Assembly (NCBI GenBank): GCA_002269645.1
Contig: NIVC01003035.1
Coordinates: 1 to 58,426 of the forward strand
Origin: Macrostomum lignano
Taxonomy: Eukaryota
Direction: 5' to 3'
Length of the DNA: 58,426 bases
Shown: positions 1 through 58,426 of the stretch, one piece after another
Position numbering within the stretch: the first letter of the stretch is position 1
Layout of the letters: the number at the start of each line of letters is the position of its first letter
Program-made: the position numbers and the translations under genes
The notes under the pieces: model-generated
The model's input: only the letters and a program-made list of their open reading frames with translations
What the model was told of the DNA's origin: nothing
The model's database searches: none

Positions 1-11399: not shown

Positions 11400-14300
11400 A
11401 ACTAGATGATTGATGACTTGTGGCGATCATGGACTAATTTGTCAATATTAATAAATTGCTCTAATGTTTTAATTTTGTTCTTCATAGGCGTTTGAGGACT
11501 TTTTGTTACTGTTTTAATAATCACTACTTTAATATTTAAAATACAAAACCATTATTATTATTTGCATAAGTTATGCGAAGTGTATCCTAAAAACGGATTT
11601 TAAGGAGCTGTTATCTTTTTTAATTTTTTATAATTAATTTTCATTATAGCAATTTTGATTTACGTGAATTAGATTTAACTTTGTGTAATGGAAGCTGTCC
11701 TTGACCAATTTTTAGAGTTCCTGCGAGAGCCTATTTGACCATACGCTTCACTCAGTGTGGGTTTCGCACGACGTTAAAGCTGAGTCACAATATAAAAATT
11801 GCTTTGAGGAGAATTTCTCCTGCTATTTGTTCCATTTTTAAGATACATAATTTAGAAAAGGGTTAGTGAAATCGTCCGTAGGTAGGGTCGCGAGAGCATT
11901 GTTCGTTTGTAACTTGCGTGGCCCACTTCATGTCTTTTTTTACAGCTAGATAGAGGGTGAACACAAAAGATTTGCACGAGCCACTCCTATTGGATGCCAA
12001 AACCAAACACTTTTTGGCAGAAATTTTGGCAAAAATTTTGGTTTTGGCAGAAATTTTGGCAGCCAATAGAAATGTTGAGTGCTGCGGTTAGTGCTCTAGT
12101 AGTCGAGTATGCATGCCACGAAAAATTTAAATTAGCGCTCCATGTTCTTGAATGTCTTCTATTATCTTTAAGTACAAATCTAGAACAGCATTAAAGCCAT
12201 TTCAAAGCCTCGGGACAAAGCGAATGTGCAGGAGCAAATTATTGACTTTTGTAAAAGCATTGTATGCCTCGAGTGGACAATTTTTATGCATAGATGGTAG
12301 CTGACTGATCGTTAAAAGCAAAGCTAGTAAGATTGGCTTATTGAAGGGCGTTATGCAATGGGAGAAAAGACTATTATTAAATTTGATGCTAGTTTTGAAA
12401 TGATGAAACCTGAAAATAGGTTATTTTAACCCACGAATCAAAAATTTCTTGTGGTTTTACTCACGAAATCGCGCAAAAAGCAATTTTTTAAAACTTTTGA
12501 AAAATCACTAAAATCACTGTTTTCAGACAATTTTCACCTGTTTTTAGTCGATTTTTATCTGTTTTTTGTGATTTTTCAAAATGGGTTGCGCTCAAACCTA
12601 CTTTTCCTATACTACTAACGCAGTTTAAAATGCTCTGTTGAAAATGCAGCAATTTAAGGTACGAGTATGTCATTCGTATTGTGTCGCATGTGCCATACAT
12701 TTTCTTCCTGCATTTCATTGCCACCTCCAGACTCTGTGTTTGTGACTACCTGTGCGCTCTCGCTCCCTTGTCCTATCGTAATTCCCTTACAATTTCCTTC
12801 TTTATTCCCCCCCTGTGACTATGCCTGCCTTCCACATGTCCTTTTCCTGCCTCCATTTAAAGTTCCTTCAACCAGGACGTGGTCTGTGGCTGCCATTCAA
12901 TCTTCCAATCTCGAAACCTACTCCTCCAGGTAAGCCTTCGGGAAAGTAAGACCGGATACTATACAAGCTACAATGCAAATCTTACCATCGAACTTGCTCC
13001 AGCACTTGTATCAGTAGCCTTCATGACGAGATGCTTTCATTCGTTTTCTGTTAGTAAAAAACGACTTATAGGTGTTTTTTTAAGTCAACGAGCCAAAGGC
13101 AGTTTTATTTTATTGACGCAGCAAGTGAATGTAGCTATTCCAAAGTAGCGAAATAAATAGGATTAAAGCTACATGCATGCATACTCGATTTTTATTTACT
13201 TATAATAACAGTCACAGTGTTAGTGACATCTAACCTGAGTGTTGGGCGTTGGTCCAAAACTCTTGTACGTCTAAATTTCGTATTTTATTTGCATTTTCGC
13301 CCCCCCCCCCACGGAGTCAGTATAACACCATAGCTTTCGCGTCCAATGCTTCGATACAATCAGTCCGAAATATGTTGGTTTAATTACGAGCGTACATATT
13401 AGCGATAAGCTGAGATAGCATCATTTCTGCGTGAAACAAAGATGTTACAGCATCCTCATTCCTCCACCCCGCGCTCGAACCAATAAAGCTACATCCTACA
13501 TCGGTTCTTAAAAGTGATGTAACATTCTTGCAGGCGAGTTCGAGTCCAGTCGAACTGATTTCTACTGAACCCTGGCAAAGTATGCTGTGGCAGTTAAATT
13601 ATGATTGTGGATTGTCGTTGTGCTTTTTATCTTCCGTTGCCTCCTTCTCGCATGTTGACAATGAAAGTTAATTATTATAGTAATTACGCTTTGTATAAAG
13701 CCTTGAGCTCGAAGAGTTATAAAGAAATATATATAATAAACTAATTATGCTGCGCTGATGAAAATTCACGACGCATTAAGCCACTCGAGGGATAATTTGT
13801 CAAATTTCGTGGACCCGACGTAATTATGATGTTAGGAAACATTAAGGGATTCTGAGAAAGTCACCAAAGCATTCGCCGTGACACATCGACGCTCTCCAGC
13901 AGTCTTCTGAACGCAAAATTATGGTTTCGGTCGAGAAGACTTCAGTAAATTAGGGCTTTTCGCGTTGTTCAAAACATTTTTGGCATCACACTGGACTGCA
14001 GTGCTAGGCGTTCTTTTTTTTAATAGACTTTAGGACAAAAATAAAACTTCGCGCTCGACTCAACCTTTCAGTAGAGTTTTACTGCGTGCTGTGCTGCTAC
14101 TTTTGAAATGTGTCAGCAAGTTAATTGGATAAACATTGATGGGTTTCGGCCTTTTCGGCTCCTTTCGGGAAGCCTTTGGGCCCCAGGTCTCAGAAATAAA
14201 TCAATTAGACTCCTGGCCCCCCACTCCTGTCAGATGGTCAGCCCCAAGGTAGCTTGATCGGTGACGAGCAGCTTAGGTCCTATAGCTAAGAGAGGGACAG

Positions 14301-15438
14301 CGAGAGAAAAGCAGGGAGAATTTTGAAGGTAGAGATCAGCTAATCCGCAGATTAACTAACCCGCTGCCACCAGCCCGTGCGTCCTGGCTCACCAAACCGG
14401 GACTTTCGAAATCGGGCTTCCGACTAGAAGGGGCTTTGCACTGCCAACTAGTGTCTTTTTGCTGTCTATCTCGAAGTCATAGCCGATGATAAGGGACACT
14501 GCTGGGACTTGATCGCATTGGCCATGCAAAATTATGTGAGAGAGATCCTACCAAGAGATCCTATCAGTTCCCTCGGGGACATACGTACAGAGGGGACTTG
14601 TGCAGGGGATTCTTGCAGTGGCGAGATTATGGGGTAGCTACGTGTACTATTACATGGCTAAATACGAGGAATTTTACTTTTGGCCTTCAACGCGCCAACT
14701 AGCCTCTCGTAGCGCTGATGATAGGCTAACTCGAACATCGGAGACCGCATGATTCATTGCCCGAGCCGCTTGGCGAACCTAGAGTGCACAGAGTACATCT
14801 CTAGCACCGATTTTGCACTATTGGCAATTTTGCTCACTGATTTGATAGATTGATCGACTGAGAACTGCCTTGCCATTGGTCCACTGTGACTGTGTACTAG
14901 CTTAGCTACTCATCTGAGCCATCGGCGAACAAAGAAATAAAACCGATAGAAATAACTGTCAGATTTAACCTTCTCACTGATCACTTCACACCTCAGATTT
15001 AATTGGAGTTTCAGACTACTAACAGTATTATTAAATGATATCTGCCTCAATAACAGCACTACTGAACAAAATGAGCAAAAGTGTGCGCCTAATCCAGCGA
15101 CTGAAATAGGGGAAAGATAAGGGATCACCCAATCAAGCAAGTCTAGGTAGCCTCTCACCCAACCAATCAGAAACTCAACAGCCGGAGACCAGGTAACCCA
15201 CAGTGACCGAATCGGCTTAGTGCTTCGCAGCTGTAGACCCGGGATAATGCTGATGTCACAATCTTCGCAGATAGCTAGCAGGTGATGATCTTAACCTTGA
15301 TGTTCGCTGCTGACGACCGGGGGGATTCGTCCTTAATGATGATGGGGGGAGTCGCGATCCGGGGATCAAGAGACGACGGTCGCGTGTAGCAGCCGGGTGA
15401 CCGGCTAAGTTGAAGTCCGAGCGGGCCAAAAACGCCGG

Positions 15439-15540
15439 TTTTTATAGCCGCCAACTGGTCCGCAATTTGTTATAATGAAACACCTCGACTCTGATTGGCT
15501 GAGCCGATTTGTTATAACTGATGTCGAATTTTCTGATTGG
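15439..15540 (-). promoter_or_regulatory. Putative Pol II promoter (CCAAT-CCAAT-TATA) on the minus strand
   Basis: Minus-strand TATAAAAA at 15439-15446 and AGCCAATCAG boxes around 15494-15498 and 15536-15540, inside a short duplicated block. Confidence 0.4.
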
Positions 15541-18500
15541 CTAAGCTTGTTGCCAACCAAACTCACATGACCAGAAGATCCTACCAGTTCCCTCGGGGCC
15601 AATAAAATACGCCAGGTGCTGTCATAAATCACTCAAAATCGCTACTAATGATTTATGACCTTTCGCGTAGGAGTGACAAAAATTAATGAAAAAATATACA
15701 TTAGAAAGATCTTATTAAGTAGAACGTGAAGGTGGTGAAGAGAAATTGCTAATCGCTAATCCCAAAGTACTTTTAGGGGTAAAACGCATAGCTGTCAAAG
15801 CTGTCACACGCTTGAGTGAACACGAACAATAGGCCCTGACCTCATAAATCTGATGGCCTGTCAAAAATGATGAGAAAAAAGCTACCGCTCGCATCCTCTC
15901 AAACCATCTGGCGCCAGCCTCAGCACTGAGTGAGGCGCAGGTGGCTGTCAGACCAGCTCAAAAGCAATGATTTATGACCCCAAAAGCAGCAAAAACCGCG
16001 CCTATGTTATTATGGCTACAAGTATGGGAGATTCATATAGCTACAAAAGTATGAATTCTAGAAAATTTAAATAAAAAGAAGAAAAATGCCCATAGCCTGC
16101 TGTTAGTAGGCTAGCAAGTTTGGAACCCATGCGCCTGCGTGAAATTTGGAAAAAGTGCGTCCTCATCAACATTTTTAATATTAAGGGAAACTAACAGTCA
16201 TTAAATCTAGTGTACATAGATAATATGACTTTGGAGTATTGGAAAAGCAAACCGCGGCGGAATTAGGAACCAGCTTTACTAGGGGGTTTTCATTTTCAGC
16301 CCAAAAAAATTATTATTGCTTTTGATAAAACGCAGATCCAGTGTTCATCTTTTGATATGTTTTACCATTCCTTTAGCTCTATTGAATATTATAGTAAATA
16401 TTTTTGCTTAGAAAATTATGGTTTTAAGTTAATTAGGTAGTAGGGCATTATTTAGGAACGGGAATTACTTGCGGGGAAATATGCTTTTTGCCTACTATCA
16501 GTAGTTTTAACCCGGGGAAATAATTAGAGCAGGGGTAAATCGCTAGTTTTCGGGATCCTTTAAAAGTACAGAGCAGTTGGGCTCTTGAAAAAGCATCCTG
16601 CGTTGGTTTTGTCTCGCATAGAGACGCCTAACCGCAGTCACTCCTGTGAAACTTGTCTCTGCCTGGCTGAAAGCTTGTAATGAGTGAGTAGGCTGGGTTG
16701 GAGGGTAATAGTGGATCGGGAAGGGCTGTGGGTAGCTGTATAGGAAGGCAGGCCTATACCTGTACCAAGGTGCCCGACGGACTCCCTCGGAGTGCCCTCT
16801 GAGCGTACAGCCAGCGACCCTATTAAAGCTGGAGTGTGCCAGAACCAGGACTGAGTCTGAGCAGGACGAGACCGTTGGCACGGTCACAATAGAAATGGCG
16901 GTTTGGCGAAGCAAAGGGTGAAACAGTCCCGGCGATTAGCCCTCCTGCCGCTTCAAAGATAAGAGACTGTCTGGCAAGAGTACCCGGGGTTTAGTTGGGG
17001 GGGGGGGGGGAGGCTCCTTCGGGTCGCCACGGCCGTGGGGGGCGGTCAAATGACCGGCATTGGCTTATCTAACCCAGGAGTAGGCACGGGCTTCCCTGAA
17101 TGGTTCACTCAACCCCCTCTGGCCCCGGGGAGGTTTTTGATATGTACCCGGGGGTGGTGGGCGGTCGGCCCCAGCATGGTTGCCACGGCTCTAGGCCTTC
17201 GGGCCATCCCTAATAGGCTAAGGGGCCTTCTAACCTGGTTTTTTGGGCACGGGCTCCCTGACTGGTTCGTCGAACCGCTGTCACTGTCCCCCGGGGAGGT
17301 TTGGATTTTATGTTATTGCCCTGTACAGTCCTCTATAGTCTAATTGGCTTTTAGTGTACATTAGTACACTCCCAATCTGGAATCTAAATTATCTCTAGTG
17401 GCGTAAGAGCCTTTTTACTTAGGCTGAGGCGCCGGAAGTACTTATCATAGTCATAGTCATAGCTCTTGAAAATAACAAGATCTTGCTTGTCTTGCGAATA
17501 GTCTTGCGAATAACAAGGAATTCGGTAAGAAAAGGAAAAGAAAGGGGAAAACTAAATAGGAATTGCACAAGAGGAGTCTGGCCTCAAGGTAATTGAGTCT
17601 TGCCCAAGCACAATTAATGGAAATATGAATTAAGGGGAATTAATGTAACCAACCGTTTTGTACGTTAAAACATTAATTATTATTAGCAAAAACTTGTGTT
17701 ACTAGAAATCTCATTGGTGTCCTGACTCAATTCTTTAACTCTAAATACCAGAATTAGGGATCGAAAGCAGGAACCTGGTGGCAGCGAAATCTACCAATAT
17801 ACCCCGAAAATCCAATAAGTTCTAAAGTAGACAAAACCAGTAAGCCTTGACTACAGGTACCACGCTTGTCCATTAGGTAGTACGTTAAATGAGAGATGTA
17901 AAAGTCGGTGGTTCTAATTGGGTTCACTTTTGTTTTTACAGTTTTCCGTATGGAAATGTCAGGCTAAAATAAATACAAGCCGGGTGCTTTTTAATTATAG
18001 AAAAGATAAGATAATTTCATAGAAAATTCTAGAATTCGAGAATATTGTGCGCGGGAGTTTAAATGGCCAGCTAATATAGAACTTTGTTCACGCAGAAATT
18101 TCTAGAAAGGTACATACGTACGTACATGCTTACATGTCCTGTGTCCTATCTAATAAGGCTTGGCACAGCTCGACTCATTCGCTTTATGAACCTATTTTAT
18201 CATCTGTGTTACACATATTTGTTACATAGTCAGCTAAAGAATGATAAAACATATTAATAAAACTACAGCTAATGAGTCCAGTCGTGCTATTTTTAGGTCA
18301 GAACATGTACGATTGTGCTCATGACATAAAATTAACATGGAATCCACATTTTTTTAATGGAAAGCTTTATGAATATCATTAGAGCAATATGAAAGATACT
18401 ACATATCAAAAGACGAACATGGGGTCTACATGCCTCCTATCAAAAGCAGTAACAATTTTTGTGCTGAAAAAAACTGAAAAAAACCCTGTTTCCGTAATGT

Positions 18501-18687
18501 ATTTTTTAGAGAAACCCAGTTTCCCGTACCTATTCTACTTATAAGTAGTCACTGATGCTTACTCTTTAAATTCGTGGCTTCATATTTGAAAAAATGTTAA
18601 AAATATAAGTGACATTAGTGATAAGGAAAATTTTCAGTTGATTAAAAGCTTTAAAATGTCGGTAAAACCTATTCAAATTTAGTAAAA

Positions 18688-20164
18688 GGGGATGTCAACT
18701 TAAGCACCAGAATGGAGCCCGAAGTTCAGCTCCGGACCAAACCGACTGCAATCGATAACTTGTCGGCCCAGACGACTAGAATCGCCGAGACATCCCATCC
18801 GGCTCCCTTCCTTGGGGTCCCAGGGATAAAGGGGATAAAATGGGGATCTCATGTCAACTTAAGGCCCTGGAATGGAGCCCGAAGTTCAGCTCCGGACCAA
18901 ACCGACTGCAATCGATAACTTGTCGGCCCAGACGACTAGAATCGCCGAGACATCCCATCCGGCTCCCTTCCTTGGGGTCCCAGGGGATAAAGGGGATAAA
19001 ATGGGGATCTCATGTCAACTTAAGGCCCTGGAATGGAGCCCGAAGTTCAGCTCCGGACCAAACCGACTGCAATCGATAACTTGTCGGCCCAGACGACTAG
19101 AATCGCCGAGACATCCCATCCGGCTCCCTTCCTTGGGGTCCCAGGGGATAAAGGGGATAAAATGGGGATCTCATGTCAACTTAAGGCCCTGGAATGGAGC
19201 CCGAAGTTCAGCTCCGGACCAAACCGACTGCAATCGATAACTTGTCGGCCCAGACGACTAGAATCGCCGAGACATCCCATCCGGCTCCCTTCCTTGGGGT
19301 CCCAGGGGATAAAGGGGATAAAATGGGGATCTCATGTCAACTTAAGCACCAGAATGGAGCCCGAAGTTCAGCTCCGGACCAAACCGACTGCAATCGATAA
19401 CTTGTCGGCCCAGACGACTAGAATCGCCGAGACATCCCATCCGGCTCCCTTCCTTGGGGTCCCAGGGGATAAAGGGGATAAAATGGGGATCTCATGTCAA
19501 CTTAAGGCCCTGGAATGGAGCCCGAAGTTCAGCTCCGGACCAAACCGACTGCAATCGATAACTTGTCGGCCCAGACGACTAGAATCGCCGAGACATCCCA
19601 TCCGGCTCCCTTCCTTGGGGTCCCAGGGGATAAAGGGGATAAAATGGGGATCTCATGTCAACTTAAGCACCAGAATGGAGCCCGAAGTTCAGCTCCGGAC
19701 CAAACCGACTGCAATCGATAACTTGTCGGCCCAGACGACTAGAATCGCCGAGACATCCCATCCGACTCCCTTCCTTGGGGTCCCAGGGGATAAAGGGGAT
19801 AAAATGGGGATCTCATGTCAACTTAAGGCTCTGGAATGGAGCCCGAAGTTCAGCTCCGGACCAAACCGACTGCAATCGATAACTTGTCGGCCCAGACGAC
19901 TAGAATCGCCGAGACATCCCATCCGGCTCCCTTCCTTGGGTCCCAGGGGATAAAGGGGATAAAATGGGGATCTCATGTCAACTTAAGGCCCTGGAATGGA
20001 GCCCGAAGTTCAGCTCCGGACCAAACCGACTGCAATCGATAACTTGTCGGCCCAGACGACTAGAATCGCCGAGACATCCCATCCGGTTTCAAGTGACGAA
20101 GCTCTATTCTATTCGAATATCGCATTAGCGGGTGTATTTTATTTTAGCTATTATATATTGTTTG
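18688..20164 (+). repeat. Left TIR: ~9 tandem copies of a 160-161-bp unit (18688-20086) plus ~78 bp unique inner TIR
   Basis: ATGGAGCCCGAAG recurs at 18712, 18872, 19033, 19194, 19354, 19515, 19675, 19836, 19996. Inner segment tttcaagtgacgaagctc...ctattatatattg starts at 20087. Confidence 0.95.
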
Positions 20165-20400
20165 CATTGTAATATTTCCGTCGTTTAATTTTTCCGGATT
20201 TTTGAGAATGTTTTCGCGGTTTTGATTTGACCACTTTAGGCGAGAGATTTTTGATACTGTGCGTCAAGTATTTGTAGCATTAGTTTAAGTGATATATTTT
20301 AAGTGATATATTAATGAAGTTAAGGTTTTGGTCAGTTTTTCTTACTTAGTTTTATGACAGGTGCAGATTTGTTGCAGATTGCGTTTTATACTTGCTAGTA

Positions 20401-23337
20401 ATGTCCGATGTTACTTGCTCTCAATGTGGTCATCAATTCAGCAAAGCAGCCAATTTGAACCGACATCTCGAAACGACTAGATGTGGTCGCTGCTCATCTG
20501 AATCGTCTGGAGCCTTCGCGCCTCCGAGAAACGCACGAGAGGCGCTTCAGTTTCTTGCGGTCGGTGGTAAGTATGTGAAAGTTTTTTTGAACCCAAACCT
20601 TTTTCCACGAACCGCAAATGAGAAGGAGTTCAAACGTATTTGCGGTCTTAGCTATAGTGATTTCGATAGCTTCTCAGAAATGTTACCAGAAGTATCTCGC
20701 CTTCGTATTTTGACAAAGCCATCTCGAATATTTTTGTACCTGAAGAAGCTTCGCCAAGGTTGCAGCTTTCAATCATTAGCTTTCGATTTCAACATTTCTG
20801 CCCAAAGAGCATGCAACATTTTTTGGGAGATTGCCAAGGAGCAGTACCTACGGGATCCATATCAACCGAGGTCGATAGCGTCGACTCCGATTCAGACTCT
20901 GCTTGAGGAAAATGTAGTACGCGATCAATTTATTCTCGGTGTATTTCACACACTACTCAAAGGCAAGAAGCTTGTTCTTCTAGTGGGTGATCATACTTAC
21001 TTTTATCTCCCTAAGAGCAGCTCACACCACACGCAAATTCGAACTTACTTTTCCGGCAAGAAAATGAATGTGAACAAAAAAATGGCGGTTGTCAACAGTA
21101 GAGGAAAAATTATCTACACCGCTCCCCTTACCGCCGCTATCTCGCCAACAATGGGCGATGGGAATTTGACTGCAATGCAAGTTGACATGGAGGCTGAAGG
21201 ACTAATAGAGCCCATTTTGTTGCGCATTCTGTGCTCTGTACAGAAAGATTATCACGTTATTGGCATTTTCGACAAAGGTTACAGCCACCAACTTTGTTCA
21301 CCAACTTCGGTTAACTTCCGCGACTTTATAGAGACTAATAGTAAAGGCTGCACGACGCTTCTATTTCCGACCAGTCCAGGTGACCGAGTTCTAAACGAGC
21401 AGTTTGAATTTGTAAATAATGAGGCTCCTGTTGGTGACCGATCAATACCAGGAAAGCTTACATCAATCGAAGCAAATACAAGTCGCTGCGCTACGCTTTT
21501 CCGTTATCTCGTAGAATGTAGCTTTGCTGCAATCAAGCAGGACAAATGCATAAATGAGCGACAGGAGCCGTACCAATGGCTACATGCCCCAGAGTTTACC
21601 GAACGCAGCCGGCTCGATGTTGTTATTGAAAACTCCATGGCAAAATTCAACCGTTCGCATCCAGGATTTCAAGCTACAAGGAGTCTGCCGCCGTCATGGT
21701 CAGATTGCTCCATGTTCGAATACGGACGGAACTTTGCTAAACGTCTTTTCATTGCGAATGAGCTAGACGAAATTGAGCAACTTGAGTACAATTGCGATTT
21801 GACTCGAATACCAACGAGTTCTACCCGAAAATGGACAGCAGTGGATCCCCTGGACCCTGAAAGTTCAGGGTTCCCCAGCGTTGACGAAAGAAATCTGGAA
21901 GAGCTTAGCATCGGCCCATACCACGTTCTTCAGTCAAAACGCTACATCGAAAACGTCAGAGTTCATGAGGTGCTCAGTAGCTACGCTGGAGACTCGTGGC
22001 GCGATTTCGAATTGTTGATTTCTGAACTGCCAAGCCATTTAAAATGCTGGAAGTTTCATCAGCGAGCGCCACCAAAGGGGTGGAGCAGTAAGTTTGGAGA
22101 ATGGAGGCCATCTTGGATATATTTAGCCGTTCTTCATTCCCGTCATCGGTCAAAAACTTACCGAGTTGTCCTTCGTATTTGCGAAACTGCAAGTGGTAAC
22201 CGATTCGGATTTCGTGACTCGGGGCTGCTGCGTCTGCATGGCTACTTTTCATCCTCAAAGGCCGGAAGCAGGACAGCAGGGTGTGACAGTCATGTTATGG
22301 CTGTGGTTAGAATGCTAGGCTGTTATGCATATCACCCCGAAAGCTACAACATGTGCGGCAGCAGCTTCCGATTTATTGACAGTGCTTTGCCAAAAGCACT
22401 GATTGCCAATCTTTACAATGATCAATCTGGTGGTCATCCAGCTCCAAATGCACCTCGCAGAGACAGTGCTGAATCGCAGCAAGATGAACAGAGGCACAGT
22501 TCAAATGCTACTGGTTCATTGAATTCGCCGAAGAAGTTATTTGGGTTGCCAAATAATGGCCTGCAGTGCTACGCAAATGCAGCAGTGCAATTGTTTCTCT
22601 GCCTGCATTCTAATGGATGCATTTTAAAAGAGACTAGCAACGACCAAGTCCATCGAGAGCTGCTTCGTCTTCTGACGGAGATGCAACAGCGGTCTGCAAC
22701 AGTCACTCCACTGTTAACGGCAGTTCAGTTGCAACATCCAGATTCATTTCAAACAAATCAGCACCATTGCGTCAACGAATTTGTTCAAACGCTTCTAATA
22801 CATCTGGAATTTCTGTCATCAGATGCTTTCACAGAATTTTCACTCATTCAAACTTGTCGGGATTGCCAGCGCACAAGTGCTGAAGTTCCTGTTGGCACAA
22901 TCGATAACAGAGTGATTTGCATTCCTCTCTGTCAATTTGAGCGCTCAATTGTCAGTTTAGACAAAATCTTCTGCGCTTTTGTCGCTCCTCAGGTAGTGAA
23001 ATGTTCGGACGCCAATTGCCTGGGCGATTGTAATCAAGAGATCGTAGTAACACCTGGAAAGTTTACCCTGATATATCTTGATCGTGCTAGTATGGATGGC
23101 CACCTTAAGCTTCAAACTCCTGTAAGCTTTTCTTCAAGGTCAGGGGGTGTTTCTACACTTGGTAAGCCAGTGGCCACAATATCACACCATGGAAACCGAC
23201 TGAAATCGGGACATTTCACAGCAAGCGTACTGAGCTGTGTGTGGACGAGAATTGACGACATGAAAGTTACGTCAGACTATAACCCGTTCGTACGTGAGCC
23301 TGAGTGCATCGTGCTCGTTGCACTTTTAAACTCGTAA
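20401..23337 (+). CDS. Transposase-deubiquitinase fusion (978 aa): C2HC zinc finger, HTH_Tnp_4, DDE_Tnp_4, degenerate SWIM, USP/peptidase C19-like domain
   Basis: Cx2Cx12Hx5C at the N-terminus. IFLYLKKLRQG.SFQSLAFDFNIS HTH. D(20989, VGDHT), D(21271, FDKGY), E(21514, LVECSF). USP Cys box GLPNNGLQCYAN (C at 22567), His box HHG...SGHFTA (H at 23212), WTRIDD (23254). No stop or shift. Confidence 0.88.
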   Translation: MSDVTCSQCGHQFSKAANLNRHLETTRCGRCSSESSGAFAPPRNAREALQFLAVGGKYVKVFLNPNLFPRTANEKEFKRICGLSYSDFDSFSEMLPEVSRLRILTKPSRIFLYLKKLRQGCSFQSLAFDFNISAQRACNIFWEIAKEQYLRDPYQPRSIASTPIQTLLEENVVRDQFILGVFHTLLKGKKLVLLVGDHTYFYLPKSSSHHTQIRTYFSGKKMNVNKKMAVVNSRGKIIYTAPLTAAISPTMGDGNLTAMQVDMEAEGLIEPILLRILCSVQKDYHVIGIFDKGYSHQLCSPTSVNFRDFIETNSKGCTTLLFPTSPGDRVLNEQFEFVNNEAPVGDRSIPGKLTSIEANTSRCATLFRYLVECSFAAIKQDKCINERQEPYQWLHAPEFTERSRLDVVIENSMAKFNRSHPGFQATRSLPPSWSDCSMFEYGRNFAKRLFIANELDEIEQLEYNCDLTRIPTSSTRKWTAVDPLDPESSGFPSVDERNLEELSIGPYHVLQSKRYIENVRVHEVLSSYAGDSWRDFELLISELPSHLKCWKFHQRAPPKGWSSKFGEWRPSWIYLAVLHSRHRSKTYRVVLRICETASGNRFGFRDSGLLRLHGYFSSSKAGSRTAGCDSHVMAVVRMLGCYAYHPESYNMCGSSFRFIDSALPKALIANLYNDQSGGHPAPNAPRRDSAESQQDEQRHSSNATGSLNSPKKLFGLPNNGLQCYANAAVQLFLCLHSNGCILKETSNDQVHRELLRLLTEMQQRSATVTPLLTAVQLQHPDSFQTNQHHCVNEFVQTLLIHLEFLSSDAFTEFSLIQTCRDCQRTSAEVPVGTIDNRVICIPLCQFERSIVSLDKIFCAFVAPQVVKCSDANCLGDCNQEIVVTPGKFTLIYLDRASMDGHLKLQTPVSFSSRSGGVSTLGKPVATISHHGNRLKSGHFTASVLSCVWTRIDDMKVTSDYNPFVREPECIVLVALLNS

Positions 23338-23943
23338 AAGCATTTTTAGCGAAAATACAATTGTTTTAAGCGAGTGTACTGTACGTTTTGTATTGCAGAT
23401 TTTAAAGGACATGCAGATTAAGAAACAATGTCATCTCACGCATTCTTTACGTACCATAGGTTACATGTGAAGATAATTCAGACTGACATCAAATAACAAA
23501 AGCTTTGAATTAGTTGTTTCAATTTCTTTTAGACTCACAATTAACTAAAAATTGGAAGTATTTTTTACTGAAGCAAAGAACTTAAACCCAAAAACCTTTT
23601 CTTAGGACTGAGAAACTTTTGCAATTATGATTTTACTAAGCTTTGCGTGAGAGGCGTTACTTTATTTGCTTAAAAACGTGTGCTGCTTTGCATGACATGC
23701 TTTGTTTTTATTACTTTGATAACTTGTACAGCTTTGCATGATATGCTTTGTATCCATTACGTCATAACTTGTACAGCCTTGCGTGATATTCTTTATTTTA
23801 CCAATATACATGGTTTCGGTTTATCGTCAAAAGTTCTGCTTACTAATAACCAAACGAATTTACAAGTTAATTTTTTCAAACTGAGTTTCCAGATCAGCAT
23901 TTTTAACAGGTTTCGATACGAGCAAATCATTTTTATTACTTAA

Positions 23944-26389
23944 CAATCAATGTATAATAGCTGAAATAAAATACACCCGCTAATGCGATATTCGAATTGA
24001 ATAGAGCTTCGTCACTTGAAACCGGATGGGATGTCTCGGCGATTCTAGTCGTCTGGGCCGACAAGTTATCGATTGCAGTCGGTTTGGTCCGGAGCTGAAC
24101 TTCGGGCTCCATTCCAGAGCCTTAAGTTGACACGAGATCCCCATTTTATCCCCTTTATCCCCTGGGACCCCAAGGAAGGGAGCCGGATGGGATGTCTCGG
24201 CGATTCTAGTCGTCTGGGCCGACAACTTATCGATTGCAGTCGGTTTGGTCCGGAGCTGAACTTCGGGCTCCATTCCAGAGCCTTAAGTTGACATGAGATC
24301 CCCATTTTATCCCCTTTATCCCCTGGGACCCCAAGGAAGGGAGTCGGATGGGATGTCTCGGCGATTCTAGTCGTCTGGGCCGACAAGTTATCGATTGCAG
24401 TCGGTTTGGTCCGGAGCTGAACTTCGGGCTCCATTCCAGAGCCTTAAGTTGACATGAGATCCCCATTTTATCCCCTTTATCCCCTGGGACCCCAAGGAAG
24501 GGAGCCGGATGGGATGTCTCGGCGATTCTAGTCGTCTGGGCCGACAAGTTATCGATTGCAGTCGGTTTGGTCCGGAGCTGAACTTCGGGCTCCATTCCAG
24601 AGCCTTAAGTTGACACGAGATCCCCATTTTATCCCCTTTATCCCCTGGGACCCCCAGGAAGGGAGCCGGATGGGATGTCTCGGCGATTCTAGTCGTCTGG
24701 GCCGACAAGTTATCGATTGCAGTCGGTTTGGTCCGGAGCTGAACTTCGGGCTCCATTCCAGAGCCTTAAGTTGACATGAGATCCCCATTTTATCCCCTTT
24801 ATCCCCTGGGACCCCAAGGAAGGGAGCCGGATGGGATGTCTCGGCGATTCTAGTCGTCTGGGCCGACAAGTTATCGATTGCAGTCGGTTTGGTCCGGAGC
24901 TGAACTTCGGGCTCCATTCCAGAGCCTTAAGTTGACACGAGATCCCCATTTTATCCCCTTTATCCCCTGGGACCCCCAGGAAGGGAGCCGGATGGGATGT
25001 CTCGGCGATTCTAGTCGTCTGGGCCGACAAGTTATCGATTGCAGTCGGTTTGGTCCGGAGCTGAACTTCGGGCTCCATTCCAGAGCCTTAAGTTGACATG
25101 AGATCCCCATTTTATCCCCTTTATCCCCTGGGACCCCAAGGAAGGGAGCCGGATGGGATGTCTCGGCGATTCTAGTCGTCTGGGCCGACAAGTTATCGAT
25201 TGCAGTCGGTTTGGTCCGGAGCTGAACTTCGGGCTCCATTCCAGAGCCTTAAGTTGACACGAGATCCCCATTTTATCCCCTTTATCCCCTGGGACCCCCA
25301 GGAAGGGAGCCGGATGGGATGTCTCGGCGATTCTAGTCGTCTGGGCCGACAAGTTATCGATTGCAGTCGGTTTGGTCCGGAGCTGAACTTCGGGCTCCAT
25401 TCCAGAGCCTTAAGTTGACATGAGATCCCCATTTTATCCCCTTTATCCCCTGGGACCCCAAGGAAGGGAGCCGGATGGGATGTCTCGGCGATTCTAGTCG
25501 TCTGGGCCGACAAGTTATCGATTGCAGTCGGTTTGGTCCGGAGCTGAACTTCGGGCTCCATTCCAGAGCCTTAAGTTGACACGAGATCCCCATTTTATCC
25601 CCTTTATCCCCTGGGACCCCAAGGAAGGGAGCCGGATGGGATGTCTCGGCGATTCTAGTCGTCTGGGCCGACAAGTTATCGATTGCAGTCGGTTTGGTCC
25701 GGAGCTGAACTTCGGGCTCCATTCCAGAGCCTTAAGTTGACATGAGATCCCCATTTTATCCCCTTTATCCCCTGGGACCCCAAGGAAGGGAGCCGGATGG
25801 GATGTCTCGGCGATTCTAGTCGTCTGGGCCGACAAGTTATCGATTGCAGTCGGTTTGGTCCGGAGCTGAACTTCGGGCTCCATTCCAGAGCCTTAAGTTG
25901 ACACGAGATCCCCATTTTATCCCCTTTATCCCCTGGGACCCCAAGGAAGGGAGCCGGATGGGATGTCTCGGCGATTCTAGTCGTCTGGGCCGACAAGTTA
26001 TCGATTGCAGTCGGTTTGGTCCGGAGCTGAACTTCGGGCTCCATTCTGGTGCTTAAGTTGACATGAGATCCCCATTTTATCCCCTTTATCCCCTGGGACC
26101 CCAAGGAAGGGAGCCGGATGGGATGTCTCGGCGATTCTAGTCGTCTGGGCCGACAAGTTATCGATTGCAGTCGGTTTGGTCCGGAGCTGAACTTCGGGCT
26201 CCATTCCAGAGCCTTAAGTTGACACGAGATCCCCATTTTATCCCCTTTATCCCCTGGGACCCCAAGGAAGGGAGCCGGATGGGATGTCTCGGCGATTCTA
26301 GTCGTCTGGGCCGACAAGTTATCGATTGCAGTCGGTTTGGTCCGGAGCTGAACTTCGGGCTCCATTCTGGTTCTTAAGTTGACATCCCC
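23944..26389 (-). repeat. Right TIR: ~78 bp unique inner TIR plus ~15 inverted copies of the 161-bp unit (24022-26389)
   Basis: Reverse complement of the left TIR. Repeat-derived ORFs recur every 161 nt from 24273 to 26365. Inner segment matches the left one with about 4 mismatches. Confidence 0.95.
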
Positions 26390-26977
26390 TTTCTAGGGGA
26401 TTCGTTAATAACAATTTTTTAACAAATACCACACGTTCAAATCAAAACATGTGGGTAATTTCTTGTAATAGTAAACAAAGTATTTGAATAAAATAAAAAA
26501 CTGTGATTCAAAAACAGAATATGATCATTCATCACAAGGCCGGAAAATCTCTTTATCAGTTAGACAGTGTAGAGATCAAACGATAAGTTATTTACATGCA
26601 TACTAGAAATAATGTATACAAATACTTAGATTTACATACAAGTACATGCGATTTCAAAAATAGCTCGTAGTTCAGTTTAGGGCTCCAGAATAAAATAACC
26701 AAAGAATAACAAAAACCTACAGCTAACATTTTTGAAATGATTAACTTGAATTTATATGATAGCATCTATCGATAAGGCTGACTTACAGAACGAACAGCCA
26801 GACAATAACTTTTCAGACATGAATGCTACGAAGAGGACCGAAACAATAGCAACTGTTCATAATTGAACAGGAGATTCAAAACTAGACAAAAAGTCGCATA
26901 GTCATCCTTTTTGTTGTAGTATCTTGTCGGCTTTATTTGCAAATCGTTCTCGAACTAATTGTGCTCAGTGGCGAATT

Positions 26978-28103
26978 CTACACAGCGGTGATGTTGAAGT
27001 ACTTGCTGGCTACGAGGCCGCTAGCGGTGCCGGTCGGTCCGAACAGCAGGCAGTCTCCGGATCCGGAAATGACCAGAGCGAAGAGGCAGTTTGGCTGCAG
27101 GTTCATGCACCAGATCAGACATTCCATGTTAGACCTGAGCTGCCGCTGAGCCAGCAGGACGCTGGTGCCGGCAGTCAGGCTGAGCTGAGCATTTCTGTTG
27201 TAGAGAATCGTGCCATTCGCCACTGCAGTGGAGTTTGAGTTTGGTAAGCATCTCTCACATCTTACTGGTAAGTGTAGCTGCAGCATCTGAATTAAGAAAA
27301 AAATTATCACTCACGAGCGAAAATGTCGATTTCGTATATGTGAATGTATTTAAGGTTATCGTCAGTAATTCCCGTGACATTCATGTACATGGTGAGGTAC
27401 CTGCCGGCAACAGGCTGCGTGCAGGTGATGTTGATTGGGTTTTCCTCTGCAGTTGGAACCTGTGTGTAGTAGTAGCAAATGTCGAATAGGTCCTTGTTGA
27501 ATGTAGTCCACACGGAGGGGTTATTGGTGACGCCTGCATGTAAGAAGTGTATCAACAGCGATGCAAAGTGTGAGCATACTGCTGAATAATGATGCTATAA
27601 GACGCATGATGATTCGGCCGTTTTGTTTGTTTGCGGGAAAAATCACTAACCGATAAGACAAAATAGACGTCAATCCATTTTACTTTACAAATTCGCTTTT
27701 GCTTAAAATTTTTTAGAAAATGTATACAATTACATGAATATACAGCAAATAAATGTTAGCTTCTAAAAGATTGTACTTTACTACGAGTATACGTAAATAT
27801 ACTTGAAAGTAGAAAAAAGTGCATACCAAATTTGATTTGCGTAAATCGACGCGCCCACTCGTCGCGCCGGTTGTAAATTCGGGCGCTAAAGATGACGTAA
27901 GACTGCTCCAGGTCCAGCATTAGCCAGGGTTGCGGATCCAAACTAATGGTGTGAACCAGTAGTGTTGCATTGATGACGCCATCGTTGATTGCAATCGGTT
28001 GTGCAGTTCCCGGGCCTATGGAGGAAGCTTTCACAGACTTGTTCTTGGGCACTTGAACCAGCTCGAACCCTGACGCATTGATTTCAGCAGGAAGAACATG
28101 CAC
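26978..28103 (-). CDS. F-type (fucose-binding) lectin domain protein with a Cys-rich PAN/apple-like C-terminus; 5' end unresolved
   Basis: Exons ~28103-27827, 27533-27315 and 27264-26978 join in frame with GT-AG introns. VHT...QPWLMLDL..Y.I..A.IYNRRDEWARR keeps the H...RxDx4R motif. C..PVAGRYL and IYEIDIF follow. Confidence 0.78.
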
Positions 28104-28450
28104 CGAAGCATAAATAAGATAAAATTATTTGCAACGTACATATAGTTCACGAGCTCAAGAGGCTCAGAAAACAAAAAAGGGTACTGAATCTCTACAAATT
28201 GATCTGCCATGATTTTAACATGATCCAACTATAATCTGACGTGAGATTAATGAGGCCTGACGATACATGCCTGACGATAGAAAGTCGGAGCCGCTGTACA
28301 CCATGTGTCAGCGTGTGCATGAGTGCGTGCCTGTCTAAAGTATTGACGCGCCTGTTTGTGCTCATCCGGAGTCATCGGAATGGTCAAAACTGCCTCAGCT
28401 CTGGTTATCGGACGAAGTCGCCGAAGGTGAATATCACTCGTATATAATTA

Positions 28451-29074
28451 CACTCAGCAACAGTCAAAACCGCCACCCTACCGAGAGAGGCGACTTCTCT
28501 CTCACCTCAACCGCAAGTGACGTAACTTGCGCCACGGCGTGGCTAAATCTGGGTGAGAGTGAATGCAGGAGAGGGCAATCAGGGGATGCACTTTACTTAG
28601 CAGATTAGATGTTGCCCCATCTGCTTCTTTCACCCCACATCAGACGGAGCAGGGTGGCTGGCGCGGTCGGAGTTCGCCTGACAATCCGCAGCAGACGTCG
28701 ATTTGCCCTAGCTGTTGAGCCGCGGAGATCATGGCGCTGGCTGCCTATGGCTGCGTGCTGAACACTACCAGTCTCTTGGGACTTCGTTAACAGCGCTCGA
28801 ATTGTTGAACGTGATCGGCCAAATTGGCGAGCAACTGCGCTGATGGATGCACCAGCTTCTAGCATGCCAACAGCGCGCCATCGTTCAGCGTCTGTCATAT
28901 GCCTGACCATTGTCACGTGTACTGTTGCACCCCCAACCCCAGTCCCTTTTGTACTCTCACCCTGGAATTCACTCTCACCCAGCTTTAGCCACGCCGTGGC
29001 GCAAGTTACGTCACTTGCAGTTGAGGTGAGAGAGAAGTCGCCTCTAGGGTGGCGGTTTTGGCTGTTGCTGAGTG
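28451..29074 (-). mobile_element. Internally deleted Tc1/mariner element (624 bp) with ~110-bp TIRs and TA TSD
   Basis: TA|CACTCAGCAACAG...CTGTTGCTGAGTG|TA. TIRs at about 28451-28565 and 28966-29074. Confidence 0.92.
28605..28910 (-). pseudogene. Truncated Tc1 transposase, paired-like HTH DNA-binding part only
   Basis: ERWRAVGMLEAGASISAVARQFGRSRSTIRALLTKSQETGSV...RGSTARANRRLLRIVRR; no DDE domain. Confidence 0.85.
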
Positions 29075-29769
29075 TACACTACTTTTATGCAATTGAAATG
29101 TATGAAATTTTTGTTAAGGCCTGTGTACCTGAAAGGATGTAGCATTATTCTCACCTCTAGCGGTAACGATAAAACAGCAAAGCAGAATCGCGATTTGAAA
29201 CAGTTCATTGGAGATTTTTAAAAGCATGTCGCTTGCAGAAATTGGGGCCCAGTATGCTTGAAGGTATCTCCGGGTTCTTAAACTCTGTTGGCTCACTTTT
29301 GTCAGCTTTCACGCAGCTGAATTTCTATATAGCTTAATTTGCTGCTGTTGTTCTGCTATTCTCACCTGGTTGTCAAGGCTACACATTGTAAATTTCATGC
29401 AAGAAGCAATTCAGCTACTCTTACTGGCTGCCCGCGGCCCCGGCGCCTCCTGCTGCCTAATGGGAGGCTGCTTGCACAGCTGGCTGTACGCAGTCAGTAA
29501 GAAGCTGAGGCCTGTCTGGTTTCACAGAAAAGAAGAGCCGAGAGACGAGCTGGAAATCCTACCGGTAAGCCTCGTGTTTTAATTGTCAATTATTCATGGA
29601 GTTTGGAAGCGGGCGTATTCACACAGACTATAGCGAAGTCGCGCGTAGAGAAGTGAAACAACAATTCATTCCATTTTCAAGCCTGAGTTAGAGCTGACAA
29701 ATGTCAATGCAGTATCTTGATTTTCATCATCGATTCTACTAAATATGGCAATTAAGTTATCAGATCTGT

Positions 29770-30130
29770 TATAGAGGTTGTGTGCACCCTGGTGCACTTT
29801 AAGCGACATTAGGCACACAACCGGCGAGAGGCATTACTGCCCATTCCGCCGACTCCCCTGAGCAGGCGCACAAGCGCGCGGATACGTACGCAGTCATACG
29901 CACAGGCACACACTCACACAGGAGTGTACAGCGGCCCTAACTTTATTTTATCGTTAGGCATGTACACTTCACTGTGCCTTGGGGGGGTTGGCTCTCAAGG
30001 CCGTTAATTGCACGAGCAGAGCCAAGGCGAGATTCCAATTCAGCCCCAAATTAATGTGACTGCACTTGGAATCGAGCCTGGGCCGCTGGCACACCAGAGC
30101 CTGCGCTAGACCGCTGGACTACGGCCCCCC
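29770..30130 (-). mobile_element. tRNA-derived SINE (3' end approximate)
   Basis: Minus strand has A box TAGTCCAGCGG (30121-30111) and B box GGCTCGATTCC (30078-30068). No tRNA acceptor stem closure, followed by an unrelated body. Confidence 0.6.
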
Positions 30131-33100
30131 GTTACCAGATTTTAACTTTTCGTATCATTTTAAAGCTGCTGAATTACTTAATTCTCTATTGACTATGCAT
30201 TTCAAAGAAAAACATGCAATTATGAGTACTTATTGAGCTTAGCAAACATGTGAATCAATCTTAGAATCGATTTTTAATGTCCATTATAGCTTGCCCCAGC
30301 TTGTGATATAGAAGAAGTTTAGTAGGCCGGTATAATTGGTTATACATAGCTGCAGTAGTGGCTCGCCAGCTGGCTTCATCAATAATTCCCAGGATTACCT
30401 GCCAAGGCTTTCCCGTCATTGCACTATAACAGTTTCCCATAATGCATTTTTTAAAGAAAGCTCCTGAAAATGTTGGGCCATAGCGACGCTGCTCAACGCC
30501 GCTCTAAAAACTGCAGTTGAAGAGGCAGAGAAGAGAAGTATGTACAGTACAAAGCACGGAAACTCGGCCGTATATAGAACTTCATCGCCTGCTAATTGGC
30601 AGTAGCTCAGTGCAAGTTAAGACAAAGATGGAACAGAAGCTGGAAGCCGGAGCCTTTAGAGAGAAAGAAATGATGAAGTTTATTATAAATTAATTAAGTG
30701 GCTGGAATACTTGCGTCAGGCGAAAAAGGTGCATGGCGAGTCAGAGTCTGTAGAGACTGTAGAGCTAATCTGTAATTACTTGCAAATATGCAGCAGGAGT
30801 GATGGCTGCGAGAGGCTGAGACTGACAACTATAAGACCGTAATCCGTAATACTGTGAGCAATACTTTGAAAGACAATTAAGGCCTTTTAAAAAACCTACA
30901 AAATGAGATGACACAGATTCAAATTCTCGAGGCAACCTCTTGTTTGCCCAAGGCCTATCTATGAAACTGCGTGGGAGCTTGCAGGGATACCTGGTATGTA
31001 TATATAGAGGCCGAAGGAGTGACTTGTGTAAATTAATGCCAATCGATTCCATACATTGCAATTATTAAGGAAATGTAACCATACAAACAGCAGCTGCTGC
31101 AAGTACCATTTTTGATAGACAAAAGGCAAACACAAAGACCATGGATGATCGATGAGCCATCCAACCTTGTAGAAAGATTTACAGTAGACTGCTCCGTATA
31201 TCGATTCTATAAAAGCAAATGGAGTCCCAAAAAATTACATTGTGTATCTTAGCAACAGTAGAGATCGTTGCAGTGGCGAGATTAAGGCGCCCTGCCCTGC
31301 TGTCAAGACTCATGGTTTTACATATATAGCATGAAATCCAATTTCTTTATACGTACATATGTATAATATAGAAAATATCCGTAGAGATACTTAGCCCAAA
31401 CAAATTAGATTACATAATAGTGTTACATATATGAATGGACATGTTGCGTGAAAACAAATTAGGACCACTGAGAACTTCTAGTGGTGCTTGCATATCTGGG
31501 CATATGGTACATGTATATATTTTTGTGTGTTCTAGCCCGATCATTTTTTACACTAATTCGATGAGCATCTGAGACAGCTAGTTGAGCTGTGATTGAAAGC
31601 CGCATGATATTTTCAGCCATTTTCCCTAATCCATGAGTTGATTCTTGAGTTGAGTTGAGTTGTTCTTGAGTTGTAGGTTCCCAAAAGGATGGTGAACTCA
31701 ACAATGGCGGAGTAGATTTGTAGCGGTAGCACTTGGCAAATCAGCGGCAAGATAAGTAAGGGTCGCAAGTCGCAACTTGTTTATTGTAATTGTCAATATA
31801 GGTTAATACAGAGGCTATAGCACGCGGGGCGCTGGCGGCTGCAACAATGGGTTTGAATTTAATAGATTAAGTAGGGTGATGAGCAGATTGATGAAGGTGA
31901 CGCAAATAGTAGAGCGATGGCGATGAGTAGACAGTGGTGGCAGCCTTCGGTGGCAATGCAAACTGGCAGGCAGGAAAGTAGCGTAGTAGGGCCTAGCGAA
32001 GGCGGCTAGCCCATGGTGGCGTGAGACAGAGAGAGACGAGAAAGCGTAAACAAGTCTGGCCCAGACGGAGCGGGGCCGTGGCGAGAGATAAAGAGAGAAG
32101 GAGAGCACGAAGGAGCGGGGAAAAGCAAAAACAGAAAGTATCGATCACGTGAAGACCCTACAGGCGTACGCAAGGATTACAAATGTACGCAATGATTAGC
32201 AATTGATACAGATTCGTTGGGCGCTACTACAAGTAAATGTGCGCATACAAGATTGGAGAATGTTAATTAATGAGAAATTGTAGTCCAACGGCCCTTTTGC
32301 GGGACCACTTTAAACTGACAACGTCACATATACCATGATATATGTGCATGGTATATACATAATTGGACGAGTTAGGTGTGCTGCAGTTACGTGTGCATTT
32401 ATGTACATTACATCGTAAATATGTACACGTACAGGTGTATTACAAAGAACCATGCACGGACCACTATAGGTAACCGTTGTACAACGGTGTGGTCCTTGCA
32501 AAGAACTCTTACATATATATGTAACTTATATAAATTTGCTCTTGCGTCCATAACTGTTAAAAATACATGCAAATGCACATTCGGTGAATTACGGTCATCC
32601 ATTTCTCAGAAAAGGATCAAAATAACGAAAAGTTAAATGCAAAATGCATAATGATCTGTATTATGTCATGTACACATACATGTAAAGAACTTCGTTTTAT
32701 AATATCTTTAAAGTATGACTTCACGCAAAGACATCACTACAGTTCAGATAGGCAATTTTGTTTCTAGCTAGCACATAAATAGACAGCATTTTTTGATACA
32801 ACTTGCCTTTTTATTGTTATGTACATTTATGGTATGAAATTTCTTACGGTTTGCAAATAAAATGTAAGTTCGGGTTTTAATAACGGTTTTAACAACATGT
32901 TTTACAACATATAAAAATAGATTTTAAAACTGTACTATTTAGCCTGTAGACAATAAAGATTTTGTTTTTTATTTTAATTATTATGAATATATTATTTTAA
33001 TTAAAATTAAAAAAGTAATATAAAAACGTCAAACTGGCACGTGTCGCGAAGCCAGCCGCCGCTCTTCCGACTGTGTTTGTTAGCGCGCCTGTCGCCCGAT

Positions 33101-33181
33101 AACAATTCTAACAGCTGTCCTGTCTGTTTGTAACCGGCTCAGTCTCACCGTCTGGAAAAAGCTTTATAACTATATCTAATA

Positions 33182-41686
<8,505 letters not shown>

Positions 41687-42499
41687 GTGAGTAAACTACA
41701 AATTTCTACGCTTCAAACAAAAACCTAACTATACGCTAGTTTTGCTACTGACCATAAAGTAAGTAGTGTAGTTTGGACATTTATTTAAGTAATATAAAAA
41801 TTATTTTTCGACCCAATTTTATTTGCTACTAAAGCATTTTTTGCGCAATTAGTTTTTTTTTGCAAATATATGCTACTGCAAAGTGAGTAGTATGCCGTGT
41901 TCAAACCTTTTGTTATTTTTCTATTTGTCTTTTTCACTTTTTTATGTTTGCAACAAGCTCGCGTACGTATGTTTCGCGTCTCTCTGCTCACATATTTTTG
42001 TCCGCAGGCAGCTAAATTAGACCTTGAGCATGCGCTATACTGATTTCAGTAGACACTCTGGTAACAGGGGTGTAATGTCTGATCAATACGGCTCACTCTT
42101 GGTTGTAATTGTACATAGCATTTTTATTCATTCTATGATAATTGTACTAATATCAATGCTATTTTTATTTCCTTTTTTATACTAACTGGCATTTTAATGC
42201 AATGGTGCAATTTCGTATTTAATAAATTCTCTCAATTTATGCTTTTTTAAGCTGCCCCCGTAATGTAACTGTGTTGTAAAACTCGACAGTGTCTCGACTT
42301 GAATTGATCAAATAATTTGTTTGTTTTTATTAACAAATTGAAATACATTGTTGGCATGCGGTTCGCCACCTTGACCTTGTGTTAGCCGCAATTCGAATCG
42401 AATGTACCGAATAATTTTTGTTTGAGTGTGTATTGATGCTTGAGTGTGTTTTGTTTATTTTTAGTAAAACCGAGCTAAAAAATCTGATCTGCGTGTTTT

Positions 42500-43335
42500 T
42501 TAGAATCTCAATCAACTGTTTTGTTTTCCTAGAAACAGTCCTTCTGGTTTCTTAGAATCTCAATAAACTGTCCTGTTTTCCTAGAAACAGTCCTTCTGGT
42601 TTCTTAGAATCTCAATCAACTTTCTTGTTTTCCTAGAAACAATCCTTCTGGTTTCTTAGAAACTCAATCAACTTTCTTGTTTTCCAAGAAACAATCCTTC
42701 TGGTTTCTTAGAAACTCAATCAACTTTCTTGTTTTCCTAGAAACAATCCTTCTGGTTTCTTAGAAACTCAATCAACTTTCTTGTTTTCCAAGAAACAATC
42801 CTTCTGGTTTCTTAGAAACTCAATCAACTTTCTTGTTTTCCTAGAAACAATCCTTCTGGTTTCTTAGAAACTCAATCAACTTTCTTGTTTTCCAAGAAAC
42901 AATCCTTCTGGTTTCTTAGAAACTCAATCAACTTTCTTGTTTTCCTAGAAACAATCCTGGTTTCTTAAAAACCCAATCCTCCATTTTCTAGAAACTCAAT
43001 CGCTCTTTCTTAGAAACCGAATCCGCTCTTTTCTAGAAACTCAATCGCCTTTTCGTAGAATCTGAATCTGCCCTTTCCTAGAAACTGAATCTGCCGTTTC
43101 CTAGAAACTATTACCACCCCTTTCTACTTGTAGAACTAACCCCACCTTTTCTAAAAGCTAATCCCACCATTTCTAGAAACTAATCCCACCCTTTTCCAAA
43201 AACTACTTCGCCCTTTTCCTAGAAACTAATCCTACCATTTTGCTAGACACTATTTCACCCTTTCCTAGAAACTAAATCTGCTTCTTTCCAAAAAACGAAT
43301 CCTACTCTTTCCTAGAAACCAATCCGGCCCTTTTC
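42500..43335. repeat. 52-bp tandem repeat grading into a ~22-bp TTCCTAGAAAC family
   Basis: ttcttagaaactcaatcaactttcttgttttcctagaaacaatccttctggt units; shares the TTCCTAGAAAC core with MCM7 intron 3. Confidence 0.9.
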
Positions 43336-43727
43336 TTAAATTATTTCTTATACTTTTCTTAAATTATATATAAGTAGTATCGGCAGCGCATGAAACGGTG
43401 CATAATAATAACAATTGCACCATTCTAACGCACTTATTATTCACCGTTAAAGTGCAATGATTCCAGCGTAGACCTTGGGGCTAGTTTGGGCGTGAGACAC
43501 GAAAAGAATGTGGCGCCACGCTGTACAGTGTTGCTATTTTTAGACTGGGCTTGACAAGATTTTTCTATGCAGTTTAGGCCGGTGACTAAGAGAGCTATTT
43601 TTATAATCTAATTGGGTACGTAGGGAATGCACTTAGACTTGTAATATAAGTAGCTTGATTTTTTTTAACTCTCGCATCTTTCGCTTCTTTTAATTTGAAA
43701 ATATTCTCTTAGTAAAGGCACGAAGAC

Positions 43728-46033
43728 ATGGCTTTCTGTTGTCCATCTTCTTCTAGTAGCAGCAATAGCGACGATAGCAGCCGTCCCAGCGATCGGGAGG
43801 AAGCTTTGCAATTGCGGCTGGAACAAATGCGCAGGTAGTTTACCGTTGCGTCCTTTTTAAGTGTTACATTTATGATTATTAAAATGTTTCTGATTTCTTC
43901 TGCTTTCAGAGAGCGCGAGTCGGAGCTGAAGCAGATCAGCCGCCTAGTTGCTGAGGCCAATCCTTCCGCTGCTGCCCCTAGTAGCAGCAGCAATGGTCAG
44001 TCAGCTGTGCAGCAGATGCTGCAGCAGCGGCTGCCGCCTTCGTCCACTGGGCTGCCGCCGCCTCCCCCTCCGCCGTCGGCAACCGCCACGGAAATTCGAG
44101 TGGAAGTTGTTGGTCTGAACGAGCTGCGACCCGTCAGTCGAATTTTGCAATCGAGCGCTTTTCGAACCGAACTTGAAAGCCTGGTTCGAGCGAGCCTGTC
44201 GCCAAGGCAACAGCAGCAGCAGCCAACCCGAGTTCCTGTTGTTGCTAGGGACCAACAGTCTGAGCCACAGCAGCAGCTGCCGCAGCAACCACCGCAACAG
44301 CAGCCGCAGGACCGCTCCCTGACTGAACTCCGCCGTCAGCGCCACGAAGATCTGGTGCAGGAGATCAACGAGCTGCTGCACTCCCAGCTGGTCTCTGGCG
44401 GCTTGGACGGCGCCTTCCGCGCCAGACTCGACCGCGACCTGCGGGCTCGCGCCGCCGCCCTGCCAGACGGTGGCCGAAGGGCGCAGACCGCCGTGCAGCA
44501 TCTGCCGCCGAGTGGAGTGCAGCGGAACGACTTCAGCCACCTGGGCATCTACCGTCAGGAGGGTGAAGGCTTCGGCGGCGACGATCTGCTGGCAGAGGAT
44601 GCCGCGTCTTCTTCAGCTGAAGAGGTAAAACATTCTGTTCTTTTAGATCCCAAATTTCCTAGACTGCCAGTCTCTTCTAATATCCAATATTTCCAAGAAT
44701 CCCAACCCATTCTGAGATCCCATTATCCCAAGAATCCCTATTTATTCTGAGATCCCATTATCCCAAGAATCCCTATTTATTCTGAGATCCCATATTCCCA
44801 AGAATCCCAATCCATTCTGAGATCCCATTATCCCAAGAATCCCAATCCATTCTGAGATCCCATTATCCCAAGAATCCCAATCCATTCTGAGATCCCATTA
44901 TCCCAAGAATCCCTATTTATTCTGAGATCCCATATTCCCAAGAATCCCAATCCATTCTGAGATCCCATTATCCCAAGAATCCCAATCCATTCTGAGATCC
45001 CATTATCCCAAGAATCCCAATCCATTCTGAGATCCCATTATCCCAAGAATCCCTATTTATTCTGAGATCCCATATTCCCAAGAATCCCAATCCATTCTGA
45101 GATCCACTATCCCAAGAATCCCAATCCTTTCTGAGATCCCATATTTCCAAGAGTCCCAATCCATTCTGAGATCCCATTTTTCCAAGAGTCCCAATCCATT
45201 CTGAGATCCCATATTCCCAAGAATACCTGAGATCCCATTATCCGAAAAATCCCAATCCATTCTGAGATCCCATATTTCCAAGAATCCCAATCCATTCTGA
45301 GATCCCATTATCCCAAGAATCCCAATCCACTATGAGATCACATATTCCCAAGAATCCCAATCCATTCTGAGATCCCATATTCCCAAGAATCCCAATCCAC
45401 TATGAGATCACATATTCCCAAGAATCCCAATCCACTATGAGATCACATATTTCAAGAATCCCAATCCATTCTAAGATCCCATATTCCCAAGAATCCTAAT
45501 CTATTCTTAGATCCCATATTCCCAAGAATCCCAATAAAAAAATTCCAATAAAATATCCCCACACAATCACTGCTCAGGTGCTCTCCGTCGTATCCACCGC
45601 CGCCGCAAACGCCGCAGTGGCTCACAGCACCGCTGCCGTCAACCGTCAGCTTCACTCTGTGCAGCGCGAGCTCACCGATCTTCGTCGAACTCTGCGCCTG
45701 TTGCTAGGCAACCAGCTGGAGACTCAGCGAATGATTCGTCAGGAGGTATCGGCCGCCCTGCAGGCTACTGGAATCGCCCAGCCCTCTGTGGCCCTGCCAA
45801 CTATGAGTCAGCAGCCTCAGCCACCGGCAGCTTCGGTTGCCGGGGCCTGTCTGATCTGTTTGAGCAGCCAGGCTGACACTGTGATGTACAGGTGCGGCCA
45901 CCTGTGCCTGTGCTCGATGTGCACCGCCAGGATGAAGGAGGCTGCACCGGGAGGTCGGATGTCCTGTCCGGTTTGCCGGGCACCCGTGGTTGACACCGTG
46001 CGGGTTTTCTCGGCTAGCGCGGAACGCCAGTAG
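43728..46033 (+). CDS. C3HC4 RING-finger E3 ligase (neuralized-type RING; coiled region with QxMIRQEVSAAL)
   Basis: Exons 43728-43834, 43910-44624 and 45578-46033 join in frame. CLIC...YRCGHLCLCSMC...CPVCRAPV. Confidence 0.85.
44690..45535. repeat. 35-bp minisatellite, RING gene intron 2
   Basis: tcccaagaatcccaatccattctgagatcccatta units. Confidence 0.93.
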
Positions 46034-46582
46034 AAGTCACGTGACTTTGACTTCTTCGAACTTTGAGTTTTGGATTTTTAGTTCACATGTCTAATCTGTA
46101 CCTGTCTGATGTGACAATATGTCTGTAATCTACCTGTCTCATCTCTGCCACAAAAGTCTCATGTATTTTGTCAGCTTCTATTTGTAGGTAAACCGAAAGA
46201 AAAGATATATATTTCCTTTTATTCAGATGTTTATACATTTAGAAAAGTAAAGATTTTTTAGCAAAGTCACAATTGTATTACAAATGTTTAATTATAATCA
46301 AATTATAATTTATCATTTTATCCCACTATGCATCGCAAAAAATATATATTATGTTAGAAAGGCTTTCATTTCGTGAACTTTTCGATTTTATTTACAGTGC
46401 TAGTAATTAAAATTTCCTTTTTATAATAAAAAATTAAGCGTCAAGTCTGAACTACTCTACTAACAGTGGCAGTAAAATAATTTTATGCTCTAATTTTTAT
46501 ATCCAGCTACAAAACGATCGAAAACACGTCAATTAAATTAATTAGAAATCAAAGAAAGTAATTAAATTAAACAGCTCGCAAG

Positions 46583-48066
46583 ATGCAAGTCGCCAGTAAA
46601 GAGGCCGCTGTGAGATGCGCCGAAGAGCTGCTCATGTCGCTGCACAATCCGTCAACGAGGGACTCGGCTCTGGCTGAGCTGAGCAAGCATCGCGACGCCA
46701 TACCGGAATTGGCTTGTCTGATCTGGCAGTCCTTTGGCTGCGTTGCCATTCTGTTAGAAGAGATCGTGTCCGCGTATCAGCATCTCAGCACTGGGGCATT
46801 GTCGGTAAGTTTGTGTTGCCTTGATTCTTGATCTACCGATATGCATCGAAAACTTGTCGGTCAGTGTGTGTTTTTATGTTGCTTTGGTTCATGATCTACC
46901 GATATGTATCGAAAAAAAATTGGTGAGTGTGTGTTCTTGTGTTGCTTTGGTTTATGATCTACCGATATGTATCGAAAACTTGTCGGTGAGTGTGTGTTTT
47001 TATGTTGCTTTGGTTCATGATCTACCGATATGTATCGAAAACTTGTCGGGGAGTGTGTTTTTCTGTTGCTTTGGTTCGTGAATTACCGATATGTATCGAA
47101 AAATTGTCGATGAGTGTGTTTTTGTGTTGCTTTGGTTCATGATCTACCGATATGTATCGAAAAAATTGTCGGTGAGTGTGTGTTTTTTGTGTTGCTTTAT
47201 TTCTTGATATACCGATATGTATCGAAAAAACGTAATTAATTTAACAATTTGGTAAATTTGTACTAATGTAGTAGATGCATTTACAGTGTTTGAAACTAGT
47301 TTTATTGATACACTCACTTAGATTAGGTTAGTTTAGTTAAAGTTCGCGAAGAGCAATTAGTCTGCTGCACTCTTGTTTTATAGAAGCAACGCTGCTTAAC
47401 CGTCTCAAAGCATTTAGTTTGATGAAGCGTCTTTGCGCCTGTCACTCGATCACCGATAAAAGTGCATTCACAGCTGTGTCTCTTTAACCCCCTCCCTCCC
47501 GCATGCCTGAGCGGCCTCCTTGCCTATGGAGCCGACTAGCGGAGCAGTGAGGCCTTCTCTAATTAAAGCTAAGGGTTTGCTGTTTGGGTTGTGATGCACA
47601 AATCCTGCCCAGTTGGAGATTGTGCCGGCGTGTGGATATGACTGGTTATTGGGGACTGAGCTGCTCCACTGCGTCTCATTTCTTCTTGATTAACGCTTGT
47701 GTCAGTCCGGCATCTGTGTGCCTGCTTCTCTGCCTGTCTGTCTGCCTGTCTGTCTGTCTGTCTGTCTGTGTGCCTGCTTCTCTGCCTGTCTGTCTGCCTG
47801 TCTGTCTGTCTGTCTGTCTGTGTGCCTGCTTCTCTGCCTGTCTGTCTGCCTGTCTGTCTGTCTGTCTGTCTGTGTGCCTGCTTCTCTGCCTGTCTGTCTG
47901 CCTGTCTGTCTGTCTGTCTGTCTGTGTGCCTGCTTCTCTGCCTGTCTGTCTGCCTGTCTGTCTGTCTGTCTGTCTGTGTGCCTGCTTCTCTGCCTGTCTG
48001 TCTGCCTGTCTGTCTGTCTGTCTGTCTGTGTGCCTGCTTCTCTGCCTGTCTGCGTCTGTCTGTTCA

Positions 48067-48103
<37 letters not shown>

Positions 48104-48140
48104 GTGCCTGCTTCTCTGCCTGTCTGCGTCTGTCTGTTCA

Positions 48141-48203
<63 letters not shown>

Positions 48204-48314
48204 GTCTGTCTGTCTGTCTATCTGTCTGTTCATCTGTCTGTCTGTCTGTCTGCCTGTCTGTCTGTCTGTCTGTCTGTGTGCCTGCTTCTCTGCCTGTCTG
48301 CGTCTGTCTGTTCA

Positions 48315-48371
<57 letters not shown>

Positions 48372-48374
48372 TCA

Positions 48375-48423
<49 letters not shown>

Positions 48424-48460
48424 GTCTATCTGTCTGTCTGTCTGTCTATCTGTCTGTTCA

Positions 48461-48521
<61 letters not shown>

Positions 48522-48566
48522 GTCTATCTGTCTGTCTGTCTGTCTATCTGTCTATCTGTCTGTTCA

Positions 48567-48635
<69 letters not shown>

Positions 48636-48672
48636 GTCTATCTGTCTGTCTGTCTGTCTATCTGTCTGTTCA

Positions 48673-48741
<69 letters not shown>

Positions 48742-48778
48742 GTCTATCTGTCTGTCTGTCTGTCTATCTGTCTGTTCA

Positions 48779-48843
<65 letters not shown>

Positions 48844-48880
48844 GTCTATCTGTCTGTCTGTCTGTCTATCTGTCTGTTCA

Positions 48881-48945
<65 letters not shown>

Positions 48946-48982
48946 GTCTATCTGTCTGTCTGTCTGTCTATCTGTCTGTTCA

Positions 48983-49059
<77 letters not shown>

Positions 49060-49114
49060 ATATCTATCTATCTGTCTATCTCTATCTATCTATCTATCTA
49101 TCTATCTGTCTATC

Positions 49115-49161
<47 letters not shown>

Positions 49162-49328
49162 GTCTATCTCTATCTATCTATCTGTCTATCTGTCTATCTA
49201 TCTATCTGTCTATCTCTATCTATCTATCTGTCTATCTATCTATCTGTCTATCTTTATCTATCTATCTGTCTATCTATCTATCTATCTATCTGTCTATCTA
49301 TCTATATATCTATCTGTCTATCTATCTG

Positions 49329-49367
<39 letters not shown>

Positions 49368-49416
49368 GTCTATCTATCTATATATCTATCTGTCTATCTA
49401 TCTGTCTATCTATCTG

Positions 49417-49455
<39 letters not shown>

Positions 49456-52400
49456 GTCTATCTATCTATATATCTATCTGTCTATCTATCTGTCTATCTA
49501 TCTATTTCCCTAATCTAAGTTGTTGTATTTTAGCACACCAAAGTGCTTTAAGTACTTCTATAGTTCGTATGGGCCATCTCTAATTGCCCATGCACTTTAA
49601 GCACTCTTTTCACCTCTTTTTGATCGCTTCTTTGTTAAGTTCGTTTTAGATGTATTAATAAAGGTAACTTCGCTCAGTTAATTGCTTTCCCTGCTCAGTC
49701 CAGGGGCCGAAATTTTTTAGCACGAAATTGCGTTACCGTCATGACCCTGGTCATCTGGTTCAGAGCTTCAAAGGTCTTCGTTTTCCTTGACTATCCTCAT
49801 GCACAGTCATTTTCCTTTGTGAGACTCGTTTTTATCGTCCTTGAGTATCTAAATTTTTTGGATAGTTTCCCAATCATCAGTGTTTTATTATCCTCGAGTT
49901 CTCCCAGTAATGAATTATCACTAGTTATGAATTGAATTATGCCTAGTCATGAATTATCCCTACTTATGAATTATCCCTAGTCATGAATTATCCCTACTTA
50001 TGAATTATCCCTACTTATGAATTATCCCTACTTATGAATTATCCCTACTTATGAATTATCCCTACTTATGAATCATCCCTAGTCATGAATTATCCCTACT
50101 TGTGAATTATCCCTACTTATAAATTATCCCTACTTATGAATTATCCCTACTTATGAATTATCCCTACTTATGAATTATCCCTACTATGAATTATCCCTAA
50201 TATGAATTATCCCACTTATGAATTATCCCTACTATGAATTATCCCACTTATGAATTATCCCTACTTATGAATTATCCCTACTCATGAATTATCCCTACTA
50301 TGAATTATCCCACTTATGAATTATCCCTACCTATGAATTATCCCTACTTATGAATTATCCCTACTTATGAATTATCCCTACTTATGAATTATCCCTAACA
50401 TAAATTATCCCACTTATGAATTATCCCACTTATGAATTATCCCACTTATGAATTATCCCTACTTATGAATTATCCCTACTATGAATTATCCCTACTTATG
50501 AATTATCCCTACTATGAATTTTCCCTAACATGAATTATCCCTACCTATGAATTATCCCTACTTATGAATTATCCCTACTTATGAATTATCCCTACTATGA
50601 ATTATCCCTAACATGAATTATCCCACTTATGAATTATCCCTACTTATGAATTATCCCTACTATGAATTATCCCTACTATGAATTATCCCTACCTATGAAT
50701 TATCCCTCACTTATGAATTATCCCTACTTATGAATTATCCCTACTATGAATTATCCCTAATATGAATTATCCCACTTATGAATTATCCCTACTATGAATT
50801 ATCCCACTTATGAATTATCCCTACTTATGAATTATCCCACTTATGAATTATCCCACTTATGAATTATCCCACTTATGAATTATCCCTACTTATGAATTAT
50901 CCCTACTTATGAATTATCCCTACTATGAATTATCTACACTTCTGAACTACCCCATATTTCTTACTGCTTATATTATTCTAATTTTTCCAACACACATGGC
51001 AGTGTTGTCTTTAATTTATTTTCCCAATCCTGATTCCCGCTCCCCTTCCCACCTGTGACAGGTGCAGCTATCAAATCGGGTATGCAACGCCATGGCCCTG
51101 CTGCAGTGTCTGGCTGCACACCCAGCCACTAGGCGGGCTGTGTTGGACCTGCAGCTGGTGCACTACCTGTTCCCGTTCCTAAGCAACCATCCTCAGCATC
51201 AGCCGGCAGATCCTCGCCCAGCTGAGTTCCTTCGCCTCACAGCTTTGGGTGTTATTGGCGCTTTGGCGAAGTCCGAAGATCCTCAGGCTGTTGAATGCCT
51301 TCTACGAACCGAACAGCTGGTGCCGCTGTGCCTTCGCGTGATGGACTTTGGCAGCGAGCTGAGCCGCACTGTGGCCACCTTTGTGGTGCAGAAGGTGCTG
51401 CAGGATCCCGCTGGGCTGGCCTACGTGTGCAACACCTATCAAAGGTTTGAGCAGGTGGCCGCAGGTCTGGCTGGCGTTCTGGTGTACTTGCGAGTGAACC
51501 CGAGCGCCCGACTATTGAAGCACGTTGTTCGATGCTATGTGCTGCTGACTGATAACTTCAGGTAGGGGTTCACTCGTTTTTATTAGTCGCTTGTATTACT
51601 CAGTTAAACCATTGGCTTTTAAATCCATGGGACTTAAAATGTATGTGAAAATTGGCCTTCAAATTCTTAGGGAAAATCGGCATTTCAGTTCTTAGGGATA
51701 ATCGGCCTTCAAATGCTTAACGAAACATCGGCATTCGAATTCTTAAGGAAAATCGGCCTTCAAGTTCTTAAAGAAAATCGGCCTTCAAATTCTTAAGGAA
51801 AATCGGCCTTCAAATTCCTAAGGAAAATCGGCCTTTAAATTCCTAAGGAAAATCGGCCTTCAAATTCCTAAGGAAAATCGGCCTTCAAATTTTTAAGGAA
51901 AATCGGCCTTCAAATTCCTAGGGAAAATCGGACTTCAAATTCTTAGGGAAAATCGGACTTCAAATTCTTAAGGAAAATCGGCCTTCAAATTGTTGGGGAA
52001 ATCGGCCTTCAAATTGTTGAGAAAATAGGCCTTCAAATTGTTAGGGAAAATCGGCCTTCAAATTGTTGGGAAATCGGCCTTCGAATTGTTGAGAAAATAG
52101 GCCTTCAAATTCTTAAGGAAAATCGGCCTTCAAATTCTTATGGAAAATCGGCCTTCAAATTCTTAGGAAAATCGGCCTTCAAATTCTTAAGGAAAATCGG
52201 CCTTCAAATTGTTGGGAAGATTGGCCTTCAAATTGTTGGGAAAATCGGCCTTCGAATTGTTGGGAAAATCGGCCTTCAAATTGTTGGGAAAATCGGCCTT
52301 CAAATTGTTAAGAAAATCGGCCTTCAAATTCTTAAGGAAAATCGGCCTTCAAATTCTTAAGGAAAATCGGCCTTCAAATTCTTAAGGAAAATCGGCCTTC

Positions 52401-52976
52401 AAATTCTTAAGGAAAATCGGCCTTCAAATTCTTAAGGAAAATCGGCCTTCAAATTCTTATGGAAAATCGGCCTTCAAATTCTTAGGAAAATCGGCCTTCA
52501 AATTCTTAAGGAAAATCGGCCTTCAAATTCTTAAAGAAAATCGGCCTTTAAATTCTTAAGGAAAATCGGCCTTTAAATTGTTAAGGAAAATCGGCCTTTA
52601 AATTCTTAAAGAAAATCGGCCTTCAAATTCTTAAGGAAAATCGGCCTTCAAATTCTTAAAGAAAATCGGCCTTCAAATTCTTAAGGAAAATCGGCCTTCA
52701 ATAAAACATCCCTCTCTGACTCAAATTTCCCAATTAACAAACCCAATCCTCAGAGCTCGCCAAGCCCTGAGTCTCTACCTGCCGCAGGAGCTCAAAGACG
52801 ACTCCCTGCTCAGCCGGATGCAGCTGCAGCTGCGCGATCGTAAAACTCTGCTAGGGGTGCTGCACCTTCGCCGATTGGCTGAGCGCGTTGAGCAGCCCTG
52901 GCCGCCGGTGCCTCTGCGACCCGGGGCCGCCGCCGTGGCGCCGCTGCCCGCCTCTGCTGCCCACGGAGCTTGCTGA
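46583..52976 (+). CDS. CNOT9: CCR4-NOT subunit 9 / RCD1 homolog, divergent, 3 exons
   Basis: Exons 46583-46804, 51062-51561, 52754-52976. R..AL.ELSK, LIWQSFGC.A.LL.EIV, SNRVCNA.ALLQC.A.HP, LRLT.LGVIGAL.K, GSELS.TVATF..QK, PSARLLKHVVRCY..L.DN.RAR.AL...LP..LKD. Confidence 0.9.
46798..47230. repeat. ~60-bp tandem repeat containing the CNOT9 exon 1 donor junction
   Basis: ttgtcg|gtaagt at 46799-46810 recurs with variants such as ttgtcggtcagt and ttgtcggtgagt in about 6 downstream units; each unit also has cgatatgtatcg. Confidence 0.88.
47712..49510. repeat. 1.8-kb compound (TCTG)n to (TCTA)n microsatellite, CNOT9 intron 1
   Basis: Read directly; higher-order interruptions such as tgtgcctgcttctc and tgttcatc. 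Confidence 0.98.
49940..50935. repeat. 17-bp minisatellite, CNOT9 intron 1
   Basis: atgaattatccctactt units. Confidence 0.95.
51650..52700. repeat. 25-bp minisatellite, CNOT9 intron 2
   Basis: aaggaaaatcggccttcaaattctt units. Confidence 0.95.
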
Positions 52977-53029
52977 CATGGTGGAGGCATTTAGCTTTAG
53001 TATGAGCTGACTAGTTGGTCATTTGCATG

Positions 53030-54215
53030 AAGGATCTCACTCTCCTCTCTGTCTCCTGCCTGAGATCTCACTCTCCTCTCTGTCTCCTGCCTGAGATCTC
53101 ACTCTCTCTTTGTTTCATACCTGAGATCTCTCTATCCTCTCTGTCTCCTGCCTGAGATCTCACTCTCTCTTTGTTTCATACCTGAGATCTCTCTCTCCTC
53201 TCTGTCTCCTGCCTGAGATCTCACTCTCTCTTTGTTTCATACCTGAGATCTCACTCTCCTCTCTGTCTCCTGCCTGAGATCTCACTCTCTCTTTGTTTCA
53301 TACCTGAGATCTCTCTCTCCTCTCTGTCTCCTGCCTGAGATCTCACTCTCTCTTTGTTTCATACCTGAGATCTCACTCTCCTCTCTGTCTCCTGCCTGAG
53401 ATCTCACTCTCTCTTTGTTTCATACCTGAGATCTCTCTCTCCTCTCTGTCTCCTGCCTGAGATCTCACTCTCTCTTTGTTTCATACCTGAGATCTCTCTC
53501 TCCTCTCTGTCTCCTGCCTGAGATCTCACTCTCTCTTTGTTTCATACCTGAGATCTCTCTCTCCTCTCTGTCTCCTGCCTGAGATCTCACTCTCTCTTTG
53601 TTTCATACCTGAGATCTCTCTATCCTCTCTGTCTCCTGCCTGAGATCTCACTCTCTCTTTGTTTCATACCTGAGATCTCTCTCTCCTCTCTGTCTCCTGC
53701 CTGAGATCTCACTCTCTCTTTGTTTCATACCTGAGATCTCTCTCTCCTCTCTGTCTCCTGCCTGAGATCTCACTCTCTCCTCTTTGTCTCATACCTGAGA
53801 TCTCACTCTCCCTCTTTGTCTCCTATATAAGATCTTATTCTCTCCCTCTTTGTCTCCTACACGAGATCTCACTCTCTCCCTCTCTGTCTCCTACCTGAGA
53901 TCTCACTCTCCCCTCTACCCCCTACCTGAGATCTCACTCTCCCCTCTACCTCCTACCTGAGATCTCACTCTCTCCCTCTCTGTCTCCTACCTGAGATCTC
54001 ACTCTCCCTCTTTGTCTCCTATATGAGATCTCAGTCTCTCCCTCTGTCTCCTACCTGAGATCTCAGTCTCTCCCTCTTTGTCTCCTACCTGAGATCTCAC
54101 TCTCCCTCTTTGTCTCCTATATGAGATCTCACTCTCCCTCTTTGTCTCCTATATGAGATCTCACTCTCTCCCTCTCTGTCTCCTACCTGAGATCTCACTC
54201 TCCCCCTCTACCTTT
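53030..54215. repeat. 30/31-bp minisatellite with 61-bp higher-order dimer
   Basis: ctgagatctcactctcctctctgtctcctgc alternating with ctgagatctcactctctctttgtttcatac. Confidence 0.93.
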
Positions 54216-54714
54216 AGCGCCTTTTGCAATTAGATTCAATTTTTATTATATTTTTAACTAAATTATTGCTCAGAATTTAACTTCAGTTTCAGTCAACTTA
54301 TGCTCTTATAATTAATTGTAGTGACATCTTTTCGGACCAAATATTTGCAGTTGCTTTCAATTGAGCTTTTCAACCAGTTTTATAAAACTTTTAGTATCTT
54401 TATAATGTATTTATAATTGTACTCTGAAATTTGCATTTTTTTGTTTACATTGACGTGATTTATGGAATTGCTTGACTAATGCGTTACTAGCTGAAGTGCA
54501 ATTTATAAGTTTATGTTCAAAGTGCTCACTTCTTAGACCATGGAACATCTTCTTGATTTGCGATTGATAATCTAATTAATTACAGGTGGATTAGGAGCAA
54601 CGCATTTATTTACTGGATGAAAAAAATTACTAAAACTTTTCTTAAGAGTTCAAATGTTTTTTTTCTAATTTTAAATAATCACAGTGAGAAAATATAAACT
54701 AACAGGATATTTCT

Positions 54715-55330
54715 AGTCTGCAACCAAACTGGTGGCACGATTGCCCCGAAAATTGCGTCCTGGCAACCAAACTGGAGCCATTTTCACCCTAAAAATAGCG
54801 TCCCATTGCAGTAGACTCTAGCAACCAACTGTCACCCCAAGAATGGCGTCCCGTGCAGTTTTGCAGAAATTTACGTCCCTAGCAACCAACTGCCGTCCAG
54901 AAATTTGCGTCCCTAGCAACCAAACTGGAGACATTGTCACCCACAAATAGCGTCCCTAGCAACCAACTGTCAAGCAGAAATTGGCGTCCTTAGCAACCAA
55001 ACTGGAGCCATTGTTACCAGAACTTAGCATCCTTGACAACCAAAAGGGGTCACAGAAATTGTGGGTCCCTAGCAACCAAACTGGAGCCATTGTCACCCCG
55101 AAAATAGCGTCCCTAGCAACCAACTGTCAAGCAGAAATTGGCGTCCTAGCAAACAAACTGGAGCCATTGTCACCCCGAAAATAGCGTCCCTAGCAACCAA
55201 CTGTCAAGCAGAAATTGGCGTCCCTAGCAACCAAACTGGAACCATTGTTACCCAGAACTTGGCATCCTTGACAACCAAAGGGCATTACTAACGCCTCAAG
55301 TTACCTTGGTTAGCAACCAAAACTTGAAAT
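54715..55330. repeat. Degenerate repeat cluster with core cgtccctagcaaccaaactg
   Basis: Core recurs about ten times with variable spacing. Confidence 0.75.
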
Positions 55331-55374
55331 TTCTTGCAACAAAACTTGCTGTGGACAATGGGAGCTCAAGTTCA

Positions 55375-55831
55375 TCAGTTGTTCATCTCCCCGAAGAGCA
55401 AATCAGCCGGGCTGACGAGCTGCACTGGCACGCTGACGTGCTTCAGCAGGAACTCGGCTACCCGCCCCACTCCAGCCGGTTTCTGGCTCTGCCTCTCGTA
55501 GGTCCTGCCTCTGGCGCTCATCACCACTTCGTCCACCTGATGGTTGTTGACGTAGTTCACCAGGCACACTTTCACGTCGCTGCCGACCAGCTCGGTGAAT
55601 CTGTAGTTGCTCAGGCGGCCTCGCGGGCTCGATCAAACGCCGCGTCCCGGATCTTCTTAGCCCGCCGCTCCTCATCCGGGATGCTGCAGCCGGAGCTGTG
55701 CTGCAGAACGTGGACAAACATGATGGAGTCGTTGGGTGGCGAACGTTCTCCAGGTACCAGCTGAATACCCGGGCATCGTAAGGCCCGCCGTCCATTGGGA
55801 TGAGGACAGATCTGATGATTGCTTGCGACAT
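55375..55831 (-). CDS. Universal stress protein (UspA domain); two single-base frameshifts, probably assembly errors
   Basis: VLIPMDGG...FSWYLEN..(H)PNDSIMFVHV and DEVVMSARG...GVGRVAEFLLKHVSVPVQLV. Frame is restored by one extra C (~55737) and one extra G (~55620). Confidence 0.8.
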
Positions 55832-55889
55832 GGCCTGCGGATGGGGCGGTTTTGGATTCAACTTCTCTTTTCACCTGTTCAGTCACCCT

Positions 55890-57160
55890 TAAATCTCACT
55901 AAGATTAAAGAATCTCCTTTAGATCTCACTAAGAGTCACCTTTAGATTTCACTAGGATCTCCCTTAGATCTCACTAAGGTTCTCCCTTAGATCTCTCTAA
56001 GAATCTCCCTTAGATCTCACTAAGGTTCTCCCTTAGATCTCACTAAGGTTCTCCCTTAGATCTCTCTAAGAATCTCCCTTAGATCTCACTAAGGTTCCCT
56101 TAGATCTCTCTAAGAATCTCCCTTAGATCTCTCTAAGAATCTCCCTTAGATCTCTCTAAGAATCTCCCTTAGATCTCACTAAGGTTCTCCCTTAGATCTC
56201 ACTAAGGTTCTCCCTTAGATCTCTCTAAGAATCTCCCTTAGATCTCACTAAGGTTCTCCCTTAGATCTCTCTAAGAATCTCCCTTAGATCTCACTAAGGT
56301 TCTCCCTTAGATCTCTCTAAGAATCTCCCTTAGATCTCACTAAGGTTCTCCCTTAGATCTCTCTAAGAATCTCCCTTAGATCTCACTAAGGTTCTCCCTT
56401 AGATCTCTCTTAGAATCTCCCTTAGATCTCACTAAGGTTCTCCCTTAGATCTCTCTAAGAATCTCCCTTAGATCTCACTAAGGTTCTCCCTTAGATCTCT
56501 CTAAGAATCTCCCTTAGATCTCACTAAGGTTCTCCCTTAGATCTCTCTAAGAATCTCCCTTAGATCTCACTAAGGTTCTCCCTTAGATCTCTCTAAGAAT
56601 CTCCCTTAGATCTCACTAAGGTTCTCCCTTAGATCTTTCTAAGAATCTCCCTTAGATCTCACTAAGGTTCTCCCTTAGATCTTTCTAAGAATCTCCTTAG
56701 ATCTCATTAGGAGTCTCCTTTAAATCTCACTAGGATCTCCCTTAGATCTTACTGAGAATCTCCTTAGATCTCACTGAGAAGCTCCCATAGATCTCACTAA
56801 GGCTCTCCCTTAGATCTCACTAAAATATCCTTTAGATCTCAATAGGAATCTCCTTTAGATTTCAATGAGAATCGCCCTTGAATCTCACTGAGAATCGCCT
56901 TTGGATCTCACTGAGAATCGTTCTAGAATCTCCTAAAGAACCGCCTTGAATCTCACTGAGAATCGCCTTTGATCTCACTGAGAATCGTTCTAGAATCTCC
57001 TAAAGAACCGCCTTGAATCTCACTGAGAATCGCCTTTGGATCTCACTGAGAATCGTTCTAGAATCTCCTAAAGAACCGCCCTTGAATCTCACTGAGAATC
57101 GCCTTTGGATCTCACTGAGAATCGTTCTGGAATCTCCTAAAGAACCGCCCTTGAATCTGA
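55890..57160. repeat. 23-bp minisatellite (46-bp dimer) grading into ~62-bp units; probably in a 5' intron of the Usp gene
   Basis: cttagatctcactaaggttctcc and cttagatctctctaagaatctcc. An acceptor-like CAG precedes the Usp ATG on the minus strand. Confidence 0.92.
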
Positions 57161-57719
57161 CGATTAGAATCGTAGACAACTAGTAAACTGAGTATTTAAA
57201 AGTACTTTTGCACTGAATAGAATGCAAAAGTTGTCACTTACGAGGCTTCAGTGTGCGATGATTTTCAAAAACTTTGAGGACAACAAAGGCTGCCTTGAAG
57301 TGTGCTGCGATCTCTACTGTACTCGAGATACAGTCCTTAGGAATCTCCCAAGCTCGAGCCTTCTCAAATATATTAGCTTACTGTGCAGTCAGCGTCTTGT
57401 GAGTTCATCCGCGAATAGGAAGAAGTCCAACTGTAAGCGGAGAGGGAGTGAAGGAGGGAGAGCCTGGGATCCCGAGCCTTTATCCCTCCGTTTCCTCGCC
57501 ACTGCCGGTTCGTGAAAGATTTTTTCGTTGATAGGAAACTTGCACAAAAATAGGAAATTGAGTTGCGTGTCAAGGATTTATCGGCATTATAATCCTATTA
57601 TAACTGGCTGGGGATGCGAGCGTTTCTGGGGAGATAAATGAGTATTTAAACGCATATCTAAAGTACATTCTGAAAGAAAAAACTTGTCATAACGAGTGGA
57701 ATCCAGTTTTAGCATCACT

Positions 57720-58426
57720 AATCAGTTTCGGTGTCACTAATCCCATTGTGGTGTCTCTAATCACGTTTCGGCGTCACTAATCCCATTGTGGTGTCAATAA
57801 TTCATTGTGGTGTCACTAATCCCGTTTAGGTGTCACTAATCCATTGTGGAGTCACTAATCCGTTTAGGTGTCACTAATCCATTGTGGTGTCAATAATTCC
57901 ATTGTGGTGTCACTAATCCCGTTTAGGTGTCACTAATCCCATTGTGGAGTCACTAATCCCGTTTAGGTGTCACTAATCCTTGTGGTGTCACTAATCACGT
58001 TTCGGCGTCACTAATCCATTGTGGGTGTCAATAATTCCATTGTGGTGTCACTAATCCCATTTTGGTGTCACTAATCCCATTGTGGTTTCACTAATACCAT
58101 TGTGGTGTCATAAATCCCATTTTGGTGTCACTAATCCCATTGTGGTTTCACTAATACCATTGTGGTGTCATAATCCATTTTGGTGTCACTAATCCCATTT
58201 TGGTTTCACTAATACCATTTAGGTGTCACTAATCCCATTTTGGTGTCACTAATCCCATTTTGGTTTCACTAATACCGATTGTGGTGTCACTAATCCCATT
58301 TTGGTGTCACTAATCCCATTGTGGTGTCACTAATCCATTGTGGTGTCACTAATCCCATTGTGGTGTCACTAAATCCCATTTTGGTGTCACTATCCCATTT
58401 TGGTTTCACTAATACCATTGTGGTGT
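57720..58426. repeat. 20-21-bp minisatellite running off the window end
   Basis: gtcactaatcccattgtggt units with many indels. Confidence 0.92.

What the first reader, a model, noticed from the sequence alone, without database searches (positions are those of the whole stretch)
18688..26389. TIRs built from asymmetric tandem arrays of a 161-bp unit that reiterates the transposon end
Seen: ~9 copies left and ~15 right in inverted orientation, in identical phase at both outer and inner borders, plus ~78 bp of unique inner TIR. Each unit contains GGGGATctcATGTCAACTTAAG, a variant of the terminus GGGGATGTCAACTTAAG, preceded by two more GGGGATAAA motifs. About half the element is TIR. Known: foldback-type elements have repeat-rich TIRs, whereas PHIS elements usually have short ones. 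Inference: multimerised transposase-binding or decoy sites. The 161-bp period is close to a short nucleosome repeat length, and read-through transcription would form a >1.4-kb hairpin that could feed siRNA/piRNA pathways.
Basis: partly seen in the sequence, partly recalled or inferred. Interest (0 to 1): 0.8.

Follow-up and report, generated by a model that had tools for sequence, protein, structure and literature searches.

The report
Spy transposon with tandem-array inverted ends
This is a complete, recently mobile "Spy"-type cut-and-paste transposon whose two inverted ends are variable-length tandem arrays of a 161-bp unit repeating the end sequence, a design also found in diverged sister families in this genome and not reported before for this transposon group.

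Summary
Window 18688-26389 is a 7,702-bp element with 8.7 (left) and 14.6 (right) inverted copies of a 161-bp unit. The arrays are in the same phase at all four borders, and 78 bp of unique inner inverted repeat follows each.

It is an autonomous Spy-group (PHIS) DNA transposon. All 11 copies examined sit exactly between AAA and TTT with no target-site duplication. Each has an uninterrupted empty site elsewhere in the assembly at 90-100% identity. Twelve copies keep an intact 995-codon open frame (978 aa from the first ATG), with zinc finger, HTH, DDE and a C-terminal UCH/USP domain.

Array length varies from 1 to about 46 units per arm, with no left/right bias. Unit-variant patterns show local duplication plus inheritance through transposition. 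Only the outermost junction (GGGGAT|GTCAAC) is ever an end. The internal junction carries a 5-bp insert and is never seen as a terminus (0 hits genome-wide).

Sister families (transposases 44-58% identical) have the same architecture. A roughly 52-bp junction block recurs every 159-161 bp, while the unit middles are unalignable.

Best reading: the internal blocks are uncleaved inner transposase-binding sites, like IR/DR sites or the Galileo and Tetris repeats, multiplied by unequal recombination. Binding itself is inferred, not shown. The nucleosome and small-RNA ideas are untested. I rate it a new variant of a known kind.

The parts
18685..18687 (.). Host AAA half of the AAA|TTT target site (not part of the element)
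   Evidence: All 22 arms examined are preceded by AAA. Joined flanks match uninterrupted empty sites elsewhere in the genome.
18688..18704 (+). Left terminus GGGGATGTCAACTTAAG (cleaved end)
   Evidence: The 32-nt terminus pattern occurs 84 times forward and 95 times reverse in the genome, with 0 in the control.
18688..20086 (+). Left TIR array: 9 landmarks (8 units of 160-161 bp plus a 110-nt partial unit)
   Evidence: variant string PBBBCBbQc.
20087..20164 (+). Left inner unique TIR segment (78 bp)
   Evidence: bases 1-78 of the query match 23944-24021 on the minus strand at 95%.
20165..20400 (+). 5' untranslated region between the TIR and the ATG
   Evidence: Bases 20087-20400 are 100% identical in at least 10 other copies.
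20401..23337 (+). Single intron-less transposase ORF (978 aa plus stop): C2H2 zinc finger (aa 5-25), HTH_Tnp_4 (aa 104-142), DDE (D197, D291, E372), UCH/USP domain (aa 715-958)
   Evidence: Twelve genomic copies are 98-100% identical with no stop codon.
23338..23943 (+). 3' untranslated region
   Evidence: Bases 23500-24021 are 100% identical in at least 11 other copies.
23944..24021 (-). Right inner unique TIR segment (78 bp)
24022..26389 (-). Right TIR array: 15 landmarks (14 units plus a 110-nt partial unit). Alternating CTCAT/CTCGT units give a 322-bp higher-order period.
   Evidence: variant string dAeAHALALALAfMJ.
26373..26389 (-). Right terminus GGGGATGTCAACTTAAG (reverse strand)
26390..26392 (.). 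Host TTT half of the target site

Best explanation
The feature is one copy of a young, autonomous Spy-group (PHIS superfamily) cut-and-paste DNA transposon.

Shown:
- It inserts seamlessly between AAA and TTT.
- It is cut only at the outermost GGGGAT|GTCAAC junction.
- It carries its whole arrays along when it moves.

Each TIR has three layers. The first is the true terminus. The second is a variable number of 161-bp units, each re-creating the terminal ~110 bp behind a ~50-bp GGGGAT-rich linker. The third is a 78-bp unique inner segment.

Inferred: the ~52-bp block across each unit boundary is an inner, uncleaved binding site for the transposase's N-terminal zinc-finger/HTH region. In family A the block reads AAAGGGGATAAAATGGGGATCTCAT|GTCAACTTAAGGCTCTGGAATGGAGCC. 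It would work like the inner DR of IR/DR elements or the secondary THAP sites in Galileo's TIR repeats, helping recruitment and paired-end assembly. The 5-bp insert and the missing AAA flank would keep it from being cleaved.

Shown as a pattern, with the mechanism inferred: the number of units changes quickly in place, by unequal recombination or replication slippage between units. Copy number itself seems weakly constrained, since intact copies have from 2 to 42 units per arm. Whether extra units raise or damp activity is unknown.
For: Identity and mobility:
- 22 of 22 arms end at AAA|GGGGATGTCAACTTAAG.
- There is no duplication beyond AAA/TTT.
- The joined flanks of all 11 copies hit contiguous empty sites, several at 240/240 nt and 100% identity.
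- Twelve copies have intact frames at 98-100% identity.
- The internal 314-bp and 522-bp segments are 100% identical in at least 10 copies.
- The transposase has HTH_Tnp_4 and UCH domains and conserved D197/D291/E372.

Arrays are part of the element and hypervariable:
- Arms have 2-42 units in 11 full copies. Older copies (92-96% identical) have 1-4.
- Genome-wide there are 1,120 internal junctions against 179 termini.
- Variant strings show local runs and higher-order repeats. They also show motifs shared between the same-side arms of different copies, and left and right arms have different innermost unit types.
- One locus present on two contigs has 2 versus 4 units.

The internal junction is never an end: AAA|GGGGATYTCRTGTSAACTTAAG has 0 hits in 764 Mb.

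Conservation:
- The sister family at C3075 (56% aa identity) has 161-bp arrays in both TIRs.
- A 49%-identity family has blocks at +159 and +160 bp with dissimilar middles.
- The block TGGGGATTTCATGTGAACTTAAGGCTCT occurs 355 times at 159-161-bp spacing, in inverted arms around transposase relics of 44-58% identity.
- Between families the unit ends are 19-24/26 identical. For the A-B comparison the middle ~109 nt are at shuffled level.

Literature analogues:
- Sleeping Beauty inner DRs are bound but not cleaved (PMC7827188).
- The Galileo THAP domain binds sites within the TIR tandem repeats (PMC3688188).
- Shortening the 467-bp cgSpy TIRs lowers activity to 42-60% (PMC11304231).
Against: - No binding or transposition data exist for this element, so the binding-site role rests on conservation and analogy.
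- TIR arrays can move between families. Short elements carry family-A arrays around a core from a family only 36-43% identical in protein. So some cross-family similarity could reflect exchange rather than long purifying selection.
- Within family A, the blocks are only slightly and not significantly less variable than the middles.
- A 51%-identity homologue from a metagenome has the same terminus type but no clear array.
- A 494-bp derivative with about half a unit per arm exists and is flanked by AAA/TTT. Arrays are therefore not strictly required for insertion.
- Exact unit counts depend on assembly quality, which I could not check against reads.
Confidence: 0.6

Rival explanations
1. Neutral satellite-like by-product. 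Only the terminus, and perhaps one inner site, matters. The extra units are selectively neutral duplications that any >100-bp direct repeat tends to accumulate, and they have no role in transposition.
For: - Copy number ranges from 1 to more than 40 per arm with no left/right pattern. Intact copies span that whole range.
- Some related elements have a single internal block per arm (C221, C197, C471, C513).
- A 494-bp derivative lacks full units.
- Within-family variability does not clearly spare the block.
Against: - At least three diverged families show multi-unit arrays with the same 159-161-bp period despite unalignable middles.
- In the 49% family, blocks are conserved while the intervening sequence differs between units of one arm. 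That is not what recent neutral duplication gives.
Confidence: 0.22
2. Self-regulation or host-silencing trigger. The arrays titrate transposase (decoy sites), or read-through transcripts fold into kilobase hairpins that feed small-RNA silencing, so long arrays limit activity.
For: - The arms are 97-99% complementary over more than 1.4 kb.
- There are many potential binding sites per element.
- Published speculation holds that long Spy TIRs affect overproduction inhibition (PMC11304231).
Against: - There are no expression or small-RNA data.
- The copies with the longest arrays (25/42 units at C1502, 31/4 at C1388) are 99-100% identical to the others, have intact ORFs and are polymorphic insertions. 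Long arrays therefore have not prevented recent movement.
Confidence: 0.1
3. Chromatin-phasing element. The ~160-bp period positions one nucleosome per unit, and the conserved spacing reflects nucleosome-scale organisation of the ends, possibly linked to the transposase's deubiquitinase-type domain.
For: - The period is conserved at 158-161 bp across families with unrelated unit middles.
- A UCH/USP domain with an intact Cys box and His box is fused to the transposase. It is retained in the 56% sister family.
Against: - The evidence is purely correlative, with only a few families.
- A protein-architecture constraint (looping between bound sites) or shared ancestry of units explains the period equally well.
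- No chromatin data exist.
Confidence: 0.06
4. Assembly artefact. The arrays are over-expanded or mis-joined by the assembler.
For: - Units are 97-99% identical and arrays reach 6.7 kb.
- The assembly contains duplicated haplotype contigs.
- One locus differs in unit number between two contigs.
Against: - At least 24 independently assembled arms have the same phase at both borders.
- Each has its own aperiodic pattern of unit variants.
- Arrays occur in 3 or more families.
- Older, diverged copies also contain units.
Confidence: 0.02

Closest known systems
Spy transposons (PHIS superfamily; Han et al. 2014, PMC4122938; cgSpy/cvSpy, PMC11304231)
   Same: - Precise insertion between AAA and TTT without target-site duplication, proven here with empty sites.
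- A single ORF with an N-terminal HTH and a DDE domain.
- TIR length is highly variable between published families (9-1,474 bp).
- Long TIRs contribute to activity in cgSpy.
   Different: [quoted passage not shown] Here the TIRs are tandem arrays of up to ~46 units and 7 kb.
- The DDE spacing is D(93)D(80)E, against the published D(79-80)D(44-62)E.
- The terminus GGGGATGTCAAC fits the GGANNNNG consensus only loosely.
- The transposase has an added C2H2 finger and a C-terminal UCH/USP domain.
Galileo (P superfamily, Drosophila; PMC3573991, PMC3688188)
   Same: - Foldback-like long TIRs containing direct tandem repeats.
- Copy number differs between copies and between the two arms.
- The repeats hold secondary transposase (THAP) binding sites.
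- Chimeric copies occur.
   Different: - A different superfamily, with a 7-bp TSD.
- The repeats (~210 bp, 0-3 copies) lie 264-467 bp inside the end and do not reiterate the terminus.
- No intact Galileo transposase is known, whereas here there are 12 intact copies.
Tetris and Foldback (FB) elements (PMC4079207)
   Same: - TIR made of a terminal domain, a variable array of ~220-bp repeats and an inner domain.
- The repeats share a 37-bp stretch with the terminal domain.
- Allelic 3-versus-4 repeat variation is attributed to unequal crossover.
   Different: - Tetris is non-autonomous and of unknown transposase.
- Its repeats have seeded kilobase satellite arrays outside elements. No such free arrays were seen in the places listed here.
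- Here the unit reiterates ~110 bp of the end, starting 6 bp from the terminus.
IR/DR ends of Sleeping Beauty and related Tc1 elements (PMC7827188, PMC5224488)
   Same: - Each end has an outer cleaved site and an inner similar-but-distinct site that is bound but not cut.
- The small length difference between outer and inner sites (2 bp in SB, 5 bp here) goes with cleavage only at the outer site.
   Different: - A different superfamily, with a TA TSD.
- There is exactly one inner DR per end, not a variable array.
- Binding has been shown biochemically for SB and is only inferred here.

Membership tests
Spy group of PHIS | [quoted passage not shown] | tested here: met
   22/22 arms are flanked by AAA and 11/11 copies by AAA...TTT with no further repeat. 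Empty sites were found for all 11, several at 240/240 nt and 100% identity.
Spy group of PHIS | Single long ORF encoding a DDE transposase (no second Myb-like ORF) | tested here: met
   One 995-codon open frame fills the 3.9-kb core. D197 and D291 are at least 90% conserved and E372 is invariant among 14 homologues.
Spy group of PHIS | DDE spacing D(79-80)D(44-62)E as described in 2014 | tested here: not met
   The spacing is D(93)D(80)E. The residues are assigned by motif and alignment, not by structure. The published range came from a small 2014 sample.
Spy group of PHIS | N-terminal helix-turn-helix | tested here: met
   Pfam HTH_Tnp_4 at aa 104-142, E = 3.7e-5 and 23.7 bits. This is just under the curated cut-off of 27.
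Spy group of PHIS | Terminal consensus 5'-GGANNNNG-3' | tested here: inconclusive
   The terminus is GGGGATGTCAAC. GGA is present at positions 3-5, but the eighth base of that window is A, not G. The published consensus is only 'relatively well conserved'.
Spy group of PHIS | Transposase falls inside the Spy clade in a phylogeny with PIF/Harbinger and ISL2EU references | not tested
   No named reference transposases were available in the tools. The homologues found are unnamed metagenomic proteins.
Foldback-like elements (structural class) | Long TIRs built of internal tandem repeats, making up a large share of the element, with repeat number variable among copies and arms | tested here: met
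   51% of this copy is TIR. Arms have 1 to ~46 units.
Foldback-like elements (structural class) | Repeats carry secondary transposase-binding sites | not testable with these tools
   Only sequence conservation of the junction block is available.
Foldback / P superfamilies (phylogenetic sense) | MULE/FB-type or P/THAP-type transposase and their TSDs | tested here: not met
   The transposase has an HTH_Tnp_4 domain and PIF-like DDE motifs, and there is no TSD.
IR/DR-type ends | Outer cleaved site plus inner related site that is never cleaved | tested here: met
   This holds at sequence level only. The internal junction equals the terminus plus 5 bp, and 0 genomic termini are of the internal type against 179 canonical ones.
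Satellite DNA | Long arrays existing independently of a mobile element | tested here: not met
   In the arrays where both ends were examined, units sit between a canonical terminus and an element core (22 arms; listed places). The total is ~1,120 units, about 180 kb. The listings are capped at 100 places, so this test is incomplete.

The most novel reading that the evidence does not exclude
A whole clade of Spy transposons may use a fixed ~160-bp lattice of inner binding blocks to build a nucleosome-scale, multi-subunit end complex. The transposase-fused UCH/USP deubiquitinase domain might act on chromatin or ubiquitinated factors positioned on that lattice. Array length would then tune activity and be a fast-evolving, heritable rate control for the element.
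Probability: 0.1. Interest if true: 0.85.

Novelty: new variant of a known kind. Interest (0 to 1): 0.6.

Why it matters
- Spy transposons are being developed as seamless gene-transfer vectors, because they leave no duplication on insertion. How their long TIRs work is acknowledged as unclear.
- This family has at least 12 intact, near-identical, polymorphic copies and a natural series of 1 to more than 40 end-repeats per arm. It is a ready-made system to test whether reiterated inner sites enhance, damp or merely accompany transposition.
- It extends foldback-like TIR arrays, known from P and Foldback-type elements, to the PHIS superfamily. This strengthens the case that multiplied inner binding sites are a convergent solution.
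- The conserved 159-161-bp spacing across families, and an inner site better conserved than the true end, are concrete and testable clues to transpososome architecture.

Tried and rejected
- The word-indexed protein search found no homologue. The full HMMER scan found 133, all unnamed, so the host organism could not be named. No reference phylogeny could be built.
- Pfam gave no DDE_Tnp_4 hit. The DDE residues had to be assigned from an alignment.
Most non-autonomous copies, the C907 cluster, the right arm of the 49% family and further families were seen only as coordinates.
- A test for lower within-family variability in the junction block was uninformative because there are too few variable sites.
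- The flanks of a 25%-identity homologue showed no similar ends (L065).
- An 8-bp inverted copy of the terminus inside each A unit (GACATCCC) is absent from the family-B unit sequence (by eye), so I dropped it as a candidate site.
- I considered AAA being part of the TIR. The internal AAAGGGGAT motif makes this tempting, but the empty sites rule it out.
- I considered a systematic left/right asymmetry. The 11-copy comparison rules it out.
Full report
**1. Observation**

Tandem Repeats Finder reports two arrays of period 161. One is at 18692-20086 (8.7 copies, 97% matches) and one at 24022-26367 (14.6 copies, 98%). They are inverted relative to each other, with arms up to 637 nt at 99% complementarity in many registers.

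Reading both ends outside-in shows the same layout on each side:
- The host bases AAA.
- The terminus GGGGATGTCAACTTAAG.
- Units of 160-161 bp.
- A final 110-nt partial unit ending ...CATCCCATCCGG.
- A 78-bp unique inverted segment (20087-20164 and 23944-24021, 95% identical).

The internal unit boundary reads ...CCCAGGGGATAAAGGGGATAAAATGGGGATCTCAT|GTCAACTTAAGG.... This is the terminus with a 5-bp insert (CTCAT, or CTCGT in alternate right-arm units), preceded by two more GGGGATAAA motifs.

The element spans 18688-26389 (7,702 bp), of which about 51% is TIR.

**2. What the element is**

The core holds one intron-less open frame, 20401-23337, of 978 aa. Pfam finds:
- A weak C2H2 finger (aa 5-25).
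- HTH_Tnp_4 (aa 104-142, E = 3.7e-5).
- A UCH/USP ubiquitin-hydrolase domain above its curated cut-off (aa 715-958, E = 3e-9).

An alignment with 13 remote homologues shows D197 and D291 at least 90% conserved and E372 invariant, in PIF-like motifs (GDHTY, FDKGY, VECSF).

The window belongs to a 764-Mb, 5,269-contig eukaryotic assembly.

I fetched both arms of 10 other full-length copies. All 22 arms, including the window's, begin AAA|GGGGATGTCAACTTAAG(C/A)ACCAG. All 11 copies are flanked by AAA...TTT with no further direct repeat.

A query made of the 11 joined flanks (120 + 120 nt each) found a contiguous match for every copy elsewhere in the assembly. Identities run from 90% (a repeat family) to 100%. 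Several matches are exactly 240/240 nt at 100%, for example C1789 and C51 for the C1938 copy, C1175 for C1388 and C1502:12973 for C1502. C487 (for C1347) and C2578 (for C2965) also match at 100% and run one to three bases past the 240-nt segment. The window's own flanks match C2236 at 98%.

So AAA and TTT are host bases. Insertion is seamless, and filled and empty alleles coexist. This is the signature of Spy transposons, defined by Han et al. 2014 as inserting between AAA and TTT without duplication, with one DDE ORF and an N-terminal HTH (PMC4122938).

Two descriptive features from that paper are not met literally. The DDE spacing is D(93)D(80)E against D(79-80)D(44-62)E. The GGANNNNG terminal consensus fits only loosely. 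I could not place the protein in a reference phylogeny.

**3. The family is young and active-looking**

Twelve copies have an intact 995-codon frame at 98-100% amino-acid identity. The 314-bp 5' and 522-bp 3' non-coding segments are 100% identical in at least 10 copies.

The 32-nt terminus occurs 84 times forward and 95 times reverse (control 0), which is roughly 90 elements in an assembly that contains duplicate haplotype contigs. Paired termini give element sizes from 494 bp to 14.6 kb. The 494-bp element (C997) is an internal-deletion derivative, itself flanked by AAA/TTT. The 14.6-kb element is at C1502.

**4. Behaviour of the arrays**

Units per arm, given as left/right and oriented by the transposase:

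| Copy | Left | Right |
|---|---|---|
| Window (C3035) | 9 | 15 |
| C2965 | 15 | 18 |
| C2727 | 11 | 7 |
| C2437 | 7 | 13 |
| C1938 | 2 | 8 |
| C1484 | 11 | 12 |
| C1388 | 31 | 4 |
| C1347 | ~23 | 13 |
| C749 | 7 | 13 |
| C172 | 7 | 8 |
| C1502 | 25 | 42 |

The median is about 11.5 and there is no left/right bias. A non-autonomous copy at C199 has about 46 units in one arm.

Older copies (92-96% identical) have 1-4 units. The left arm of C1546 is just the 115-bp terminal module joined to the inner segment.

Genome-wide there are 1,120 internal junctions for 179 termini, about 6.3 per arm and about 180 kb in all. In the places listed, arrays lie between a canonical terminus and an element core. 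I saw no free satellite, though the listings are capped at 100 places.

I coded each unit by its exact sequence. This gave four results:
- Every arm is unique.
- Arms contain local runs and higher-order repeats, such as ALALALA in the window's right arm, BBB in its left arm and thirteen A units in C1388.
- Same-side arms of different copies share sub-patterns, such as AABEBB and STA.
- Left and right arms keep different innermost unit types (mostly J versus I).

This pattern fits arrays that are inherited through transposition and remodelled in place by unequal exchange or slippage. That remodelling happens much faster than base substitution.

One insertion is present on two contigs (C2444 and C240, with identical flanks). 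It has 2 units on one contig and 4 on the other. Tetris shows the same kind of allelic variation, 3 versus 4 repeats (PMC4079207).

**5. Only the outermost junction is an end**

The pattern AAA|GGGGATYTCRTGTSAACTTAAG is what an element cut at the last GGGGAT of an internal junction and re-inserted would show. It has 0 hits in the genome. Cuts at the two upstream GGGGAT motifs could not be distinguished by a short pattern.

**6. Conservation in sister families, the main new result**

A transposase 56% identical to the window's lies at C3075. It aligns over aa 1-976, so it includes the UCH region, and has a 1,022-codon frame with no stop. It is flanked by TIRs with about 5 and about 8 units, of exactly 161-bp period in the left arm.
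- Its terminus is AAA|GGGGATGTGAACTTAAGAGTCAAAATGGAGCC.
- Its internal junction is AAAGGGGATAAATGGGGATTTCAT|GTGAACTTAAGGCTCTAGAATGGAGCC.

A 49%-identity relic at C422 has the terminus AAA|GAGGATGTAAACTTAA. Blocks follow at +159 and +160 bp, and the sequences between them are not similar to each other. Self-BLAST recovers only the 42-bp block.

The 28-mer TGGGGATTTCATGTGAACTTAAGGCTCT (up to 1 mismatch) occurs 355 times (control 0). It typically lies at 159-161-bp spacing in inverted arms around transposase relics 44-58% identical to the window's. Examples are C212 with 8/9 blocks, C422:170709 with 3/7, C364 with 3/7 and C717. Some elements have a single block per arm (C221, C197, and the ~190-bp C471 and C513).

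Pairwise comparison of units from the three families shows:
- The first 26 nt are 22-24/26 identical.
- The last 26 nt are 19-22/26 identical.
- The middle ~109 nt are at the level of shuffled controls for A versus B (0.50 against 0.47 +/- 0.02). They are slightly above for A versus the second C422 unit (0.52) and for B versus that unit (0.59 against 0.49 +/- 0.03).
- Unit lengths are 161, 161, 160 and 158.

The bases after CTTAAG are conserved at internal junctions (GGCTCTRRAATGGA) but differ at the true termini (CACCAG, AGTCAA, ACGCGA). So a ~52-bp block and its spacing are kept, while the rest of the unit is free to change.

One caveat applies. TIRs can be exchanged between families. Three short elements carry family-A arrays around cores that encode relics only 36-43% identical to the window's transposase, and the arrays break inside units. 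Such exchange cannot explain the A-versus-B comparison, because it would also carry the middles.

A 51%-identity metagenomic homologue has the terminus AAA|GAGGATGTCAACTTAGG but no clear array.

**7. Mechanism**

Shown:
- Seamless AAA|TTT insertion.
- Use of the outermost junction only.
- Transmission of arrays with the element.
- Rapid change in unit number.
- Conservation of the block and the period across families.

Inferred:
- The junction block is an inner, uncleaved transposase-binding site.
- The 5-bp insert and the missing AAA context prevent cleavage there.
- Multiple sites aid or modulate paired-end complex assembly.

Three analogues support the inference:
- Sleeping Beauty's IR/DR ends have inner DRs that differ from the outer ones by 2 bp, are bound more tightly and are never cut (PMC7827188).
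- Galileo's THAP domain binds sites inside its TIR tandem repeats (PMC3688188).
- Trimming cgSpy's 467-bp TIRs to 320 or 191 bp lowers activity to 42-60% (PMC11304231).

Whether many units help, hinder or are neutral is open. The wide range of copy number among intact polymorphic copies argues against strong selection on the number itself.

The nucleosome-period and hairpin/small-RNA ideas remain untested hypotheses. The conserved period is compatible with a chromatin explanation but does not demonstrate one.

**8. Novelty**

Tandem repeats inside long TIRs, partly derived from the terminal domain and variable between copies and arms, are known from Foldback, Galileo and Tetris.

For Spy and PHIS, the founding paper states that long TIRs show no apparent subrepeat structure. 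The 2015 PHIS survey does not mention tandem repeats or subrepeats, and the cgSpy paper has no occurrence of 'tandem' or 'subterminal'. Literature searches found no PHIS transposase fused to a UCH domain.

I therefore rate this a new variant of a known kind. It has an unusually clean natural series of array lengths and a cross-family conservation signal that makes the function testable.

Noticed in passing
window 22543-23274 (aa 715-958 of the transposase): A UCH/USP-type ubiquitin hydrolase domain is fused to the C-terminus of the transposase (Pfam PF00443, E = 3e-9, above the curated cut-off; Cys box GLPNNGLQCYANA, His box SGHFTA). The region is retained in the 56%-identity sister family (alignment runs to aa 976). 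A 25%-identity, 955-aa metagenomic homologue also shows it (P0021, weak UCH). Literature searches found no report of such a fusion in PHIS elements.
   Followed up: partly
L056 (C232:162700-165160), L057 (C1515), L058 (C254): Non-autonomous elements of 1.9-2.4 kb have family-A 161-bp arrays at both ends. Their ~1-kb cores encode relics of a transposase only 36-43% identical to the window's, with no nucleotide similarity. The arrays break inside units. These look like chimeras made by TIR capture or template switching between Spy families.
   Followed up: partly
L059 (C2444:26600-27500) versus L060 (C240:248700-249850): The same insertion, with identical flanks, appears on two contigs and has 2 versus 4 units in the same arm. 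One linker is also diverged. This is either allelic array-length change or an assembly difference.
   Followed up: partly
window 19330-19350 and 19651-19671; C1502 right arm (L050): The unit variant typical of the terminus (CTTAAGCACCAG, 160 bp) also occurs inside arrays, behind an internal-type junction. In C1502 it heads repeated sub-blocks (CA|CAEBAEGGAA|CAEGGAA). Simple unequal crossover does not explain how a terminal-type unit gets inside.
   Followed up: no
G000 C907:44539-51842 and 73329-80049: Termini occur in the order +,+,- twice, 28.8 kb apart. This could be a nested or solo-arm arrangement inside a duplicated segment. It was seen only as coordinates.
   Followed up: no
window 6093-8983 (minus strand): There are two long open frames. 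One matches organellar/viral type-B DNA polymerase (PF03175, E = 4e-13). The other has a weak endonuclease VII hit. This may be a fragment of a self-synthesising element or of viral origin. I observed it only.
   Followed up: no
window 36189-58426: These 22 kb are packed with more than 15 different minisatellites (units of 17-84 bp, arrays of 0.3-1.2 kb) and a 1.8-kb (TCTG)n tract at 47729-49503. That tract explains the extreme AT and GC skews there.
   Followed up: no
L064 (JGI metagenome contig Ga0450804_2229600, 1-900): A 51%-identity homologue from an unrelated sample has the end AAA|GAGGATGTCAACTTAGG. The GRGGATGTNAACTTA terminus and the AAA flank therefore extend beyond this genome. No 160-bp array is evident there.
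   Followed up: partly

What the first reader, a model, noticed from the sequence alone, without database searches (positions are those of the whole stretch)
20401..23337. Transposase fused to a USP-type deubiquitinase domain with an intact catalytic triad
Seen: one uninterrupted ORF joining ZnF, HTH and DDE (D20989, D21271, E21514) to a C-terminal domain with a Cys box (GLPNNGLQCYANAAVQ), a QHHCVNEF box (canonical QQDAxEF, Asp replaced), CxxC pairs (CRDC, CSDANC), a His box (HHGNRLKSGHFTA) and WTRIDD. Known: these motifs define peptidase C19/USP enzymes. Transposon-borne proteases I know of are mostly Ulp1/SUMO (C48) or OTU, so a C19 fused to a PIF/ISL2EU transposase is unusual. Inference: the transposase may carry its own deubiquitinase to escape proteasomal turnover or to remove H2A/H2B ubiquitin at donor or target chromatin.
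Basis: partly seen in the sequence, partly recalled or inferred. Interest (0 to 1): 0.9.

Follow-up and report, generated by a model that had tools for sequence, protein, structure and literature searches.

The report
Transposon whose transposase carries a deubiquitinase
An intact 7.7-kb cut-and-paste DNA transposon in an animal genome encodes a transposase fused to a USP-type ubiquitin protease; the same fusion recurs in at least eight or nine distant relatives, so the protease looks like a working part of this little-described transposon lineage, although transposase-protease fusions of this general kind have been noted before.

Summary
Window 20401-23337 (+) is one uninterrupted 978-codon ORF.

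The C-terminal 267 residues are a genuine USP/C19 domain:
- Pfam UCH scores 37.3 bits (cut-off 23.9).
- A profile built only from transposon-borne copies hits USP2 at E 2e-18.
- The AlphaFold model (pLDDT 87.7) matches USP18, USP2 and USP46 at E ~1e-17.
- The catalytic Cys723, oxyanion Asn718, His938 and Asp952/953 are present.

The N-terminal 660 residues are a PHIS-superfamily DDE transposase of the ISL2EU/Spy branch (hhalign probability 100%, E 1.9e-49). It is not a canonical PIF.

The gene sits in a complete element, 18688-26389. Its inverted repeats are 1.5 and 2.4 kb long and built of 161-bp tandem units. It lies between AAAA and TTT with no target-site duplication, as Spy elements do.

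The fusion is no accident. At least eight or nine lineages under 50% identical carry it, mostly from marine metagenomes, and all keep the catalytic residues.

It is not wholly unprecedented. Bao et al. 2010 mention a Trichomonas IS4/IS5-type transposase fused to peptidase C19. HELIANO 2024 reports UCH domains in Helitron-like elements.

What the protease acts on remains inferred. Verdict: a new variant of a known kind, of moderate interest.

The parts
18684..18687 (+). Left host flank AAAA, the AAA half of a Spy-type AAA|TTT target
   Evidence: Sequence read...AATTTAGTAAAA|GGGGATGTCAAC. Similarity between the two ends begins at AAAGGGG.
18688..26389 (+). The whole transposon, 7702 bp
   Evidence: Limits of the inverted-repeat similarity. 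The outermost 100 bp of the two ends are 99/100 identical.
18688..20164 (+). Left terminal inverted repeat, 1477 bp: a terminal GGGGATGTCAACTTAAG, then 8.7 copies of a 161-bp unit (18692-20086), then 78 bp of unique inner sequence
   Evidence: TRF (97% matches). Inverted repeats. Inner extension 20087-20164 matches 24021-23944 at 95%.
20401..23337 (+). The single ORF, 978 aa: the transposase-USP fusion
   Evidence: tblastn finds only this copy in the window.
20416..20484 (+). N-terminal C2HC zinc finger (aa 6-28)
   Evidence: zf-C2H2 is weak (E 0.01). The same C-x2-C-x12-H-x5-C pattern occurs in P0001 and in ORF1 of the P0010 family.
20710..20826 (+). HTH_Tnp_4-like helix-turn-helix (aa 104-142)
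   Evidence: Pfam E 3.7e-5, 23.7 bits, below the gathering score of 27. It aligns to the HTH of canonical DDE_Tnp_4 transposases in hhalign. The model is helical with pLDDT >90.
20968..21540 (+). DDE (RNase H-like) catalytic core with D197, D253, D291, R368 and E372
   Evidence: Family alignment. hhalign maps GDHTY to DGTYIY, FDKGY to VDRGF and RYLVE to RxVVE. In the model D197 lies on a strand, D291 just after a strand and E372 in a helix.
22240..22296 (+). Degenerate SWIM-like finger (aa 614-632, GYFSSSKAGSRTAGCDSHV). The family consensus is C..C..G.R..GCC.HV, and the first two Cys are lost here.
   Evidence: Alignments. The sister family L001 shares the same loss.
22420..22533 (+). Disordered linker (aa 674-711)
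   Evidence: pLDDT below 50 in the full-length model.
22534..23334 (+). USP/C19 cysteine protease domain (aa 712-978): Asn718, Cys723, Zn-ribbon Cys819/822/868/873, His938, Asp952/953
23944..26389 (-). Right terminal inverted repeat, 2446 bp, with 14.6 copies of the 161-bp unit (24022-26367)
26390..26392 (+). Right host flank TTT, the TTT half of the AAA|TTT target. No target-site duplication.
   Evidence...GTTGACATCCCC|TTTCTAGGGG.

Best explanation
Window 18688-26389 is a structurally intact cut-and-paste DNA transposon with a single ORF. It belongs to the PHIS superfamily (ISL2EU/Spy branch) and lies in an animal genome.

Its ends are long 'foldback-like' inverted repeats made of 161-bp tandem units. 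Each unit carries a near-copy of the terminal sequence GGGGAT(CTCAT)GTCAACTTAAGG. It sits between AAAA and TTT without a target-site duplication, which is how Spy elements insert.

Its one protein has these parts in order: a C2HC finger, an HTH, a DDE RNase-H-like core (D197/D291/E372), a large conserved C-terminal transposase region ending in a degenerate SWIM-like finger, a ~40-residue disordered linker, and a compact USP/C19 protease domain with all catalytic residues.

Shown:
- the anatomy of the element;
- the homology of both halves of the protein;
- the recurrence of the fusion in at least eight or nine lineages under 50% identical, with the catalytic Cys, His and Asp conserved.

Inferred:
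- The USP domain is an active isopeptidase carried to the transposon ends by the transposase. It acts in cis.
- Most probably it strips ubiquitin (or a ubiquitin-like modifier) from the transposase or transpososome itself. That would protect it from ubiquitin-dependent removal.
- Alternatively, or in addition, it acts on chromatin and repair factors at the excision and integration site.
- This would be the same selective logic as the Ulp1 and OTU proteases carried by Mutator, CACTA, Zisupton, Ginger1 and Helitron elements.

The confidence of 0.7 is for the whole statement. The identity and anatomy alone would be about 0.9, 'an active protease that serves the transposon' about 0.6, and any particular substrate below 0.4.
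For: ORF and motifs.

USP identity:
- Pfam UCH is above its gathering score.
- A profile of transposon-borne domains only hits USP2 at E 2e-18.
- The model has pLDDT 87.7 and pTM 0.84.
- Foldseek finds USP18, USP2, USP46 and USP21 at E ~1e-17, TM ~0.7.

Catalytic residues: Cys, His and Asp are invariant across six transposon-borne USP domains that share only 18-35% identity.

Transposase identity:
- hhalign of the family against canonical DDE_Tnp_4 transposases gives probability 100%, E 1.9e-49, over 461 columns from the HTH to the SWIM-like finger.
- Relatives P0006 and P0008 pass the DDE_Tnp_4 gathering score.
- The full-length model is confident over aa 60-660.

Element structure.

Spy-type target: AAAA|...|TTT, chance about 7e-4 given the local base composition. 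The Spy definition is in PMC4122938.

Recurrence of the fusion:
- P0010, P0021 and P0033 and P0047.
- Census: 8 of 134 representatives have both halves, plus the fragment P0007.
- The 51%-identical sister family (L001 + P0007) is also a fusion.
- P0033 and P0010 have many near-identical full-length copies in different samples, and the catalytic residues are invariant within these families.
Against: - No activity data exist. The target of the protease is pure inference.
- The QQD box, which by my recollection of USP-ubiquitin structures contacts the Arg-rich ubiquitin tail, is QHH here. It is degenerate in several transposon-borne copies.
- The USP domain evolves faster than the transposase core. 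Against the sister family it is 34% identical, versus 51% for the transposase. Within the P0010 family 12.3% of USP sites vary, versus 8.0% of transposase sites. That is about as much as the linker at 13.6%.
- Several close relatives (P0003-6, P0012) lack the domain altogether. It is therefore dispensable for transposition in the family.
- Only one copy is visible in this window. No empty site is available, so AAA/TTT could be the last bases of the inverted repeat rather than host DNA.
- The SWIM-like finger has lost two Cys ligands in this sub-lineage.
Confidence: 0.7

Rival explanations
1. The USP domain is not a deubiquitinase in the strict sense. Either it is a pseudo-enzyme used as a ubiquitin-binding or recruitment module, or it is a protease re-targeted to another ubiquitin-like modifier such as ISG15, NEDD8 or a SUMO-like protein.
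For: The QQD box is degenerate in this sub-lineage: QHHC in the window, QQHC in P0007 and RQNC in P0014. The top structural match is the ISG15-specific USP18, although ubiquitin-specific USP2 and USP46 score practically the same. Constraint is weaker than on the transposase core.
Against: The catalytic Cys, oxyanion Asn, His and Asp are all kept across lineages with only 18-35% identity. A mere binding module would not need them. The four Zn-ribbon Cys are also kept.
Confidence: 0.15
2. The locus is no longer a mobile element but a host gene domesticated from such a transposon, that is, a transposase-derived DNA-binding deubiquitinase.
For: Only one copy is present in the 58-kb window. The SWIM-like finger has lost two Cys. 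No exact copy of the protein is on record elsewhere.
Against: The gene is still framed by 1.5- and 2.4-kb inverted repeats that are 97-99% identical, with 99/100 identity in the outermost 100 bp. Such repeats would decay around a domesticated gene. The DDE triad and the R(3)E motif are intact. The Cys loss is shared with a 51%-identical sister family and so is old and tolerated. Relatives occur as many near-identical copies.
Confidence: 0.08
3. The fusion is a one-off accident of this copy with no function, caused by capture or read-through into a host USP gene fragment.
For: DNA transposons do capture host fragments. Some family members lack the domain.
Against: The same order of domains, with a linker and a complete USP fold, is found in at least eight or nine lineages under 50% identical, from different samples. 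The catalytic residues are conserved and the reading frames are intact in dozens of copies.
Confidence: 0.02

Closest known systems
Spy transposons (PHIS superfamily; Han et al. 2014, PMC4122938; active cgSpy, PMC11304231)
   Same: Single long ORF. N-terminal HTH plus a DDE_Tnp_4-type core. Insertion between AAA and TTT with no target-site duplication in this copy. Very long inverted repeats are possible (up to 1474 bp in Spy). The host is an invertebrate-type animal. The canonical relatives used for hhalign have exactly the Spy D(79)D(47)E spacing and the same C-terminal C.CK.GARTVGCCSH finger.
   Different: D-D-E spacing is 93/80, against the published 79-80/44-62. The terminal sequence is GGGGATGT, not GGANNNNG. 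There is an N-terminal C2HC finger. The inverted repeats are built of tandem subrepeats, whereas Han et al. state that long Spy TIRs have none. There is a C-terminal USP domain, and neither PHIS paper searched, nor the text hits in the cgSpy paper, mention a protease.
ISL2EU transposons
   Same: Sister group of Spy within PHIS. The transposase has a zinc finger, HTH and DDE. The TIR starts with GG.
   Different: ISL2EU makes an AT duplication at A|AT|T, has a THAP finger and carries a second ORF with a YqaJ exonuclease (PMC4482050). None of these is present here.
Trichomonas vaginalis XP_001314237.1 (transposase_11 + peptidase C19), mentioned in Bao, Kapitonov and Jurka 2010 (PMC2836005), citing Gladyshev and Arkhipova 2009
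   Same: An IS4/IS5-clan DDE transposase fused to a C19/USP domain. This is the only earlier mention I found of a DDE-transposase/C19 architecture.
   Different: It is a one-sentence remark on a protist protein with a pfam01609-type core. No element structure, family or conservation was described. I could not retrieve the sequence or the cited paper, so its relationship to this family is unknown.
Transposon-borne Ulp1 (C48) and OTU proteases (Mutator/KI-MULE, CACTA, Zisupton, Ginger1, Helentrons) and UCH domains in Helitron-like HLE2 elements (HELIANO, PMC11417382)
   Same: A ubiquitin or UBL deconjugating cysteine protease appended to, or encoded beside, the transposition enzyme and stably inherited with the element. 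The function in transposition is unknown in every case.
   Different: The protease fold differs (USP rather than Ulp1 or OTU), or the transposition enzyme differs (DDE cut-and-paste rather than rolling-circle RepHel).
Foldback-type elements (Drosophila FB, Galileo); from my own knowledge
   Same: Very long terminal inverted repeats composed of tandem subrepeats, with unequal copy number in the two arms.
   Different: Those belong to other superfamilies (MULE-like FB, and P for Galileo). The resemblance is in architecture only.
RAG1 (Transib-derived recombinase with a RING E3 ligase domain); from my own knowledge
   Same: A DDE transposase-type enzyme physically coupled to an enzyme of the ubiquitin system.
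   Different: The activity is the opposite (ligase, not protease). It belongs to an unrelated transposase superfamily and is domesticated.

Membership tests
Peptidase C19 / USP | Cys box with the catalytic Cys and the oxyanion-hole Asn five residues upstream | tested here: met
   GLPN718NGLQC723YANAAVQ. It aligns to the G-L-x-N-x-G-N-x-C-Y consensus of relatives and to solved USP15/USP2.
Peptidase C19 / USP | His box (GHY-type catalytic His) and the downstream Asp/Asn of the triad | tested here: met
   SGH938FTA and WTRID952D953. His and Asp are invariant in the six-sequence transposon-only alignment.
Peptidase C19 / USP | Pfam PF00443 above its gathering score | tested here: met
   37.3 bits against 23.9, covering aa 715-958 and profile positions 2-237 of 254.
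Peptidase C19 / USP | USP fold (fingers-palm-thumb) | tested here: met
   Model pLDDT 87.7, pTM 0.84. Of the 550 Foldseek matches, all 50 listed are USP catalytic domains; 335 have E <= 0.001. The best is E 3.3e-17, with TM ~0.65-0.72.
Peptidase C19 / USP | QQDAxEF box | tested here: not met
   QHHCVNEF in the window. The Asp is kept in P0021 (HDAGEF) and P0033 (EDAQEV) but lost in the window sub-lineage and in P0010. It is not a catalytic residue.
Peptidase C19 / USP | Isopeptidase activity on ubiquitin conjugates | not testable with these tools
   This needs a biochemical assay.
PHIS superfamily (PIF/Harbinger-ISL2EU-Spy; DDE_Tnp_4 clan) | Homologous DDE core with the conserved D, K, D, D, R(3)E residues | tested here: met
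   hhalign probability 100%, E 1.9e-49 against proteins that score 37-79 bits on DDE_Tnp_4. D197, K220, D253, D291 and R368-x3-E372 are conserved. Pfam DDE_Tnp_4 itself does not hit the window protein but does hit relatives P0006 and P0008.
PHIS superfamily (PIF/Harbinger-ISL2EU-Spy; DDE_Tnp_4 clan) | Published spacing D(19-29)K(29)D(18-40)D(11-19)P(18-28)R(3)E | tested here: not met
   D(22)K and D(37)D fit. K-D is 32 rather than 29, and the stretch from the second D to E is 80 residues, owing to insertions (definition).
PHIS superfamily (PIF/Harbinger-ISL2EU-Spy; DDE_Tnp_4 clan) | Terminal inverted repeats | tested here: met
Spy group | Insertion between AAA and TTT without a target-site duplication | tested here: inconclusive
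   The flanks are AAAA| and |TTT, and no duplication of 2-3 bp fits. With one copy and no empty site, AAA/TTT cannot be told apart from the last bases of the repeat.
Spy group | D(79-80)D(44-62)E | tested here: not met
   D(93)D(80)E.
Spy group | Terminal 5'-GGANNNNG-3' | tested here: not met
   The end reads GGGGATGTCA. GGATGTCA appears two bases in.
Spy group | Single ORF, HTH at the N-terminus, no second gene | tested here: met
   Only 236 bp and 606 bp of non-coding DNA lie between the ORF and the repeats.
ISL2EU group | AT duplication at A|AT|T, a THAP finger, and a YqaJ second ORF | tested here: not met
   There is no AT duplication, no THAP hit and no second ORF.
PIF/Harbinger group | 3-bp TWA duplication and a Myb/SANT second ORF | tested here: not met

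The most novel reading that the evidence does not exclude
This element and its relatives form an undescribed clade of the ISL2EU/Spy branch of PHIS transposons. The relatives come mostly from marine-plankton metagenomes, with fragments in the flatworm Macrostomum. The clade would be defined by a C2HC finger, D(93)D(80)E-type spacing and a C-terminal USP domain that was ancestral to the clade and later lost in some branches. The USP would be an active, transposase-tethered deubiquitinase that counteracts a ubiquitin-based host response at the transposition site. That would give USP proteases a role alongside Ulp1 and OTU as a third fold independently recruited by transposons against the same host pathway.
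Probability: 0.4. Interest if true: 0.7.

Novelty: new variant of a known kind. Interest (0 to 1): 0.55.

Why it matters
At least five transposon superfamilies have independently picked up ubiquitin or SUMO deconjugating proteases: Ulp1, OTU and now USP. Nobody knows why. It hints at a general ubiquitin- or SUMO-based host control of transposition or of its DNA damage.

This element offers a compact, intronless, apparently intact test case. It is one protein with a clean linker between transposase and protease, and its catalytic Cys can be mutated. Its ends and its Spy-like insertion without a duplication are well defined.

An active Spy transposase already works in human cells (PMC11304231). 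The effect of a tethered deubiquitinase on excision, integration and transposase stability is therefore directly testable. Such a fusion might also interest people who engineer transposases.

The census also shows that this lineage is common in marine eukaryotic metagenomes. I found no description of it in the papers I could search.

Tried and rejected
- Word-indexed protein searches returned almost nothing. The single protein gave only P0001 and the family profile gave three hits. The exhaustive phmmer search was what revealed the family.
- Both metagenome DNA scans found no relative.
- The exact protein is not on record in the contig index.
- I tried to confirm Spy-type ends in relatives. 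Contigs of the P0033 family (L002-L005), the P0010 family (L006, L008, L009) and P0021 (L007) show no end-to-end inverted repeats. The left boundary of the P0033 family could only be placed roughly. Not resolved.
- A sequence profile of the whole family finds no solved transposase, only USPs. Foldseek with the full-length model gives USPs and then a weak Tn5 match (E 0.18). That fits the IS4/IS5 clan but is not evidence on its own.
- I looked for Spy reference protein sequences in the cgSpy supplement, and none are printed. A direct Spy/ISL2EU phylogeny was therefore not possible. I used the published spacing rules instead.
- Gladyshev and Arkhipova 2009 is not held.
- I considered 2-bp (TA, AT) and 3-bp (TAG, TWA, CWG) duplications at the ends. 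None fits without making the two repeat ends unequal.
- I considered using the identical proteins on four 99.5%-identical contigs as evidence of purifying selection. I rejected this because the look-up is by exact protein identity, which is an ascertainment bias.
- Host identification from the MCM7 exon gave only 'an animal', with 86-87% identity to many taxa.


Full report
**1.

Window 20401-23337 (+) is a single ORF of 978 codons.
- D197 in GDHTY, D291 in FDKGY and E372 in RYLVE.
- The Cys box at aa 715-730, with Cys723 at nt 22567.
- QHHCVNEF at aa 787-794.
- CRDC at aa 819 and CSDANC at aa 868.
- The His box at aa 929-941.
- WTRIDD at aa 948-953.

**2. The C-terminal domain is a real USP.**

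- Pfam UCH (PF00443) scores 37.3 bits against a gathering score of 23.9, over aa 715-958.
- A profile made only from the six transposon-borne domains, with no cellular USPs in it, finds solved USP2 at E 2e-18. It also finds about a hundred other USP chains.
- An AlphaFold model of aa 684-978 has mean pLDDT 87.7 and pTM 0.84.
- All 50 listed Foldseek matches in the PDB are USP catalytic domains. They include USP18, USP2, USP46, USP21 and USP30, at E ~1e-17 and TM ~0.7.
- The oxyanion Asn718, Cys723, His938 and Asp952/953 are in place, as are the four zinc-ribbon cysteines.
- The one departure is the QQD box. It is QHH here and variable among the transposon-borne copies.

**3. The N-terminal two thirds is a PHIS transposase, but not a textbook one.**

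Pfam gives only a sub-threshold HTH_Tnp_4 hit (E 3.7e-5) and no DDE_Tnp_4 hit.

The exhaustive search of 1.84 billion representatives found 133 relatives. P0006 and P0008 pass DDE_Tnp_4. The weaker hits are canonical DDE_Tnp_4 plus HTH_Tnp_4 transposases.

A profile-profile comparison of the family (A2) with those canonical proteins (A7) gives probability 100% and E 1.9e-49 over 461 columns. The match runs from the HTH through the DDE core to a shared C-terminal finger, C.CK.GARTVGCCSH. It maps D197, D291 and E372 onto their catalytic residues.

In the full-length model (pLDDT 79; aa 60-660 mostly above 85):
- D197 lies on a strand, D291 just after a strand and E372 in a helix, as expected for an RNase-H-like fold.
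- aa 674-711 are disordered.
- The USP domain follows as a separate body.

The canonical comparison group has D(79)D(47)E, which is the published Spy signature. The window protein has D(93)D(80)E.

**4. The gene lies in a complete element.**

- The ORF is flanked by inverted arrays of a 161-bp tandem repeat. The left array has 8.7 copies at 18692-20086. The right has 14.6 copies at 24022-26367. They are 97-99% complementary.
- The inverted repeat continues 78 bp further inward on each side.
- Outward it ends at GGGGATGTCAACTTAAG on both sides, with 99/100 identity over the outermost 100 bp.
- The element is therefore 18688-26389, 7702 bp.
- Each internal unit contains a near-copy of the terminal sequence (GGGGATCTCATGTCAACTTAAGG). 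The arrays may therefore offer some 23 transposase-binding sites. That is inference.
- The flanks read AAAA| and |TTTC. No 2- or 3-bp duplication fits. The chance of AAA|TTT from local composition is about 7e-4.

This is the defining behaviour of Spy elements, and those have TIRs up to 1474 bp (Han et al. 2014, PMC4122938). With a single copy and no empty site, I cannot exclude that AAA/TTT belong to the repeat.

Han et al. state that long Spy TIRs show no subrepeats, so this foldback-like build is a difference. There is no second ORF, no THAP, no Myb and no YqaJ. ISL2EU and PIF/Harbinger membership therefore fails (PMC4482050).

**5. The fusion is old and recurrent.**

- Pfam finds UCH at the C-terminus of P0010 (1048 aa), P0021 (955 aa, collinear with the window protein end to end at 25% identity), P0033 (1119 aa) and P0047 (1639 aa).
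- A local census with family HMMs finds both halves in 8 of 134 representatives. Each representative stands for a cluster at 50% identity.
- The closest family is also a fusion. Contig L001 (P0001, 51% identical in the transposase) continues after a stop and a frameshift into sequence identical to the start of P0007. P0007 is the tail of a transposase followed by a USP domain that is 34% identical to the window's.
- P0033 and P0010 occur as many near-identical full-length copies in different samples, including Tara Oceans. The catalytic residues are invariant within those families.
- Fragments 55-57% identical occur in gene models of the flatworm Macrostomum lignano.
- A rough neighbour-joining tree without bootstrap puts all the USP-bearing lineages in the two clades nearest the window. 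USP-less members (P0003-6, P0012) are nested among them. The canonical clade has no USP at all. This suggests one early gain followed by losses, but it does not prove it.

**6. Caveats on function.**

- The USP part evolves faster than the transposase part. Against the sister family it is 34% identical, versus 51% for the transposase. Within the P0010 family, variable sites are 12.3% in the USP, 8.0% in the transposase and 13.6% in the linker.
- Some relatives do without it.
- This sub-lineage has also lost the first two cysteines of the SWIM-like finger. The sister family shares that loss, so it is old and tolerated rather than decay of this copy.

What the protease acts on cannot be computed. 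I commit to a tethered isopeptidase acting in cis. Its substrate would be the transposase or transpososome, or ubiquitinated chromatin and repair factors at the break. This is by analogy with the unexplained Ulp1 and OTU domains of other transposons, and I mark it as inference.

**7. Prior knowledge.**

- Neither PHIS paper (PMC4122938, PMC4482050) mentions ubiquitin or a protease, and the text hits in the cgSpy paper (PMC11304231) do not describe one.
[quoted passage not shown] They cite a T. vaginalis protein with transposase_11 plus peptidase C19, and they propose that the ubiquitin pathway is involved in transposition (PMC2836005).
- HELIANO 2024 lists UCH among the domains stably carried by Helitron-like HLE2 elements (PMC11417382).

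The idea and one example of the architecture therefore exist. The family, its element structure, its Spy-like insertion and the conservation of the fusion appear not to have been described in what I could search. Repbase itself was not available to me.

**8. Host and surroundings.**

The window is eukaryotic and from an animal. An MCM7 exon at 38935-39390 is 86-87% identical to MCM7 of many animals. The region is full of minisatellites and also holds a degraded protein-primed polymerase B element at 5.5-9 kb.

**Verdict.**

This is a new variant of a known kind: a Spy/ISL2EU-branch DNA transposon with a conserved USP fusion and foldback-like ends. Interest is 0.55.

Noticed in passing
window 5539-8980 (-): Three adjacent ORFs on the minus strand. 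One has a DNA_pol_B_2 hit (6093-7157, E 5.9e-10). The 591-aa ORF upstream of it has a weak Endonuclease_7 hit. This looks like a degraded Polinton/Maverick-like or other protein-primed polymerase B element.
   Followed up: no
window 38935-39390 (+): An exon of MCM7 (MCM P-loop domain, E 3e-68), 86-87% identical to MCM7 of diverse animals. It shows the window is from an animal genome, but it does not identify the species.
   Followed up: partly
window 36000-58426: Dense run of unrelated minisatellites with periods of 17-125 bp, plus a (TCTG)n array of about 450 copies at 47729-49503. The long ORFs there (47584-49583) are artefacts of the repeat.
   Followed up: no
window 18840-20042 (+) and 23980-26365 (-): The 161-bp TIR subrepeat has no stop codon in one frame. 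This produces spurious repeated ORFs of 68-306 aa (MEPEVQLRTKP...). They are not genes.
   Followed up: yes
window 22240-22296 (aa 614-632); L001 ~2700-2760: The C-terminal SWIM-like finger, conserved across the family and in canonical relatives as C..C..G.R..GCC.HV, has lost its first two Cys in the window (GYFSSSKAGSRTAGCDSHV). The sister family has the same loss (NYSSSKAGSRTAGCDCHV). It is unknown whether zinc is still bound.
   Followed up: partly
L008 202-1944, L009 115-1893, L002 1568-2932: In the P0010 and P0033 families the C2H2/C2HC fingers sit on a separate upstream ORF (580-592 aa and 454 aa). That ORF lies 64 to about 430 nt before the transposase-USP ORF. In P0003-5 the fingers form an N-terminal extension. 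In the window the finger is fused directly. This may be an intron or a genuine two-gene layout.
   Followed up: partly
P0017 (634 aa, metagenome protein): The USP part (aa 40-213) precedes the transposase part (aa 308-606), the reverse of the order in all other fusions. It could be two adjacent copies read as one gene.
   Followed up: no
P0011 and P0018 (Macrostomum lignano; P0011 by accession batch only): Fragments 55-57% identical to aa ~344-471 of the window protein are embedded in flatworm gene models. One is a 2393-aa chimera with THAP and PRP4 domains. One is named as a DUF3480 domain-containing protein. These are probably transposon remnants annotated as host genes.
   Followed up: no
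window 3239-4072 (+): A 277-aa ORF with a sub-threshold F5/8 type C (discoidin) domain hit (E 8e-6). It is possibly an exon of a host gene.
   Followed up: no
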